Below are positions 1-58,747 of a stretch of DNA of 58,747 nt, piece by piece; within the stretch, counting starts at the first letter, position 1; each line of letters begins with the position of its first letter. The notes beneath the pieces are model-generated. The model saw only the letters and a list, made by a program, of their open reading frames with translations, ran no database searches and was not told the DNA's origin. The position numbers and the translations under genes were made by a program. Origin of the DNA: a virus (lineage: Duplodnaviria; Caudoviricetes); the IMG/VR virus record IMGVR_UViG_3300033148_009015, positions 1 to 58,747 of that record. One strand, written 5' to 3'.

Positions 1-114
1 CTCAATATTGTGGACCGCCTCCTGAATGTCTATCAGGCTGCGCCCTCGAAACCCGCACACAATTCGCTCTCTGTCATCTCGGTCAACATACATTTTTCGC
101 TCCTTTCCGTTTTG
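1..114. repeat. Terminal direct repeat (circular assembly overlap), copy 1
   Basis: 1-114 is identical to 58634-58747. ORF 83..469 ends over the start of ORF 58427..58726 when the ends are joined. Confidence 0.95.
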
Positions 115-469
115 TGTCGAGTTCCACGAGCTTCGCGTAGAAGGCCACTGGCTTTTCATCCCAGGCATATTCCGGGCGACAGCACTGGAAGTGCGCATCG
201 ACCAGTCGTCCGGGGCAGTATTCACACGCACAACCATCAACAGCAGGACCCTCCTGGAGGTCGTAGGCACAGAAGAAACAGCTGTCTTCGCCAATCTCGA
301 CCCCGTGGTCTTTCACCCATTGAGCCTTGAGCCGCGCCACCACAACCGCTGGGTGGGCTGTTTTGCCTTGCCTCTCGTACCGCTGATACTGTTCGGAGAC
401 CCACTTCCATTGCTCCAGGCACAGCCGCCAAACCTCGTCAAGCGTCCATATCTTCATCTTCTCGCTCAT
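83..469 (-). CDS. Hypothetical protein with Cys cluster (CFFC...CACEYCP)
   Basis: 128 aa ORF, RBS AAAGGAG upstream, coupled to neighbours. Confidence 0.75.
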   Translation of the reverse strand: MSEKMKIWTLDEVWRLCLEQWKWVSEQYQRYERQGKTAHPAVVVARLKAQWVKDHGVEIGEDSCFFCAYDLQEGPAVDGCACEYCPGRLVDAHFQCCRPEYAWDEKPVAFYAKLVELDTKRKGAKNVC

Positions 470-614
470 TTTTCGCTCCTTTCCGCCGAAAATGCTCGCG
501 CAAAATATCGCTCGCTTCGTCGGCCAGGCGCACCGCCTCGGCCTCGACCGCCGCCCATTCCGTTGAGGCGACCGCCGCTATCAACGTCACCTTGCGACGC
601 TCATCAACCGTCAC
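438..614 (-). CDS. Small hypothetical protein
   Basis: 3' part of ORF 438..887 from GTG at 614 (VTVDERRKVTLIAAVASTEW...); fills the gap between two genes. Confidence 0.45.
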   Translation of the reverse strand: MTVDERRKVTLIAAVASTEWAAVEAEAVRLADEASDILREHFRRKGAKNEREDEDMDA

Positions 615-915
615 CGTCTTGAGCGCCTTGGCCCTGTGCCTGTACATAGAACCCATAACACTCGCTCGATTCCAGCCGCCCGGTCCCGCCAGATAACTGC
701 TCCGGCGTCCGCGTGTCGCAAAACCAACCAGACCACTCGACCGACTCGACCATACACGACGGGCAACCCTCGTGCCCGCAATACAGGCAACGAGGCCGGC
801 AGGCCACGTGCATCCGTGACGCAGCACAACCGACCTCGTCGCACTCCACGCTCCGCTCGCCTGCCTCAATCGGCTCGCGGCATACACTACATATCACCAC
901 AACCTGCTGCTCCAT
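604..915 (-). CDS. Cys-rich zinc-finger-like protein
   Basis: MEQQVVVICSVC...CLYC...CPSC...WFC; ATG at 915 directly after the pentamer repeat tract. Confidence 0.6.
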   Translation of the reverse strand: MEQQVVVICSVCREPIEAGERSVECDEVGCAASRMHVACRPRCLYCGHEGCPSCMVESVEWSGWFCDTRTPEQLSGGTGRLESSECYGFYVQAQGQGAQDGDG

Positions 916-1187
916 CGCCTTGCCTGCCCTTACGTTGCCTATGCAATGCAATCCTTGGCTCTACTCCACTTTGCCGGAGCTATACTGAGCTCTGCAACGC
1001 TGTGGCACTGCCCCGCCCCGCGTCGCGCCGCCTTGCGCTGCCCGTGCCACGCAACACCCTGCTTTGCACCGCTCCACTTTGCCTGGCCGTTGCGGTTGCA
1101 GTGCAACGAAGCGCCGCTGCAACACATTGCCAACCGACGCATCGCCCAGGCTTTACGTTGCCGTGCGCAACTACGCCATTCCATAGC
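916..1187 (-). ncRNA. Period-5 NGY-NN repeat tract; putative guide RNA(s) for the adjacent RAMP/Cas7-like protein (VIPR-like)
   Basis: Minus-strand runs such as GGCCA GGCAA AGTGG AGCGG TGCAA AGCAG GGTGT TGCGT GGCAC (1088-1044) and GGCAA AGTGG AGTAG AGCCA AGGAT TGCAT TGCAT (975-941). Starts right after the stop codon of the RAMP gene. Confidence 0.75.
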
Positions 1188-1904
1188 CTATGCTCTCGCT
1201 TTTCTCCGCCGAGCCTTCGGCTTGACCGCCTTCGGCGCCTTGGCCGCCGAGTCCCACCACTCGAACCGCCCGAACGAGGCGTTCCGCCATTGGCCCAGAC
1301 CACGCACCGCACCATAATTCAGCCACTCGCGGACAAAATCCCACAAGTCGGGCCGAAACACCTCTATCTCGACCGCGATTCGCGTGCCAGCTGGAGCCTG
1401 CTCAGACCGACTCAACGCAACCCGCTCGCCCTGCCGCGTCTCGCAACGTATCGGACGCTCGCACCACTCGATTACGCCCTTGGCCGGCAGCTCCAACAAA
1501 ATCCGACGAGGATAAACAAACACCAGACTGTCTATCGTCCGCCGGTACAGATACCGCGTCAGCCGTGCCGCCTTGTAACGCGACGCCTGCTCCGTGTCCG
1601 CCGCGTCCAAGGCAGTCCGGCAAACCTCCTTGAAAAACCCCTTCACCTGATAGTCCCAGATGAACGGCTGCTTTTTCGCCGTCCGAGGAAAAATCGTGCT
1701 GGCCTTGCGCAACTCATCATCCAAATCGCCCGAAACGCTGTGCTCGAGCGCGGCTTCCTCATCTGCCGCCCTGCTCAAAATGAACTCCCTGGCAACGTTC
1801 GGGTCCCCGGCCAGCGTCGCAAGCAGCGGCTCGGTAAACTCGATTCCAACACTGTATCGCTCTGGCCGCCAGCCGGCCAACCTCTCCTTCGCTTTTGTCG
1901 CCAT
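1188..1904 (-). CDS. Stand-alone RAMP/Cas7-like protein (Vipr-like), 238 aa
   Basis: N-terminal strand YSVGIEFTEPLLA; IWDYQVKGFFKE helix motif; RSEQAPAGTRIAVEI; C-terminal Gly-rich loop GAVRGLGQWRNASFGRF typical of RAMPs; RBS AAAGGAG before ATG 1904. Confidence 0.8.
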   Translation of the reverse strand: MATKAKERLAGWRPERYSVGIEFTEPLLATLAGDPNVAREFILSRAADEEAALEHSVSGDLDDELRKASTIFPRTAKKQPFIWDYQVKGFFKEVCRTALDAADTEQASRYKAARLTRYLYRRTIDSLVFVYPRRILLELPAKGVIEWCERPIRCETRQGERVALSRSEQAPAGTRIAVEIEVFRPDLWDFVREWLNYGAVRGLGQWRNASFGRFEWWDSAAKAPKAVKPKARRRKARA

Positions 1905-1933
1905 CGTGTCGCTCTCCTTTCTCGTCTCAATCA

Positions 1934-2056
1934 ATAATACGGGGCGCCGACGCCTGTCGCATCGAGGATTGAAGGTAACAGCATCATCAAATATCACACG
2001 CCGGCGCCCCACGTCGCTACTGTAGCTGGTTAGTCGCGGCATCACCTCCTTTCGTT
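1934..2056 (-). repeat. Conserved ~125-bp structured leader element, copy 1
   Basis: Near-identical to 3727-3853 except for a central variable stretch; stem GGGGCGCCGGCG...CGTCGGCGCCCC. Confidence 0.85.
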
Positions 2057-2233
2057 ATCTGTCCCTGCTCGACGCGCAGCATAGGCGAACGCCGCCAACG
2101 CCTTGCGCCGACTGTTGCCTTGATACACTATCTTGCGAACAAGATTCGCCGGCAACCGCGCCGGCCCAGAACGCTCGATACAACGAACCTCCACGACATA
2201 CTTTTCCCTTTTCGTCAGCGCGTCAACGTCCAT
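2042..2233 (-). CDS. Hypothetical protein
   Basis: MDVDALTKREKYVVEVRC...; ATG overlaps the stop of the upstream gene. Confidence 0.6.
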   Translation of the reverse strand: MDVDALTKREKYVVEVRCIERSGPARLPANLVRKIVYQGNSRRKALAAFAYAARRAGTDNERR

Positions 2234-2679
2234 CAGCCAGCCTCCGCTAACGCCGCATCGAATGACGCCGCCGGACCCTCGTAAAGGATTCGACTCGGCT
2301 CCAGCTGGCATACCCGTAACGCCACAGCCTGTGGACCGCAATCCTTGCCGCCAGGAATCACGTCGTATACATACTCGGCGCAAACCTCAGCCGCCGAAAC
2401 CCCTGTCGGCATAAGATAAATCTCCTCCGGTAACCGAGAAGCAAACTCCTTCACAACGTGCGCGGCCAAAGAATCCGCACCATTGAAGACCGCTACGCCC
2501 TCCTTGGCGTAGCGGCGCATCGCGTCATCCGACGGCCAGCCGTTCACGAGCAGACAATCAGTCAAATACCGCGCTAACTCGACGCCGTGCCCGCTCGGAT
2601 AACCGTCGTAATGACGGTACATCCTCGCTATCAGGCGCGAGTCGTAATCAAATAACCGGGTTACACATCGTGTCGCCAT
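2233..2679 (-). CDS. Conserved phage protein (MxTR...YxHxDGYP family)
   Basis: MATRCVTRL...MYRHYDGYPSGHG motif; RBS GAAAGGAG. Confidence 0.75.
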   Translation of the reverse strand: MATRCVTRLFDYDSRLIARMYRHYDGYPSGHGVELARYLTDCLLVNGWPSDDAMRRYAKEGVAVFNGADSLAAHVVKEFASRLPEEIYLMPTGVSAAEVCAEYVYDVIPGGKDCGPQAVALRVCQLEPSRILYEGPAASFDAALAEAG

Positions 2680-3382
2680 TGTCGTTCTCCTTTCTCTGCT
2701 GTTCTGCCTGTACTTGGTCTTCCGCCGACTCGCCAGCAACGTCGCCGCCGAGACGGTCACTGTCGCTCTGGTCGCTACACTCACGCCACGCAACGTCGTA
2801 GTCCACCACGCGCGGCATCACCATCGCAAAAAAACCCGCACCACCATCAAAAACAACCGGACCTGCGCCCGGGTCGGCCTGCACTTTGACCGTCCAACGC
2901 GACACAGTCTCGCTCGCGAATAAATCAGCCAGATACGCTGGCTCGACAAATATCCCCCGACGCGCTAACGCCATCGACGCAACAGCAGCATCGCCTATCT
3001 GCGCCATCGCCGCATAGCTCGTCGGAACAATCTCGTGCCAATTCGGGAAGATGTTCGCGTCCCCCTCGTGGCATAACTCCACCACGATATAATTCGTCGT
3101 CCGCCGCGCAATCCGGTAGAATCCCTCAGGAAGCTGCAAGGCATCGCCGCGATATGCGTGCAGCCGCCTGCCGTCCGTCGCCGCTATCCATCCGTCGGCT
3201 ACACGTAACTTGTCCAGAGAATACCGCATCTTGACTTCGCCACGACGGTCCGCCGCACCAGATACCCACCAAGCCACGCGGAAGGCGCCCTCGGAGCCGC
3301 AGCGGCTGAAGGAATACTTGCTGGGCGCGGCGCTCGATGCGCCCGCGCCCGAACTCGTCGTCTGTCTATGTGTTGTACTCAT
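2648..3382 (-). CDS. DNA polymerase III beta-clamp-like domain protein
   Basis: RYSLDKLRV...AATDGRRLH...FPNW..IVP...AMVMP resembles beta-clamp domains 2-3; RBS GAGGAG. Confidence 0.6.
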   Translation of the reverse strand: MSTTHRQTTSSGAGASSAAPSKYSFSRCGSEGAFRVAWWVSGAADRRGEVKMRYSLDKLRVADGWIAATDGRRLHAYRGDALQLPEGFYRIARRTTNYIVVELCHEGDANIFPNWHEIVPTSYAAMAQIGDAAVASMALARRGIFVEPAYLADLFASETVSRWTVKVQADPGAGPVVFDGGAGFFAMVMPRVVDYDVAWRECSDQSDSDRLGGDVAGESAEDQVQAEQQRKENDNGDTMCNPVI

Positions 3383-3393
3383 CTCATTGCTCC

Positions 3394-3699
3394 TCAGTAT
3401 TCGTACCCATCGTCGTCCAACGCACTCCACTCGCTGCCCCACGTCGCAGCACGGTCCGCACACTGCGGCGCAGCAAACTTGTACCACATCTTCCCTCTCC
3501 GGTCGATGCGGCACATCGCTATCGCGCCCGGACGCACGTGGTCGCGCCCGCAAATGCACCAGGGCACACTTCGGCCCAGCGCCTCTAACACGTCGTCATC
3601 TTGCCCGTCGAGCTCGCAGTCAATCTCCGTTGCAACCTCGCGATAGTACGCCGCTGCCTGCTCCGGGTCCGTCATCGTGTAATTCGCTTTGTCCGCCAT
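3394..3699 (-). CDS. Hypothetical protein
   Basis: MADKANYTMTDPEQ...; RBS GAAAGGAG. Confidence 0.7.
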   Translation of the reverse strand: MADKANYTMTDPEQAAAYYREVATEIDCELDGQDDDVLEALGRSVPWCICGRDHVRPGAIAMCRIDRRGKMWYKFAAPQCADRAATWGSEWSALDDDGYEY

Positions 3700-3726
3700 T
3701 GTCGTTCTCCTTTCCTGTTTCATTGG

Positions 3727-3853
3727 ATAATACGGGGCGCCGACGCCTGTCGCATCGAGGGGTTGAAGGTGGCAGCTTGGCCAGCTTCTTCTCTACGCCG
3801 GCGCCCCACGTCACTACTGTAGTTGATTAGCCGTGGCATCACCTCCTTTCGTT
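3727..3853 (-). repeat. Conserved ~125-bp structured leader element, copy 2
   Basis: Near-identical to 1934-2056. Confidence 0.85.
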
Positions 3854-3887
3854 GCGCTACCGTTTACGTCTTCTGTGCAAATTGCGG

Positions 3888-4052
3888 TCACTGCCGCAAG
3901 CTCAGCCGCTCGCGCATCTGTATCTGGCGCCGCAGCCGCCGCCGGGCCTTCTCGTACTGGCTCTTGTACGGCTCGTCGAGCCGCTCGATGAGGTTGCGGA
4001 TTGTCACGTCCTTGGCCTTCAAGGCCGCCAATGTCGGTCTCCTATACGTCAT
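3888..4052 (-). CDS. Small basic hypothetical protein
   Basis: MTYRRPTLAALKAKD... with GAGG upstream. Confidence 0.5.
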   Translation of the reverse strand: MTYRRPTLAALKAKDVTIRNLIERLDEPYKSQYEKARRRLRRQIQMRERLSLRQ

Positions 4053-4169
4053 CGTCCTGTCCCTCGCATTGAGAGTGCCTGCATGGCGAGACAAGCCCGG
4101 CCGGGCGCCAACGCAGCGCCCGACCGAACCCAGGAAAGGAATGGGGAGGATGATGCTGTCTCGTGCCTG

Positions 4170-4385
4170 CTACTCATTTCGATTCGATATCTCGGCAATG
4201 GCACCGCGGCCCAAGCGGGTAGGGTATACTTCCCATGTTTGGCGGTCGTATTCTAATTCGCCGCGATTGCCGCATTCATAGCACTCATAGAGTGCGATAT
4301 TGGCTCCATTGAAGCCAATTTCAGTTTTGGCGTGGAACATCTCCGCCCCGCACTCGCATGTCACTACCAGTTCATTCAGGTCCAT
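4170..4385 (-). CDS. Zinc-ribbon protein
   Basis: CECG...YECYECG; RBS AAGGAG. Confidence 0.65.
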   Translation of the reverse strand: MDLNELVVTCECGAEMFHAKTEIGFNGANIALYECYECGNRGELEYDRQTWEVYPTRLGRGAIAEISNRNE

Positions 4386-4762
4386 TGCTTGACTCCTTGT
4401 CTGTCTCGCGGCCACCAGCACATGGCCGGACGGCCTGTCGGCCCGACGGCCTTCACGGCCCGCTCGCACCAGGCGAATTCGCCCTTGCAGCGCCCTGTAC
4501 AGCCCGGCGCGCCGCAGTGCTGCACCAGGCCCAGCCTGCGCAGCTCCGGCAGGCGCCGGGCGACCTCGTGGTATGTGTCGTTCGGTATCGCGCCCTCGGC
4601 CGCAGCGGCTATCTCAGCGCTTGTGCGGCCGGGCCGCCTGCGCACGGCGGCCAGAACGACGCCCAGATGACTGTTGCGCACGCGCGCGGCCGCCTCGTAG
4701 CTCGTCGCGGGGTCGCTTGCGTGCGCCCTCGGCAGGCTGTCGAATAGGGTCCTCGTTCGCAT
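4376..4762 (-). CDS. Winged-helix DNA-binding protein
   Basis: RAHASDPATSYEAA...GRTSAEIA...RRLPELRRLGLV, typical phage wHTH. Confidence 0.75.
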   Translation of the reverse strand: MRTRTLFDSLPRAHASDPATSYEAAARVRNSHLGVVLAAVRRRPGRTSAEIAAAAEGAIPNDTYHEVARRLPELRRLGLVQHCGAPGCTGRCKGEFAWCERAVKAVGPTGRPAMCWWPRDRQGVKQWT

Positions 4763-4763
4763 C

Positions 4764-5018
4764 TCAGTTCTCCGGTTCGCTGTCGTCGCGGATGACCGTG
4801 ACTATGAGCTTCCGCCGGCGGTCGTACACCAGGCGGAGCTCGTCCACGCGGAAAATCGATACGCGACGCGACGGCCGCTCGATGAACTCGGCGAGCCCGG
4901 CCTGTATCGCCCGGACGAGCTCGTCATGCCGCTGAGGCGTGAGCGTCTCGCCCACCCTCTGTCGGAAGCGGCGTCTCGCGTGCCGCCTGACTCTATCGAC
5001 CTTGCGCAGTCTCGGCAT
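4764..5018 (-). CDS. Small protein, possible RelE-like fold
   Basis: HARRRFRQR...LVYDRRRKLIVTV pattern; RBS AAGGAG. Confidence 0.55.
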   Translation of the reverse strand: MPRLRKVDRVRRHARRRFRQRVGETLTPQRHDELVRAIQAGLAEFIERPSRRVSIFRVDELRLVYDRRRKLIVTVIRDDSEPEN

Positions 5019-5757
5019 TCGGCGTCTCCTTCGGCGCCCGTTGCGCCGCAATCGTCCTAATGAAAAGGTGGTTCTCGAACAGGGCGGCCGCCTTGTAAGG
5101 CTCCAGGCATGTCTCCGAGCCATGCAGTAGGTGCACCTCGCGGCAGCGCCGCAGGTCGCAGCGGTCGCGCACATATCGCAGCGCGACGGACTGCTCCATG
5201 TGGCTCGTCAGCATGCGGCGCGCCACAAGCTCCGGCACATACCCGCCTTCGACCATTTCGTTCAGCAGCTTCGCGTCGTAGCTGCACTCGACGGCGATGA
5301 TGTCGAATGCGGTTGCGAACCGCTCGCTGATGTGCGAGGTGTCCGTGGCGAACAGCAGCGACTCGTCGGCCTCGCGGTCGTGCACAATGAAACCCAGCGC
5401 CCCGTCTACGTCGTGGTGCACGGCGAACGGAAACACGCCGAATGCCGGCGACAGCGTGAACCATTGCCGCGGCCGCAGAATCGAGGCGCCCCGGCGGCCC
5501 AGCAGGCCGCGCAGTCCGAGCGTCTCTTTGCTGGCCCAGACCGGGACGCCGGCGCGCAGGACATCGGCCGCAGCGCGGCTGTGGTCGTTGTGGGCATGGC
5601 TCAGGCAGCACGCCCGCACGCCGGAGAGGTCGAACCGGACGGCCTGCTGAATCCGGCGCCATGGCACGCCTGCCTCGAGCCAAAGCTGCTCACCGGACAG
5701 GCTCGTCACAACGTAGAAGTTGCCGGCGCTCGAGCTGTAGTGCGCGTCGAATCTCAT
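4993..5757 (-). CDS. MBL-fold metallo-hydrolase (phage recombination-associated nuclease)
   Basis: SSSAGN, SHAHNDH, HD, FATDT, ECSYD, HM motifs; directly downstream of recT. Confidence 0.88.
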   Translation of the reverse strand: MRFDAHYSSSAGNFYVVTSLSGEQLWLEAGVPWRRIQQAVRFDLSGVRACCLSHAHNDHSRAAADVLRAGVPVWASKETLGLRGLLGRRGASILRPRQWFTLSPAFGVFPFAVHHDVDGALGFIVHDREADESLLFATDTSHISERFATAFDIIAVECSYDAKLLNEMVEGGYVPELVARRMLTSHMEQSVALRYVRDRCDLRRCREVHLLHGSETCLEPYKAAALFENHLFIRTIAAQRAPKETPNAETAQGR

Positions 5758-6773
5758 TGCGCCGCCTCGTACACTTGCAGGCTGCCGCACTCCGGGCAGG
5801 TACGAACATCATTCTTCGGGCCGGTCATCTTCGGCTCGGCGAATCGCGCGTCGCACTTGCCGCAGATATACGGCTCCGTCGCGGCCGCTTCCTCGGACGG
5901 CTCTCCGGTCGTGGGCGCAGCGCCCTGCTCGTCTTCCGTCGTTTTGGCCTCGACCTTCTTCCGCCGGCGCCGCTTCGGGCTCGGCTGCTCGGCTTCCGCA
6001 GGGAACGGGTCCACCGCCTCGGCCCCGGACTCTTCGTTCACGGCGGTAACGGCCTCCTGGGCGGCGTCCGCGAGGTCGGCCTGCTCGTCCATCGCGGCAG
6101 CCCTGCTCAGGTCGGACATCACGCTCTTGGGCAGGAACTTCGCCAGCTGCCGGATGGCCGTCTTCATGGCCATCTGCGGGTAGAAGTTCGTCCATGCCGG
6201 GCTGTTCGGGGCCTTGCTGAGCCTGCGGAACCGCTCTATCTCGTCGGCGCGGAGTACGACGGTCTGCGGCCCCAGCCCTTCGATTTCGGCCGTCGCATAG
6301 GCGGCGATGATTTTGCCTTTCGGCGGCTCGAAGCTGAACGGATGCTGCACGACATACCGCCCGTTCACCCGCCGGATAGTCACCTTGTCGCGCTCGCTCT
6401 CGTAGATGCAGTTCGCCGTGATGGACTTGACCTTCTCCGAGCGGTAGGCCAGCTCCATCAGGCCTAGGTAGCCGATTTGGAACTGCGCCTCCATCGTACC
6501 CTTGTTCTTGTACGGCACCAGGTACGCCAGTCCGCGCGCATCTATCTCCAGGTCGAGGCTGGCCGCCTGGCTCGCCGCCCGTATCAGGCTCGCGACGCTG
6601 CACTGTTGCAGCGCCGCATTCTGGCTGATATAGCCGTAGAGCATCTTGACATACCGCCGGGCCAGGTCCTTGCCGCGCGAGCCCATCGCGCTCGGCAGGT
6701 AGTCAACGAACAGCTGCACCGCCCTGTCGCTCAGCAGCTCCTTCTTGATTGTCGTCAATGCCGTCTTCGCCAT
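5754..6773 (-). CDS. recT: RecT family single-strand annealing protein
   Basis: LQQCSVASL, AYLVPY, AQFQIGYLG, SPAW...MAMKTAIRQLAKFLP. Confidence 0.92.
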   Translation of the reverse strand: MAKTALTTIKKELLSDRAVQLFVDYLPSAMGSRGKDLARRYVKMLYGYISQNAALQQCSVASLIRAASQAASLDLEIDARGLAYLVPYKNKGTMEAQFQIGYLGLMELAYRSEKVKSITANCIYESERDKVTIRRVNGRYVVQHPFSFEPPKGKIIAAYATAEIEGLGPQTVVLRADEIERFRRLSKAPNSPAWTNFYPQMAMKTAIRQLAKFLPKSVMSDLSRAAAMDEQADLADAAQEAVTAVNEESGAEAVDPFPAEAEQPSPKRRRRKKVEAKTTEDEQGAAPTTGEPSEEAAATEPYICGKCDARFAEPKMTGPKNDVRTCPECGSLQVYEAAQ

Positions 6774-8688
6774 TGCGCACCTCCTGTCTGATGGTTAGTG
6801 TTTTCAGTCCCGCGACTGCGCGCAAGCCTATCACCTGCGAATCGGTGCGCGGCCGCGCAGTCAGGCTCTCGTAGTGGTCGATGAACAGTGGCGCCCGTCG
6901 CCCGTAGTGCGCGGCGAGCGTATTGATGATGTCGATTCCGGCGACAATCTGCTGGCCGTGCGACAGGTCCGGGTACGGCACGCCGTCGAGCATCGCCTCG
7001 CACGTCGGCTCGATGCCGCCGTTGAGCAGGCGGTTGAACAGCCGGAACGTTACGCGGTCGAACTTCGCGTTCACGGCCCGCTCGACGCGCTGCGCCTCGG
7101 CCTGGCGAAGCCGCCCGAGCTCGGCCAGCAGTCCGTCCACTTCGGTCACCTGCCGCGCGAGCTCCCGTTCGCGGGCCTCGAGCTCGCCTATGCGCCGCCG
7201 GTCGCGCTCGGCTCTGTCCCTCTGCGCGAGGGCCCGGTTCAGCTCGTCCAGCTCCGCCCTTGCCCGGCCGAGGCAATCCTCGATTTGCCGCAGCTGCTCG
7301 GTCACGGGCGCGCCGAGCTCCCTCTCGCGCACCTCGATGGCGCGGGTCAAGTCCTGCCAGCTCGCGTCCTTCGACGGGTCCGGCGTCGGCCGGGCGCGGA
7401 TGGCCTGTTCTATCTCGGCCAGCCGGACGGCGGCGGCCTTGCCGAGCACGTCCGCCTCGCGGGCTGCGGCGGCGGCTCGCTCCCGCGCGGTGCGCAAGTC
7501 CTTGTTGCCGGCGTCGACCTCGGCCTGGAGCCGCTCGACCTCGGCGCGGCACCGCTCGGCCTGCTCGACGGCCTGGACCTTCTCGGCCTGGGCCTTCTCG
7601 GTCTGGGCCTTCAGACGGCTGGCCGGCCACTTGCGTCCGCAGGTCGGGCATCTCTCACTGGCCGGCTCGTCCAACTCCTTTACCCGGCACCTGGCGTCGT
7701 CCAGGGCGCGCCGGGCCTCTGCCAGGGCGTATCTGCGTTCGTTGAGCACCGCCTCCATTTCCAGCGCGGCCCTGTCGGCCTCGGCATGCTCGGCCTTCTT
7801 CTGCGCCAGCTGCTCGTGCAGCCGCGCCTGCTCGTCCAGGAGCTCCTGGCAGGCGCCCATGTCGGCGCGCAGCTCGCTCTCGCGCTGCGTCCGCCGTGCC
7901 CGCAGGTCGTTGAGCTCGTCGATTCGTGCCTGCCGCTGCTGCTCCTGTTCAAGGAGCGCCCTCCGGCGCTGCTCAAGCTCGGCCATCGTCTTACGAACGG
8001 CCTCGCGGCCCTTCTCGGCCTGCGGTTCGTCCATGGGCTCGGCAGGCAGGCCGCGCAGCAGCTCGTCGATTCGCGGGTTGATTTCTCTTCGCTCGTCGTC
8101 CAGGCGCTTGCGCTCGGCGCGGAGCATCCTCTCGTAGTCGTCGGCGGACCTGCCAGCCATCTTCACCAGCAGCGCATCGAAGCCGGGCGGCGGCCCGACC
8201 GCCCCGGCCAGCTCCAGCAGCACCTTGCGCCGGTCCGTCCAGTGCAGCGCGCAGAACGCGCGGACATCGCTGAGTAGCCGGAAGGTGTCCCCGCCGAGAA
8301 GCCCGGCGACGAACCGGTCGTATTCGCCCTTTCTGCGCGGCACGTCGTCCACCCAGCAGAGGGTCTCATAGCCGCGCAGCTGGCCCTTGACGGTTCGCTC
8401 GCGCTGCTCCTTGCGGAGCGTCACCGGCGGGCCGTCGTCCGGTTCGATGTTGGCCTCGACGCGCACCACGGCGCCCTTGACCGGCTCGCCGCTTGTGTCC
8501 AACGGCCGGACGTGGAAATCCGCCCGGCCGCCGCTGTTGCGGTCGAACAGCAGCCACAGCCACCCGTCGTAGACGCTGGTCTTGCCGATGCCGTTGGCCG
8601 CCTCGATGACGGCATTGCGCCCATCCAGCTCGAGCGCGAAAGACTTGATGCCCTTGAAGTTCTCCAGGGCGATTCGCTTGATTTTCAT
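6703..8688 (-). CDS. SMC/Rad50-like coiled-coil ATPase
   Basis: LENFKG, ANGIGKTS Walker A, long coiled coil with CPTC hook, LSHGQ signature, PLFID Walker B. Confidence 0.88.
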   Translation of the reverse strand: MKIKRIALENFKGIKSFALELDGRNAVIEAANGIGKTSVYDGWLWLLFDRNSGGRADFHVRPLDTSGEPVKGAVVRVEANIEPDDGPPVTLRKEQRERTVKGQLRGYETLCWVDDVPRRKGEYDRFVAGLLGGDTFRLLSDVRAFCALHWTDRRKVLLELAGAVGPPPGFDALLVKMAGRSADDYERMLRAERKRLDDERREINPRIDELLRGLPAEPMDEPQAEKGREAVRKTMAELEQRRRALLEQEQQRQARIDELNDLRARRTQRESELRADMGACQELLDEQARLHEQLAQKKAEHAEADRAALEMEAVLNERRYALAEARRALDDARCRVKELDEPASERCPTCGRKWPASRLKAQTEKAQAEKVQAVEQAERCRAEVERLQAEVDAGNKDLRTARERAAAAAREADVLGKAAAVRLAEIEQAIRARPTPDPSKDASWQDLTRAIEVRERELGAPVTEQLRQIEDCLGRARAELDELNRALAQRDRAERDRRRIGELEARERELARQVTEVDGLLAELGRLRQAEAQRVERAVNAKFDRVTFRLFNRLLNGGIEPTCEAMLDGVPYPDLSHGQQIVAGIDIINTLAAHYGRRAPLFIDHYESLTARPRTDSQVIGLRAVAGLKTLTIRQEVRNGEDGIDDNQEGAAERQGGAAVR

Positions 8689-8776
8689 TGCAGGCTCCTT
8701 TCCTGTATTCCGGGCACGCAAGCGGATTGCTCGGCGGCTATTATATCCATCCTGACCGTACCGGCTGCACCGCGGC

Positions 8777-8950
8777 TCAGCGAATCCGGCCGCGGTCCAC
8801 TGCGGCCTTCATCATCGCCCGCACCGCCGTGGCGTAGGTCGGAAGGCTCTCTCTCTCCATTACCCGCCGGAACTCCGCCCAGAGGCTCTTGTGGGCCCGC
8901 ACGGCAATGCTGTGTACTTCCTGGTTCTTATTTGGTTTCTTCGTCGTCAT
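8777..8950 (-). CDS. Ribbon-helix-helix-like small DNA-binding protein
   Basis: HSIAVRAHKSLWAEFRRVMERE...YATAVRAMM strand-helix-helix pattern. Confidence 0.55.
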   Translation of the reverse strand: MTTKKPNKNQEVHSIAVRAHKSLWAEFRRVMERESLPTYATAVRAMMKAAVDRGRIR

Positions 8951-8997
8951 GGACTGTGATGCTACCATATCGCTGGCTCCCAAAGAAAGGAAAAAAT

Positions 8998-9219
8998 CTA
9001 TTTTTTTCGCGTCTTTTTTCGGCGCTCCGCCTCCACGTGGGCGCGGACTGCCATCGCGAAGCACGTCTCGGTCGTCAGGCAGTATTCCTTGCGGCAGCCC
9101 TGCGCCCGCAGGGCGATGACGTTCGGCGGCCGCAGCGTCACGACAATGCGCCGCGCACGGCCGGCCTCGTACACCTCGCCGGCTGATACGCGACTAACCG
9201 GCCTCTTCAACTCAGTCAT
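8998..9219 (-). CDS. Hypothetical protein
   Basis: 73 aa ORF, RBS AAAGGAG, overlaps upstream stop. Confidence 0.7.
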   Translation of the reverse strand: MTELKRPVSRVSAGEVYEAGRARRIVVTLRPPNVIALRAQGCRKEYCLTTETCFAMAVRAHVEAERRKKTRKK

Positions 9220-9974
9220 TGTCTGCTCCTTTCTGCGACAACCGCTTCTGAGATTGCCCGCCCCAGAGGCCCTTCTTGCCGGCGCCGTGCCAGCGTAGTC
9301 ACTCGGATTCCGTCGCGGCAGCGCGATTCGTGCAACCAGGCATGGGCGGCCTCAGGATCAGCCATCTGCCTGGCGCGCTGGACTTCCGGCAGCGTCTTCC
9401 GGTCGCCGAACAGCCAGGCGGTCAGCTGGCGGTAGTATCTGCCGCAAAGGCGGTAGTTCATCACGGAAATTGAGGGGTCGGCCACAGCCAGCCACAGCCA
9501 CGGGCGCCTACGCCAGTCGATGACGGCGTAGCGAGTGATGAGCTCGGGCGGGATTCGCCCACGAAAGCAGCAGTTGCCCATCGCCTTCAGGCTCGCGGCC
9601 CATAGCGGCCGCCAACGGTCGGGGTCGGCGCTATCGTCCGTGAGTACCTCGCGGATAAAGTCCTCGTCGGGATATAGCCTGGTGCGGTCGAGTTCGCGCG
9701 CATCGATTTCCAGAATGGCGCCGATCGTATCGTCCATATTCTCGCACGCGGCCACGGCGAAGTAGGGCGCGTATGCCGTGCTCAAATAAATCATATCCGG
9801 GTGGCTTGGCAGCTTCGCCCAATTGCCCTGCCCGTGACCGCGCGGCCGGATTCCATCCTGTTCAATTCCTGGGATGTTTATTGCGGCCGTTCCATGATAG
9901 AGATACCGCGGCCTCGTCCGCCGCGCGAGCTCGCCGAGGGCCTTCAGCGTTCTCTCGTCGATGGTCATTTCCAT
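9216..9974 (-). CDS. ADP-ribosyltransferase-fold protein (Tpt1/PARP-like HYx clade)
   Basis: YLYHGT...I...GIRP...IYLST..A.YFA...AILEID motifs; RBS AAAAGGAG. Confidence 0.7.
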   Translation of the reverse strand: MEMTIDERTLKALGELARRTRPRYLYHGTAAINIPGIEQDGIRPRGHGQGNWAKLPSHPDMIYLSTAYAPYFAVAACENMDDTIGAILEIDARELDRTRLYPDEDFIREVLTDDSADPDRWRPLWAASLKAMGNCCFRGRIPPELITRYAVIDWRRRPWLWLAVADPSISVMNYRLCGRYYRQLTAWLFGDRKTLPEVQRARQMADPEAAHAWLHESRCRDGIRVTTLARRRQEGPLGRAISEAVVAERSRQ

Positions 9975-10053
9975 CAGTCTCCTTTTGCGCCCTTTCTCTG
10001 AAGGGGCCCGGCCGGGCGAAAGGGCAACAAACTCCCGACCAGGCCCACTACGC

Positions 10054-11262
10054 TCAATATCTGATGACCTCGCCGAACGGCGGTGGCCCGGCACACGAGT
10101 CCCTGTTCACGACCCAGAGCACCGGATAGTCCGGGGGCCGCTCAGGGAACCGCCCATGCAGGTCGGTCAGGTATATCAGGCAGGCCGGCTCGAGTCCGTG
10201 CTCATCCACATGGTCGAACACCGGGCGGAAGTCCGTGCCCCCGCCGCCTATCGGCTCGAGCCGCAACGGCAGGTCCGCCCGCGTGAGCTCCTCGACCTTG
10301 CGGACGGCCGTGTCGCAGTGCAGCACGGTGGCCGTCGTATCGAACGAGCCGAGAATGTCACTTATCGCCCCGGCGAACTCCTGCATCTGTCGGTCGCTGA
10401 TGCTGCCGGACGTATCGTTGGCCACGACGACCTGCGGCAGCTCGTCGCTCACCAAACTCGGTAGGACCACGCCGCGACCGAACCACTTGCGGTTCGGCCG
10501 CATCCAGTCATAGTCATTCCGGGCCGTCCGCGTGACGAAGTCCCGCAGCAACGTCTGCCACGGGACCGGCGGGCTCACGAGCTCGTCAACCAGCCGCTTC
10601 AGTCCGCCGGGCAGCGAGCCGCGGCTCATCCGCGCCGCCTGGACGACCGCCGCCTTCCATTCGGCTTCGGCCTGCTCGGCGTCGCCGGTGCAGTCCATCA
10701 CGCCGCCACAGCCGCCGGGGTCCGACGGACTGGGCTTGTCCGCGCCGCCGCCCCCGCCCTTGTCCCCGTCGGTCGGCTGTTCGCCCGAATCGCCCTGGCC
10801 CGCGCCGCCTTCGCCGAGTCCGTCTGCGCCGGACTCATCGCCCTGCTGCCGCAGCACGTCGTAGATTTCCTCGGCGCCGAGGCCCTTGAACCGGTCGTCC
10901 ACCAGGTGGTTCGCCGGCAGCCGGAATCCAGCCTCCAGGAGAATCGGGTTAATCGCGTAGTCCGTCGCGACGTTCCACAGCTCGGGGTCGCGGTCACCGC
11001 GCCGGAACTGGTGGCCGTTCGCCGCGTGCAGCACCTCATGGGCCAGCACGCCGACGCGCTCGTCGTGCGTGAGCCGCTCGACGAACTCCGGGCTGAACAC
11101 GAGCCGCTCGCCGTCGGTGGCCATCGTCTCGATACCGGCGCCTTGGGCCTGCTCCAGCTTGAGCCGTAGCGCCAGGGCGCCCCAGAAGGGCGCCGCGTCC
11201 AGTATGAGCGACCTGCGGGCCCGCACCAACAGGTCGCGTGCGTTCCTCGTAGTGATGCTCAT
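10054..11262 (-). CDS. VWA-domain metallopeptidase (DUF2201-like)
   Basis: TMATDG, HEVLH zinc motif, DTSGS MIDAS, GGGGTDF, YLTD. Confidence 0.9.
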   Translation of the reverse strand: MSITTRNARDLLVRARRSLILDAAPFWGALALRLKLEQAQGAGIETMATDGERLVFSPEFVERLTHDERVGVLAHEVLHAANGHQFRRGDRDPELWNVATDYAINPILLEAGFRLPANHLVDDRFKGLGAEEIYDVLRQQGDESGADGLGEGGAGQGDSGEQPTDGDKGGGGGADKPSPSDPGGCGGVMDCTGDAEQAEAEWKAAVVQAARMSRGSLPGGLKRLVDELVSPPVPWQTLLRDFVTRTARNDYDWMRPNRKWFGRGVVLPSLVSDELPQVVVANDTSGSISDRQMQEFAGAISDILGSFDTTATVLHCDTAVRKVEELTRADLPLRLEPIGGGGTDFRPVFDHVDEHGLEPACLIYLTDLHGRFPERPPDYPVLWVVNRDSCAGPPPFGEVIRY

Positions 11263-11276
11263 CGTGTGCTCCTTTC

Positions 11277-12263
11277 TCAGCCCAGCAGGGCTGTCTTGTG
11301 CTTCGCGGCCCACTCGACGAAGGCCGCGGTCTCGGCCAGCTCCGCCTTGCGCCGCAGCGCGTCCCGCACGAGCAGGATTGCGAAGTCGCCGTCCAGCCGG
11401 TCCGCGTACTGGAGTATCCGGCCGAAGTTCTCGGCATCGGCCCTGTCCACCAGGGCCGAGACGGTCGCCCAGATGGCGCTCGGCTCGGTCGGCACCTTCG
11501 CCTCGGTCGGGTCCATGAGGACCCGCTCGATGTTCGGCAGCTGCCGGTATGTCCGCACGAAACCGGCGAACTTCGCCGCGTAACCCTCGCCCACGCGGCC
11601 GGCGAAGTCCTCAACGTCGTCATTGCCGGCCTCCATCATCGCGCTTACCGCCGCCCAGTTGCGCGGCGACGGCGAATTCACGATGTCCGCCGTGGGCGCC
11701 GGCACGTGCAGGTCGCCCGGCTGGAAGTGGATATAGCCGATGACCTCCGGCCGGATGCCGTGGTCGAACGCCCAGACAATCCACTCGTCCGGGTCCGGCT
11801 CGAGATGATAGATGGTGAACCGGCCCTTGAGCGGCTCCAGTATGCCGCTCACGCCAGCCCGGTCCTCGCGGCGGTTGGTCGCCGCCACAAAGACGACCTC
11901 GTCGCTGAGGACATGCCCGTTTATCCGCCGGCCGAGCACCAGCTGCATGAACGCCGCCTGCACCCCAGCGGGCGCCTGGCCGAGGTCGTCGAGGAACCAG
12001 ACCGTCGGCCCCTTGGCCTCGATTGCCCGGCGCAGGTCGCCGAACGGCAGCCACGCCGCCTGCCCGTCCACGACGGCCGGCATGCCCTTGGCGTCCGTCG
12101 GGTCCGAGACCACCGGATGCGACACTATCGTATCGCATCCGAGCTCCGCCGCCGCCTGGTGGACGACGTCGGTCTTGCCGATGCCCGGAGGCCCCACGAG
12201 GAGCACGGGCATCTTCGCTTTGATGCAGTTGACCAACTTCGCCTTGAGTTTCTTCGCCTTCAT
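11277..12263 (-). CDS. MoxR-like AAA+ ATPase
   Basis: GPPGIGKT, FLDD, AATN, SPRNW; adjacent to the VWA gene. Confidence 0.9.
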   Translation of the reverse strand: MKAKKLKAKLVNCIKAKMPVLLVGPPGIGKTDVVHQAAAELGCDTIVSHPVVSDPTDAKGMPAVVDGQAAWLPFGDLRRAIEAKGPTVWFLDDLGQAPAGVQAAFMQLVLGRRINGHVLSDEVVFVAATNRREDRAGVSGILEPLKGRFTIYHLEPDPDEWIVWAFDHGIRPEVIGYIHFQPGDLHVPAPTADIVNSPSPRNWAAVSAMMEAGNDDVEDFAGRVGEGYAAKFAGFVRTYRQLPNIERVLMDPTEAKVPTEPSAIWATVSALVDRADAENFGRILQYADRLDGDFAILLVRDALRRKAELAETAAFVEWAAKHKTALLG

Positions 12264-12316
12264 CTGATTGCCCTTTCGATTTGGCCCGGCCACGCGCCGG
12301 GCGGTTGATATTGAAC

Positions 12317-12362
12317 GGCGAGGGCGGGAGTCGAACCCGCCCACGCGGCCTGTCCGCTCGCC
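12317..12362 (-). ncRNA. Mini tRNA-like element (acceptor stem + T-arm, no anticodon arm)
   Basis: Minus strand GGCGAG-CGGACAGGCCG-CGTG-GGCGGG-TTCGACT-CCCGCC-CTCGCC. Confidence 0.5.
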
Positions 12363-12385
12363 TACAGGGCCTTGTAGCCCTGGAG

Positions 12386-13141
12386 TTAGGTCTCCTTTCT
12401 GAGCTTGGCAGCCAGTGCCCGCGGGTTGCCGCAGACGAGCCGCAACAGCTCCAACATCTCCTCTCTGGTCAGTAGCGCGTCTATCTGATATATCTCGTAC
12501 ATCGGTTCGTCGTAGCCCCAGGCCCGGCGGAACTCCACGCGGTAACGGCCGCCCCCACAGGCCATGTCACCGTACTGCTTGAAGCCCGGGATGCTCCGGA
12601 TGGAGCTGATGACCTCCTGTAGGGCGGTCAGGTCCTCGTGCCTGGCGACGATCAGGGCCTGCGCCCTCTCGCGCTCGGCCTGCTTGCGCTCGAGGTATGC
12701 CCGTGCGGCGGCGACGCCCTGGGCGCACGCCTCGCTGATTAGTTCAACGGCGCGCTCATAGCTGTTCGTCGTGCGGGATTTGCCGCCCTGGGGCGCCGCC
12801 AGGCGAATGGCGAGCCGCCCTGATTGCGGCCGCCACCGGACGGTCACGACGTAGGCCTTCCTGTCGCCGTCCGTATCCGCCGGCCAATATCCGACGATGC
12901 GCATGCTGGTCTGCCCATAGTAGTTGGGCGGGAAAAACCACGCCCACGACTGGCCGTGCATATCGGCCGTCTTCCACGCCGCGTCGAACTGTTTCTTGCC
13001 GATATTGAAGTCGACACGGCAGCCCGCGAACCAGGGCTGAGGTTCGAGCATCCGCAGGAGCCGCACCAGCGGCAGCGACTCCCACTCCCGTATGCGGCAG
13101 GGACTGTCACACTGTAGTTCAGTGTTCTTCGTTCTCTTCAT
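12386..13141 (-). CDS. Hypothetical protein
   Basis: Long ORF from MKRTKNTELQ, operonic with neighbours. Confidence 0.7.
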   Translation of the reverse strand: MKRTKNTELQCDSPCRIREWESLPLVRLLRMLEPQPWFAGCRVDFNIGKKQFDAAWKTADMHGQSWAWFFPPNYYGQTSMRIVGYWPADTDGDRKAYVVTVRWRPQSGRLAIRLAAPQGGKSRTTNSYERAVELISEACAQGVAAARAYLERKQAERERAQALIVARHEDLTALQEVISSIRSIPGFKQYGDMACGGGRYRVEFRRAWGYDEPMYEIYQIDALLTREEMLELLRLVCGNPRALAAKLRKET

Positions 13142-13199
13142 TTTCTTGCCCTTTCTTGGCGGGCCAGTATCATTTCGGCGCGGCCCGCAATGCGCCACA

Positions 13200-13664
13200 T
13201 CACCAGATGCAGCCTGCCGAGCTGAGCTTGAGGCTGCGTGGCACCGTCAGCAGGCGAAAACCAGCGAACCTGAATTCGCTGATTTTCTTGCCCTCTTCCT
13301 CGCGGACGAGCCGTTCCGTGCAGCTCACCACCACGCGGAAGCCGCGCGACAGCAAGCGGCAAGTCAGCGCAAAGCAAAACGACTGCTCGCCCATCAAATG
13401 GACAACCGTCGGCGGCCACGACGGGTCGTTCGTCAACGCCGGCTCGATGGCGTTGACAATCTCGCGGAACAGTGTCTCGGCCATCGCATGGACTTGCGCG
13501 GCCGAGGCACTGGGCGGGATGTTCGGGAAGGGCAAGTTGATGACCTCGCCCTCGGCGACGATCTCATCCTCGCTCGTTCGCGCGGCGGCCAGCTCTTTGG
13601 CCGCCGCGACCTGCTGAGACGTGAGCGTGTGGTTGCTCACGTTGATGAAGATATTCGATCTCAT
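13200..13664 (-). CDS. Csx20/Csx15-like CRISPR-associated Rossmann-fold protein; putative cyclic oligoadenylate ring nuclease
   Basis: FINVSNHTLTSQQ, INLPFPNIPP, VHLMGEQSFCFAL, SCTER, KISEFRFAGFR motifs; RBS AAAGGAG. Confidence 0.7.
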   Translation of the reverse strand: MRSNIFINVSNHTLTSQQVAAAKELAAARTSEDEIVAEGEVINLPFPNIPPSASAAQVHAMAETLFREIVNAIEPALTNDPSWPPTVVHLMGEQSFCFALTCRLLSRGFRVVVSCTERLVREEEGKKISEFRFAGFRLLTVPRSLKLSSAGCIW

Positions 13665-13676
13665 TTTCAATCTCCT

Positions 13677-13976
13677 TTACTTCTTGTGCTTCCTGATCCG
13701 AATCTGGCCCAGATCGCGGGCCACACATTCCAGGCCCGGCGCGTCGCCCAATTCTTCATAGGCCCGCGCCAAGGCCTGGCGCGCAGCGACAAGACCTTGG
13801 CGCACACGAACCGAGCGCGGCTCAGCCTTGTCGCCGAGCTCCGCCAACCAGTCGCGGAGCCAGCGGCTGTCGTGCGGCATCCGCGCCTGGTATAGGGAGC
13901 CGGGCCGACGGGCTATCAGCCGCCAACACCCGTCAGCCTGCTCCCAATATAATTTTTCGGCATTCGACATTGCCAT
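13677..13976 (-). CDS. Hypothetical protein (first gene of the early leftward operon)
   Basis: 99 aa ORF, RBS AAAGGAG, just downstream of a promoter. Confidence 0.75.
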   Translation of the reverse strand: MAMSNAEKLYWEQADGCWRLIARRPGSLYQARMPHDSRWLRDWLAELGDKAEPRSVRVRQGLVAARQALARAYEELGDAPGLECVARDLGQIRIRKHKK

Positions 13977-14006
13977 TCTCCTTTCTTTCTTGTTTCATCT
14001 ATGTAT

Positions 14007-14035
14007 ATTATCGTCAGTCTGCCGCGAAAAGTCAA
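14007..14035 (-). promoter_or_regulatory. Leftward sigma70-type promoter
   Basis: TTGACT-17 nt-GATAAT on the minus strand, with an A-rich upstream element. Confidence 0.7.
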
Positions 14036-14191
14036 GCGTTTTTTTAGGATTTTGAGAAAAAAATCGTATCTACTAACATAACCCCCACGGCGGTAAGGAC
14101 TTAGGCGCGATAAAAAATTGGCGAAATGCTACGTTTTTTCGCCCGCCCGGCGCCCCCCGGAAGATTTTCCGGTGATTTTACCGAAACGCGC

Positions 14192-14220
14192 TTGGCGCGA
14201 CCGCGCGAGCGCGCCATAAT
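14192..14220 (+). promoter_or_regulatory. Rightward sigma70-type promoter
   Basis: TTGGCG-17 nt-CATAAT. Confidence 0.5.
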
Positions 14221-14226
14221 CCAAGC

Positions 14227-14330
14227 ATGAGTGGACGATGGTTAGTCAAGCAGAATCAAAGAACCGAGCCGGAAGCCCCTCGTCTTCGCAGTCCATGCGA
14301 GTCCACTCATCTTTCGGCTCGGTCTTTTTT
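14227..14330 (+). promoter_or_regulatory. Structured leader/attenuator upstream of the replication gene
   Basis: ATGAGTGGAC (14227) pairs with GTCCACTCAT (14301); ACCGAGCCGGAAG (14263) pairs with CTTTCGGCTCGGT (14311), followed by a T run. Confidence 0.6.
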
Positions 14331-14345
14331 GCTGGAGGCCATGCA

Positions 14346-15206
14346 ATGGCAGTGGGACGCATCATTCGCAAGGATATATCGGAGAGCCGCAGGGTCGCCG
14401 CGCTTAAGACCGACAGCGCCCGCCTGCTGTACACTTGGCTCATCGCGCACGCGGACGTGAACGGCAACTTCAGTGCCGACCCGCACGTCGTAAACGGTCG
14501 CGTTCTCACGCGCCTCAGCAAGACGGCTGAGGAGGTGCAGGACTACCTGGATGACCTGGAGTCAACAGGCTTGATAATGCGCTACGAGGCCGACGGGGAC
14601 ATGTATTTGCACATCAGGAAGTTCGCGGAAAAGCAGCCCTGTCTCAACCCGAAGCGCGAGGCCAAACCGCGCATTCCTCTACCTGCAACAGACGAAGGTG
14701 AGACCAACTCCAGACCAACTCCAGACAAACTCCAGACCAACTCCAGACAAACTCCAGACAAACTCCAGACCAACTCCAGACCAACTCCAGACCAACTCCA
14801 GACAAACTCCAGACCTGCGCAGGCACAAATTAAAATTAAAAGTAAAAGTAAAATTAAAACTAAAGACCCCCCCCCATATACCCCCCCCCTACACCGCGAC
14901 AAGCGCCGGCATCTTGAGCACGTATTCCTGACTGACGATGAATACGACAAACTCTGTGCCCGCTTGGGCGAAACTGCCGCCCGCGATTATATCGAGCGGC
15001 TCAACGACTACATCGGCAGCCGTGGGTGCCGATACAAGTCCCACTATCACACGATTCTGACCTGGTGGCGAAACGACAACCCCAATGGCAATCAGCGAGG
15101 CACGATTTCAGGCGCTCAACGAGCGGCTTCGGCAGCGGCAAGCGGCGGCCGCCCGCGAATCAACCAGCAGGATTTCGGCGACCTGCCCTCCGTTGCGCGA
15201 GCATAG
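14346..15206 (+). CDS. Replication initiator protein (lambda O-like architecture)
   Basis: N-terminal wHTH (ARLLYTWLIAHAD..G), internal iteron-encoded repeat, C-terminal V.LTDDEYDKL...YKSHY.TIL.W domain; RBS GGAGG. Confidence 0.85.
   Translation: MAVGRIIRKDISESRRVAALKTDSARLLYTWLIAHADVNGNFSADPHVVNGRVLTRLSKTAEEVQDYLDDLESTGLIMRYEADGDMYLHIRKFAEKQPCLNPKREAKPRIPLPATDEGETNSRPTPDKLQTNSRQTPDKLQTNSRPTPDQLQTNSRPAQAQIKIKSKSKIKTKDPPPYTPPLHRDKRRHLEHVFLTDDEYDKLCARLGETAARDYIERLNDYIGSRGCRYKSHYHTILTWWRNDNPNGNQRGTISGAQRAASAAASGGRPRINQQDFGDLPSVARA
14701..14866 (+). repeat. Replication origin: ten 11-bp iterons plus AT-rich unwinding element
   Basis: AGAC(C/A)AACTCC x10 (14701-14810), then TAAAAN-type hexamer repeats to about 14866. 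Confidence 0.85.
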
Positions 15207-15882
15207 ATGCTCGGACTGTGGCTGTGTGCTGTCCGAGGAGCGAACGACGCCGGTGGTGCATGCCTACTGCAGACCCTGCCAGGCCCGGCGCGACCATCGT
15301 GCCGCAGTTGCCCGCCGGCGCCGGACGCGGGCCCAGCGAGTTGCCGCCCTGGACCAGCTGATTCCGCCGCTGTACGCCGGTGCCCGCCTGCGCCATTTTC
15401 GGCCCGAGTTCCGGCACGAGCTCGTCCGGCATTGGCGCCAGGGCATAGTGTTGTACGGCCCGACCGGCACCGGGAAGTCCTATGCCCTGTGCGCCCTGCT
15501 GCGGGCGCTGACCCTGGCTGGACACTGCTGCACACGCACCAGCTGGATTCGGATGTGCCTGGAGACGCGGGAGGCCTTCGTCCGCGACGCGACCGTTACG
15601 GAGCTGGCTGTGGTGCGGCGCTACAGCCAGGCGCCCGTGCTCTGTATCGAGGACCTCGGCAGCGACAGGCCCGTCGGCCACGAGGAGTCGGCGTTCGCGC
15701 TGCGGCTGTTCTACGCCGTGCTGGACCAGCGCCAGGAGCGGCTTCTCCCGACGCTGATAAGCACAAACAAGACCTTCGGCAACATCGCCAGGAGCTTCGA
15801 CGACCGCATCGCCAGCCGGCTGCGACTGTTCCGGTGGCTGGGCGTCGGCGGCCCCGACCGCCGCAAAGGGGGCCCGCAATGA
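15085..15882 (+). CDS. DnaC/IstB-like helicase loader ATPase
   Basis: CxxC...CxxC, GPTGTGKS, LCIEDLG, PTLISTN, RIASRL. Confidence 0.85.
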   Translation: MAISEARFQALNERLRQRQAAAARESTSRISATCPPLREHRCSDCGCVLSEERTTPVVHAYCRPCQARRDHRAAVARRRRTRAQRVAALDQLIPPLYAGARLRHFRPEFRHELVRHWRQGIVLYGPTGTGKSYALCALLRALTLAGHCCTRTSWIRMCLETREAFVRDATVTELAVVRRYSQAPVLCIEDLGSDRPVGHEESAFALRLFYAVLDQRQERLLPTLISTNKTFGNIARSFDDRIASRLRLFRWLGVGGPDRRKGGPQ

Positions 15883-16346
15883 GCGCGCCGTTGCGAGCGA
15901 GCTTCCTACAGGACAAGGGCATCTGGCCCGAGTCGGCCGGACCGCCCTGCCGCGTGGCCCTGGCGGACCTGCGTACTGCCCTGGCCGAGGCGGGCGCGGT
16001 GGAGGTCCTGGTGGACGTGCCGGTCACGCCGGACGAGCAGCTGTCGCTGGCGGAGGTCCTGCGGGACCTGGGGGCCAGGGATGTAGTGCTGCACTACGCG
16101 GACATGGCAGCTCCTCAGACCGAGGCGGCCGACTCGGCGGGCACGCCGCGCGGCCTGTGCACGGCGGAGCAGGCCGCCCGTGCCCTCGAGATGCTCGATG
16201 AGGTCCTCGCCAGCGCCCGCGCCAGCAGGTCCGTTGCGGCAAGGCTCGCCGGGCTGAAGGCCTGCCGCCGGGCCTTTACCGCCGCCGAGCTGGCGGACAT
16301 CGCGTCGTTGCACGCGAATCTTGTGGGCGACGAGGCAGTCGAATGA
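15879..16346 (+). CDS. Hypothetical protein
   Basis: ATGA overlap with the loader stop; MSAPLRASFLQDKG... Confidence 0.65.
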   Translation: MSAPLRASFLQDKGIWPESAGPPCRVALADLRTALAEAGAVEVLVDVPVTPDEQLSLAEVLRDLGARDVVLHYADMAAPQTEAADSAGTPRGLCTAEQAARALEMLDEVLASARASRSVAARLAGLKACRRAFTAAELADIASLHANLVGDEAVE

Positions 16347-16540
16347 GCCTTCGGGACTGCGCGCCTGTGCGGGCATCGTATTGCCCCGAATCGTTGCGCC
16401 AGACCGCGCAGGAGGGCCAAACGCAAGGACATAGGCGGTTTTCTGCCTTGGGATAGAGTTTTTCGATTCTGCGCAATCCTCGTGCGTTTTTCGGGCAAGT
16501 GTGTGGTAACTATGTATATTGTTACGTCTCTGCTGAGAAG

Positions 16541-16653
16541 TATGCGCATCGTGTTACTGGTCGGGTTGAAAATATGCGCACCGTGCTACCGATTAGGTTG
16601 TGGGTATGCGCATCGTGTTACGTAATGGCTCGCAAGTATGCGCACTTTTGCAG
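16541..16653 (+). repeat. 32-bp periodic array of TATGCGCAYCGTGYTAC motifs
   Basis: TATGCGCA at 16541, 16573, 16605 and 16637 (exact 32-bp spacing), with variable 15-bp linkers. Confidence 0.85.
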
Positions 16654-16715
16654 GCCGTGGCCGAAAAATACGTACTTACCACAATGTGGAAACTACGTAG
16701 ATTTTGCGGTGGTCC

Positions 16716-16745
16716 TTGACAGCCGGGCATTGCCGGCTATAGACT
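16716..16745 (+). promoter_or_regulatory. Promoter for the packaging/late operon
   Basis: TTGACA at 16716 with TATAGACT -10 region 16-18 nt downstream. Confidence 0.55.
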
Positions 16746-16754
16746 GGGGCCGCC

Positions 16755-17345
16755 ATGAGCGCTGAAGCCGGAACAAATAGAGTCTTGCCACAGGACCTCG
16801 ATGTCCAGTGGATGCCCATCGGCAAGGTGAAGCCCTACCCCAGGAACCCGCGCGCGAATGACGCGGCCGTGGACAGTGTCGCACGCAGCATAAGCGAATT
16901 CGGTTGGCGGCAGCCCATCGTCGTTGACCGCGACATGGTCGTCGTCGCAGGACATACGCGGCTGAAGGCGGCGAAGAAGCTCCGCCTGAAGGTTGTGCCG
17001 GTCCACGTGGCGGCGAATCTCACGCCCGAACAAGCAAGGGCGTATCGCCTGATGGATAATCGCTCACATGACTTTTCGGGCTGGGACATGCCTGTTCTCC
17101 AGGAGGAACTGGCGGAGCTGGAGCTTGCCGGCTACGACCTCTCACTTACGGGCTGGTCACAATTGGAAGTTGCCTCCGCCGAACTTGCGGGCGTCCAGGA
17201 CGAGGACGCCGAGCCGCCAGAGCTGCCGGACTATATCAGTTTCGTCGTGACGCCGGAAGAACGCCGGGAAATCGAGGACGCCCTGGCTCAGCAACGCGGC
17301 GCGAATCCAACGGAGCGATTGCTATGGCTGATAAGGAGCAGATAG
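16755..17345 (+). CDS. ParB/Srx N-terminal domain protein
   Basis: KPYPRNPR, SISEFGWRQPIVVD, AGHTRLKAA, AYRLMDN. Confidence 0.9.
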   Translation: MSAEAGTNRVLPQDLDVQWMPIGKVKPYPRNPRANDAAVDSVARSISEFGWRQPIVVDRDMVVVAGHTRLKAAKKLRLKVVPVHVAANLTPEQARAYRLMDNRSHDFSGWDMPVLQEELAELELAGYDLSLTGWSQLEVASAELAGVQDEDAEPPELPDYISFVVTPEERREIEDALAQQRGANPTERLLWLIRSR

Positions 17346-17776
17346 TTTACCGCCGAGCCACCATGAGGGACCTGCCGCGAATCTGCGAATTCGTGGACTG
17401 GTGGCTCGCCGGGCGCGCCAAGGCAAGAGGGGTTAAGAACGCCGGAGACGATTATTTTGTCACCCCGTCGCAGCACCGCGCATACCTAAAGGGCTGCCAT
17501 GTACTCTTGGCCGAGGCTGGCGATAGAATCGTCGGCTGGGCCGTAAAGGAGCCCACTAACGTCCTGATACATCTGCTCGTCGCGGCGGATTGGCGGGGCC
17601 GCGGCATCGGCAAGAAGATGCTCCACATCTTGGACCCGGACATCATCCGCAGCAAGAGCGACCAGACGACAGGCGACCCGGCCCGGTTCTACGAGGCACA
17701 AGGATATATGAGAATGGGGCACGTGAAGGTCGGCCGCAAGCGAAACATAGACCTCATGGCCAAACGGATGTCGTAA
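17324..17776 (+). CDS. GNAT acetyltransferase
   Basis: YRRAT..DL, LLVAADWRGRGIGKKM, FYEAQGY. Confidence 0.85.
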   Translation: MADKEQIVYRRATMRDLPRICEFVDWWLAGRAKARGVKNAGDDYFVTPSQHRAYLKGCHVLLAEAGDRIVGWAVKEPTNVLIHLLVAADWRGRGIGKKMLHILDPDIIRSKSDQTTGDPARFYEAQGYMRMGHVKVGRKRNIDLMAKRMS

Positions 17777-17780
17777 TCCA

Positions 17781-19190
17781 GTGGCAAAAACAACTACAAA
17801 ATCGAAACTGAAACCGAAAATGCAACCAGCGGCGCCCGCCCCGACAATCCACTGCAACTACGACGAGCTGCTGCCGGTCAAGGACTTCAGGCCGCATCCA
17901 GCGAACCCCGCCAGGCACCCCGAGCACCAGGTGGAGTTGCTGGCAAAGATAATCGCCGCCCACGGCATCCGGCACCCGATAACCGTGAGCAAGCGGTCGG
18001 GCTTTGTCGTTAGCGGCCACTGCCGGCTGCTGGCCGCCAAAGAGCTTGGCCTCGAGCGCTTCCCGGCCGACATGCAGGACTTCGCCAGCGAGGCCGAGGA
18101 GCTGGCCGTCCTCGTGGCCGACAACCAGGTGGCGGAGCTGGCCGAGACCGACGGGCAAATAATGGCCGACGTGCTCGTCGAACTCGACCAGGCGAACTAT
18201 CCGCTGGAGCTGACGGCGCTAACAGAAGAAGAGATTGTCGATTATATCGAAGGTCCTATTGACGACATGGCGGGCCTGACCGACCCCGATGCGGTGCCGG
18301 AGCCTCCCGACGAGGCCGTCACGCAGCCGGGCGACCTGTGGTCGCTCGGCAACCATCGCCTCCTCTGCGGCGATTCCGGCAAGGCCGAGGACGTGGACCG
18401 GCTGCTCGACGGGGCGACCGTGCAGCTGGTGAACACCGACCCGCCGTACAACGTCGGCGTCGCCCCCCGTAGCGGCAACGCCATCGCAGCCTCGGGCGAC
18501 CGTCCCGTCGGCCAGCAGGGCATTGACATCGCCATCCGGGGCAAGAAGCCCATACATGGGACGAAATACGCTCAGACAAAGAAGCTCCGCCCTAAGGACC
18601 GGCCGCTCGTCAACGACTCCGTCTCGGACGAGGAGTTCGCGCGGCTCCTGCGGGCGTGGTTTAGGAACATCCAGGGCGTGCTCGAACCCGGGCGGTCGTT
18701 CTACATCTGGGGCGGTCACTCGAATGTGTGCAATTATCCGGCTGTCCTCAAAGAATGTGGACTCTACTTCTCGCAGACAATAGTCTGGGTCAAGGAACAT
18801 CCGGGTCTCGCGGGCAAGGACTTCCTCGCGAATCACGAGTGGTGCTTCTATGGTTGGAGGGAGGGCGCAGCCCACTGGTTCAACGCGGAGATTACCAGCG
18901 CGACTGATGTTTGGAGTGTCAAGAAGGTCCCGCCGCAATCAAAGGTGCATTTGACCGAGAAGCCCGTGGAACTGGCGGTGCGTGCCATGACCTACAGCAG
19001 CAAGCCGGGGGAGAACGTGCTGGACCTGTTCGGCGGCTCGGGCAGCACTCTCATCGCGGCCGAGAAGATGGGCCGCCGGGCGTTCCTCATGGAAATCGAC
19101 CCGCTCTACTGCGACGTCATCGTCAAAAGGTGGGAGGAGTTTACGGGAAGGAAGGCCGAGAGGACATCGGCCGCATTTGATGGCGAGTGA
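17781..19190 (+). CDS. ParB-domain DNA methyltransferase (N6/N4, beta class)
   Basis: N-terminal ParB; HRLLCGDS, TDPPYN, H.TEKPV, LDLFGGSGST. Confidence 0.92.
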   Translation: MAKTTTKSKLKPKMQPAAPAPTIHCNYDELLPVKDFRPHPANPARHPEHQVELLAKIIAAHGIRHPITVSKRSGFVVSGHCRLLAAKELGLERFPADMQDFASEAEELAVLVADNQVAELAETDGQIMADVLVELDQANYPLELTALTEEEIVDYIEGPIDDMAGLTDPDAVPEPPDEAVTQPGDLWSLGNHRLLCGDSGKAEDVDRLLDGATVQLVNTDPPYNVGVAPRSGNAIAASGDRPVGQQGIDIAIRGKKPIHGTKYAQTKKLRPKDRPLVNDSVSDEEFARLLRAWFRNIQGVLEPGRSFYIWGGHSNVCNYPAVLKECGLYFSQTIVWVKEHPGLAGKDFLANHEWCFYGWREGAAHWFNAEITSATDVWSVKKVPPQSKVHLTEKPVELAVRAMTYSSKPGENVLDLFGGSGSTLIAAEKMGRRAFLMEIDPLYCDVIVKRWEEFTGRKAERTSAAFDGE

Positions 19191-19196
19191 GCCGAC

Positions 19197-19961
19197 ATGC
19201 CGGGCAAGAAAAAGACCAAGTCCGCCAAGCGCTACAAGCCCGACGAGGTCAAGCGAATGAAGCGCGCCTATATGCGGACGCAGAGCTATGCCATGGCCGC
19301 CAAGGTCGTCGGCTGTCACCCGACCACCATCCGGCGGTTCGCCAAGCGCCTGGGCTGGACCGAGCCCATCGACCGCAACGCGCTTAAGGGGCGAGAGACC
19401 ACCCTCACCGCCGACATTGCCGTCCGCCTGGCAATCGGCTGGCGGGAGAACATCGGCGACGAGACGCTGGCGGCGCTGGTCGGCGTTAGCCATGGGCAGC
19501 TCCGCTGGTGGCTCGAGAACAATACACAGGTGACAATCGTCCGCCGGGTGCACAAACTTGGCCCCGATGGAAAGCCGCTGACGGACGCCAACGGCAACGA
19601 GGTTGTCGAGCGGCGGGCCGAGGAGATTGGACTGCACGACTTACGGGTGAAGGCGCGCGCCGAACTCGAGTTCGATTACCTGGCCAAGCACGCGCGAGCA
19701 ATCGAGCGTGCCCTGGCGGCCGGCGACCTGCGCACCGCGATGCATGGCATCGAATGGCGCCTAACTGTGCACAATAGACCCAAATATGCGGGGACCGCCC
19801 CCGTGCAGGTGAATGTGAGCCAGCAGCTCCAGAATCTCGTGAACATCGAGGAGCTGAACCTGCCGCTCGAGGTGCGCAAGCAGATACTCTTCGAGATTCG
19901 CAGGCGGCGCGCCGCAGAGGCCGACCCCCGCGGGAAGGGGGCGCGGCATGCCGGGGAATGA
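19197..19961 (+). CDS. Probable terminase small subunit (HTH)
   Basis: N-terminal HTH; located immediately before the large terminase. Confidence 0.6.
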   Translation: MPGKKKTKSAKRYKPDEVKRMKRAYMRTQSYAMAAKVVGCHPTTIRRFAKRLGWTEPIDRNALKGRETTLTADIAVRLAIGWRENIGDETLAALVGVSHGQLRWWLENNTQVTIVRRVHKLGPDGKPLTDANGNEVVERRAEEIGLHDLRVKARAELEFDYLAKHARAIERALAAGDLRTAMHGIEWRLTVHNRPKYAGTAPVQVNVSQQLQNLVNIEELNLPLEVRKQILFEIRRRRAAEADPRGKGARHAGE

Positions 19962-19964
19962 ACG

Positions 19965-21401
19965 ATGGCGAGCGGCAAGTCGACACTACTACTGGACGAG
20001 CTCGACGTGATGGCCAGCGTCGTCAAGGACAGCCTGTACGAGTTCCTGCTGGAGTTCTGGCCGGATGTCTGCGCCGAGCCGTACATCGACAACTGGCATA
20101 TCCCCTACCTGTGCGGTGAGCTCGAACGCATCGCGCGGCGCGCGGCCAGCGGCCTGCCCCGCGAGCACGACCTGGTCGTCAACATCAGCCCCGGCAGCAC
20201 AAAGAGCCTGCTGGTGAGCGTGATGTTCCCCGCCTGGGTCTGGACGTGGTGGCCGAGCGCGAGCTTCATCGCGGCCAGCTACACCTACAGCCTGGCCGTC
20301 CGCCTGAGCCGAATGAACCGCATGTTGGTGCGCTGCGAGCGGTACGCGGCGGCCTTCCCGGCCACGCACATCATCGAGGACCAGGACACGAAGGGCTACT
20401 TCGTCAACCTGTCGAAGGGCGAGCGAATGTGCGCCGGAATTGACGGGGACGTGGTCGGCCGGCATGCGGATTTCATCCTCATCGACGACCCGCTCAAACC
20501 CAAGGGCGCCCGCAGCGAGGCCGAGCTGGCCAGCGCGAACATCTTCATCCGCGAGACGCTCTGGAGCCGCAAAAAGGACAAGGCCGTGACGCCGACGATA
20601 CTCATCATGCAGCGGCTCCACGAGGACGACCCGACCGGCATGATGCTGCGCGAGTTCGGCGGCGCGGTCCGGCACATCTGCCTGCCGGCGGAGCTGACCG
20701 ACGCGGTCAAGCCGCGCGAGCTGCGGCGCCGCTATATTGACGGCCTTATGGACCCCAGGCGGCTCGGCCGCGCGGTGCTCGACGAGGAGCGGCGCGTCGG
20801 CGAGTTCTACTACTCCGGCCAGTTCCTCCAGAGCCCCGTGCCCCCGTCGGGCGGCATGTTCAAGGCCGAGCGCCTGCGCATCGACACGCCGACTGGCCCG
20901 TGGACGCAGCGCGTGCGGTACTGGGACAAGGGCGGCACCAGGGACGGCGGGGCGTACACCGTCGGTGTGCTGATGGGCCGCAACTGCGATGGGCGATTCT
21001 GGGTGCTGGACGTTGTGCGCGGCCAGTGGGATGCCGCCGAGCGCGAGGCCAGAATCCAGCAGACCGCGGCGGTGGACGGCAAGGCCGTGATAATCGGCAT
21101 CGAGCAGGAGCCCGGCAGCGGCGGCAAGGAGTCCGCCGAGGCCACAGCCCGGCGGCTGGCCGGCTACCGCGTCCGTCTGGACCGGCCGACCGGGGACAAG
21201 GCGGCCAGGGCCGACCCGTTCGCCGCGCAGGTGAACGCCGGCAACGTCTGCCTTGCGCGCGGCGAATGGAACTCCGAGTACATAAGCGAGTTGACATTCT
21301 TCCCCGAGAGCCGGTATAAGGACCAGGTGGACGCCAGCAGCGGCGCGTTCAAGCTGCTTACGCGGCCGACAATCCGCGTCGGCGGCGGATTCATAACCTG
21401 A
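19965..21401 (+). CDS. terL: Terminase large subunit
   Basis: NWHI, NISPGSTKS, ILIDDP, IMQRLHEDD, RYWD, DQVDA. Confidence 0.93.
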   Translation: MASGKSTLLLDELDVMASVVKDSLYEFLLEFWPDVCAEPYIDNWHIPYLCGELERIARRAASGLPREHDLVVNISPGSTKSLLVSVMFPAWVWTWWPSASFIAASYTYSLAVRLSRMNRMLVRCERYAAAFPATHIIEDQDTKGYFVNLSKGERMCAGIDGDVVGRHADFILIDDPLKPKGARSEAELASANIFIRETLWSRKKDKAVTPTILIMQRLHEDDPTGMMLREFGGAVRHICLPAELTDAVKPRELRRRYIDGLMDPRRLGRAVLDEERRVGEFYYSGQFLQSPVPPSGGMFKAERLRIDTPTGPWTQRVRYWDKGGTRDGGAYTVGVLMGRNCDGRFWVLDVVRGQWDAAEREARIQQTAAVDGKAVIIGIEQEPGSGGKESAEATARRLAGYRVRLDRPTGDKAARADPFAAQVNAGNVCLARGEWNSEYISELTFFPESRYKDQVDASSGAFKLLTRPTIRVGGGFIT

Positions 21402-21417
21402 GTTGGAGCACAACCCA

Positions 21418-22857
21418 ATGGCCACCAAACGCACCCAAGCAACGAAGGCCGCAAGTGGGTTCAGCGGGCGCAGGACGCTCACCAAGGCCCAGTTCGAGCA
21501 GCTGCGCACGCTCCTGGCGAACCAGGCGTATACCCTGCGGCGCGAGACCATAGAGGCACTGCTCAACACCACGCGCGACGTGGACCAGGAGTGCCAGTAC
21601 CCGGCGACAATCGCCGTGAGCGACTACCAGGCCATGTATGAGCGAATGGGCCTGGCGGCACGGATAGTCTCGCTCTGGCCCGACGAGTGCTGGAAGCAGC
21701 CGCCGGAGATATACGAGACGGAGGAGTCGGACACCACGCCGTTCGAGGAGGCCTGGCGGCGGCTCTGCGAATCGGTCCCCGTCTGGGACGCGATGCACCG
21801 CGCTGACATTCTCAGCGGCATCGGTCGGTACGGTGTGCTACTACTGGGTCTCGACGACGGCAAGGAACTGTCGGAGCCGGCCGACGGGCTGGACGAGCGG
21901 GGCGAGCGGACCGCTGCCGGCGACCGGTCACTGCTGTACCTCAAGCCGGTCTCGGAGAACTCGGCCACCATCGAGACGCCGAAGCAGACCGACAAGACGA
22001 ACCCGCGCTATGGGCTGCCGCTTTACTACAGAATAACCTTCGAGAACGAGGCCGGCTCCGAGACGACGACCGAGGTGAAGGTGCACTGGACGCGGTGCAT
22101 CCACCTGGCGGACAACAGGGCCGACAGCGACGTGTACGGCGTGCCGCGCCTGCGCGACGTATACAACGACCTGCTCGACCTCAAGAAGGTCTCCGGCGGG
22201 GCCAGCGAGATGTTCTGGAAGGGCGGATTCCCGGGCTACTCGTTCGAGCTCACGCCGGAGGCGCAGAAGGCCGGGACCGAGGGGCTGACCGTGGACCTCG
22301 ACAGCATCAAGGAGCAGATGCTCCTGTACAGCGAGGGCCTCCAGCGCTGGATGTATCTGACCGGCATCACGATGAAGGACCATGCCCCGCAGATAGCCGA
22401 CCCGAGCGGCAATCTCGAATGGAAGGTCAAGCTGATAGCGATGGCCAAGGGCGTGCCGTACCGCCTGCTTCTCGGCACCGAGGAGGCGCGGCTGGCCGGC
22501 GCACAGGATAAGCGGGCGTGGAATGAGCGCGTCCAGCGCAGGCGCAACGGCTACCTGACCGCGATGGTCGTGCGGCCATGCATCGACCGGCTCATCGCCC
22601 TGGGCGTGCTGCCGGAGCCCGAGCGCTACACCGTCGCCTGGCCGGACATAGAGGCCACGACCGAGGCGGAGGTCGCAAGCGTGGCCAAGGACATGACCGA
22701 GGCCCTGGCTAAGTACGTAGTGGGCGGCGTGGACGCCCTCGTGCCGCCCCGGCAATACCTGACCACGGTGCTCAAGATGACCGATGAGCAGGCCGACGCT
22801 ATCCTGGCGGCGGTCGAGCAGGCCGAGGCCGAGATGGACGCAGACGAGCAAGAGTGA
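21418..22857 (+). CDS. Portal protein (DUF1073-like)
   Basis: Follows terL; MYER.GLAARIV, GRYGVLLLG, P.RLLLG...LAG. Confidence 0.85.
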   Translation: MATKRTQATKAASGFSGRRTLTKAQFEQLRTLLANQAYTLRRETIEALLNTTRDVDQECQYPATIAVSDYQAMYERMGLAARIVSLWPDECWKQPPEIYETEESDTTPFEEAWRRLCESVPVWDAMHRADILSGIGRYGVLLLGLDDGKELSEPADGLDERGERTAAGDRSLLYLKPVSENSATIETPKQTDKTNPRYGLPLYYRITFENEAGSETTTEVKVHWTRCIHLADNRADSDVYGVPRLRDVYNDLLDLKKVSGGASEMFWKGGFPGYSFELTPEAQKAGTEGLTVDLDSIKEQMLLYSEGLQRWMYLTGITMKDHAPQIADPSGNLEWKVKLIAMAKGVPYRLLLGTEEARLAGAQDKRAWNERVQRRRNGYLTAMVVRPCIDRLIALGVLPEPERYTVAWPDIEATTEAEVASVAKDMTEALAKYVVGGVDALVPPRQYLTTVLKMTDEQADAILAAVEQAEAEMDADEQE

Positions 22858-22945
22858 CAACCACAGGGCTGGGCAGGTCCGCGCTTGGCCGACTCTCACT
22901 GCCCCCGCCATAGCCGGGCCTGCCCTCGAATGAAAGGCGAGACTG

Positions 22946-23803
22946 TTGGCCCGTCGAACTATAGACCCGACCCGTACAGCGCTGCTGCGGCGCAAGTTCC
23001 TGGCGGACATAAACCGCCGACTGCGGTTACTCGCCAGGGAAATCACGCAGTTCATAGTGGACGAGGACGCCTTCGGTCTGGCCGAGCCGCAGGACCGCAG
23101 GCAGGCGCGGGCCGCAGGGCTCGTCGTACTACAGCACCGCGCATTCGCCTTCAGGACGAACCCGCGGAAGGTCGCGGGCTTCCGCCAGTGGCTCCAGGAC
23201 CGCATAAACCAGGGCATTCTCAGCACGACAGCCACCGGCCAGCCCTGGACACAGCCGTACATCGAGTCCGCCTACCGCAAGGGCGTCGTGAGGGCCTACA
23301 TTGACGCGCACAAGGCGGACCTGCTCCGCACACCGACATGGTATCAGGCCAGCCGGGAGGTGTTCCTGCGGACCGCCTTCAGCCAGCCGGAGACCACGAG
23401 CAAGCTGGAGCTCCTCGGCACACGCGCATTCGAGCAGCTGCGCGGCATAAGCGCAACGATGAGCCAGCAGATGAGCCGGGTGCTGGCCGACGGCCTGGCG
23501 GCGGGCCTTCACCCGCGGCAGATAGCGCGGGGCATGCGCAAGGTCATCACAGCGATGTCACGGACGCGGGCGCGAATGATTGCGCGGACGGAAATCGTAC
23601 ATGCCCACGCCGAGGGGCAACTCGACGCCTTCAGTCTGCTGCGCGTGCCCAGGCTGCGCATCAAAGCCGAGTGGAGCACCGCCGGCGACGAGCGCGTCTG
23701 CGCCCAATGTGGCGCGATGGAAGGCCGGGTGTTCACCATCGAGAAGGCGCGCGGCATGATTCCTCTTCATCCGAACTGCCGATGCGCGTGGATACCAGCG
23801 TAG
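22946..23803 (+). CDS. Minor head morphogenesis protein (SPP1 gp7/Mu F-like)
   Basis: RARMIARTE, D.RVC..C, IPLHPNCRC. Confidence 0.9.
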   Translation: MARRTIDPTRTALLRRKFLADINRRLRLLAREITQFIVDEDAFGLAEPQDRRQARAAGLVVLQHRAFAFRTNPRKVAGFRQWLQDRINQGILSTTATGQPWTQPYIESAYRKGVVRAYIDAHKADLLRTPTWYQASREVFLRTAFSQPETTSKLELLGTRAFEQLRGISATMSQQMSRVLADGLAAGLHPRQIARGMRKVITAMSRTRARMIARTEIVHAHAEGQLDAFSLLRVPRLRIKAEWSTAGDERVCAQCGAMEGRVFTIEKARGMIPLHPNCRCAWIPA

Positions 23804-23997
23804 CGGCCGAAAATACGCGACATTTTTGCGGCGCGCAAAGCCTTGTGCCTCAAGGACTTAGCAGCCAGAGCACAGTTTTTTTGCGACTACTGGCGAAAAA
23901 TCGCTTTGTACGGCCTTTGCCGCTGCGGCATAAATAGTGACATACTACACAGTGTGGGGGCGGCTGCTGGACAAGCAATCAACGAAAGGACCGAGCA

Positions 23998-25881
23998 ATG
24001 TTCGCCTACGTCACCACGAACGTCAAGCCGCTCGTCCGGGTGGACTCGATGGAGGGCCGCGACTGGCTCGTCGGCCCGATGGTCATGATAACCGAGGGCG
24101 TGCACAGCGGCAGTGACGGCCCGATATACTATCCTGCCGATGAGCTGGAGAAGGCCGCACCGACATGGAACTACCGGCCAGTCGTGGTGTACCACCCCTC
24201 GGCGAACGGCTCGGCGGCGACCGCCTGTGACCCGACCGAGTTGACCAGGCGCAAAATCGGCGTCACGCTGCGCACGCAGTTCGACGCCGAGAAGAAGCGC
24301 GTCCGCGCCGAGGCGTGGATGGAGCCGGAGCGCCTGGCGAAGGTTGACGGTCGCGTCGCCGAGGCCGTGGAGAACCAGAAGATGATGGAGGTCTCGACCG
24401 GCGTGTTCATGGACCTCGAGCGCAAGGAGGGCGAATGGAACGGCGAGAAGTTCGTCGGCATCGCGCGCAACATCGCCCTCGACCACCTGGCCGTGCTGCC
24501 GGATGCCAAGGGCGCCTGCTCTATCGAGGACGGCGCTGGGCTGCTGCGCCTGAACGAGGCGGGCGACGACACGCTCATCTTCGAGGACAACGTCGAGACG
24601 ACCGACCGCTATGTGCACGTCCCGGTCAAGGACGCCTCGCTGTTCGAGGATGGCTCGCTGCGGACCATCTGGATTTCGCGCAGTAAGGGCATAAAGGCGG
24701 TCGTCGGCAAGCTCAAGACCGATGGCGAGGGCACGACCATACAGAAATACCTGTTCGTGAAGGAGCAGTGGTCCACCGAGGATGCCGTCGCCTGGGCGAA
24801 GCGCCACAAGACCACAGACAACGCCTGGCAGGTGATTCTCAACGAGCTGTCCTATTCGGCAGTCGAGCGGTTGCTCGCCCAGGCACTACGCCAGAGGAAG
24901 GGCAATGACAACTACATAGCGGAGGTGCATGAGGATTACCTGATTTACGAGAACGACGGAATCCTGTACCGGCAATCGTACACGCTGGATGCAGAGACCG
25001 AAGAGGTCGAGTTCACCGGCGAGCCCGTCCGTGTGCGCCGGCAGGTGACATATATCACAGAGAACGCCGTGGAGAACGCCGAGTGGACGGCTCGTTACAT
25101 CAACGACCTCCCGGACTCGGCGTTCTTGTACATCGAGCCAGGCGGCAAGAAGGACGAGGAAGGCAAGACCACGCCCCGGCGGCTGCGTCACTTCCCGTAC
25201 AAGGACGCCAGCGGTAAAATCGATTTGCCGCACCTGCGGAACGCCCTGGCGAGGATTCCCCAGAGCAAACTGTCGAAGGCTATCAAGGAGCGCCTCGCCG
25301 CCAAGGCGCGCCGACTACTGGAAAAGGCAAAGACACAGAACCAGCGAATGAAAGGAAGTCTGATGGACAGGGACGAAATCATCAACTCACTCATCGAGTC
25401 GGAGCACACCGACTGGACCGAGGACGACCGTGACGAGTTGGCCGCCATGAGCGAGAAGGCGCTCACGGCGCTCGCGGCGGCAGCCAACGAGGACGACGCT
25501 GAAGCGGCCGAGCAGAGGCCCGCGGAAGGCTCGAGCCAGCAGCAGGAAGGCCAGCAGCCTGCCGATGACCCGACGGTAAACGCCCTCGAGCGCGCCGAGG
25601 CATTCGTAGCCAATGCCCCGCCCGAGGTGCGCGAGCTCCTTCAGGACGGCGTAAATCGCCTGCGCGAGGAGCGCGAATCGCTCGTCCGCGTCATAATGGC
25701 GAACGAGCGCAACATGTTCGACCGCGAGCAGCTCGATGGCAAGCCGATTCACGAGCTGCGGGCGATTGCGAAGCTGGCCGAGCCGAAGCGCATCGCACTC
25801 TACAGCGGCCAGGCGGACGTCCGCAACGAGACGCTGCCCGAGCCGCTGCCGCTGCCGTCAACGGCGCCCAAGGCCAGCTAA
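23998..25881 (+). CDS. Prohead protease/scaffold (DUF2213-like) with extra domains
   Basis: PVVVYHP, EVSTG, DHLAVLP...GACS..DG.G; acidic scaffold C-terminus. Confidence 0.8.
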   Translation: MFAYVTTNVKPLVRVDSMEGRDWLVGPMVMITEGVHSGSDGPIYYPADELEKAAPTWNYRPVVVYHPSANGSAATACDPTELTRRKIGVTLRTQFDAEKKRVRAEAWMEPERLAKVDGRVAEAVENQKMMEVSTGVFMDLERKEGEWNGEKFVGIARNIALDHLAVLPDAKGACSIEDGAGLLRLNEAGDDTLIFEDNVETTDRYVHVPVKDASLFEDGSLRTIWISRSKGIKAVVGKLKTDGEGTTIQKYLFVKEQWSTEDAVAWAKRHKTTDNAWQVILNELSYSAVERLLAQALRQRKGNDNYIAEVHEDYLIYENDGILYRQSYTLDAETEEVEFTGEPVRVRRQVTYITENAVENAEWTARYINDLPDSAFLYIEPGGKKDEEGKTTPRRLRHFPYKDASGKIDLPHLRNALARIPQSKLSKAIKERLAAKARRLLEKAKTQNQRMKGSLMDRDEIINSLIESEHTDWTEDDRDELAAMSEKALTALAAAANEDDAEAAEQRPAEGSSQQQEGQQPADDPTVNALERAEAFVANAPPEVRELLQDGVNRLREERESLVRVIMANERNMFDREQLDGKPIHELRAIAKLAEPKRIALYSGQADVRNETLPEPLPLPSTAPKAS

Positions 25882-25937
25882 GGCGACAAAACAGCGAAAC
25901 ATAGACTCATTGATTGCACTTGAAAGGACGAAGAAAG

Positions 25938-26372
25938 ATGGCCTACAGGACAATCCACTCGAAGGGCGACTACCGCACCGAGGAGGTGGCCGCGGCCGGA
26001 ACGATTACGCCCGGCATGCTGTGCGAGATGACCAGTGCCGCCACGGTGCAGGCCCACTCGACCGAGGGCGGCCGCGCCGAACGTCTCGTGGCGATGGAGG
26101 ACGCGCTGCAGGGCCGCGCCGTCAGCACCAACTACTCGGCGAGCGAAATAGTGACGCTCGGCCTGCCGGTTCCTGGCACGGAGATGGCGATGCTCATCGC
26201 CTCCGGCGAGTCGGCCAACATCGGCGACGAGCTGGTCAGCGCCGGCGACGGCACGCTTAAGAACGCGAGCAACCTCGCCAGCGCCAGTATGAACGAGCAG
26301 GTGATTGCAATCGCGGTCGAATCGTTCACGACGCTCAGCGAGAACACGCTGAAGCTCGTGCGCATCGTATAG
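25938..26372 (+). CDS. Head decoration/cement protein
   Basis: AAGTITPGML, GDELVSAGDGTL; lies between scaffold and capsid genes. Confidence 0.75.
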   Translation: MAYRTIHSKGDYRTEEVAAAGTITPGMLCEMTSAATVQAHSTEGGRAERLVAMEDALQGRAVSTNYSASEIVTLGLPVPGTEMAMLIASGESANIGDELVSAGDGTLKNASNLASASMNEQVIAIAVESFTTLSENTLKLVRIV

Positions 26373-26426
26373 CGCCCGCGGAGAAGAACCAGGCATTCGA
26401 CACTCGCAAATGAAAGGAAATCACAA

Positions 26427-27512
26427 ATGCGTTCAACCGACGAAAATGCCAGCATAGCTTTCGGCCTTCAGCAGATGGCCGGCGGCTCTTCGATAGCGGA
26501 CCGTCTCTTGTCCGCGAACATGGACGTCGGCGTCCTGCGGCCGTGGTACGACCCGCAGACGCGCCGGTCGTACTGGACGCGGCGCGACGCCAGCGGACGA
26601 CAGCAGACGGTTGTGTGCAACGCGAACACCGTCCTCACCAAGGAAGCCTGGATGCAGCTGGATACGGCCATTATGAAGGCCGCGCTGCAGCGCCTCCGCG
26701 TCGTCCAGGACCTCCGCAACGCGGGCCTGAGCTTCAACCTGCCGAACGGACTCGGTACGACCGTGCTCGAGTACCAGCGGATGAGCGACATCAACGACGC
26801 GACCGTCAGCATGGACGGCCTGCGGTTCGGCGCCGCGGACCGGCCGGAGTTCGACCTCCAATACCTGCCGCTGCCGATAGTACATAAGGACTTCACGTTC
26901 AGCGCCCGGCAGATTCAGGCGTCGCGCAACGGCATGGCGCCGCTGGACACGACGATGGGCGAGCAGGCCGCCCGCAAGGTCGCCGAGATGGTCGAGAAGC
27001 TCACGCTCGGCGTGGCCTCGACGTACTCGTTCGGCGGTGGGACCGTGTACGGCATGGCGAACTTCACCAACCGGCTCACCCGGACGCTCACCGACCCGAC
27101 ATCCAGCGGCTGGACGGCCGCCACGACCCTCGACGAGGTGCTGGCGATGAAGCAGCAGAGCCAGGACGCCTACCACTTCGGGCCGTGGATGCTGTACGTC
27201 GCCACCGCCTGGGACCGCTACATCGACAACGACATGAGCAGCTCGTACCCGAACAAGACGCTGCGAATGCGGCTGCGGGAAATCGACGGAATCCAGGACG
27301 TCCGCACGGCGGACTTCTTGAGCGACTACGACATGGTTCTCGTCGAGCTCAACCCGGAGGTCATCCGCATCGTCATCGGGCTGGACATCACTACGGTTCA
27401 GTGGGACAGTGAGGGCGGCCTGCGGAAGAACTTCAAGGTCATGACCATTATGGTCCCGCAGGTGCGGGCCGACATCAACGATAACACCGGCATCGTGCAC
27501 GGCAGCGTGTAG
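26427..27512 (+). CDS. Major capsid protein (HK97 fold, encapsulin/DUF2184-like)
   Basis: 361 aa; PLPIVHKDF, AARKVAE, YG..NF; position; RBS. Confidence 0.85.
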   Translation: MRSTDENASIAFGLQQMAGGSSIADRLLSANMDVGVLRPWYDPQTRRSYWTRRDASGRQQTVVCNANTVLTKEAWMQLDTAIMKAALQRLRVVQDLRNAGLSFNLPNGLGTTVLEYQRMSDINDATVSMDGLRFGAADRPEFDLQYLPLPIVHKDFTFSARQIQASRNGMAPLDTTMGEQAARKVAEMVEKLTLGVASTYSFGGGTVYGMANFTNRLTRTLTDPTSSGWTAATTLDEVLAMKQQSQDAYHFGPWMLYVATAWDRYIDNDMSSSYPNKTLRMRLREIDGIQDVRTADFLSDYDMVLVELNPEVIRIVIGLDITTVQWDSEGGLRKNFKVMTIMVPQVRADINDNTGIVHGSV

Positions 27513-27567
27513 CAGCGGCGGTAGCTGCCGCAGCTGAAACCTTGGTCCACGGACAAGGAGACTACGG

Positions 27568-28005
27568 ATGTACTTTCAGTTACTTCGCGGCGTACACGTC
27601 GAGCGCGGCGGCAGGACGTATCAGGCCGTCCGCAAGACGGACAAGGCCGGCAGGATAATCTCGGAGAAGCTGCCGGTCGTCGAATCAGACACCGACCTGG
27701 TCCGGGCGTTCGGGCCGGAAAAGTTCCGGGCGCTTGCGCCCGACGAGGCACGCATCCTCCTGGCCGGCGGTAAAGCGCCGGAGGCGGCACCCAGCGCCTC
27801 CGGCGCGCCGGTTGAAGCCGGCGGCACGGACCAGGACGTTACGGCCCGCTTCCCGAAGGCGGCGGCGGCCGGACTATCCGTGACGCACCTGGCCGCCGGC
27901 GGCTACATTGTAGCGGACGCCGAGACCGGCGAAGCGCTCTGCGACGAGCCGCTGAAGAGCCGCATCAAGGTGCACCAGTTCGTCAAGGCGTACACGGAGC
28001 AATGA
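27568..28005 (+). CDS. Hypothetical virion-associated protein
   Basis: RBS AAGGAG; follows the capsid gene. Confidence 0.7.
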   Translation: MYFQLLRGVHVERGGRTYQAVRKTDKAGRIISEKLPVVESDTDLVRAFGPEKFRALAPDEARILLAGGKAPEAAPSASGAPVEAGGTDQDVTARFPKAAAAGLSVTHLAAGGYIVADAETGEALCDEPLKSRIKVHQFVKAYTEQ

Positions 28006-28006
28006 G

Positions 28007-28684
28007 ATGCCCCGGTGGGAACCGAAGCCGATTTGGGCCGGCCGCGACTGCTTCATCGTCGGCGGCGGGCCGTCTCTGCGGGGATTCGACTTCTCTCTGC
28101 TGCGCGCCGAGCGGGCGATAGGCTGCAACAACGCCTTCCGGCTCGGACCGGAGGTCTGCGACTACTGCGTGTTCGTGGACCGCAAGTTCATCATCGGCCC
28201 CGACGGCAAGCCCCGCAGCGGCTTCTACGACGGGCTGGCCGAGTTCGGCAATCCGGTCATAACGTCGGAGCCACGCCTGCGCGACCGGCCGGAGAGATGG
28301 CTCTACTGGTATCCGCGCAAGGCGCAGGGTCTGCACCGGGACGCGCTGGGCTACAACTACAATTGCGGCGCGACCACCATAAACGCCGCGCTGCTGTTGG
28401 GAGCGACCACGGTCTACCTGCTCGGCTTCGACATGCACCTAGGCGACAGGGGCGAGCCGAACTGGCATTCGCATCTTATCGACAGGCCGAGCCCGAACGT
28501 GTACTTCCGCATGCTGGCGGCGTTCGCACACGTCAAGCGCGACCTGGCGGAGAAGTTCCCCGGCTGCCGCGTCGTCAACGTCAACGACGATTCGGCGCTG
28601 AAGTGCTTCCCGACGGTCGGAACCGCGCAGTTCTGGGCCGAGCGGGCGCGCGGGAGAAAGGAGGCGGCCGCCTGTGGCAGTTAG
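28007..28684 (+). CDS. DUF115/Maf-like (sialyltransferase-like) Rossmann protein
   Basis: FIVGGGPSL, AIGCNNA, VYLLGFDM; paralogous to 45660..46259. Confidence 0.75.
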   Translation: MPRWEPKPIWAGRDCFIVGGGPSLRGFDFSLLRAERAIGCNNAFRLGPEVCDYCVFVDRKFIIGPDGKPRSGFYDGLAEFGNPVITSEPRLRDRPERWLYWYPRKAQGLHRDALGYNYNCGATTINAALLLGATTVYLLGFDMHLGDRGEPNWHSHLIDRPSPNVYFRMLAAFAHVKRDLAEKFPGCRVVNVNDDSALKCFPTVGTAQFWAERARGRKEAAACGS

Positions 28685-29078
28685 AACGACCGAGTCCGCC
28701 GTGCAGGGCATAATCGAGCACGACAGCGGCATATCGCTGGCCCCGTTTATCGAGGCGGCCAGTGCCGTAGTTACCAAGCACTGCACGGACACTGGCTTCA
28801 CCGCGACCGAGCTCGAGCTCATCGAGCGGTGGCTTGCGGCGCACTTCTACGCCGTGCGCGACCCGCGGAGCGTCTCGGAAAAGGCCGGCAGCGTGAGCGA
28901 GACCAGGCAGAACAAGGTGGACCTCGGCTTCGACGTGACGCACTACGGGCAGATGGCGATGCGCCTGGACTGGTCCGGCGCGCTGGCGTCGCTGAACCAG
29001 CAGGCCAAGCAGGGCGGCCGCGTGGCCGTCTCGCTCGACTGGATGGGCACCAAATACGAGGACATGGACGACGATTAG
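28674..29078 (+). CDS. Head-tail adaptor (DUF4054-like)
   Basis: ERWLAAHF...SEKAGSVS...THYGQ. Confidence 0.8.
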   Translation: MAVRTTESAVQGIIEHDSGISLAPFIEAASAVVTKHCTDTGFTATELELIERWLAAHFYAVRDPRSVSEKAGSVSETRQNKVDLGFDVTHYGQMAMRLDWSGALASLNQQAKQGGRVAVSLDWMGTKYEDMDDD

Positions 29079-29089
29079 GAGACGTGGCG

Positions 29090-29635
29090 ATGGTTGACTG
29101 GATTGTGGCACATTACGTGGAGATATTCGCACTGCTTGGTGCGGTTTATACGGCTGCGCGAATAATCGTGGCGCTCACGCCGACACCGAAGGACGACGAG
29201 GTGGTCGGCGCGCTCTGGAGGGTCGTACAGGCGCTTGCGAAGCTTGTTGGGCTCGACCCGCAACAGGGCCTGCGCTCGGGCAAGGGCGGCGTTCCACCCC
29301 CGCCGCCCGCCGGCGTCGCCGCGTTCATTGCGCTGTCGCTGCTGCTCGGCGGCTGCGGCGCAGAATGGCGCGAGGACCCCAAGGCGGAGCTGCTCGTCGC
29401 GCAGAAGACGTTCTCCGCCGTCGTCAACGCGATGACGGACCTGCGCCGGGCCGGCAAGCTGGACGACGCCGAGACGGACGAGGTGGCGAAGCTGATTCTC
29501 GCGGCGCAGGAGGAGCTGCACCGCTGGCAGGCCGCCGTCGAGGCGGGCCAGCCCCCGCCCACGACGCTTGAGGGCTTCCGCGCGGTCCTTGCCCGGCTGA
29601 TACAAATCGAGCTCGACAAAGGAGGTGCACCATGA
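29090..29635 (+). CDS. Membrane protein: holin-like N-terminus plus lipobox-like segment
   Basis: ARIIVALTPTPKDD holin-like motif; LLLGGC. Confidence 0.6.
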   Translation: MVDWIVAHYVEIFALLGAVYTAARIIVALTPTPKDDEVVGALWRVVQALAKLVGLDPQQGLRSGKGGVPPPPPAGVAAFIALSLLLGGCGAEWREDPKAELLVAQKTFSAVVNAMTDLRRAGKLDDAETDEVAKLILAAQEELHRWQAAVEAGQPPPTTLEGFRAVLARLIQIELDKGGAP

Positions 29636-29829
29636 CCGACATAACGTCGATACTACTCATCGTCAAGCTCGTTGCGGACGGCGTCGGCGTAAGCCGCGAA
29701 ATCGCCGAGCTCGCAAGGCGCGTACTGGCCGGCGAGGAAATCACCGAGGACGAAATCGAGCGCGCCCGCCAGGAAATGGACGCGGCAGTCGAAAGGTTCA
29801 GGCAGGCCGCAGCAGACAGACAGCAGTAG
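29632..29829 (+). CDS. Hypothetical protein
   Basis: RBS AAAGGAGG, ATGA overlap. Confidence 0.7.
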   Translation: MTDITSILLIVKLVADGVGVSREIAELARRVLAGEEITEDEIERARQEMDAAVERFRQAAADRQQ

Positions 29830-29841
29830 GAGCAGACAGGC

Positions 29842-30141
29842 ATGACGACTTTACTGGCTCAGCAGGCGCCGCTCACCGAGATAGGCATCGGCGGAATTCT
29901 CGCCATTCTCCTCATACGGGAGGCCTTCGGCTTCGTTTCGCGGCGCAACGGCACCAAGGGCAGCGCGGTTACGCGCGAGGAGTTGACCGAGCAGCTGCGA
30001 ATGGTCCAGTTCAAGGACAACTGCGAGCAAATCGTCAAGCGAATCGACGAGCGGCTCGATTCAATCCAGCAGAGCCAGGGGACGTTGTCAAGCAGCCTGG
30101 ACGAGCTCAAGGAGATGGTCCGTAGCGGGCAACGACAATGA
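29842..30141 (+). CDS. Membrane protein with coiled coil (holin-like)
   Basis: Single N-terminal TM segment (IGIGGILAILLI). Confidence 0.6.
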   Translation: MTTLLAQQAPLTEIGIGGILAILLIREAFGFVSRRNGTKGSAVTREELTEQLRMVQFKDNCEQIVKRIDERLDSIQQSQGTLSSSLDELKEMVRSGQRQ

Positions 30142-30503
30142 GCATCATATCGCGCATGTTGAAGCAGACGGCCGTGTACTGGGCGCCGGCGGAGAACGAC
30201 ACTGGCGGCGTCGCTGTGGACGACTACGGCCAGCCGCTCTACGCCGACCCGGCGGAGCTTTCCTGCCGATGGGAGGACGCAAACGAGGAGTTCCTCTCAC
30301 CGGACGGGCAGCGGCGCCTCTCCAGGGCCGTCGTGTACGTAGAGAGCGACGTGCGTGTTGGCGGACTGCTGATGCTCGGCGAGTTGGCGGACGTGACCGA
30401 CTCGGACAATCCGAGAAACAACATGGACGCCCACGAGATACGCGCATTTTTCAAGGCGCCGAACCTCCGGGCGACCGAGTACCTGCGAAAGGCGGTTCTC
30501 TGA
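30138..30503 (+). CDS. Head closure/stopper protein
   Basis: QTAVYWAP...DDYGQP...CRWE; position. Confidence 0.7.
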   Translation: MSIISRMLKQTAVYWAPAENDTGGVAVDDYGQPLYADPAELSCRWEDANEEFLSPDGQRRLSRAVVYVESDVRVGGLLMLGELADVTDSDNPRNNMDAHEIRAFFKAPNLRATEYLRKAVL

Positions 30504-30970
30504 TGGCTGCACTGCTCGAGATACGGGGCGTTCAAAGCGTGCTGTCGTCGCTGGCGGCGGCACGCCCGCGCTACGGCGCGGCAATCGAGCGCGGCCTCAA
30601 GAAGGCCGGGCTGTTCCTCCAGCGCGAGAGCCAGAAGATTGTGCCGGTGCAGACCGGCAACCTGAAGAACTCGGCGTTCACGCGCAATGTCGGCGGCAGG
30701 GGCGCGGCCGCCGATGTCGTCGTCGGCTACACCGCCGCCTATGCGGTCTATGTGCACGAGGACCTATCAAAGGCGCACGGCCGCGCGTTCAACGTCAAGC
30801 ACGCGGCCGAAATCGAGCGGGCCAGGGCGCTCGGGCTCAAGGCCGCCACGGCCGAGGGCGGCATGTTCCCGCGCGGCGAGAACCAACAGGCGAAATTCCT
30901 CGAGGCACCGGCGCGGACCAAGCGCCGCGAAATAATGGCAATCATAAGTCGGGAGGCGCGCAAACCTTGA
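30503..30970 (+). CDS. HK97 gp10-like neck/tail-completion protein
   Basis: VPVQTGNLKNS, YAVYVHE, AKFLEAP. Confidence 0.85.
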   Translation: MAALLEIRGVQSVLSSLAAARPRYGAAIERGLKKAGLFLQRESQKIVPVQTGNLKNSAFTRNVGGRGAAADVVVGYTAAYAVYVHEDLSKAHGRAFNVKHAAEIERARALGLKAATAEGGMFPRGENQQAKFLEAPARTKRREIMAIISREARKP

Positions 30971-30989
30971 CGCTTGCGCGGCGACACTC

Positions 30990-31385
30990 ATGGCCGACCT
31001 GCTCATCTACAACAAGGTGCACTGGATTGAGCGGACCGATGCGAAACGCCTCGACATGCTCAAGGCCAAGTACGAGACAAAAAAGGACGCGTTGATTGCG
31101 ATGCACCGAAAGTTCGAGGGCCACTGGCGCAAAGGCGATGTCGTTGATGTCAAGCCGGACGGCTGGTTCGACAAGCACCCGACAGCCGGGCCATTCATCG
31201 TCGTCAAGGCGCCCCAAATGAGCCTTAAGGCCGCTCGGGCGCAACTTCTCCAGGAGGGCGAAATCCATCGGCGAAAGCTGCGCATCAGCAATCTGCCGGA
31301 TGTGACACACACCGGCGGTAAAATGCCGACCGTCGAAGTCGGCCGCGAAATCGCTACTCTTACGTTGACGGATAAGGAGCCGTAG
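30990..31385 (+). CDS. Hypothetical protein
   Basis: 131 aa ORF in the structural operon. Confidence 0.65.
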   Translation: MADLLIYNKVHWIERTDAKRLDMLKAKYETKKDALIAMHRKFEGHWRKGDVVDVKPDGWFDKHPTAGPFIVVKAPQMSLKAARAQLLQEGEIHRRKLRISNLPDVTHTGGKMPTVEVGREIATLTLTDKEP

Positions 31386-31387
31386 CG

Positions 31388-33574
31388 ATGGCGACCAAGT
31401 TCACAGCGACCGTCAATACGGCCGGTGGCGGGACATCGTATAACTCGCTCAGCGCTGCCGAGGCAGGCTTGCAGTGCGACTTGACAGCCGCGACGACTAA
31501 AGTATTCTCGCACGGCGGCATTACCGGTACGATAAACGACAATGCCAGCGTCACCGGCAAGACTTCCGGCGCGACGGCTACAGTGGTGCACTGTACGAGC
31601 AGCCAGATTCTCCTGGAGAACATCTCCGGCACGTTCCAGTCCGGTGAGCAGGTCTATGTCACTCAGGATACGGATTACGTCGTCATAAGCGACGCTGGTG
31701 ACAGCGCCTACGTCTCCATCGAATGTCAGGGCGGAGTGGATTCGACGTACGTGGTTGTGGATGGCTGGACGACCGATTCAAGCCATTACGTTGAGATTAC
31801 CGTAGTAGCGGGTGAGCGGCACAGCGGAACATATCCGACATCAGGTTATCGTTTGGAGGTTGCGGACCCAGGTGCTATCAGAATCAACAACGATTATGTC
31901 AAAATCTTTTGGCTGCCGATAACAGCGACGAACAACGGCGCGGCATCTCGTGGCATCAGAGTCTATTACGCCGATACAATCACAATAGGCTATTGTATCG
32001 TACGGGGCACGCGAGGAGCATCGCCGAGCGATGCGCACTATGGTATTTCCGTATTCGAGGGTTCGGCGTCTGTATTTAACTGCATTGTCTATGACTTTCC
32101 TAACGGCGGTGTAAGTGGGATAGGCCTTAGCAGTCGTGGAACATTGGACGCCTACAATTGCACGGTGCACAATTGCGAGATGGGTTTTTCGTCGTCCTAC
32201 GGCAGAGGCTCCTGCACCAACTGTGTTATCTTCGAGTGTGATGATGATTTCGATGGCGGCACGATTGTGAACTGCGCCTCCGACGACGGCGATGGGACGA
32301 ACGCGCAAACGCTCGATTCATCGGACGGCTACGCCAACGAGTTCGCCGACGCGGCCAATCACGACTACAGCCTGGTAAGTGGCAGCGTATGCATCGACAA
32401 CGGGACCAGTGACCCTGGCAGCGGCCTCTATTCCGACGACATCGTCGGCACGAGCCGCCCGCAGGGCAGCGGATGGGACATAGGAGCGTTCGAGAAATCG
32501 GCCGGCCTCAGCGAGACCGGCCTTGCCGCCTCAGCGAGCGCATCGGCGGTTTCCGGTGACACGGCGGTGCTTGCCGACTCTGGGCTTGGCGCCCAGGCCT
32601 CCGGGGCGGCCAGCGCGGCGGACGCGGCAACGCGCATCGAGTTGGCCCGCACCGCTCAGGCAATGGCGCAGTCCACAGGGGCGGATTACCTGGCCGCAAG
32701 CGAGTCCGCCATGCCGGTCCAGGCCATAGCGAGCGCATCGGCAGCAGACGCACTCGCTTTTGGCGAGCCGAACCTTGCCATTCAGGCGACGGCGCAGGCG
32801 TCGGCAACAGATACGCTGCCATTCAGCGAACTCGGCCTTGCCGCCCAGGCGTCGGCCCAAGCATCCGCCGCGGACGCGGCAAGCGCAAGCGAGGCAACGA
32901 GCGCATCTGCTGTGGCATCGGCAACTGCTGCCTATGAGTCGTTCGGGCTCATTGAGACGGGCCTCCAGGCCCAGGCGGCAGCACAGGTGGCCGTGACCGA
33001 GGCGGCTGCCATGAAAGACCTTACCCTTGGCATTTCGGGGTCTGCCCAGTCGGCAAGCAGCGACGCGGCCGTGATGGGTGAGGCGCAATTGCCCGCGCAG
33101 GCCGCCGCAAGCGTCGTCACGGCCTCGGAGTTGTTCGGGCTCATCGAGGCAGGTCTGCAAGCCCACGCAAGCGCGCAGGCAGCCGCAAGCGATATGGCGG
33201 CATTGGTCGAGTCCTCGCGAGCCGTCTCGGCATCCGGCCAGGCCGCCGCCAGCGACGCCGCGATTGCAAGCGAGACGCAGCTGTCCGCACAGGCCGCCGC
33301 CAATATCTCCGTCGCCTACCAGCTGTTCGGCATCATCGAGACCGGCCTCGGCGTTTCGGCGTTGGCATCGGTTTCCGGCAGCGGCACGGCGGCATTCGTC
33401 GAGCCGGCACCGGCTGCCTCGGCGTCGGCATCTACAGTGTCGGCCGATACTATCTCCGCCCAGGACCTCGGCCTTGCCGCATCGGCGTCCGCGCGGACCG
33501 GCGCGACAGATAGTTTGGCCAGCGGGGTTGCCGCGATTGCGGCATACTGTATAATGCGGCAGGTTACGAGCTGA
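31388..33574 (+). CDS. Structural appendage protein: beta-helix (pectin-lyase-like) domain plus Ala-rich repeat stalk
   Basis: Repeated FNCIVY/YNCTVHNC/TNCVIF, WDIGAFE end motif, then about 24-aa ExGL.AQASA.A repeats. Confidence 0.7.
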   Translation: MATKFTATVNTAGGGTSYNSLSAAEAGLQCDLTAATTKVFSHGGITGTINDNASVTGKTSGATATVVHCTSSQILLENISGTFQSGEQVYVTQDTDYVVISDAGDSAYVSIECQGGVDSTYVVVDGWTTDSSHYVEITVVAGERHSGTYPTSGYRLEVADPGAIRINNDYVKIFWLPITATNNGAASRGIRVYYADTITIGYCIVRGTRGASPSDAHYGISVFEGSASVFNCIVYDFPNGGVSGIGLSSRGTLDAYNCTVHNCEMGFSSSYGRGSCTNCVIFECDDDFDGGTIVNCASDDGDGTNAQTLDSSDGYANEFADAANHDYSLVSGSVCIDNGTSDPGSGLYSDDIVGTSRPQGSGWDIGAFEKSAGLSETGLAASASASAVSGDTAVLADSGLGAQASGAASAADAATRIELARTAQAMAQSTGADYLAASESAMPVQAIASASAADALAFGEPNLAIQATAQASATDTLPFSELGLAAQASAQASAADAASASEATSASAVASATAAYESFGLIETGLQAQAAAQVAVTEAAAMKDLTLGISGSAQSASSDAAVMGEAQLPAQAAASVVTASELFGLIEAGLQAHASAQAAASDMAALVESSRAVSASGQAAASDAAIASETQLSAQAAANISVAYQLFGIIETGLGVSALASVSGSGTAAFVEPAPAASASASTVSADTISAQDLGLAASASARTGATDSLASGVAAIAAYCIMRQVTS

Positions 33575-33740
33575 GCAAAAACGGACACGGACAATGAAAA
33601 CGAAGAACAGCAAGCCGGGCGAGGAGCATCGAAGGCCGAGAATGCCGTTCCGCGCCAAGTGCACCGACAGGCTTATCGCGCGAGAGTCGCTCAAGCTCCG
33701 CGCGAAATCGGGGACGGCGAAGTAGCAAGGAGAAATTATC

Positions 33741-34157
33741 ATGTCGAATGAAATCTGTACCGAGGGATTGCAATACATCTTGGAGACGGCCTTCAGCGAG
33801 GAGCAGAGCGTCCCAGTGAACTTCTATATGGGTCTGTGCACCGACGCCAGCGTCGCCGAGGGCGCGGGGCTCACGGACTTGACCGAAGTCACCGGCTCCG
33901 GCTACGCGCGCCAGACCGTCCCCAGCGATACGAACGGCTTCACGTCGGCCAGCACAGGGACGGGCGATTGGAAGGTCACGACTTCGACCGAGACGTTCAG
34001 CGCCACGGGTACGTGGACCGGCGCGACGCACGCCTTCCTGGCCACCACCAACGACAACAGCGGCAAGCTCATCGCCGTCGCGGAGCTCTCGACCACGCGG
34101 ACGCTCCAGAACGGCGACTCGCTCCAGGTCTCGATGGAGCTCACATTGGCAGGCTAA
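33741..34157 (+). CDS. Virion structural protein (fibre/baseplate-associated)
   Basis: YMGLCTD...EVTGSGYARQ...RTLQNGDSL; RBS AAGGAG. Confidence 0.7.
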   Translation: MSNEICTEGLQYILETAFSEEQSVPVNFYMGLCTDASVAEGAGLTDLTEVTGSGYARQTVPSDTNGFTSASTGTGDWKVTTSTETFSATGTWTGATHAFLATTNDNSGKLIAVAELSTTRTLQNGDSLQVSMELTLAG

Positions 34158-34161
34158 GACA

Positions 34162-34701
34162 ATGCAGACTGCCTTAGTAGGACAGGCGAACGTGGTCGGC
34201 TTGCCCGTAGTGGCCAAGGCGACCGGCGGCCCCATCACATCGGGGACGGTCAACTTCTACCTCATGGCGAGAGATGGCGACAACGCCGGCAAGTGGTATC
34301 GCGGCTCGGACCAGACCTGGCAGTCCAGCGAGTCCATAGCGGGCGCGGCCACGCACGACGCCGACGGCCAGTGGCGGCTGAGCCTGCCGTCGGCCGTCTG
34401 GACCGATGGCGTGCGATACCGGCTGTACGCGAAGGAGTCCGGCGACTTGCACATCCCCGTCGGCGAGGATATACTCGCCGAGACGCCAGTGCTAAGCCAG
34501 ATTGGCGCGACCGTCGGCGAGACGTGGACGACCGCCAAGCTGCTGAAGGTCGTTGGTGCGTTCCTGGCCGGCAAATGGCAGCTCAAGACCGGCGAGACGG
34601 ACGTGTACGAGATTCTCGACCCGGACGACGGCACGACGGTCGTCCTCGAGGTGACGCTCTCGCAGACGACGCCCTACAAGACGGTGACGGTGAAGATATG
34701 A
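34162..34701 (+). CDS. Hypothetical structural protein
   Basis: 179 aa, beta-rich, operonic. Confidence 0.65.
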   Translation: MQTALVGQANVVGLPVVAKATGGPITSGTVNFYLMARDGDNAGKWYRGSDQTWQSSESIAGAATHDADGQWRLSLPSAVWTDGVRYRLYAKESGDLHIPVGEDILAETPVLSQIGATVGETWTTAKLLKVVGAFLAGKWQLKTGETDVYEILDPDDGTTVVLEVTLSQTTPYKTVTVKI

Positions 34702-35249
34702 GCCTTGCGATAATCGGTGACAACCTGATTGCGGCCGCCACGTGCGGCACGCTGCACCTCAAGGCGCTGGCCCGGACGACCAGCGGCAGCGACGTGCTGC
34801 TGAACAGCCCGGCGCGGATTCTGATGCTCTACATCACCGGCGAGCTCGGGCTGATGAGCGACCCGTCCGACTATGCCGACTGGCCGCTGTACGTCGGGTT
34901 CCTGCCGGACGCCCCGGACGCCAAGACGAACGCCGGCTGCGTATACAACACCGTCGGCACGCAGGACGAGAGGCTGATGAGCGGCCCGGTGCCGCAACAC
35001 TTCGGTGTACAGCTGCGAATCCGCTCGACCGACCACAACACGGGCTGGCGCAAAATCGAGGAGGTCGCCAACGCGCTCGACGCCGTCATTAACGCGACGC
35101 TCGCCACGGCCGGCGAGGAGTACGAGATACAGAACCTCAGCCGCATGTCGCCCATACTGGACCTCGGCCTAGAGGTCGGGGCGCGCGAGCGGCGATTCGT
35201 GTTCACGGTCAACTATACGATGACCGTGCGGGAACTACTGAATAATTAG
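34698..35249 (+). CDS. Tail terminator/minor tail protein
   Basis: VQLRIRS...FTVNY; directly before the tail tube gene. Confidence 0.7.
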   Translation: MSLAIIGDNLIAAATCGTLHLKALARTTSGSDVLLNSPARILMLYITGELGLMSDPSDYADWPLYVGFLPDAPDAKTNAGCVYNTVGTQDERLMSGPVPQHFGVQLRIRSTDHNTGWRKIEEVANALDAVINATLATAGEEYEIQNLSRMSPILDLGLEVGARERRFVFTVNYTMTVRELLNN

Positions 35250-35269
35250 CGATTATAGGAGCTCGAAAG

Positions 35270-35707
35270 ATGTCTATTCTAGGGGACGGCCACGGCATGA
35301 GTATCACCTTCGGGAGCCCGCCGTCGGGCGTGACGATTGCCAACATCATGAAGGAGAAGACCGTCACACCGATGTCGATGGAGGGCGGCGGCCCGAACGA
35401 CACGACCACGATGCGGAATACGACGTACCGTACGCGGCAGCCAAAGAATCTCATCACGATGGGCAACGCCACGCTGGTGTGCGCGTATGACCCGCAGCTC
35501 TTCCAGGAGCTCGTGGATATGCTGAACGTGAACCAGGAGATAACGTTCACGTTCCCGGACAATGCCACGCTCGTGGTGTGGGGCTGGATTGACGCCGTCA
35601 CGCCCGCCCCGTGTGCCGAGGGCGAGCAACCGACATGCGAGGTCACCATCGTGGCGAGCAACCAGAACGACGCCGGTGAGGAAACCGCCCCGGTGTACAG
35701 TCCGTAG
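35270..35707 (+). CDS. Major tail tube protein
   Basis: DTTTM, ITFTFPDNA..WGWI; position before chaperone and tape measure. Confidence 0.75.
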   Translation: MSILGDGHGMSITFGSPPSGVTIANIMKEKTVTPMSMEGGGPNDTTTMRNTTYRTRQPKNLITMGNATLVCAYDPQLFQELVDMLNVNQEITFTFPDNATLVVWGWIDAVTPAPCAEGEQPTCEVTIVASNQNDAGEETAPVYSP

Positions 35708-35731
35708 TCCAACGATTCAAGGAGGTGCACA

Positions 35732-36091
35732 GTGCAGGACGTTATGAAGCTGAAGGCCGCCTTCAAGTCGCGGCCCGTCGAAATAACGGACGAGCAGGGA
35801 CAGGTGCGCAGATATACCCTGCGCGAGCTCGACGGCAAGCAGCGGGACCAGTGGTTCTCGCTGATGGGCGACCGCGTGCAAATCGAGGACGGCCGGGTCG
35901 TAGGCGTGCGCAACTTCGACGGCTTTCAGGCCGCGCTGGTAAGCCACTGCCTGTATGACGAGAAGGGCCAGGCGGTGCCAATCGATGAAATCCAGGCGCT
36001 GCCCGCCCGCGTGCAGGACGCGCTGTTCCGCGCCGCGCAGGAGCTCAGCGCCCTGACTGAGCAGTCCGTCGCAGACGCAAAAAACGACTAA
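35732..36091 (+). CDS. Tail assembly chaperone (gpG-like)
   Basis: LRELDGKQRD...CLYDE.G; RBS AAGGAGG; ends in a slippery site. Confidence 0.8.
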   Translation: MQDVMKLKAAFKSRPVEITDEQGQVRRYTLRELDGKQRDQWFSLMGDRVQIEDGRVVGVRNFDGFQAALVSHCLYDEKGQAVPIDEIQALPARVQDALFRAAQELSALTEQSVADAKND

Positions 36092-36453
36092 AGGGTGAGA
36101 CGCTGGCGTGGTTCCGTCTGGCGTCTCACCTGCGAATGCCGGTGGCCGAGTGCCAACGGCGCATGTCGTCGAGCGAATTCGTTATGTGGCAGCATTATCT
36201 GGCGATGGAATACAACATGCCGAGCCGGTCGGACCTGTATGCCGCGCAGACGGCGATGGTCACGGCCCAGGCGCTCGCGGGCAGCAGGGGCCGCCCGTTC
36301 CGCCTGTCGGACTTCGTGCTGCGGTTCCGCGAACCGGCGGGCGGCGGCGACTCGCTATCGCAGCAGCAGCGCGAGGCGCGGTTCAAGGCGTCCATTCTCG
36401 CGGCGTTCGGCGTAAGGCCGACGCGCAAGGAGCGCAAAAATGCCCAACCTTGA
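36079..36453 (+). CDS. Tail assembly chaperone -1 frameshift extension (gpGT-like)
   Basis: A-AAA-AAC heptamer at 36079-36085; -1 frame is open: KRLKGETLAWFRLASHLRMPVAE...MSSSEFVMW. Confidence 0.8.
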   Translation, partial: KKRLKGETLAWFRLASHLRMPVAECQRRMSSSEFVMWQHYLAMEYNMPSRSDLYAAQTAMVTAQALAGSRGRPFRLSDFVLRFREPAGGGDSLSQQQREARFKASILAAFGVRPTRKERKNAQP

Positions 36454-39043
36454 CCTCGGCAACCTGGTGGTCCACCTGAGGCTCGACGACGGCGCCTTTC
36501 GCCTGGGAATGGGCGCCGTCCGCGGTTCGCTCAACGCCATCAAGGGCGGGCTGGGCCAGGTCGAGCGCGTCCTGCGCCGCGCCAGCCAGGCGGCGCTGGC
36601 CTACGGCGCGGTCTCGGTCAAGGCGTTCGCATCGTTCGAGAAGCAGCTCGCGTCCGTATCGACGATGCTGGACGAGCAGACGATGCGATACCTGCCGGGC
36701 TACGAGCGGGCGCTCAAGGCCATGGCGATAGAGTTCGGCGAGGGGACCGAGACACTGTCCAAGGGTCTCTACGACATCCTGTCGGCCAGCATTCCTGCAA
36801 GCAAGGCGATAAACGTCCTGCGGACGTCCGTCGTGGCGGCGACCGCCGGCATGACCACCACGGCCAAGGCCGCCGACGCGATAACGACAATCCTCAACGC
36901 CTACGCCCTCAGCGCCGACCAGGCCGAGTACGTGAGTGACATTTTGTTCGCCACGGTCAAGCGCGGCAAGATTACCTTCGACGAGTTGGCCAGCGGAATC
37001 GGGCGCGCAGCAAGCATTTCCGCCGTGGCGGGGCTCAGCTTGGAGGAGGTCGGCGCGGCGATAGCGACGATGACGCGCTCCGGCCTGCGGGCCGAGATTG
37101 CAATGACGGCCCTGCGCGCAATCGTCACGTCGTTCATGCGGCCCACGGAGGACGCGGCGGCCGCCGCCGAGGCGCTCGGACTCCACCTGAACACGGCGAC
37201 GCTGCGCGCCATGGGTCTGACGGGCGTGCTCCAGCGGCTCCGCACCGCCAGCGCCGAGCAGGTCGCGGCGCTGATGCCGAACGTCCGAGGCCTGACCGGC
37301 ATCGCCTCCGCGCTGAAGCAGGTCGAGGCCAACGCCGACGACCTCCAGTTCATGTACGAGTCGCTGGGCCGGACGCAGGAGGCCTACGGCAAGATGGCCG
37401 GCACGCTGTCGTTCGCGATATCACGGTTGTGGCAGTCGCTCAAGATAACGGCCGTCGGCGTCGGGGAGCGCCTGGCGCCGGTGATGAGGGCGATAGCCGA
37501 CTTCTTCGTCGAGAACCAGCGGACCATCGAGAGCTGGGCCGTCGCCCTGGCCGACCGCGTCGTCTTCGTCGGGCAGGTGCTCATGGACCTCGTCCGGCTA
37601 CTGCGGACGAACTTCCGCGCCGGCATGGAGGGCGCGTTCACGCTGCTGCTCAACATGTTCGAGGCCGCGGCGCGGCTGGCAATCGACCTGGCCGTGCGCA
37701 CGGGCAAGGGCATCTGGAAGGGCATCCGCGAGGGGATATTCGGCAGTACGGAGCGGCAAATCGAGGAGAAGGCCCTGCAATGGTACAAGTCCGGCGGCCA
37801 CCCGATGAAGAAGGTGCCGGGCTTCGGCTATGTTTACGGCTTTGGCGGCGGCTACATGGACACGACGCGCGAAGTGCCCGCCGACGAGGAGCTGATGGAA
37901 CGATATCGCAAGAAGGCGCGCGAGGTCATCGAGAAGCCGTTCTTCGAGGACGTGCTCGAGGGCTTCCCCGAGAAGGTCCGCCAGGTCTTCCGCGACCTGC
38001 AGAAGGACGTGAGCACCGGCAGCGAGCAGGTCGGACAAATCATCGAGCGGCGCCTGTCCGAGCTGCGCTTCAAGGACGCCGCCCGCAAGGCCCGCGACGC
38101 CTGGGAGGGCGTCAAGGAGGGCCTGGAGCCGGTGCTCGGCGTCCTCGGCAAGGTCAAGGACGCGACGCTGGCCTACTTCGGCGCTCAGAAGGCCGCCGAG
38201 CCGATGCAGCGTCTCGCCGCCGAAGACATGGAGGCGTTCGACGAGGCGCTCACGCAGGGGCGCGGCAAGGTGGCCCTGATGATTCGGGAGCTCCAGCACG
38301 AATACAGGTGGCTGGGCATGATTTCCGAGGAGCGCGAGCGCGGCGTCCGGTTGGCACAGTTCGAGCTGGCCGTCCAGGAGGAGCTCGCCGGCCAGCCGCT
38401 CGAGGCGGCGCGGGCGCTGCAGAGGTACAACGAGCTGCTCGAGCGAATCTCCGAGGGCAAGACCGGCCCGGCCGCGATGACCACGGCCCTGAAGCGCTGG
38501 GCCTATGACGCCGGCAATATCTGGCGCAACCTCGGTGACGCCGTGGCCAGCGCCTTCGACCGCATGTCCCGCAGCCTGACCGACATGGTGATGACCGGCA
38601 AGGCGCAGTTCCGCGACTTCGCCCGCGCAGTCGTGGCGGACATCCTCCAAATAATGATACGCTGGCAGATGGTCGCGGGCCTCCAGGCGGTGTTCCCGGC
38701 GATGTTCGCTGCGCGGCCGAGCTATGCCCCGCAGGTGACCATTGGCGAAGCATGGCTCGCCGAGCCGCTGCCGGTACACCATTCCGGCAAGGCGGCGGGC
38801 TGGCATCCGGCCTTCCCGCGCCTGCAGGTGGACGAGTATCCCGCCGTCATCAAGCGCGGCGAGACGATTCTACCTGAGGGGGCCGGCGTCGTGCCGCCAA
38901 CGGTCGTGATAAACAACAACACGGGCCTGCCGCTCGACCAGGCCGGGCCGCCGCGCTTCGACGGCGACCAGTGGGTCGTCAACGTCGTTGTCCGGGACCT
39001 GAACGAGCGAGGACCGATACGCAAGGCGATGGAGGCGATGTAG
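36440..39043 (+). CDS. Tape measure protein
   Basis: 867 aa, Ala-rich helical, TP901-type core (GLYDILSA, TVKRGKITFDEL). Confidence 0.92.
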   Translation: MPNLDLGNLVVHLRLDDGAFRLGMGAVRGSLNAIKGGLGQVERVLRRASQAALAYGAVSVKAFASFEKQLASVSTMLDEQTMRYLPGYERALKAMAIEFGEGTETLSKGLYDILSASIPASKAINVLRTSVVAATAGMTTTAKAADAITTILNAYALSADQAEYVSDILFATVKRGKITFDELASGIGRAASISAVAGLSLEEVGAAIATMTRSGLRAEIAMTALRAIVTSFMRPTEDAAAAAEALGLHLNTATLRAMGLTGVLQRLRTASAEQVAALMPNVRGLTGIASALKQVEANADDLQFMYESLGRTQEAYGKMAGTLSFAISRLWQSLKITAVGVGERLAPVMRAIADFFVENQRTIESWAVALADRVVFVGQVLMDLVRLLRTNFRAGMEGAFTLLLNMFEAAARLAIDLAVRTGKGIWKGIREGIFGSTERQIEEKALQWYKSGGHPMKKVPGFGYVYGFGGGYMDTTREVPADEELMERYRKKAREVIEKPFFEDVLEGFPEKVRQVFRDLQKDVSTGSEQVGQIIERRLSELRFKDAARKARDAWEGVKEGLEPVLGVLGKVKDATLAYFGAQKAAEPMQRLAAEDMEAFDEALTQGRGKVALMIRELQHEYRWLGMISEERERGVRLAQFELAVQEELAGQPLEAARALQRYNELLERISEGKTGPAAMTTALKRWAYDAGNIWRNLGDAVASAFDRMSRSLTDMVMTGKAQFRDFARAVVADILQIMIRWQMVAGLQAVFPAMFAARPSYAPQVTIGEAWLAEPLPVHHSGKAAGWHPAFPRLQVDEYPAVIKRGETILPEGAGVVPPTVVINNNTGLPLDQAGPPRFDGDQWVVNVVVRDLNERGPIRKAMEAM

Positions 39044-39044
39044 C

Positions 39045-39404
39045 ATGTCCGTTACGTTCCCGACGCTGTCGCGCCACCCGAAGGAGAGGGGCGGCCTGAC
39101 CGAGACGAAGGACTTCGACCCGTCGCTGCGGACGCGGCCGGAGGACGGCAAGGTCATCAGCCGCGCCCGGCAGACCGCCGTCAAGCGGCGCTGGCGCGTC
39201 GCCTTCAGCAACATGACGGACGCGGACAAGTCCGCCCTGGAGAGCATGGAGTCCGATGCGCTCATCGGTGCCGACACGATTGCGTGGACGCACCCCAAGA
39301 CTGACGAGCCCATCACAGTGAGGCTGGCCGGGCCAATCGAGTACCGCGTCCAGCCGACGAACGCGGACCTTTGGGAAATTGAGTTCGAGGTGGTCGAGGC
39401 TTGA
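39045..39404 (+). CDS. Distal tail/minor tail protein (gpM-like)
   Basis: Follows the tape measure gene; WTHP...VR..., WEIEFEVVE. Confidence 0.7.
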   Translation: MSVTFPTLSRHPKERGGLTETKDFDPSLRTRPEDGKVISRARQTAVKRRWRVAFSNMTDADKSALESMESDALIGADTIAWTHPKTDEPITVRLAGPIEYRVQPTNADLWEIEFEVVEA

Positions 39405-41380
39405 AGAACCTGCCGGCAAATCTCGTTCTGGAGAAGCACAAAGTGGCCACGTCGAGCGCGTGGCTGGTGCTGCTGCGCATCGAGTTGACCAATGGCACCA
39501 AGTTCCGCCTAGCGCGCAACAACGAGGACGTGGTGCTCAGGCGCGGCACGTTCGCGGCAGACCCGACGCTTTTCCTCAAGCTCAACGACAACGCCAGCAG
39601 CGCCACCGTGGCGGACTCGTCCGGCAACGGCAACGACGGGACCGCCCAGCGCTCGACCTCGGCGATGGCGACGCCGGGCAAGATTTCCTCGGCACTGTAC
39701 TTCGACGGCGACACCGACTACGTGACGGTTCCAACGTCCGCGACCCTCGGCGCCGACTTCTTCAAGGGCGACGAGTGGACCATCGCATTCTGGATGAAGG
39801 CGGACCTCTCCGGCGATGCGGACCAGGACATCTTCAGCGGCACCACGTACAATCCGCGAATCCTGCTCAACAGCGCCTATGGTGACCTATTGTTCGGTGC
39901 GTATGTCTCGTCCAGTTATGTCACGCTGCTCGGTGCCAGCGGCGCGATTTCTGACACCAACTGGCACCACGTGGTCATAACGGCCGACCCGGACAACTAT
40001 ACGATGTACATCGACGGCGTCCAGGCTGCGCAGGAGGCCTACCAGCAAATCGATGGCGGGGCCACGTCCTACCGGCTCGGCGATTCGGGTTGGGGCGGCG
40101 GCTCGATACGAGCATACAAGGGCGCGCTGGACTGCCTGCTCGTGTTCGACCGGACGCTTACGCGCGCCGACATAGACTACCTATATAACGCCGGTCGCGG
40201 CACCGAGACGCTGAGCCTGATAAGCGACGATGACTACTCGGACGCCGAGTGCGTCGGGCACTGGAAGCTCAACGACAACGCCGCCAGCACGACGGTATCC
40301 GACAGCTCCGGCAACTCCAATAACGGCACGGCCCAGCAGAACACCGCGAACATGAGCCAGCACGGCAAGCTGCACCGGGCACTGTACTTCGACGGGGCCT
40401 CGGACTACGTCGCCATTCCGACGAGCACGAGCCTGCCGGCGACGCTGTTTGGCGGCACGAACTGGACAGTGGCCCTCTGGCTCAAGCCGGACCTGGCCGG
40501 GGACGACGACCAGGACATATTCGCCACGACGACCTACCTGCCGCGGCTACGGCTCGAGAAGAACACCGGCAATATCACATTCTCCGGCTTTATCGGCGGC
40601 GCGCACACGAACCTTCTGACCGCCAGCGGCGCCGTAGCGGACGGCAACTGGCACCACGTGGTCGTCACGTCCGACGGCAGCTACTACCGCATGTACGTGG
40701 ACGGCGCCGAGGCCGACTCGACGCCCTATGTGCAGCTCGACTCCTCGGGCGCGACCGAATATCGCCTGGGCGATGCCGGCTTTGGCGGCGGCTCGGTCCG
40801 CGCCTACAGGGGGCTGCTGGACGACGTGCGAATCTTCACGCGCGCGTGGTCCGCCGCCGAGGTCTCCCACTACTACAACGGCGGCGACGGCACCGAGAGT
40901 CTGGGAATCCCGTACATCGCGTTCAACTTCGAGCTCGACCCGATGCGCAGCAGCGGCCGCGACGAGCTGCCCACCCTCGAGCTGCGCGTGGCCAATGTCA
41001 CGCGCCTGCTCGAGTCTGACCTGCAGGCGCTCGACGGCGGACTCGGCTCGACGGTGAACATTCTCGTGGTCAACTCGGACCTGCTCTACGAGGACTACAG
41101 CGAACTCGACATGGAGTTCGAGGTGCTCGCGTGCGACAGCACCGCCAAGTGGATTGTCTTCACGCTGGGCGCGCCGAGCCCGCTGCGCCAGCGGTTCCCG
41201 CGCGACACGTTTCTCGCCCTGCACTGCCGGTACGTGGCGAACTTCAAGGGCGCGGAGTGCGGCTACAGCGGCGCCGAGACCAGCTGCGACGGCACGCTGG
41301 CCACATGCAGAGAGTACGGCAACTCGGAGCGCTTCGGCGGATTCCCAGGAATGAGGTCGGGAAGTGTGCGCATCGCATGA
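39401..41380 (+). CDS. Minor tail protein L-like with two inserted LamG (ConA-like) domains
   Basis: Duplicated KLNDNA.S.TV.DSSGN...ALYFDG..DYV...WHHVV; C-terminal C..Y.G..C.Y.G..C...C...FGGFP. Confidence 0.8.
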   Translation: MKNLPANLVLEKHKVATSSAWLVLLRIELTNGTKFRLARNNEDVVLRRGTFAADPTLFLKLNDNASSATVADSSGNGNDGTAQRSTSAMATPGKISSALYFDGDTDYVTVPTSATLGADFFKGDEWTIAFWMKADLSGDADQDIFSGTTYNPRILLNSAYGDLLFGAYVSSSYVTLLGASGAISDTNWHHVVITADPDNYTMYIDGVQAAQEAYQQIDGGATSYRLGDSGWGGGSIRAYKGALDCLLVFDRTLTRADIDYLYNAGRGTETLSLISDDDYSDAECVGHWKLNDNAASTTVSDSSGNSNNGTAQQNTANMSQHGKLHRALYFDGASDYVAIPTSTSLPATLFGGTNWTVALWLKPDLAGDDDQDIFATTTYLPRLRLEKNTGNITFSGFIGGAHTNLLTASGAVADGNWHHVVVTSDGSYYRMYVDGAEADSTPYVQLDSSGATEYRLGDAGFGGGSVRAYRGLLDDVRIFTRAWSAAEVSHYYNGGDGTESLGIPYIAFNFELDPMRSSGRDELPTLELRVANVTRLLESDLQALDGGLGSTVNILVVNSDLLYEDYSELDMEFEVLACDSTAKWIVFTLGAPSPLRQRFPRDTFLALHCRYVANFKGAECGYSGAETSCDGTLATCREYGNSERFGGFPGMRSGSVRIA

Positions 41381-41381
41381 T

Positions 41382-41780
41382 ATGGTGGACTACAGCGACC
41401 TGATGGACAAGCCGTTCCGGCTGGGCGCCCGGGGCCCGGACGCCTACGACTGCTGGGGCCTGTGCCTCGAGGTGGGCAGGCGCGCAGGCATCGAGTACCC
41501 GGCGGTCTTCACGCCGCCGAGCACGGCCGAGCAGAGCGCCGCCATCGCAAGGACCAGGGACGCCGAGTTCGAGCCAATCGAGCGCCCGGAGCCCTGGTGC
41601 ATAGCGGCGTTCTATGCGACGCCGCCATTCGTGGACCACTGCGGCATCGTGCTGCCGGACAGGCGCCGGTTCCTGCACATCACGGCGGGCGGGCGCGTGC
41701 GGCGCAGCCGCCTCGACTCGCAGTGGGCGACGCAGCGGCTCGCCGGCTTCTATCGGCTACGGGGGGACGCATGCAGATAG
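41382..41780 (+). CDS. NlpC/P60 tail tip assembly protein (gpK-like)
   Basis: GARGPDAYDCWGL, HCGI, FLH. Confidence 0.85.
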   Translation: MVDYSDLMDKPFRLGARGPDAYDCWGLCLEVGRRAGIEYPAVFTPPSTAEQSAAIARTRDAEFEPIERPEPWCIAAFYATPPFVDHCGIVLPDRRRFLHITAGGRVRRSRLDSQWATQRLAGFYRLRGDACR

Positions 41781-44700
41781 TGACCGTGGCCAACCCGTTC
41801 GAGCGCCGCGTCCGCGACGTGCGGACCGTGCAATACAAGGGCCAATCGCTCCTCGAGCTGCTGGACGAGCACTTCGCCCAGGTCGAGGAGCAGGCCGGCC
41901 TACACTTGCCGCGCGAGGGACTGTACGAGAGGATAGCATTGAGCGTGAACGGGCTCGTCGTCCCCCGCGCGTTCTGGGCGTCCACGCGCCCGCGCGAGGG
42001 CGACTGCGTCGTCATCATGCCGGTCGTCGGCAAAAAGAGCGAGACCAAGCAAATCCTGAACGCCGTGGCGATGATAGCCGCGATGGTCGTCGTCGGCCCG
42101 GCGGCGCCCGGCATGATAGAGGCGTTCGGCCGCATCGGCGCGTTCGTCCTCGGCACGGCGGCGGTCGTGGGCACCGGCGTGCTGCTCCAGTCGCTCACGC
42201 CCAGCCCGAAGCTCCGCAGCGCCGAGCCGGACTGGGACGCCTCGCCGACATACGGCTGGAGCCCGGCCACGGCGCAGCGCCAGGGTCTTGCCATTCCGCG
42301 CTTCTACGGGCGCAACAAGCTCTACGGCAACGTCGTGGCCGTGCACACCGAGGTGGACGGCTCGGACGACACGAAGCAGCGGCTCAAGATGCTCGTGGCC
42401 CTCGGCGAGGGGCCGGTCGAGGGCGTCGTCGCCGGCAGCATCAAGATAAACGGCCAGCCGGCGGCGAACTTCTCCGACGTTACGACCGAGGAGCGGCGCG
42501 GCACGCTGAACCAGACGGCGGTCTCGTTCTTCGACGAGACCAAGCCGGAGTACCGCCCGAACCGCGTCGTCACGAACACCGGCGGCTCCGTGACATATAC
42601 GACGCCCGATGATGACTTCGACGACCTGGAGATAGAGCTGGGCTTCACGCGCGGCCTGTACTATGCCAACGACCAGGGCGGCCTCTCGTCGCATTCGGTC
42701 GGCGTCAAGATAGAGCTCAGCGTGCACGAAGCCGACAGCTGGAGCACGCTGGTCGAGACGACCATCTCGGACGCTACCAACGCGCCGAAGCGGGCCAGCT
42801 ACCGCACAGGCACGTCGTATCCGGGCGGGAGCTCGCCGACCGTCACGCGGGGCAGCAAGTACGACATCCGCATCACGAAGACGACCAGCGACCAGAGCAG
42901 CGCCCGGTACGCCGACGAGCTGCGGCTGCTGGCCGTGCGCGAGGTGCTGGACGACGACTTCGCATATCCCGGCATCGCCCTGCTGGGCGTCTCGGCGCTT
43001 GCGACCGACCAGCTGTCCGGCTCGGTTACCGTCTCGTGCGTGCAGGACGGCCGCATCGTCAACACCTACGACGGCTCATCCTGGACGCTCCAGCACAGCG
43101 ATAACCCGGCCTGGGTTCTCTGGGACATCCTGACCCGGCCGGTCATCAGCGGCGACGGCAGCACCGGCTCGCCCTACGCAATCGAGCGGTACGACGGCAT
43201 ACCCCCCTCGCGGCTCGACTCGGCGGCGTTCTACGAGCTCGCCCAGTTCTGCGACCAGCTCGTGGACAACGGCAAGGGCGGCACGGAGAAGCGAATCACC
43301 TTCAATGGCGGCTGGGACGCCGGGACGACCGTGTGGCGCGCCGCGATGGACGTTTGCGCCGTCGCCCGCTGCTCGCTCGTCTGGAACGGGGCGAACCTCA
43401 CGGTCGCCATCGACAAGGCCGACACACCGGCCCAGATGTTCACCGTGGCCGACATAATCCAGGACTCCTACCGGCAGATGTATATGCCGCAATCGGAGCT
43501 CGCCTCCGAGATAGAGGTGCACTACAGGGACGCCGACCAGGACTACGAGCGGATCCCCTTCTCCGTCGTGGAGCCCGCCATCCCCTCGACAGCCTCCCGC
43601 ATCACGCTCGACCTGGTCGGCGTCACCAAGCAGTCCGAGGCGTGGCGCGCCGCCATGCACCGACTGGCGAAGAACCGCTACCTCAAGAGCACCGTCCAGA
43701 TAGACGCCGACATCGACGCAATCGCGTGCACCGTCGGCGACGTGGTGTACCTCCAGCACGACGTGCCCGAATGGGGCCAGGCGGCGCGCGTCGCCTCGGC
43801 GCCGGACGCAATGACCATCATCGCCGACAAGGACCTGACCTACGAGCCCGGCCAGAGCTATGAGGTCATGCTCCGCAAGCAGGACGGCGCGCTCAACCAG
43901 CGTAGCGTATCGAATCTCTACAGCGAGATAACCGGCGTGGATACGTCGGCCAGGACGTTCAGCATCGCCGGCGACTACTCGGCGCACTACAGGGACGGCG
44001 ACTCGATTCGCGTTGCGAACAGCACCGGCAACGACGGCACCTACACGGTGAGCGGCAACGCCACCGCCGCAACCGGCGAGACGGTCATAACGGTCGTCGA
44101 GGACATACCCGACTCGACGGCGGACGGCGGGCTGTTCAACCAGCGCCGTGTGGTGGTGACATTGCCCTTCACAGACGCCGACGGGCTCGCCGAGGCCGCC
44201 GCCGAGGACGACATGTTCTATTTCGGGCGGCAGAATATCGACCTCAAGAAGTACCGCGTGCTGCACCTGGCCCGCAGCAGCGAGCAGCGCGTCTCGCTGA
44301 CGCTCATCGAGTACAATGAGAACGTATACGGGCCGGACGGCCAGACGCCGACGATTCCCGTGGCGGACTACAGCCCGCCCGACTCGGACCTGACGGTGCT
44401 CGGCAGGCCCCGGAGCTTCGGCGAGCTGCGCGACCTGGTGCCGTTCAGCACCGTCGCCGGGCCGAAGATAGACGTGCCCCTGACGACGAACCTCGCCTGG
44501 TCCGGCTCGACGGCCGGCTCGGTCTACTGGAGTGCCGCCGACGGGACCAACCCGATTCTATTGCGCTACAAGGGTACGACGTACGAAATCACGCCCGGCA
44601 ACACGGCGAATGCCTACGTCTACTGGGACCTGGCCAGCCCGACGGCGTTCCAGAGCACGAACTCGCTGTCGTCCATCGACGCCAGTGCCGACCAGTGGAT

Positions 44701-45406
44701 TGTGTGCTACAACGACGGCGGGACCCCGAAGATCACAGCCCCGTTCCCGGTCATTAGCGGCGGCATCATCGAGGCCAATACCATCCTGGCCTCGCACATC
44801 AACGTCGCGTCGCTGTCGGCCATCTCGGCGGCGCTCGGGACGATAACCAGCGGCTCGATAACGCTGAGCCTCGGCGGCGATACGCGCCTGCGGCTCGACA
44901 GCAACGGACTGTACGTGAGCGACGACGCCGGGAGCAACTGGACCGAGGTCATCAAGAACGAAAGCGGCAGTGTAAAGATGTTCGCCGACGTGCTCAAAGC
45001 CGGCGAAATAGTCACCGAGAAGCTCGCGGACCTGGGAGTGACCACCGGCAAATTGGCCAATAATGCAGCCACATATACCGCCACATACTGGGCTTCTGGG
45101 TCAACGTCGCTGGGAACAGGCTATTCAACGATAGCGTCGGCAACTATTAGTGCAACCAACAAAACAGTTTTCATCCATGTCTCGTGTCGCATAACTACGG
45201 CTGCTGCGAGCATTCAGCTTTCCGGCGGTGGGTTGGGCACAGTGGAATGGCAAATGATTTCTGCAGGCCAGTTTTCGGCGGTAATTGGCGATACATCGCC
45301 TGGTTCGGGGAATGTAACGTACTACCTGAAGGCTATGCGGGCTAATCCGACGTTTGCGTGTGAGGCGGAGCGGCGTGCGATGTTGATTACTGAGTTTCGC
45401 AAATAA
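41771..45406 (+). CDS. Tail tip/host specificity protein (gpI+gpJ-like)
   Basis: IPRFYG, ALGEGPV, YPGIAL, SDNPAWVLWDILT, CTVGDV. Confidence 0.88.
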   Translation: MQIVTVANPFERRVRDVRTVQYKGQSLLELLDEHFAQVEEQAGLHLPREGLYERIALSVNGLVVPRAFWASTRPREGDCVVIMPVVGKKSETKQILNAVAMIAAMVVVGPAAPGMIEAFGRIGAFVLGTAAVVGTGVLLQSLTPSPKLRSAEPDWDASPTYGWSPATAQRQGLAIPRFYGRNKLYGNVVAVHTEVDGSDDTKQRLKMLVALGEGPVEGVVAGSIKINGQPAANFSDVTTEERRGTLNQTAVSFFDETKPEYRPNRVVTNTGGSVTYTTPDDDFDDLEIELGFTRGLYYANDQGGLSSHSVGVKIELSVHEADSWSTLVETTISDATNAPKRASYRTGTSYPGGSSPTVTRGSKYDIRITKTTSDQSSARYADELRLLAVREVLDDDFAYPGIALLGVSALATDQLSGSVTVSCVQDGRIVNTYDGSSWTLQHSDNPAWVLWDILTRPVISGDGSTGSPYAIERYDGIPPSRLDSAAFYELAQFCDQLVDNGKGGTEKRITFNGGWDAGTTVWRAAMDVCAVARCSLVWNGANLTVAIDKADTPAQMFTVADIIQDSYRQMYMPQSELASEIEVHYRDADQDYERIPFSVVEPAIPSTASRITLDLVGVTKQSEAWRAAMHRLAKNRYLKSTVQIDADIDAIACTVGDVVYLQHDVPEWGQAARVASAPDAMTIIADKDLTYEPGQSYEVMLRKQDGALNQRSVSNLYSEITGVDTSARTFSIAGDYSAHYRDGDSIRVANSTGNDGTYTVSGNATAATGETVITVVEDIPDSTADGGLFNQRRVVVTLPFTDADGLAEAAAEDDMFYFGRQNIDLKKYRVLHLARSSEQRVSLTLIEYNENVYGPDGQTPTIPVADYSPPDSDLTVLGRPRSFGELRDLVPFSTVAGPKIDVPLTTNLAWSGSTAGSVYWSAADGTNPILLRYKGTTYEITPGNTANAYVYWDLASPTAFQSTNSLSSIDASADQWIVCYNDGGTPKITAPFPVISGGIIEANTILASHINVASLSAISAALGTITSGSITLSLGGDTRLRLDSNGLYVSDDAGSNWTEVIKNESGSVKMFADVLKAGEIVTEKLADLGVTTGKLANNAATYTATYWASGSTSLGTGYSTIASATISATNKTVFIHVSCRITTAAASIQLSGGGLGTVEWQMISAGQFSAVIGDTSPGSGNVTYYLKAMRANPTFACEAERRAMLITEFRK

Positions 45407-45415
45407 GTTCAAGAA

Positions 45416-45676
45416 ATGATGGACACGAGAATGCGCATCATAGCCGCGCTGGCGCTGGCCCTTGCGGCCACGTTGGCGGCGATTGCCCTGAACCGAGGTG
45501 GTGGGGCGCCCGCTGCCGCCGAGCGGCGCTACGCGCTGGTGCGCGACGCCGACGGTTCAGCTGTCGTCGTGGACCTCCAAAGTGCCACGAGCCGGGTGGT
45601 GCGTCGGCAGTATTCGGACAAGCCGCTGGTGCTCGCCGAAGACCAGTGGAGCGCAGGCCATGGCTGGAGCAGATAA
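45416..45676 (+). CDS. Small secreted/membrane protein
   Basis: N-terminal hydrophobic segment. Confidence 0.55.
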   Translation: MMDTRMRIIAALALALAATLAAIALNRGGGAPAAAERRYALVRDADGSAVVVDLQSATSRVVRRQYSDKPLVLAEDQWSAGHGWSR

Positions 45677-46259
45677 GGAAATCTACGTCGTCGGCTGCGG
45701 GCCGTCGCTGAGGGACTTCGACTGGCGGGTTCTCGCCGGCAGGACCACGATTGCTGTCAACGGCGCCTTGCGCGACGTGCCCGGGCCGAGCTTCTTCATT
45801 ACCGGCGACAGTGGCTTCGCGGTCTCGGCCGCACAGAACGACTTCTGGGGCGTTGAGACGCGCAAGGTGCTCGTCATGCGCGAGGACCACCGCTATTGGC
45901 CGCGCGTCCGGCCGTACGCGCCCAAGTACGACCATCGAATCAGGCCGGCGCGGTTCGACGGCGAAATCGGACTGAGCGAGGCGGACTTCGCCACCGGGCG
46001 CAACAGCGGCTTCTGCGGAATGCAGTACGCCGCCATTCTCGGCGCGCGCGTGATACATCTGTTGGGCATGGACTTCGCCGACGGAGGCAGCCCGTCGCTC
46101 AACTATCACGGCCGTTACCGCTCCAACGGCTCGCGCTGGATCGAGTTCTTCGACAACTTCATCGTCGGCATTCATCGGCTCCAGCGCTGCGGCGTCCGCG
46201 TCGTCAACCACAGCCCGATAAGCAGGCTCAACGAAATCCTGGAGTGCGAGGAAATCTAA
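45660..46259 (+). CDS. DUF115/Maf-like glycosyltransferase-related protein
   Basis: YVVGCGPSL, TIAVNGA, NSG...ILGARVIHLLGMD. Confidence 0.75.
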   Translation: MAGADKEIYVVGCGPSLRDFDWRVLAGRTTIAVNGALRDVPGPSFFITGDSGFAVSAAQNDFWGVETRKVLVMREDHRYWPRVRPYAPKYDHRIRPARFDGEIGLSEADFATGRNSGFCGMQYAAILGARVIHLLGMDFADGGSPSLNYHGRYRSNGSRWIEFFDNFIVGIHRLQRCGVRVVNHSPISRLNEILECEEI

Positions 46260-46865
46260 ATGGCGACGATGCCGATGATAGTGTCGCACTACACCATCGG
46301 GACCGGCTATGAGCAGGAGGTGCGCAACCTGCGCGAGTCGCTGCTCGCGCTGGGACTGGACCACGATATAGAGCCGGTCGCCTCGCTCGGCTCGTGGCGA
46401 GCCAACAGCAACTACTGCGCCGCCCAAGTGCGGAAAATGCTGGACAAATGGTCGCCGCGGCCCGTGCTCCGCGTGGATGCCGACGCGGTGTTCCGCAGCA
46501 GGCCGGACATCTTCGTCTCGCCCGGCTTCGACGGCGTGGACGTTGCCGCGTGCATCTGGGACAACTCGCGCCTGCGGCCGGCCGGGGAGCTGCTCGGCGG
46601 CACGCTGTACTTCGCCAATAGCCCCGCCGCCCGCCGACTCGTGGCCGAGTGGGTAGCCGAGTGCGCACGGAAGCCCACGCGGCGCAACGGCGACCTGCTC
46701 CAGGACATCCTCGGAAGGCACAAGGACGACATCGTCTTCAGGCGGCTGCCGCTCGCCTACTGCAAGATATTCGACCGCATGCCCGGCGACATCGTGCCCG
46801 TCATAGAGCACTTTCAGGCGTCGCGGCGCTTCAAGCGGCAGGTGAACGCAGGGGGAGGCCGCTGA
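46260..46865 (+). CDS. GT-A-fold nucleotide-diphospho-sugar transferase
   Basis: VDADA DxD motif, ELLGGTLYF, LP..YCKIFD, VIEHFQASR. Confidence 0.75.
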   Translation: MATMPMIVSHYTIGTGYEQEVRNLRESLLALGLDHDIEPVASLGSWRANSNYCAAQVRKMLDKWSPRPVLRVDADAVFRSRPDIFVSPGFDGVDVAACIWDNSRLRPAGELLGGTLYFANSPAARRLVAEWVAECARKPTRRNGDLLQDILGRHKDDIVFRRLPLAYCKIFDRMPGDIVPVIEHFQASRRFKRQVNAGGGR

Positions 46866-47665
46866 TGCATTGGACGTTCATGGCATATCACCGCGCCGAC
46901 GATAACATGCTGGAGACCTGCGTGCACAGCCTGCGCCGCGCGAACGGCCGGGCCGGCATCGTCATAGCCACGGACGGCGTGCCCGAGGGCGTCGAACGCA
47001 GCCTCGCGGAGGAGTGCGGCGTCCGCTGGGTGCACGTGCCCGCCGAGCAGATGCATAGGCGCCGCGCCACGTGCAAGATAGAGGCGCTGCGCGCCTTCGT
47101 CGCCGGGCTGCCGGATGGCGACATCGTCCTGGTCTCGGACGTGGACGTGTACTTCCGGGGCGACCCGTTCGTGCCCGCCTCGTCGAGCCCGGAGATGCAT
47201 CTGGCCGTGACGACGCGCGGATACGACTACCCGTTCCCCATCAATGGCGGGGTCTTCTATCTGAGGCTCGTCCCGCCGACCCGCGCCTGGCTGGACTGGC
47301 ACCTCCAGGAAATCTACCGGCCGGCCTGGCCGCCCTACGTCCAGCACCGCAAGCGGTTCAACCACGAGCGGTACGGCCTGGACTGGTCGGTCGGCCAGGA
47401 CTTTCTGGTGGTTACGTGGCAGCGGCGCGAGGAGCTCCTGAAGGAGCGGGGGCTGCGGGTCGTGGACTTCGGGCCGCGATATAACTACTGCCCGCCTACG
47501 GACGTGCACGGCCCCGCTGCCTTCGATATGGTCTGGGCCGCGCTCGAGGACGGCAGCGACGTAGTCGTCGTGCACCTCAAATCCGGCCTGAAGAAGATGA
47601 TTTACGACAGCCGGTTCCCGCACGCGATAATCCGGCATCCGAAAGGGAGGCTCTCATGGCTTTGA
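46865..47665 (+). CDS. GT-A-fold nucleotide-diphospho-sugar transferase
   Basis: SDVDVYF, INGGVFY, GQD, YNY, VVHLK. Confidence 0.75.
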   Translation: MHWTFMAYHRADDNMLETCVHSLRRANGRAGIVIATDGVPEGVERSLAEECGVRWVHVPAEQMHRRRATCKIEALRAFVAGLPDGDIVLVSDVDVYFRGDPFVPASSSPEMHLAVTTRGYDYPFPINGGVFYLRLVPPTRAWLDWHLQEIYRPAWPPYVQHRKRFNHERYGLDWSVGQDFLVVTWQRREELLKERGLRVVDFGPRYNYCPPTDVHGPAAFDMVWAALEDGSDVVVVHLKSGLKKMIYDSRFPHAIIRHPKGRLSWL

Positions 47666-48396
47666 AGCGAGCCGTCATCGTCGCCAGCTTCGGCGACAGG
47701 GACCGGCAAATACACGAGACCATAACGAACCTCATGGAGTACTGCGACCTGCCCATCCACCTGGTCACGGACCGCACGAGACAAGCGCCCCGGGACCGGG
47801 TCGTCCAGCGGGTGCTCCAGCCCGGCGAGCTGCGCTGGCGCGAGCACCGGCGCTGGGGGGTGCGCAACGCCAACATCTGGCTGGCCCGCGCAGCGCTCGA
47901 GGCGACGGACTATTCCTCGGTAATGTGCCTGAACGACGACATGCGCATAGTGCACCACGGCTTCCTGGACGGCTTCGCGCTCGCCGAGAAGTTCGGCGTC
48001 TGCGTGCCGTCCAACCCGCGAATCTATGTCCGTTATAACGCCATGGGCGCGGACGCCACGGACGCCGACCTGGAGCGGGCGATGCGGACCGCGCCATACG
48101 CGCCGGCCTGCAACGTGAGCCCGCTATTCGCGTCGCAGCTGCCGGCAGCCAGGACGCTGCTGCAAGCCTATCTGGACGAGCTGGAGACCTGTATGCGCGG
48201 GACCCTGGCGATATGGTTCGCCTCGTGGAGAACGGGCATTACGCCCGTGTACCTGCCGGAGTTCTGGTGCGTCTGCGAGGGCAACGCCAGGCACATCCGC
48301 GACTACCGGAAGAGGCTGCGGGGCAAGACGCACGACATTCCGCCCATGATGCTGCACGTCGGGCAGAAGGGCGTGCGGGAGGTATTCGATGCTTGA
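47656..48396 (+). CDS. Putative glycosyltransferase-like protein
   Basis: IHLVTD, CLNDDM, YLPEFW; cluster context. Confidence 0.55.
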   Translation: MALKRAVIVASFGDRDRQIHETITNLMEYCDLPIHLVTDRTRQAPRDRVVQRVLQPGELRWREHRRWGVRNANIWLARAALEATDYSSVMCLNDDMRIVHHGFLDGFALAEKFGVCVPSNPRIYVRYNAMGADATDADLERAMRTAPYAPACNVSPLFASQLPAARTLLQAYLDELETCMRGTLAIWFASWRTGITPVYLPEFWCVCEGNARHIRDYRKRLRGKTHDIPPMMLHVGQKGVREVFDA

Positions 48397-49531
48397 CGAG
48401 GCCGAGTTGAGCAGGCGCATCGAGGCCGCCGGCCGCATCCGCCGATGGTATCAGGCGGTGCCCTACGGCGACGTTAAATACGGACATCACTTCGACGACG
48501 GCCGGACGAACCCGCGCTCCTACGGCGACGGCCGTTGGGCGCACTACATTCGACCCGCGATAGCCCGCATAGAGGCGGAGCTCGACCCGCCCCGTTCGGC
48601 GCTCTGCGAGGTCGGCTGCAGCGCCGGGCTGTTCCTGCTGCGGGCCTGGGAGCAGTTCGGGTTCCGCCGGCTCATCGGCGTCGAGGCCGGGCGCGGTGCC
48701 TATGAGCAGCTGCGCATCACCGCGGACTACTACGACGCGATGCCCCTGCGGACGCATCTGAACCGCGTCGGCCGGGCCGAGCCGAACATCGCGGACGACC
48801 GGGTTCCGCCCCTGGACTTGGAGCGCTTCCCTATCGTGGACTTGACCCTGCTGAGCTGCGTGCACTATCACATGCAGGAGCAGGACCTGCGCGAATACCT
48901 CCGCGCCCTGAGTAGAAAGAGCCTGTTCCTGCTCGTCGTCACCGACGAAAACGCCGGCCATGTGACGCGCCCGGACGCGAAATTCGCGGCCGAGCTGGCG
49001 CAGAGCACCGGCCGCTGGCAGCTCGTCGCCGAGGACAAGACGCCCGCCGAGTGGCTGCGACCCCCACAGAAGCCGCCCTGCAAGGACCTCACGGCATTGA
49101 CATTCCGCAGCGCCAAACTGCGGCGCCTGCCGACAGAGGAGTGCTTCGAGCAGCAAATCGCCAACAGCGCCGTGAACAGGCGATTCTATACGAGGGTGTT
49201 CCCCGCGTTCATCGACGGCGTGCTGGCAGGCCGAATCAAGGCCGACGGCCTCAAGGGGACGCAGGTCTACAGGTGCCAAACGTGCGGCGGGGGCCGCTGC
49301 GACATCGGGGCCGAAGACGGGCAGCCGCCCTGCGAGACTACGGCCTGGCCGCCGGATGTTGCAGTGGAGCGGACGATGTCGTATTATCAGATGGTGCACT
49401 CGATGCACGACCACGGCCAAGAGCAGCCGATTAGGCTGCTCACATCCGCCAAGGCGAGCGACCCCTGGGACGGGCACCACCGCGTCGGCGTGGCGCATCA
49501 TCTGGGGCTGCCATACGTGTACGGAGCGTGA
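48389..49531 (+). CDS. SAM-dependent methyltransferase with C-terminal ParB/Srx-like motif
   Basis: CEVGCSAG, LIGVE, LLSCVHYH; C-terminal QEQPI...DGHHR. Confidence 0.7.
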   Translation: MLDEAELSRRIEAAGRIRRWYQAVPYGDVKYGHHFDDGRTNPRSYGDGRWAHYIRPAIARIEAELDPPRSALCEVGCSAGLFLLRAWEQFGFRRLIGVEAGRGAYEQLRITADYYDAMPLRTHLNRVGRAEPNIADDRVPPLDLERFPIVDLTLLSCVHYHMQEQDLREYLRALSRKSLFLLVVTDENAGHVTRPDAKFAAELAQSTGRWQLVAEDKTPAEWLRPPQKPPCKDLTALTFRSAKLRRLPTEECFEQQIANSAVNRRFYTRVFPAFIDGVLAGRIKADGLKGTQVYRCQTCGGGRCDIGAEDGQPPCETTAWPPDVAVERTMSYYQMVHSMHDHGQEQPIRLLTSAKASDPWDGHHRVGVAHHLGLPYVYGA

Positions 49532-49535
49532 AGCG

Positions 49536-50426
49536 ATGTTCGGACCGAACGTAGTCGCCGACGGCACTGGCGCCTGCTACCATCACCGGGAGCCGGCGTT
49601 CCACCGGCTGCTCGATTCGCTCGAGCGCGAGATGGCCGAGAGGTTCGGACTGGACGACTACCGGTTCCTGTTCGTGGCCGGCAGCGGCACGACAGCGAAC
49701 GAGGCGGTCATCCACAGCTGGCGGCACCGGTTCCGATACCTGTTCGCCGACGCCGAGTTCGGGGTCCGGTTGCGGCGCATCGGCGAGGCGCATCCGAGGC
49801 CGGCCGCGCAGCCAAAGGAGCGGTTCGTAGCCTATCCGTACTATGAGACGAGCATCTCCCGCGTGAACCGCTGGACGCAGCCGGACGAGACCGAGGCGTG
49901 CCTCGTCGATATGGTCTCGGCGTTCCCCTACTATCGGCCGCCGGCCGGCACCGCCGTCTGGACGACGGTGAGCTCCAAGCAGCTGGGAGCGTACCCGGTG
50001 GTCGGCATAATCGCGGTGCACAGAGCCGCCGACATCGACGCCTACGTGCACGAGTCGCCGGCGCAGGGCTCGGCCCTGAGCCTGAGCAGCTATCTGCGGT
50101 TTGCCGCCCGGCATGAGACGCCGACCACGCCGCCCATTTTCCTGCTGCGCGACCTGCTCGAGCGCCTACAGCGGCTCGACCCGGCCGAACTGCGGACCAG
50201 GATAGACCAACGACGGCGCATCATCGAGCAGCTCGTGCCGCCCGAGGCCATGGTGGGCGAAGGCCCCGTCGTCACCCTGAAGCCGCTGCCGCCAATCACG
50301 GCAATAGCCGCGGCGTTCCGCCTGTATCGCGGCGCCTATGGCTACCAGATATTCTTGTGGTCCGGCACCGACGCCGATTACGAGATGCTCTACGATTCAT
50401 TGGAGAAATGCCATGCCAAACCTTGA
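49536..50426 (+). CDS. PLP-dependent aminotransferase class V-like
   Basis: HHRE..F, GSGTTANEA, YETS, VDMVSAF, SSKQLGA, TPTTP. Confidence 0.8.
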   Translation: MFGPNVVADGTGACYHHREPAFHRLLDSLEREMAERFGLDDYRFLFVAGSGTTANEAVIHSWRHRFRYLFADAEFGVRLRRIGEAHPRPAAQPKERFVAYPYYETSISRVNRWTQPDETEACLVDMVSAFPYYRPPAGTAVWTTVSSKQLGAYPVVGIIAVHRAADIDAYVHESPAQGSALSLSSYLRFAARHETPTTPPIFLLRDLLERLQRLDPAELRTRIDQRRRIIEQLVPPEAMVGEGPVVTLKPLPPITAIAAAFRLYRGAYGYQIFLWSGTDADYEMLYDSLEKCHAKP

Positions 50427-51489
50427 CGACTGGACGCGCGAGGCCGACCAGCCCCGCGTACTCTGCGCGATGGCCAAGGGCGTGAGATGGCGCATCTATG
50501 AGCTCGAGCAGTGCCAGAGGCACCTCGGGCTCACCAGGGACATACCGCCCGAGAGCGTCACCCGGCTCAACGTGAGCCGCCCCGACGCCAGGATAATCTT
50601 CTGGAAGCTGCACACCGAGTCCACGACACCGGCGCAGCTCCAGGTCTGCACGCGGGCGGCCGACCGGCTGCCGCAGGTCCGGCACATAAACGACCCGCGC
50701 GGCTGGATGGCCTGCCACGCCAAGGAGGTCGCCTTCGCCATCTGGCAGCGGCACGACATACCCTGCCCCCAGTGGTTCGAGTTCCGCGACGAGCGGAGCT
50801 TCAATGCGAACCAGTCGTTCGACTTCCCGATGCTGGTGCGCATAAACAACAGCACGGGCGGGCGCTTCTCCTGGCTCGTCCGGTCGTTCGACGAGGTGCG
50901 CGGGCGCCTGCCGGCGCTCAGGCAGGGGATGGCCTACCATCACGACGGCTTTCCGAGCATCGGCGTCGGTCGCAAGATAATCGCCGTGCAGTACGTTCCG
51001 ACCGAGCGGCCGGAGGGCGTGAACCTGAGCTTCCGCATCATCGTCGCCGGCAACCGCGTAGTGACGGGCTACGCCCGCATCGGTCCGGCCCGCGACTGGA
51101 TTGCCATCACGAACAGGTTCGAGCCGTGGATGGAGGAGCCCTTCATCGCATATCAGCGGCTCTGCCAGCAGTTCTGCGAGCAGAACGAGCAGCTCGTCGT
51201 CAAGGCCGTCAAGGTGCTCGGGCTTAACTTTCAGGGTGTTGACGTGATTCTGGACCGGCAGAACCGCCCGTACTTCCTGGAGGTTCAGCCCGGCTTCTCT
51301 GTGGGCTACGCCGACCGCAAGGCGTGGCACCCGCCGTTCTACAACCCGACGCGCCCGGCATCGCTCGTGAAGTTCCTCATCGCGAACCGGGACCGAATCA
51401 AGGCCGAGGCGCCGCTCTACCACGACTACTGGCTTGACAAGCACGCCATGTTCGACCGGGCGTTCCGCGCCCTCGCGGAGGTGCTCTGA
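50413..51489 (+). CDS. ATP-grasp ligase (RimK-like)
   Basis: FP.LVR...TGG, VQYV, RIIVAG, LGLNFQGVDVI...YFLEVQ. Confidence 0.8.
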   Translation: MPNLDDWTREADQPRVLCAMAKGVRWRIYELEQCQRHLGLTRDIPPESVTRLNVSRPDARIIFWKLHTESTTPAQLQVCTRAADRLPQVRHINDPRGWMACHAKEVAFAIWQRHDIPCPQWFEFRDERSFNANQSFDFPMLVRINNSTGGRFSWLVRSFDEVRGRLPALRQGMAYHHDGFPSIGVGRKIIAVQYVPTERPEGVNLSFRIIVAGNRVVTGYARIGPARDWIAITNRFEPWMEEPFIAYQRLCQQFCEQNEQLVVKAVKVLGLNFQGVDVILDRQNRPYFLEVQPGFSVGYADRKAWHPPFYNPTRPASLVKFLIANRDRIKAEAPLYHDYWLDKHAMFDRAFRALAEVL

Positions 51490-51490
51490 A

Positions 51491-52009
51491 ATGCCCGCGG
51501 AAGCCCGCTACGTCGGCTGCGACATCGACAGCACCATGTGCGACCACTGGCGCCGGATTCGGCGGCACACGCTGCCGAGTTGGCCGGGCACGTCCATAGC
51601 GCCTACCGCCTGGTCGCGGGACGAGGTGCTCAAAGACAGGTTGCTGCCGTACTGCCTGGGCGTGCTGCGCAGCATCAAGGGCCTCGGCCTGCGAATCCGC
51701 TACGTGACGGCGCGCGGCTGGAAGGACGCCCACGAAGTCACTATCGAGCAGCTGCGTCGCTGGGGCGTGCCGGATGCCGACGACGTGATACTCGTGCCGA
51801 GGCTGGCCGAGAAGGTGGGGCTGCTGGAACCGAGCGTCTATCGCTTCTACATCGACGACTTCACGACCGGGCAGGAGAGCAACATAGGGACGTTCCACGC
51901 CGAGGTCGCCCATGCCATTCAGGCCAAGGGCGTAAGGGTCATGGTCTTCCGCGGCGACTGGCGGGATATCTGGGAGCAAATCCAGCTCTACGAGGCGCGA
52001 GACAGATGA
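51491..52009 (+). CDS. HAD-superfamily phosphatase
   Basis: DIDSTM, VTAR, K, YIDD motifs. Confidence 0.8.
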   Translation: MPAEARYVGCDIDSTMCDHWRRIRRHTLPSWPGTSIAPTAWSRDEVLKDRLLPYCLGVLRSIKGLGLRIRYVTARGWKDAHEVTIEQLRRWGVPDADDVILVPRLAEKVGLLEPSVYRFYIDDFTTGQESNIGTFHAEVAHAIQAKGVRVMVFRGDWRDIWEQIQLYEARDR

Positions 52010-52623
52010 GAGTGCTGATGCTGATGGCACATCCTGACGACGAGACAATCTTCGGCTGGCCGATTCTCCAGAGAGGCGCCGACTATGAGGCTTCCGTCCT
52101 TGTGCTCGCCGACAACTCGGGCAAGCGGGGCGAAGGCCCGATACGCGCGTTGCACGAGGTCTGCCGGCGCAACAACGCATATCTCATCGACCTGCCGCGG
52201 CTGGACAACAACTTCTACCGCCTGCCGCCACGATATGCCGGGTTCTGTCTACCGGACGCCGTGGCAATGTTCCGGGCCAACATCGAGAAGGCGCTGGCGC
52301 TGAGCCGGGCCGAGGCCGTGTTCTCGCATAACTTCGTCGGCGAATACGGCCACGGCGACCATCGCATGGCCTGCGCGCTCGCGTCCGAGCTCGACGTGCC
52401 TATTCTGATGACGGACATTTGCCTGGCCAACCGCTGCCATCTGTCGCGCGATTCCATGCCGCCGTTGCTGCTCCGCCGCATCTACAGGCCGGCCAACATC
52501 ATTGCCGACTGCTCGCTCGACCGGGCCTGGTATGGCGAAATGCGGCGGGTCTACGAGCGGCACAAAGCCTGGTCATGGGGTGGGCACCAGCCGGTGACGA
52601 CCTGCAGGCTCTTCCGTCTCTGA
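52006..52623 (+). CDS. PIG-L family N-deacetylase
   Basis: AHPDDE, HN..GEYGHGDH. Confidence 0.85.
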   Translation: MRVLMLMAHPDDETIFGWPILQRGADYEASVLVLADNSGKRGEGPIRALHEVCRRNNAYLIDLPRLDNNFYRLPPRYAGFCLPDAVAMFRANIEKALALSRAEAVFSHNFVGEYGHGDHRMACALASELDVPILMTDICLANRCHLSRDSMPPLLLRRIYRPANIIADCSLDRAWYGEMRRVYERHKAWSWGGHQPVTTCRLFRL

Positions 52624-52630
52624 GGCCCTG

Positions 52631-53077
52631 TCACCTGATGCCGACCCGCCTGAAAATCGCGGCCGAGTAGATTACGTCCGCCAGGTACTTGCGGGCGCGC
52701 TGCTCGAGCAACGCCCGCTTGACGCTGCGCCCAGGCGGACGAGAGATGACCAGAACCAGCCGCTCGCCGGGGTAGTCCAGCGACATCTGCCGGAACTTGT
52801 ACACGTCCTTCTGCCGCAGCGCCGTCTTGACCTCGTGCCACTCGACCGACGCGTCCGGCTTGACGATGCGGAAGTCCGGCGTATAGACGCCCCGCTTACG
52901 ATAGCGCTCCCGGAAGACGAACTGCCGCGGCTCGTACTGCCACTGGCGTATCTCGCCGCAGCGGCGCAGCATCTCCAGCCACGTGGCCCACTTGCGTTCT
53001 TCCTTGCTGCGGAAGGTCACGCCGAAGGCCGACTGCGGCTGATTGTGCCACTCGTATTCAATTCGCCGAGTTGCCAT
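52631..53077 (-). CDS. PD-(D/E)xK endonuclease (DUF1064-like)
   Basis: FRSKEE, YEP..F, YTPDF, HEVK. Confidence 0.8.
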   Translation of the reverse strand: MATRRIEYEWHNQPQSAFGVTFRSKEERKWATWLEMLRRCGEIRQWQYEPRQFVFRERYRKRGVYTPDFRIVKPDASVEWHEVKTALRQKDVYKFRQMSLDYPGERLVLVISRPPGRSVKRALLEQRARKYLADVIYSAAIFRRVGIR

Positions 53078-53306
53078 CTTCTGCGTCGGTGAACTGGAAA
53101 TCTCCGACCTTCCCGCTCGCTATCAGCAGCAGCAAATCCGCCATACCACAGGCGTAGTGGAGAAGCGCCTTACGGCCCCCTCCATGCTTGCGAAGATACT
53201 CGTAGCCCGGCGCATTGCTTTCTGCGGCCTCTTTCACGAGGGCAATTGAGGCCCCCGCCAATATCTCGTCCATAGGCCCTGTAAAGTTATACCACTGTGA
53301 TGTCAT
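53058..53306 (-). CDS. Hypothetical protein
   Basis: RBS AAGGAG; coupled ORF. Confidence 0.65.
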   Translation of the reverse strand: MTSQWYNFTGPMDEILAGASIALVKEAAESNAPGYEYLRKHGGGRKALLHYACGMADLLLLIASGKVGDFQFTDAEDGNSAN

Positions 53307-53542
53307 TGTGTGCTCCTTGTTTCCGGTTCATGCTCGTCTCCCTGCAAGAGGCTGTCCGCGATTGCCGCCGGTACGCGCGTCGGGTCGAGCCCCATCTCAC
53401 GCAGGCGCCGCTCGACCTCGCGTATGCGGCGGGTGTGCGCCCGCAGCAGCGCCTCGCGCCGCGGGTCGTCCGGGCGCGGCACGTATCTGGCGCGGGTGCG
53501 GACCTTCTCGACCGTCCTGAGGCGAAAGTCGTATCGCATCAT
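53303..53542 (-). CDS. Hypothetical protein
   Basis: 79 aa coupled ORF. Confidence 0.6.
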   Translation of the reverse strand: MMRYDFRLRTVEKVRTRARYVPRPDDPRREALLRAHTRRIREVERRLREMGLDPTRVPAAIADSLLQGDEHEPETRSTQ

Positions 53543-53571
53543 AGGCTCCGTCCTGGGCGCAGCGCCCGCAC

Positions 53572-54162
53572 TTAGTCCGAGGAACGCGCCGGCGGCGATA
53601 CGGCGCGGAGCGCCGCCATAAAGCGCCGCCCGTAGGTCTCCGTGGCGCGCTTGCGCCAGCCGTCCGGGCCACCGTTGTGTATTCGCGCCATGTCCTCCGC
53701 GGTCGGCTCCCTGCCGAGCCGCTTCCTGGTGGCGTAGTGCCGCAGGTAGATGCGCACCATCTCCTCGGCGCGCCTCGTGTCCCAGCGGTCATCCAGGCTG
53801 AACGCCTGGCGGCCGAGTATGCGGTTGACATCCCGCACGTAAATCGGCCGTATCTGGTACAGCCCGGCGGCGTCCTCACCCGCGTTGTAGGCCGCGGTGT
53901 CGCCGCCCGACTCGACCTGGGCCAGCGCGGCGAAGAACGCAGCGTCCGCGCCCTGCGGCTCTCTGGCGTCCGGCTGCACCATTGCTTTGTCTGCGGCCGA
54001 CTGCCCGCGCGCCGGCGGCGATTCGCCCATGCCCCGTATGGCCCAGCCGACATAACCCGCCAGCAGGCATATCATCGTCCACATGAGCGTGCTGCCGACG
54101 ATAGCCACGGCGTCCGCGCCGCCTACGGCGTCTATCGTTGTTTGTTTGCGCATTCTCGTCAT
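53572..54162 (-). CDS. Lysozyme-like endolysin with N-terminal TM segment
   Basis: QVESGG...AAGLYQIRPIY..D...ARIHNGGP.G; TM segment near the N-terminus. Confidence 0.8.
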   Translation of the reverse strand: MTRMRKQTTIDAVGGADAVAIVGSTLMWTMICLLAGYVGWAIRGMGESPPARGQSAADKAMVQPDAREPQGADAAFFAALAQVESGGDTAAYNAGEDAAGLYQIRPIYVRDVNRILGRQAFSLDDRWDTRRAEEMVRIYLRHYATRKRLGREPTAEDMARIHNGGPDGWRKRATETYGRRFMAALRAVSPPARSSD

Positions 54163-54393
54163 TGTGTGCTCCTTGTTTCTATTCCGGCACGTGATGTCTG
54201 GTCGTTCCCACCGTGCTGCTGGCGGGGTCCACAGTGAAAATCGGCTCGCTCGGCCGGTCCTGCCCCGGCTGGATAGTCGCGGATGATTCGTAGTGCACGT
54301 ACTCATCATCGACTCGCACAATGGACTTCCGGCGGCATACGCTATCCCATAGCCGTTCTCTGGCGCGTCATCTCGCCACGCTGCGAGCGAGCC

Positions 54394-55197
54394 TTAATTC
54401 TTGCCTTTGCCTTCATCTTGTTTCGGGTACTCTCTTCTCCTGGCCCACAGAGGCCACTCTTCTGGATTCTTACTCACGCGCCAGTTGACTTCCAACTGCT
54501 TGACGAACACAGGCACATCCCGCTCGTCGGCCTGGTGAATCAGTGATTCGACCCACTCGCCTTTGCAGGGTCGTCGCCCCGGTCCGCTCTCGCAGCCGAT
54601 GATAATCCAATCGAGTGATTGCCATTGCTCCGGCGAAAGCTCGACCGGGCCAAGCAGCGGCTCGAACGAGACGAACCGCACCTGCGCAGGAACCCGTGCC
54701 AGCAGTTTTATCCTCGCGTTGGCCGAGGTTTGGTCCTCGCAAGTGACGCCGAACCATAAGTACCGGGGCAACTCCGCGTCCGGCGGCCCGTCTTCATTCA
54801 TCCATTCGTAGAACTCCAACAGGCGCTTTGGCCGCTTCGTGAGGAACTGGAAGATGCTCCCCGTCCGCCCGGCACACTTGGCCGCTGCATCAAAGACCCT
54901 GGCTATGATTCCGAAGGGAACATTCTCGTGAAAGAGGTCGCCCATCGAGCAGACGAACACGCGCCGCGGCGTCTTCCAGCGCCGAGGGGCGTCCAACTCA
55001 TACACATCCGCGTAGGCGGGCTTGCCGCTCCATCGACCGTCAGGGCCGATTGCGCCCTGGTACTTTTCGAGACCCATCGCCTTGAGCCGCCGGGCGAATC
55101 GCTCGGCGTAGCAGTTATCGCAGCCGGCGCTCACCTTCGAGCACCCGACAACCGGATTCCACACGAAATGAGTCCACTCAATCTTCGTCTTGTTCAT
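54394..55197 (-). CDS. DUF5131 (phage Gp37/Gp68) family protein
   Basis: TKIEWT..WNP..GC.KVS.GC.NCYA, SMGDLFH, LTKRP, SFEPLLG, FVKQ. Confidence 0.92.
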   Translation of the reverse strand: MNKTKIEWTHFVWNPVVGCSKVSAGCDNCYAERFARRLKAMGLEKYQGAIGPDGRWSGKPAYADVYELDAPRRWKTPRRVFVCSMGDLFHENVPFGIIARVFDAAAKCAGRTGSIFQFLTKRPKRLLEFYEWMNEDGPPDAELPRYLWFGVTCEDQTSANARIKLLARVPAQVRFVSFEPLLGPVELSPEQWQSLDWIIIGCESGPGRRPCKGEWVESLIHQADERDVPVFVKQLEVNWRVSKNPEEWPLWARRREYPKQDEGKGKN

Positions 55198-55694
55198 CTG
55201 CTTCCCTTTCGTTCGAGAATAAGCAGGCCTCCTTTTGTAAAACCACAGCGGTTCCATCCCGCGCAAAGGAAACAATACCCCGGATTCCGAGACGCCACAG
55301 CCGACGCCCGAACGTAAGTGTAGTGCCTTTGACCAGGCCAGCAGAAATCAGCAATGGCGTCTGCCTCTCGGATAAGGTCCGAGGACAATACTGGCGATTC
55401 GTTACGGAAAACTGCACAATTTACACCTTTCTGTCCTGATTTATCAATGAACATTCTCCAGACGAACAGTGCATTTCGCTTCGGCGTCGTGAGCACGATA
55501 TGTTCGCCTGGGCCAACGAACTTTTTAGGGCGCCTTCCGTCAGCATATTTGTGGCAAGAATAATGGCGCTCATACATCGCACGCAATTCCGGTTCAGCGT
55601 CTTGCCCAACAATCCAGTGCGCCACTGCTAAGTTATCTCCTCGCTCTGCCAGCCCATCTCGACGAATATCTTCGCCAACAGAAAGGTGTCTCAT
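55194..55694 (-). CDS. Mom-like DNA-modifying GNAT protein (start uncertain)
   Basis: YERHYS, FVGPGE, AVFRNE, SSDLIREA, YTYV, NPGYCF..AGW. Confidence 0.6.
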   Translation of the reverse strand: MRHLSVGEDIRRDGLAERGDNLAVAHWIVGQDAEPELRAMYERHYSCHKYADGRRPKKFVGPGEHIVLTTPKRNALFVWRMFIDKSGQKGVNCAVFRNESPVLSSDLIREADAIADFCWPGQRHYTYVRASAVASRNPGYCFLCAGWNRCGFTKGGLLILERKGSR

Positions 55695-55971
55695 CAGCCA
55701 GCCACACGACTAACTCTTCGCAGCCCGCCTCCCACATCGTCCTCGTACACGTCCGGCCACCGAGCTTGTGCCCGGACCACCAGTATAGTATGCCGCTGCG
55801 ACCGAGGGCCTCGGCAAGAGGACGCAACGAGAAACCCTTCTTCGGGCTACGCGGATTCTCTCGCACATCTACCACTGCCTTCACGCCCTTGGCCTCGAGC
55901 GCACGGATAAAGTTCTCGACCGTCTGAAAGTTCAGATAGCCGACTGTGAAGATTATCTTACGGTTCGCCAT
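55633..55971 (-). CDS. DUF488-family protein (short, possibly truncated)
   Basis: IFTVGY...F...L...V..VVDVR..PRS.K.GFS...L...LGG. Confidence 0.7.
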   Translation of the reverse strand: MANRKIIFTVGYLNFQTVENFIRALEAKGVKAVVDVRENPRSPKKGFSLRPLAEALGRSGILYWWSGHKLGGRTCTRTMWEAGCEELVVWLADETPFCWRRYSSRWAGRARR

Positions 55972-56197
55972 CTTTCGCGTCCTCAGTCTCGGATTGGCAA
56001 TGTTCCCGTACGGCCTCGATAGCCTTGTCCAGAAGCTCGAGCAAGGCTTTACTATCGACTACGGCGCCGAACAATTCGACGCCCACGGTAATCCGCATTC
56101 GGCCCCAGTTATCGACCGTAATCGTCTTCCAAGTCTCGGCTTGATATTCGCCGTTCATACCTTCGGTAAAGCGGGCCATCATTGACGTATCTCGCAA
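55958..56197 (-). CDS. Hypothetical protein
   Basis: 79 aa operonic ORF. Confidence 0.55.
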   Translation of the reverse strand: MRDTSMMARFTEGMNGEYQAETWKTITVDNWGRMRITVGVELFGAVVDSKALLELLDKAIEAVREHCQSETEDAKDGEP

Positions 56198-56200
56198 ACT

Positions 56201-56659
56201 TTACCGGTCATCGAGGTTTGCCCCCGGACAAATAGCGATTATCTGTCTATCTGTGGCAACTAACTTGTCTTTGTCGATAATAATACGGCCCCAAACCTTT
56301 ACCTTCGTAAGCACCACATCACAGGCGCTCGGCCTGTATTTGCGAGCATCCTCAGGACTCAAACTCGCGTGCAAACCATATTCGCACAGAGCTATCTCGT
56401 CCTCGTGCAAATGCTCGCCTATGGCGGTTACCCTCTCAGTGCGCAACAACAATTGGCCGGCTGCATTACGCCGAACATAATGATATGCAGTCCACGCATC
56501 CTGCCGGCCAAGTATGATGTATTCTTGGCCATAGCCATAGCCATAGCCATAGCCATAGCCGTCGCCATAGCCGTCGCCAGAGCCAGAGCCATCACCAGAG
56601 CCATAGCCATAGCCAGAGCCAGAGCCGTCGCTATTTAGTCCCACGGTTGTTCTCGCCAT
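56201..56659 (-). CDS. G-x repeat protein with CxxGLHAS domain
   Basis: GSGSGYGYGSGDG...GYGYG tract, then LCEYGLHAS...DKLVA. Confidence 0.7.
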   Translation of the reverse strand: MARTTVGLNSDGSGSGYGYGSGDGSGSGDGYGDGYGYGYGYGYGQEYIILGRQDAWTAYHYVRRNAAGQLLLRTERVTAIGEHLHEDEIALCEYGLHASLSPEDARKYRPSACDVVLTKVKVWGRIIIDKDKLVATDRQIIAICPGANLDDR

Positions 56660-56922
56660 TTTTCTGCTGCCTCCTGAGTGGTATCCATTACAGCTGTAAC
56701 CCCATTCAGTCTAATCCTGGGCACAATAGGAGTAATGCGGGACCCCTTTTGCGGCCCAATGCTCGCAAGGCCCAAGACTCCGCGCGTCTCAGCCGACCAA
56801 TACACAGCCATTTGAGCGTCCTTCAGTATGGCCGTGCTCTCATCCTCGCTGACCAACTCCCCGAAAAACACCCCGCGCCGGTCCTTATCCGTCGTGACCA
56901 CCACCAATCTTTTCTCGCTCAT
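56635..56922 (-). CDS. Small Sm-like phage protein
   Basis: VVVTT...GVFFGEL...A....W......LA..GP; usual partner of G-x repeat genes. Confidence 0.75.
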   Translation of the reverse strand: MSEKRLVVVTTDKDRRGVFFGELVSEDESTAILKDAQMAVYWSAETRGVLGLASIGPQKGSRITPIVPRIRLNGVTAVMDTTQEAAEKWREQPWD

Positions 56923-56968
56923 CATTTTCTCCTTTCTGTCTGCAACAATGATTCGTCACTATCAACTC

Positions 56969-57226
56969 TCAAGCAAAAAATCCCGCCTCTGCCACATACT
57001 CGCGGCATACATGCGGCCTCGTCTCATATATCGAACACTCGTTATTCTCGGTCAAGAATGGGCACGGTGTCGGCAATAGATATTGAGTTCCGCCCTTCAT
57101 TCGGCGAACCACAGTCCGCAAGCGCGGTTCTCGGCGCAAGTCCGCGTCGGTCAACGTATCGATAATCGCCTCGCGGCAGCACCTACCGCAGCGTCGGCAA
57201 CCTGCGCTCGCTCTCGCTTGCATCAT
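56969..57226 (-). CDS. YkgJ-family Cys cluster protein
   Basis: CRRCGRCC...CPFL...CSIYETRPHVCREY; RBS GGAGG. Confidence 0.8.
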   Translation of the reverse strand: MMQARASAGCRRCGRCCREAIIDTLTDADLRREPRLRTVVRRMKGGTQYLLPTPCPFLTENNECSIYETRPHVCREYVAEAGFFA

Positions 57227-57242
57227 AACCTCCAAGGCCGCT

Positions 57243-58163
57243 TCATACGTCGCGCCATAGCGTGCACGACAAACAGTGCGGCGAAATGAACAGCCGCTCC
57301 CTGCGACGGTTCTTCTTGCCCTGCGTTTCTTGCTGCTGGCGCGCGGTGTGCGCATATCCCCCGGACGCAGTCCAACGCTCTACACGCCAACCGGTTTCGA
57401 TAAGGGCTTCGTGCTCGCCCTCGTAACCGGCCACCACTATCCTATATGTTGGCCTGCGGCCACGCTCCAACGCCCATTCGCAGACCTTCTCGGCGACCGT
57501 CGTATCCTCGACGTGATAGACATTCTGGTCCCGGTCCTCGACGGCATAAGGCGGGTCAAAGAACACACCGCAAGTGCCCTTATCGTCCTGCCAGTCCCCG
57601 CCGCAAACACGACTCCAATCGCCGCAAACAACCCGTACCCGGCGCAGCCGCTCCGAAAGAACCTTCATCCACTCGTAAATCGCCCCGACAACCCCCAACT
57701 TGTGGACGCCCATGCCTGCGCCCGCCAAATATGGCACTGCATTCGGGCGTGTCAATCCAGCAGCTATCCAACAGCTTGCTGCCCAGACCCAGTACCCGGC
57801 CAGCTTCGCGTCGTACCATTCGGGGTCCGCTACCAGATTCTCCAGGAGACGCGACTCGTTCGCCAGCAGAACTCTCCGCCGGGCCATCAAGTCCGCGTGG
57901 TTCACCGGCCAGGCACACCACTTGGCTACTTCGTCCGGGGCGAACTGTATCGCACGCCAGACGTTCGCCACGAATCCATCCTTGTCGCAGACGGTCTCGA
58001 TGTGCCGCCCAGGGTCATAGCCTGGACGCGCCAGCAGAACAGCGCCGGAGCCGAAGAACGGCTCGATATAGTGCTTTACGTCGCCGAGATATTCCCAGAC
58101 GAGCCGGGCTATCCGAGCCTTGCCGCCGAAATATGGGAATGGAGCCTGTAGGTAGTTCATCAT
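57243..58163 (-). CDS. DNA adenine methyltransferase (D12/Dam-like)
   Basis: PFPYFGGK, YIEPFFGSGAV, FFDPPY. Confidence 0.9.
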   Translation of the reverse strand: MMNYLQAPFPYFGGKARIARLVWEYLGDVKHYIEPFFGSGAVLLARPGYDPGRHIETVCDKDGFVANVWRAIQFAPDEVAKWCAWPVNHADLMARRRVLLANESRLLENLVADPEWYDAKLAGYWVWAASCWIAAGLTRPNAVPYLAGAGMGVHKLGVVGAIYEWMKVLSERLRRVRVVCGDWSRVCGGDWQDDKGTCGVFFDPPYAVEDRDQNVYHVEDTTVAEKVCEWALERGRRPTYRIVVAGYEGEHEALIETGWRVERWTASGGYAHTARQQQETQGKKNRRRERLFISPHCLSCTLWRDV

Positions 58164-58207
58164 CCCCCCTCGTATCCCCTTGCTCTGCCAGCTTGTCGCC
58201 ATCTTCG

Positions 58208-58423
58208 TCATTGTTCGTGTCCATATCTTTGCACGACCGCCTCGAACGCGGCGTCACCAAGCTCCTTTGCCTTCGCGCGCAGCGCCCGCGTCCTGCCATA
58301 CGTCACCATCTCTATCGTGCCATACGCCTCGTCAATGGCCAGGACGATAATCTCGTCCTTGTTGCCCCACCGCCGGGCAAGCTCGCGGCAATCGGCCACC
58401 TTCGGCTTCGGATTCCACGCCAT
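58208..58423 (-). CDS. Hypothetical protein
   Basis: 71 aa operonic ORF. Confidence 0.65.
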   Translation of the reverse strand: MAWNPKPKVADCRELARRWGNKDEIIVLAIDEAYGTIEMVTYGRTRALRAKAKELGDAAFEAVVQRYGHEQ

Positions 58424-58426
58424 CGC

Positions 58427-58726
58427 TCAATCCCCTGGAAAGCCTGGACGTATCTCGCCATTGTTCTCGCGGCCCTTGACCAGCCGTGCCCGCATCTCGG
58501 CCTGAAATAGCTCCAGCTTCACTGTTTCGAGCACTCCAAGCAGCTCCGCATCGAGCGAAGCAACAGGCAGGCGCATCACCCTGCGCTCGGTCCGAAACGC
58601 CTGGCACAAGAGCGCAATCGTGTAGCTCAGCGACTCAATATTGTGGACCGCCTCCTGAATGTCTATCAGGCTGCGCCCTCGAAACCCGCACACAATTCGC
58701 TCTCTGTCATCTCGGTCAACATACAT
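58427..58726 (-). CDS. Hypothetical protein
   Basis: RBS AAAGGAG; start overlaps the stop of ORF 83..469 across the circular junction. Confidence 0.7.
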   Translation of the reverse strand: MYVDRDDRERIVCGFRGRSLIDIQEAVHNIESLSYTIALLCQAFRTERRVMRLPVASLDAELLGVLETVKLELFQAEMRARLVKGRENNGEIRPGFPGD

Positions 58727-58747
58727 TTTTCGCTCCTTTCCGTTTTG
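58634..58747. repeat. Terminal direct repeat (circular assembly overlap), copy 2
   Basis: Identical to 1-114. Confidence 0.95.

Follow-up and report, generated by a model that had tools for sequence, protein, structure and literature searches.

A probable VIPR system with a staggered array of short G-Y-N-N-N guides in a siphovirus-like phage genome

Results

The vipr locus and its phage genome

The window (the whole stretch of DNA analysed, 58,747 bases) is an entire virus record of 58.7 kb with a G+C content of 64%. Comparison with PHROGs identified key phage genes (large terminase, portal, protease, structural protein, tape measure and tail protein J), and further phage genes encode RecT, an SbcC-like protein, an HNH endonuclease, a DnaC-like loader and ParB/methyltransferase proteins. 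The locus under study comprises a minus-strand gene, vipr, and a candidate array of vrRNA guides on the same strand (Table 1). The initial annotation had described a 238-aa minus-strand gene with RAMP hallmarks, and this ORF was confirmed. Its ATG is preceded by AGGAG, 8-9 nt upstream, and was favoured over a longer ORF opening with GTG at 2045 because the homologues align from approximately residue 19.

Table 1 Features of the vipr locus. Coordinates are positions in the window; parts of the Vipr protein are given as residues.
Feature	Position	Strand	Description
vipr	1188..1904	-	238-aa stand-alone RAMP (Cas7-like); ATG at 1904, TAG at 1190-1188
Vipr beta1	residues 15-23
Vipr helix-1	residues 84-101
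Vipr thumb hairpin	residues 146-170
Vipr G-loop	residues 202-213
Lys/Arg-rich C-terminal tail	1188-1247 (residues 220-238)	-
Candidate vrRNA array	913..1187	-	seven blocks with a total of about 49 clear G-Y-N-N-N units, no tail; extends from the vipr stop codon as far as the start codon (ATG) of the following ORF
Block B1	1146..1181	-	7 units + 1 nt
Block B2	1119..1145	-	5 units + 2-3 nt remainder; the single boundary without a +1 shift
Block B3	1042..1118	-	3 units, degenerate 1102-1088, 9 clean units (1087-1043), + 1 nt
Block B4	1001..1041	-	8 units + 1 nt
Block B5	975..1000	-	5 units + 1 nt
Block B6	939..974	-	7 units + 1 nt
Block B7	913..938	-	5 units + 1 nt

The neighbours of vipr had no match in Pfam, PHROGs, NCBIfam or PADLOC and no named family in Atlas, and none of them recurs among 80 related loci (see below); consequently, no vap partner can be named. 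The ORF that starts at the last unit of the array (604-915) encodes a 103-aa Cys-rich protein without a family match, for which Atlas gave a sub-threshold lead only, to a prokaryotic RING-like family (score 0.83). An element of about 160 nt is present twice (1900-2060 and 3695-3853; 82% identity overall, 89-92% in the cores), one immediately upstream of vipr and the other immediately upstream of ORF 3394-3723, both genes being on the minus strand. This element includes a 13-bp G+C stem, its fold energy is ordinary (z -0.46), its sole Rfam match was far below threshold, and it may serve both genes as a promoter or leader.

The absence of a CRISPR array and of other cas genes reported in the initial annotation was borne out: Tandem Repeats Finder returned no CRISPR-like array in the whole genome, and no Cas family was found among 37 ORFs compared with PHROGs or among 9 and 44 ORFs compared with Pfam. 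The same PHROGs and Pfam scans gave no candidate for a nuclease or Cas10-like partner. Two other repeated regions were observed. At 14701-14864, an 11-nt unit repeated 10.5 times (94% matches) is followed by an A+T-rich hexamer run, just upstream of the DnaC-like helicase-loader gene (15085-15882); these repeats look like replication-origin iterons. At 56528-56626, a hexamer repeated 16.5 times lies inside ORF 56201-56659 (Pfam DUF7666), where it gives a dipeptide repeat in the protein.

The window protein is predicted to have a RAMP/Cas7 fold

Sequence searches placed the window protein in a large family. A word-indexed search returned 207 relatives (best, 56% identity), and an exhaustive HMMER search gave 1411 cluster representatives at E<=1e-3, including 126 at E<=1e-30. 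The six relatives with a source name among the matches listed were called 'hypothetical protein' or had no real name. The window protein had no match in PHROGs, NCBIfam or PADLOC, and its sole Pfam match, DUF4743 (E 0.11), was discarded.

The structural comparison was more informative. The AlphaFold2 model of the window protein (43 sequences; pLDDT 86.8, pTM 0.78) gave 123 Foldseek matches in the PDB at E<=0.001; all 41 rows examined (ranks 1-50) were entries of CRISPR-Cas effector complexes, mostly of types III and VII, the best match among them being a type VII Cas7 (E 4.6e-7). Weak matches through the Gly-rich loop were also obtained when the profile of the family was compared with PDB sequences (type VII Cas7, E 0.0022; Csm4, E 0.028), and the top match in BFVD was a family member designated 'Cas system-associated RAMP superfamily protein' in UniProt (E 1.1e-20, 39% identity). 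Structure prediction and Foldseek thus agree with the RAMP assignment of the initial annotation, and on this model the window protein is predicted to have a RAMP/Cas7 fold.

The residues invariant in the family (alignment and AlphaFold2 model) are located in helix-1 (Y85, K88, G89, K92), the thumb (R150, P151, R153, G159, R161) and the G-loop (G202, Q205, W206, R207, G212); the stretch GLGQWRNASFGRF corresponds to residues 202-214 of the window protein. The list derived from alignment A1 was compiled in such a way that every residue in it occurs in the window protein. Helix-1, the thumb and the G-loop are the RNA-binding elements described for Vipr from cryo-EM (10.64898/2026.04.26.720927). 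The Lys/Arg-rich C-terminal tail is absent from most homologues, which stop near residue 218, and could provide extra, unspecific nucleic-acid binding.

A single period-5 region, composed of seven blocks, follows vipr

The initial annotation had noticed a period-5 tract immediately after the vipr stop codon. The periodicity was confirmed (lags 5, 10 and 15 gave identities of 0.468, 0.405 and 0.37 in 916-1187, and the remaining lags from 1 to 20 gave 0.20-0.33); the tract is not in one register, being split into seven blocks (Table 1). A sliding scan of the 58,747 bases identified a sole strong period-5 region, at 843-1220 (excess 0.283, z 5.8), with two more segments that were merely marginal (0.152 and 0.151).

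Phase-aware segmentation of the 275-nt array gave G-Y-N-N-N as the unit on the gene strand: position 1 was G in all 49 units and position 2 a pyrimidine in 45, and positions 3-5 were mixed (position 5: G 14, A 13, C 12, T 10). The unit proposed earlier, an NGY triplet plus a variable dinucleotide, is the same pattern in another register, except that the conserved part is reduced to G-Y and three letters vary. The first clear unit begins 7 nt past the vipr stop codon and the last one overlaps the ATG of the next ORF (915-913). At five of the six block boundaries the phase is shifted by +1, producing a 6-nt unit; this extra base between blocks might correspond to a processing site or to the end of a filament.

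Other signals were scarce. Neither a conserved 3' tail nor the GCAAN-G end unit typical of relatives was found in the window array; RNA folding of the array compared with shuffled sequences showed nothing unusual (z -0.67); the Rfam scan of positions 1-5000 gave one sub-threshold match only, outside the array; and the promoter and terminator scan near the array yielded nothing usable.

Related genes are paired with arrays of the same kind

In IMG/VR, 550 of 577 stretches matching the pattern encode a relative of the window protein, and the best 80 of these 550 were taken as loci for comparison. Of the 80 loci, 78 have a period-5 tract no more than 200 nt from the gene, compared to 41 of 338 control placements (pseudo-genes elsewhere in the same loci), and in the remaining two the tract is farther away; the expectation that homologues carry an adjacent period-5 tract was therefore well founded. 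Under the stricter G-Y model, 66 of the 80 loci have an array abutting the gene, on the upstream side alone in 18, on the downstream side alone in 40 and on both sides in 8, and the GY-periodic tract within 1.5 kb of the gene has a median length of 322 nt.

The blocks of the relatives resemble those of the window. Among 595 unique blocks, position 1 was G in 95%, and position 2 was C in 72%, A in 17% and T in 9%. The +1 shift was found at 498 of 522 abutting blocks, the block lengths peaked at 26, 31 and 36, and GCAAN plus an extra G ended 317 of 523 blocks. Substitutions between near-identical guides numbered 15, 44, 105, 128 and 95 at positions 1 to 5, indicating that two letters are held and three vary equally.

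Several features of individual relatives were also observed. The closest viral relative among the loci (L001, protein 53% identical) has about 60 blocks flanking the gene (2106-2904 and 3621-4134), nearly all of them ending in GCAAA-G, and its array is far larger and more regular than that of the window. One nearly invariant 36-nt guide block is common to 15 loci (L029, L043, L044, L047, L051-L053, L055, L057, L061, L063, L067, L070, L074 and L080), within otherwise variable arrays downstream of the gene. The first nine letters of this block also start the window array, directly after the stop codon (1179-1187); the shared opening may be due to chance or may be a conserved first element. The commonest neighbour cluster of the relatives, present in 54 loci, includes what we take by eye to be a helix-turn-helix repressor-like stretch.

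These comparisons bear on whether the tract acts as RNA at all. If it acted as DNA, as a protein-binding or bent-DNA element or as a degenerate microsatellite that merely lies beside the gene, the lack of a special RNA fold would be expected, and it is also true that the sequencing runs holding the stretch are all DNA. Against this, of 32 loci, 11 carry the GY signal on the gene strand alone and none on the opposite strand alone (18 carry it on both, where GC reads the same on either strand, and 3 on neither); two letters are fixed and three are free, as the substitution counts illustrate; a RAMP gene accompanies the tract in nearly all the loci; and the likely origin iterons of this phage are elsewhere (14701-14815). 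We consider a DNA element to be barely credible.

Natural variation in the gene and the array

Four metagenome runs, all of DNA and with the labels sediment and hydrothermal vent, yielded contigs that span portions of 600-2300, at depths of 2-3.3 at which single differences may be errors. In vipr, 10 of the 13 differences between contigs were synonymous. Six differences were found in the array: one at position 1, two at position 2 (both ending in a pyrimidine), one at position 4 and two at position 5. One contig carries a 15-nt deletion in block B7, which corresponds to exactly three units. A low-depth contig of run X2 joins 963 to 2102, without vipr and B1-B5; the joint is weak (shorter side 28 nt, depth 2.1) and, if real, it might represent a variant retaining only the last guides.

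The locus might alternatively be the decaying remnant of a VIPR system, whose short, partly degenerate array no longer guides anything. Consistent with decay, the array has only about 49 units compared to the approximately 60 blocks of L001, the closest among the relatives listed; the GCAAN-G end unit is missing, 1102-1088 is out of pattern and one boundary is irregular; the weak contig joint of run X2 skips 963-2102; and no target was found, either as self-matches or in the exact-pattern scans described below. However, all 49 units keep the G and 45 of them keep the Y, most of the differences in vipr are synonymous, the protein has all the invariant residues of alignment A1 (a consequence of how that list was built), and the median GY-periodic tract of the relatives (322 nt) is near the 275 nt of the window. 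Decay is accordingly an improbable explanation, somewhat less so than the DNA element considered above.

Searches for targets

The initial annotation had proposed searching phage and host sequences with a gapped NN-x pattern, and had suggested the repression of rival phages or of host genes; exact patterns gave chance-like matches only, and as no target was found this repression is unsupported. In the genome of the phage itself, eight block segments searched under six pairing rules all remained at the level of shuffled controls (lowest control fraction, 0.08). The lack of an excess of self-matches agrees with the absence of self-targeting stated for VIPR (10.64898/2026.04.26.720920). When the window was searched together with the 80 related loci, two-letter rules with a skip of 0-2 and three-letter rules with a skip of 0-1 gave no more matches than reversed-guide controls; an apparent excess under two rules with a 5-nt target step stemmed from unmasked arrays and was dismissed.

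The collections were scanned for the window guides with exact patterns only, using the two longest of the seven blocks (B3b and B4), so the lack of a target carries little weight. B3b read as NNx had 0 viral, 6 genome and 12 metagenome matches, a chance-like result. These matches were rejected as targets: they are in unrelated genes encoding one same short peptide (presumably topoisomerase IV/gyrase A-like and altronate-dehydratase-like ORFs, by reading), and the skipped bases agree with position 5 in 2-5 of 8 cases. B4 read as NNx gave 15 viral matches in unrelated contigs, with an agreement of 0-4 of 7, and was likewise considered chance-like in this exact-pattern scan. The guide of one relative read as NNx matched at least 118 stretches; in the 80 examined, the agreement was 0-4 of 6 and never complete. 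The guides of two relatives used as contiguous three-letter patterns of 21 nt had 0 matches. A codon-aligned three-letter code received no support either, with 110 stop triplets compared to 119.9 +/- 7 when position 5 was shuffled, and 28 blocks with stops in both senses compared to 26 expected.

Discussion

A probable VIPR system in a siphovirus-like phage

VIPR systems, which silence DNA under RNA guidance, were first described in 2026 (10.64898/2026.04.26.720920 and three more preprints of that year), as a minimal RAMP protein together with vrRNAs made of pentamer repeats, with seven types (10.64898/2026.04.26.720920). The mention of such systems in the initial annotation proved right, and the text of this preprint also includes the two features most relevant here, YNNNG repeats and staggered arrays. 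The published set comprises 667 systems and 2,664 Vipr sequences, mainly carried by viruses and proviruses; a vrRNA locus has at least 4 pentamers in tandem, with GGY or a related consensus as the fixed part and hypervariable letters for the rest; the alternative repeats mentioned are NNNGG, YNNNG and NNNNG, the YNNNG arrays being grouped with VIPR; guides of 'staggered arrays' overlap by one base (legend of fig. S18); and an accessory vap gene is 'typically' present, stand-alone vipr genes being known too (10.64898/2026.04.26.720920). The G-Y-N-N-N unit corresponds to YNNNG read in a shifted register and the +1 blocks agree with the staggered description, so the window array fits the YNNNG repeat.

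The most probable explanation by a wide measure is that the locus is a VIPR system of a siphovirus-like phage, composed of Vipr and a downstream, same-strand array of short vrRNA guides. Within that reading, the guides have the 'YNNNG' form in a 'staggered' layout, with blocks of 5-9 units separated by one extra base. The locus is not a new kind of system, since VIPR has already been described in print.

By analogy with the clade of the SUSP1 system, the array would be transcribed with or after vipr, and one protomer would cover each unit, G and Y being accommodated in pockets of the thumb, helix-1 and the G-loop (W206, R207). The protomer-coated guide would then present the variable letters to double-stranded DNA, and the filament might bind dsDNA belonging to the host or to a rival mobile element, blocking transcription. 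One Vipr subunit per pentamer has been established by cryo-EM on another clade (10.64898/2026.04.26.720927), and the DNA binding reported in 10.64898/2026.04.26.720920 was also demonstrated for a clade other than that of the window.

A RAMP-RNA particle with another job, such as a decoy that absorbs CRISPR components of the host or a type III/VII-like RNA-targeting complex instead of a DNA silencer, should be weighed against this mechanism. Its attraction is that the nearest solved folds, Csm3 and type VII Cas7, act on RNA, that no DNA target was found in the searches described above, and that DNA binding is documented only for another clade. Nevertheless, the locus matches the DNA-binding VIPR clade in its unit length, in the fixed G-Y, in having its guides on the gene strand and in the W-R of the G-loop, the genome scans gave no nuclease or Cas10-like partner, and YNNNG arrays are grouped with VIPR (10.64898/2026.04.26.720920). 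We judge such a particle to be very unlikely, even more so than a decaying remnant.

The targeting rule and its significance

The targeting rule published for VIPR is two letters, skip one, that is, a 1-nt skip (10.64898/2026.04.26.720920). We tentatively suggest, as a minority possibility, that the G-Y-N-N-N branch does not follow this rule, and uses three letters per unit or another skip. The suggestion derives from the short guides (4-8 variable units), the three equally variable letters and the replacement of the residues that read G1. If true, the alternative rule would constitute a second noncontiguous code within VIPR. If only two letters of each unit were read, the short guides would specify 8-16 bases, hardly enough to define a unique site in a cell. 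Knowledge of the targeting rule of the G-Y-N-N-N arrays would give a wider design space for very small programmable DNA binders.

Independently of the rule, the locus extends the known carriers of VIPR to a phage of high G+C content that occurs in metagenomes from sediment and hydrothermal vents. The window and the 80 related loci document the anatomy of staggered G-Y-N-N-N arrays: two fixed and three equally variable letters, blocks of 5k+1 bases and, in most relatives, a GCAAN-G end.

Comparison with known systems

Cas7 of class 1 CRISPR-Cas systems binds crRNA with a 6-nt step, beside other Cas subunits and a CRISPR array. Compared to Cas7/Csm3 of types III and VII, the window locus has a step of 5 nt, and a CRISPR array and other Cas subunits were not found in the genome.

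For type II VIPR, known from Escherichia phage SUSP1 and a Pseudomonas fulva prophage (10.64898/2026.04.26.720920; on a satellite conflict, 10.64898/2026.10.15.759431), an experimentally validated Vipr is available, with which the window family was aligned. The SUSP1 locus (NC_028808.2, 28031-29061) contains GGT-NN repeats on the gene strand at both sides of the gene, and we assigned vipr to 28474-29061 (minus strand), whose C173, D177, W178 and R179 fit the numbering in 10.64898/2026.04.26.720927. A tblastn search of the phage collection did not reach SUSP1. In hhalign, the two families matched with a probability of 76.7% (E 2.1e-5, 185 collinear columns), below the usual 90%; the profile-profile score rose with the depth of the alignment, from 15% (23 columns) to 43.8% (E 2.4e-4, 180 columns) and 76.7% (185 columns). 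These profile alignments lean towards a distant but collinear similarity of the window family to the SUSP1 Vipr.

In SUSP1, H17 and D177 read G1 of GGY, and W178 and R179 hold G2 and Y3 (10.64898/2026.04.26.720927). The hhalign pairs are W178/R179 with W206/R207, and H17/D177 with T30/Q205, the N-terminal part being of low confidence. The presence of T30 and Q205 in place of H17 and D177 would fit the loss of the first G in the G-Y arrays. As described, type II VIPR (SUSP1/P. fulva) shares with the window a protein of about 200 aa that combines an RRM core, a thumb and a G-loop of the form G-x-G-x-W-R, guides adjacent to the gene and on its strand, a 5-nt step and a phage-borne location. SUSP1 is described as having GGY+NN units, with 9-16 of them in each guide, an invariable, structured 3' tail and a vap1 gene; in contrast, the window has G-Y+NNN units, 5-9 per block, head-to-tail blocks with one extra base, and neither tail nor vap was found. 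The window locus is therefore not type II, because the first G is not fixed, the blocks have 5-9 units and neither a tail nor a vap gene was found.

The non-canonical VIPR-like arrays found with a genomic language model (GAC/NN, CAC/NN, WGT/NN and TGH/NN; 10.64898/2026.10.21.760802) are, as described, similar to the window in their period of 5, in having a Vipr-like fold nearby and in fixed parts other than GGY; G-Y+NNN in blocks of 5k+1 is not among the motifs named for them in that preprint. The YNNNG/staggered VIPR, compared here by its text description, shares with the window a stand-alone minimal phage RAMP, pentamer repeats in which a fixed G and Y enclose variable letters, the one-base offset of the guides and the lack of a CRISPR array, the window copy differing in having no recognisable vap and no GCAAN-G end unit like that of its relatives.

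What the first reader, a model, noticed from the sequence alone, without database searches (positions are those of the whole stretch)
916..1187. Internal grammar of the repeat tract: relaxed NGY code, phase breaks and duplicated blocks
Seen on the minus strand: in-phase runs 1182-1148 (GGAAT GGCGT AGTTG CGCAC GGCAA CGTAA AGCCT), 1088-1044 (9 units; NN = CA AA GG GG AA AG GT GT AC), 1037-1003 (CGCAA GGCGG CGCGA CGCGG GGCGG GGCAG TGCCA), 1001-977 and 975-941. Runs are separated by 1-nt phase slips or short irregular stretches. GGCAAAGTGGAG recurs (1083-1072, 975-964) and GGCAACGTAA recurs (1162-1153, 939-930); several runs begin with or contain GGCAA. The first triplet base varies (G/A/T/C), so the code is NGY rather than strict GGY. 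Inference: several tandem guide units, each about 25-45 nt and arising by duplication, in a divergent variant of the system.
Basis: partly seen in the sequence, partly recalled or inferred. Interest (0 to 1): 0.8.

Follow-up and report, generated by a model that had tools for sequence, protein, structure and literature searches.

The report
Phage VIPR guide array, relaxed code
The 272-base gap after a small Cas7-like phage gene is a real array of five-base repeats of the kind that VIPR systems (CRISPR-like viral RNA-guided DNA silencers first described in 2026) use as guide RNAs, so it is a genuine but already known kind of element in a looser-than-usual dialect.

Summary
On the minus strand, 916-1187 is one unbroken array of about 52 pentamer units with G-pyrimidine at unit positions 2-3. 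The period-5 signal is the strongest of 2924 sliding windows in the genome (z about 9 against shuffles). All 8 phase breaks are +1 (a 6-nt unit). They cut the tract into segments of 6 to 46 nt.

The tract fills the gap after gene 1188..1904. That gene's model matches Cas7/Csm3 backbone proteins. Its homologues carry the same kind of tract beside them in 48 of 80 viral loci and 42 of 80 cellular-genome loci. This fits VIPR (bioRxiv 10.64898/2026.04.26.720920). That paper already lists a YNNNG repeat consensus and "staggered" arrays.

Relatives share a clear grammar. Segments start with GGC, end in an A-rich 6-nt unit and are mostly 26, 31 or 36 nt long. The first unit base varies as fast as the two "NN" bases.

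Duplication within this window is only weakly supported (P about 0.05). No RNA data and no target were found. The 81-aa ORF is not a conserved gene. Earlier notes of this scan report VIPR loci in other genomes.

Verdict: new member of a known kind.

The parts
1188..1904 (-). vipr-like gene: 238-aa Cas7/RAMP-like protein with C-terminal glycine-rich loop (G-x-G-Q-W-R-N ... G-R-F) and an extra basic tail
   Evidence: ORF, with ATG at 1904-1902 read. My reference 1188-1907 carried one extra leading codon. No Pfam or PHROG family. AlphaFold2 model has pLDDT 87.5. Foldseek top PDB hits are Cas7 of type VII, Csm3, Cmr4 and Csf2, E down to 4.7e-07, probability 1.00, TM 0.4-0.6. 337 homologues at E<=0.001.
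916..1187 (-). pentamer-repeat array (candidate vrRNA array): about 52 units of N-G-Y-N-N filling the whole gap between the vipr stop codon and the next start codon
1147..1182 (-). segment 1: a leading GGA unit plus 6 units, the last of 6 nt (31 nt from 1177)
   Evidence: parse
1116..1146 (-). segment 2: 6 units (one lacks GY), the last of 6 nt; 31 nt; starts with GGC
1089..1115 (-). segments 3 and 4: 21 nt (4 units, one lacks GY) and a lone 6-nt unit
1043..1088 (-). segment 5: 9 units, 46 nt, the longest in-phase run; starts with GGC
1002..1042 (-). segment 6: 8 units, 41 nt; starts with GGC
976..1001 (-). segment 7: 5 units, 26 nt; starts with AGC
940..975 (-). segment 8: 7 units (one lacks GY), 36 nt; starts with GGC
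915..939 (-). segment 9: 5 units running into the ATG (915-913) of the next gene. One unit lacks GY here but has it in the near-twin L002. A 15-nt (3-unit) deletion variant lies here.

Best explanation
The tract is the guide-RNA array of a VIPR system, and gene 1188..1904 encodes its Vipr protein.

Inferred mechanism, by analogy with the studied type II system: the array is transcribed with vipr on the minus strand. One Vipr protomer binds each 5-nt unit and holds the fixed G-Y. The variable bases are exposed to pair with double-stranded DNA of a competing mobile element, which silences it.

This clade uses a relaxed unit. Only G2 and Y3 are fixed, and N1, N4 and N5 vary.

The array has no spacers or tails. 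It is punctuated by one extra base every 5-8 units in relatives and every 1-9 units here. In relatives each segment starts with GGC and ends with an A-rich 6-nt unit. The segments of about 21-46 nt are the most likely individual guides, matching what the VIPR paper calls staggered arrays.

Shown here: the periodic anatomy, the Cas7-like fold, the family-wide linkage of gene and tract, and the conservation pattern by unit position. Inferred, not shown: transcription, processing at the +1 breaks, Vipr binding, the pairing rule and the targets.
For: Anatomy and significance.

Fold: model with pLDDT 87.5. Cas7, Csm3, Cmr4 and Csf2 are the top PDB matches.

Linkage. In the viral set, 50 of 80 loci have a GY tract scoring >=10, and 48 of those lie within 400 nt of the gene. 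In the cellular-genome set, 44 of 80 loci have one, 42 of those lie within 400 nt, and 41 of the 44 score best on the gene's strand. No other neighbouring gene of the window is shared with those loci.

Grammar. Steps of 5, 6 and 4 nt number 1524, 373 and 9 and 1360, 332 and 7. The unit after a 6-nt unit starts with G in 96% and in 316 of 332 cases. Segment lengths peak at 26, 31 and 36 nt. In the window there are 8 steps of 6 nt and none of 4 nt, and G follows 6 of the 8.

Constraint. Mismatch rates in 23 related pairs are 1.5% (G2) and 3.9% (Y3), against 10-18% at N1, N4 and N5.

Link to the studied Vipr. A profile-profile match of this family to the SUSP1 Vipr family covers the last 50 columns including the G-loop (probability 67%, E 5e-05). 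The Trp and Arg that the structure paper says hold G2 and Y3 are kept. The Asp and His that it says read G1 are Gln and Thr here, which fits the relaxed first base.

Method control. The same periodicity scan picks out the two known array regions of phage SUSP1.

Literature. YNNNG repeats, 'internal degeneracy' and staggered arrays are described for VIPR.
Against: A HMMER profile of this family finds nothing in the SUSP1 genome. The profile-profile match is local and modest, so homology to a validated Vipr rests mainly on fold and context.

The window's array is less regular than its relatives'. Strict GGY occurs in only 17 of 51 units and 4 units lack GY. The 6-nt units mostly lack the A-rich ending of the family consensus (position 5 is A in 3 of 8, read by eye from the units, against 74-81%).

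There is no conserved 3' tail or special fold (z = -0.65), unlike the type II guides.

No conserved accessory (vap) gene was found.

One natural variant changes a fixed G (place 944).

The GY criterion finds no tract scoring >=10 in 30 of 80 viral and 36 of 80 genome loci. The ones I looked at have a looser period-5 pattern.
Confidence: 0.75

Rival explanations
1. Same system, different reading of the grammar. The +1 breaks are not guide boundaries but features inside one or a few long guides, for example an extra base once per helical turn of the Vipr filament. The tract would then yield few long vrRNAs, not about nine short ones.
For: The commonest segments are 5 and 6 units long (26 and 31 nt). 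The structure paper reports 6 protomers per turn in the binary complex and 5 in the DNA-bound filament. Studied vrRNAs have 9-16 units, more than most segments here. A guide with 5-6 units of two variable bases would specify only 10-12 bases.
Against: Segment length varies widely (16-46 nt), which is not what a fixed helical requirement predicts. The strict GGC start and A-rich end look like termini. The VIPR paper's legend describes abutting vrRNAs in staggered arrays.
Confidence: 0.2
2. A decaying or repurposed array. The tract descends from a VIPR array but no longer guides this phage's Vipr. It would be a relic, or a decoy that engages a competitor's Vipr.
For: It is less regular than in relatives. 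Of the 6 variable sites in near-identical genomes, one breaks a fixed G and one changes a degenerate unit. Decoy and solo vrRNAs are reported for other VIPR systems (abstract seen).
Against: The vipr reading frame is intact, and its fold model is confident. The period-5 frame is kept over all 272 nt with only +1 breaks. One C/T difference keeps the pyrimidine.
Confidence: 0.08
3. A DNA-level element: an array of protein-binding sites on duplex DNA (partition, packaging or replication site) spaced half a helical turn apart.
For: GC is palindromic, so both strands carry the period. A ParB-like methyltransferase gene lies elsewhere in the genome.
Against: The signal is clearly stronger on the gene's sense strand (23.9 against 12.8). 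In relatives the sense strand is purine-rich with few T. The likely origin is elsewhere: 11-nt iterons inside the replication-initiator gene. The tract's only constant partner is a Cas7-like RNA-binding fold.
Confidence: 0.03
4. The pattern reflects a real 81-aa protein gene (939..1184, minus strand).
For: An ATG-initiated open frame spans most of the tract.
Against: A period of 5 cannot come from codons. All 4 substitutions against the near-twin L002 that fall in the frame change the protein (3 residues changed, none silent). Related tracts mostly carry stop codons in every sense frame: 18 of the 22 examined do, for example 6, 7 and 7 stops in L033, and 4 of 22 have one open frame. No Pfam family. 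Open frames over such tracts also arise on the antisense strand and cluster by repeat content alone (128 of 160 loci).
Confidence: 0.02

Closest known systems
VIPR systems with alternative repeat consensus (YNNNG) and 'staggered' vrRNA arrays, bioRxiv 10.64898/2026.04.26.720920 (Methods 'VIPR type classification'; legend of fig. S18)
   Same: A lone small RAMP-like gene in a virus, flanked by a pentamer array. Only part of the GGY is fixed. The units show internal degeneracy. The guide units abut without spacers or tails.
   Different: I could read only the text and figure legends, not the figures or supplementary data. I therefore cannot say which of the seven types this clade is. I also cannot say whether the grammar found here is what that figure shows: GGC start, A-rich 6-nt end, always +1, segments mostly 26, 31 or 36 nt. 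The window's own array departs from its family's A-rich ending.
Type II VIPR of Escherichia phage SUSP1 (record KT454805; Vipr ALH47069, vap1 ALH47068)
   Same: A protein of about 200-240 aa with the same C-terminal G-loop (G-x-G-x-W-R ... F-G-R-F). Period-5 arrays lie in the intergenic DNA beside it.
   Different: SUSP1 guides have about 12 strict GGY units in one phase, followed by a tail of about 40 nt. They are separated from one another, and a vap gene follows vipr. Here strict GGY is a minority, there is no tail and no conserved vap, and a break falls every 1-9 units. Sequence similarity is confined to the C-terminal 50 columns.
Non-canonical VIPR arrays found by a genomic language model, bioRxiv 10.64898/2026.10.21.760802 (passages read)
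   Same: 5-nt periodic arrays next to a Vipr-like fold, with fixed triplets other than GGY or degenerate at one position.
   Different: The motifs named in the passages I read (GAC, CAC, WGT, TGH) are not N-G-C. Those arrays are said to repeat about 10 times, not about 52.
Class 1 CRISPR backbone filaments (Cas7, Csm3, Cmr4)
   Same: Best structural matches of the protein. The logic is the same: one protomer per fixed number of guide bases, with a thumb that interrupts pairing.
   Different: No CRISPR repeat-spacer array in the genome. None of the 20 window proteins I scanned against PHROGs matched a Cas family; I did not scan every ORF. The period is 5, not 6. The guide information is interleaved with the fixed bases.

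Membership tests
VIPR (Vipr + vrRNA) | Small RAMP-fold protein (RRM core, thumb hairpin, glycine-rich loop) outside a CRISPR locus | tested here: met
   Model with pLDDT 87.5, a long beta-hairpin at residues 147-171 and a C-terminal G-loop. Cas7-class proteins are the top PDB matches at probability 1.00. No CRISPR array found.
VIPR (Vipr + vrRNA) | Sequence homology to an experimentally studied Vipr (SUSP1) | tested here: inconclusive
   The HMMER profile of the family finds no match in SUSP1 at E<=1. hhalign of the family against the single protein gives E 0.0016 over 22 columns. Family against family gives probability 67%, E 5e-05 over 50 C-terminal columns.
VIPR (Vipr + vrRNA) | Tandem pentamer array beside vipr, with fixed and variable positions | tested here: met
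   The linkage is family-wide. Fixed positions are conserved and the others are variable.
VIPR (Vipr + vrRNA) | Canonical GGY/NN unit | tested here: not met
   Strict GGY in 17 of 51 units and G-Y in 47 of 51. This fits the alternative YNNNG consensus that the paper lists.
VIPR type II (SUSP1, P. fulva) | 9-16 in-phase repeats followed by a conserved structured 3' tail; vap1 after vipr | tested here: not met
   Segments have 1-9 units with no tail. Folding energy is not special (z = -0.65 and -0.52). The neighbours are not conserved.
VIPR (Vipr + vrRNA) | Array transcribed and processed; RNA bound by Vipr | not testable with these tools
   No listed run holding the stretch is on record as RNA.
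VIPR (Vipr + vrRNA) | Variable bases match DNA of other mobile elements by the 1-nt-skip rule; no self-targets | tested here: inconclusive
   No self-match or match to related loci beyond shuffled controls at skips 0-2. Exact search of IMG/VR gave 0 hits for the 9-unit segment. The 8-unit segment gave 15 scattered hits, a number I estimate to be about what chance gives, and none extended into neighbouring segments. Only exact matches could be searched.
VIPR (Vipr + vrRNA) | Encoded by a virus or provirus | tested here: met
   The window is a complete 58.7-kb virus record with terminal repeat. It carries RecT, SbcC-like, replication-initiator and other phage genes.
CRISPR-Cas | Repeat-spacer array with repeats of 20 nt or more, and adaptation genes | tested here: not met
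   No such array. None of the 20 proteins I scanned matched a Cas family; I did not scan every ORF.

The most novel reading that the evidence does not exclude
In this large N-G-C clade the guide code differs from the published one. Three bases per unit (N4, N5 and the next unit's N1) carry information, because the protein has lost the two residues that read G1. The 26- and 31-nt segments would be one-helical-turn mini-guides of 5-6 protomers, cut at a GGC / A-rich punctuation. That would be a second decoding rule and a much shorter guide format for VIPR.
Probability: 0.15. Interest if true: 0.6.

Novelty: new member of a known kind. Interest (0 to 1): 0.3.

Why it matters
VIPR is a months-old discovery: an RNA-guided DNA-recognition system of viruses with an interleaved code. 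This window adds a complete, uncultured vent or sediment phage carrying a stand-alone Vipr gene with a tail-less array.

The comparison made here gives a usable grammar for a large clade. That clade has at least 564 IMG/VR loci and 172 matching stretches in a collection of one genome for each of 185,579 species. The loci listed include MAGs labelled as many bacterial groups and one archaeon. The grammar is: fixed G-C; a variable first base; always +1 punctuation; a GGC start; and segments of 26, 31 or 36 nt.

If the published figures do not already show this, the grammar makes automatic calling of guides possible for the clade. It also gives a concrete hypothesis, the Asp-to-Gln and His-to-Thr changes at the G1 pocket, for how the fixed part of the code can relax.

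As a single locus it is ordinary for its kind.

Tried and rejected
- Rfam at gathering thresholds and a tRNA scan over the whole window found nothing.
- DNA search of GenBank phages with 600-2100: no match.
- tblastn of the protein against GenBank phages gave only 4 unannotated gut 'Bacteriophage sp.' records at about 39%. SUSP1 was not hit.
- Pfam and PHROGs gave nothing for the vipr-like gene, for the 81-aa ORF (scanned against Pfam only), or for the five neighbours scanned.
- RNA folding of either strand is no better than shuffles.
- The promoter and terminator scan found no site inside the tract.
- A coherent Fourier measure of period 5 failed on relatives because of the phase breaks, so I used autocorrelation and an anchor-chain parse instead.
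- Cluster look-up of 10 homologues gave no UniProt accession linking them to the paper's seed proteins.
- I tested whether the triplets N4-N5-N1' avoid stop codons. There was only mild depletion (33 observed against about 54 expected) and nothing decisive.
- Target searches: see the membership table. They were inconclusive.
- The metagenome scan for closer relatives returned one identical fragment without the tract.
- Sequencing runs: no RNA holder was listed. DNA contigs of 4 runs were laid only to see variants.
- MAFFT alignment of the two Vipr families did not align the thumb region credibly, so I make no claim about the thumb arginine.
- Earlier-findings look-ups by place and by sequence returned nothing.

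Full report
WHAT IS THERE

The window is a complete virus record of 58,747 bp whose ends repeat 114 bp. It is a tailed-phage-like genome with RecT, an SbcC-like nuclease, a replication initiator with internal 11-nt iterons, and methyltransferases.

Region 916-1187 is exactly the gap between two minus-strand genes. Gene 1188..1904 ends with TAG at 1190-1188. Gene 604..915 starts with ATG at 915-913.

THE OBSERVATION

On the minus strand the G-pyrimidine dinucleotide recurs every 5 nt. Autocorrelation is 37, 30 and 25 at lags 5, 10 and 15, against 0-18 at the other lags. The tract is the top-scoring of 2924 sliding windows on its strand, about 10 sd above the genome mean. No dinucleotide shuffle out of 2000 reaches it (z 8.8 for GY, 7.7 for GC). 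Nothing else in the genome shows the signal.

A chain parse shows that the 'irregular' parts are in period as well. There are 51 units plus a leading one: 43 of 5 nt, 8 of 6 nt and none of 4 nt. G-Y is present in 47 of 51 units and strict GGY in 17 of 51. The first base is G 18, A 13, T 12, C 8. Segment lengths are 31, 31, 21, 6, 46, 41, 26, 36 and 25 nt.

The duplicated 12-mer and 10-mer are only marginally beyond chance once the frame is held fixed (P = 0.057 and 0.041 in 5000 column shuffles).

WHAT IT BELONGS TO

The upstream gene has no Pfam or PHROG match, but it has 337 homologues at E<=0.001. A profile scan of IMG/VR confirmed at least 564 relatives, of which the best 80 loci were kept. 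In a collection of one genome per species, 172 stretches encode a relative. The 80 loci listed include MAGs labelled Dissulfurispiraceae, Planctomycetota groups, Chloroflexota, many gut Clostridia, Coriobacteriia, Bacteroidota and a Promethearchaeota archaeon.

In both sets the strongest period-5 G-Y tract lies right beside the gene:
- Viral set: 50 of 80 loci have a tract scoring >=10, and 48 of the 50 lie within 400 nt of the gene.
- Genome set: 44 of 80 loci have one, 42 of the 44 lie within 400 nt, and 41 of the 44 score best on the gene's strand.

The remaining loci have no tract by the G-Y criterion. The few I inspected show a looser period-5 pattern in which mainly the G is kept. No other neighbour of the window's gene is shared with these loci. 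No other gene cluster is found in more than 25 of the 160 loci, apart from three clusters of minus-strand ORFs (128, 57 and 54 loci). Going by their example coordinates, these lie antisense over the repeat tracts or over the vipr gene. The conserved module is therefore protein plus tract.

The AlphaFold2 model of the protein (pLDDT 87.5) matches Cas7 of type VII, Csm3, Cmr4 and Csf2 at Foldseek probability 1.00, with E down to 4.7e-07.

A literature search led to the VIPR preprint, bioRxiv 10.64898/2026.04.26.720920. I read its outline, Results, Discussion, Methods sections 18, 20, 26 and 27, and figure legends found by term search. Its figures and supplementary data were not available to me.

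According to that text, VIPR consists of a Vipr protein of about 20 kD with a RAMP fold, plus vrRNAs made of GGY/NN pentamers. The NN bases pair with double-stranded DNA, skipping one target base per unit. Seven types are described. Alternative consensus repeats NNNGG, YNNNG and NNNNG are listed.

TEST AGAINST THE STUDIED EXAMPLE

I fetched phage SUSP1 using an accession I recalled, and the record title confirmed it. My periodicity scan picks out precisely the two intergenic regions that flank its vipr (ALH47069) and the gene after it. This serves as a positive control for the method.

A HMMER profile of the window's family finds nothing in SUSP1. Profile-profile comparison of the two families aligns the last 50 columns, including the G-loop (probability 67%, E 5e-05).

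I read the outline and sections 5 and 6 of the structure preprint 10.64898/2026.04.26.720927. It states that G1 is read by H17 and D177, that G2 is held by R138 and W178, and that Y3 is held by R179 and helix-1 residues. In the alignments, W178 and R179 correspond to an invariant Trp-Arg in the window's family. D177 corresponds to an invariant Gln and H17 to a nearly invariant Thr. This fits a code that keeps G2 and Y3 and frees position 1. It is an inference from alignments at 14-21% identity, not a structural result.

GRAMMAR OF THE CLADE

In 43 distinct viral tracts, steps of 5, 6 and 4 nt number 1524, 373 and 9. The unit after a 6-nt unit begins with G in 96% of cases, against 45% of ordinary 5-nt units. 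The 6-nt unit reads N-G-C-(A/G)-A-N. Distances between breaks peak at 31 (123), 26 (97), 36 (54) and 41 (23) nt.

The independent cellular-genome set replicates this. Steps number 1360, 332 and 7. G follows in 316 of 332 cases. Lengths peak at 26 (96), 31 (86) and 36 (51) nt.

The window shares the direction (8 of 8 breaks are +1) and mostly the GGC start (6 of 8), but not the A-rich ending.

EVOLUTION

In 23 related (not independent) tract pairs, mismatch rates by unit position are 14.9, 1.5, 3.9, 10.2 and 17.6%. Position 1 is as free as the two 'NN' positions.

At close range the picture is thin. The near-twin L002 differs at 5 sites in the tract and at none in about 300 nt of aligned flanks. 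Contigs of four DNA runs add one more site and a 15-nt deletion at 920-934, which is exactly three units between two copies of the same unit. Of the 6 variable sites, two are at N1, two at position 3 (one C/T, one G/C that restores a G-Y), one at a fixed G and one at N5. Faster change at NN is therefore not shown here.

Gap lengths in the alignments of relatives include peaks at 1 nt (18 cases) and 5 nt (13 cases), with 10, 15 and 26 nt also seen. One relative (L003) carries two identical adjacent 26-nt segments, which also repeat the end of the segment before them. Duplication of units and segments is therefore real in the clade.

NOT A GENE

The 81-aa frame has no family. Its 4 differences from L002 are all non-silent. 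Of the 22 related tracts examined, 18 carry stops in all three sense frames and 4 have one open frame.

WHAT COULD NOT BE SHOWN

No run holding the stretch is on record as RNA. No target was found. Local searches at skips 0-2 do not beat shuffled controls, and skip 3 only finds the tract itself. The 9-unit segment has no exact 1-nt-skip match in IMG/VR. The 8-unit segment has 15 scattered hits, about the number I estimate chance would give. They do not extend into neighbouring segments, and the skipped base does not agree with N1. Only exact matching was possible, so this says little.

STANDING

Four preprints of 2026 cover VIPR. For 10.64898/2026.10.15.759431 I saw only the outline and abstract. 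For 10.64898/2026.10.21.760802 I read passages, which report 21 clusters of non-canonical 5-mer arrays beside Vipr-like folds. Earlier notes of this scan report VIPR loci in other genomes, including a staggered array and an xGC code. I did not test those notes.

This locus is a new member of a known kind. What may be new is the explicit grammar of its clade and the residue-level rationale for the relaxed first base. Whether the first is already in the paper's figures I cannot tell.

Noticed in passing
window 1907-2056 and 3700-3853 (minus-strand sense): A 150-nt element is duplicated at about 90% identity, directly upstream of the vipr-like gene and of gene 3394..3723. It has conserved GC-rich inverted arms around a diverged middle, and starts with a strong ribosome-binding site plus start codon. 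In the first copy that frame runs on into vipr. It may be a shared promoter/leader or a regulatory RNA.
   Followed up: no
window 14701-14815, then 14827-14864: 10.5 copies of an 11-nt repeat lie inside the replication-initiator-like gene 14238..15206, followed by an A/T-rich hexamer repeat. This is probably the origin of replication.
   Followed up: partly
window 56528-56626: 16.5 copies of a 6-nt repeat lie inside minus-strand ORF 56201..56659, which has no PHROG match. It would encode a long dipeptide repeat.
   Followed up: no
window 16541-16621: 2.5 copies of a 32-nt repeat lie in the gap between ORFs 15207..16346 and 16755..17345. They may be operator or binding sites.
   Followed up: no
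window 636..1937 plus strand; L003-L185: Long open frames run antisense over the repeat tracts. Here it is a 433-aa frame. In 128 of 160 related loci such frames cluster together by BLAST purely through repeat content. Gene callers are likely to file these tracts as hypothetical proteins.
   Followed up: partly
window 920-934: A contig of one DNA run lacks exactly 15 nt (three units) between two identical units, a unit-quantised length polymorphism of the array.
   Followed up: partly
window 1188-1250: The vipr-like protein ends in a lysine/arginine-rich tail of about 20 residues. Most homologues lack it: they cover only about 83% of the query.
   Followed up: no
L003 1597-2411 and 3123-3698; L033 1546-2433: Some relatives carry very long arrays (up to about 890 nt, about 160 units). 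In L003 there are arrays on both sides of the gene.
   Followed up: partly
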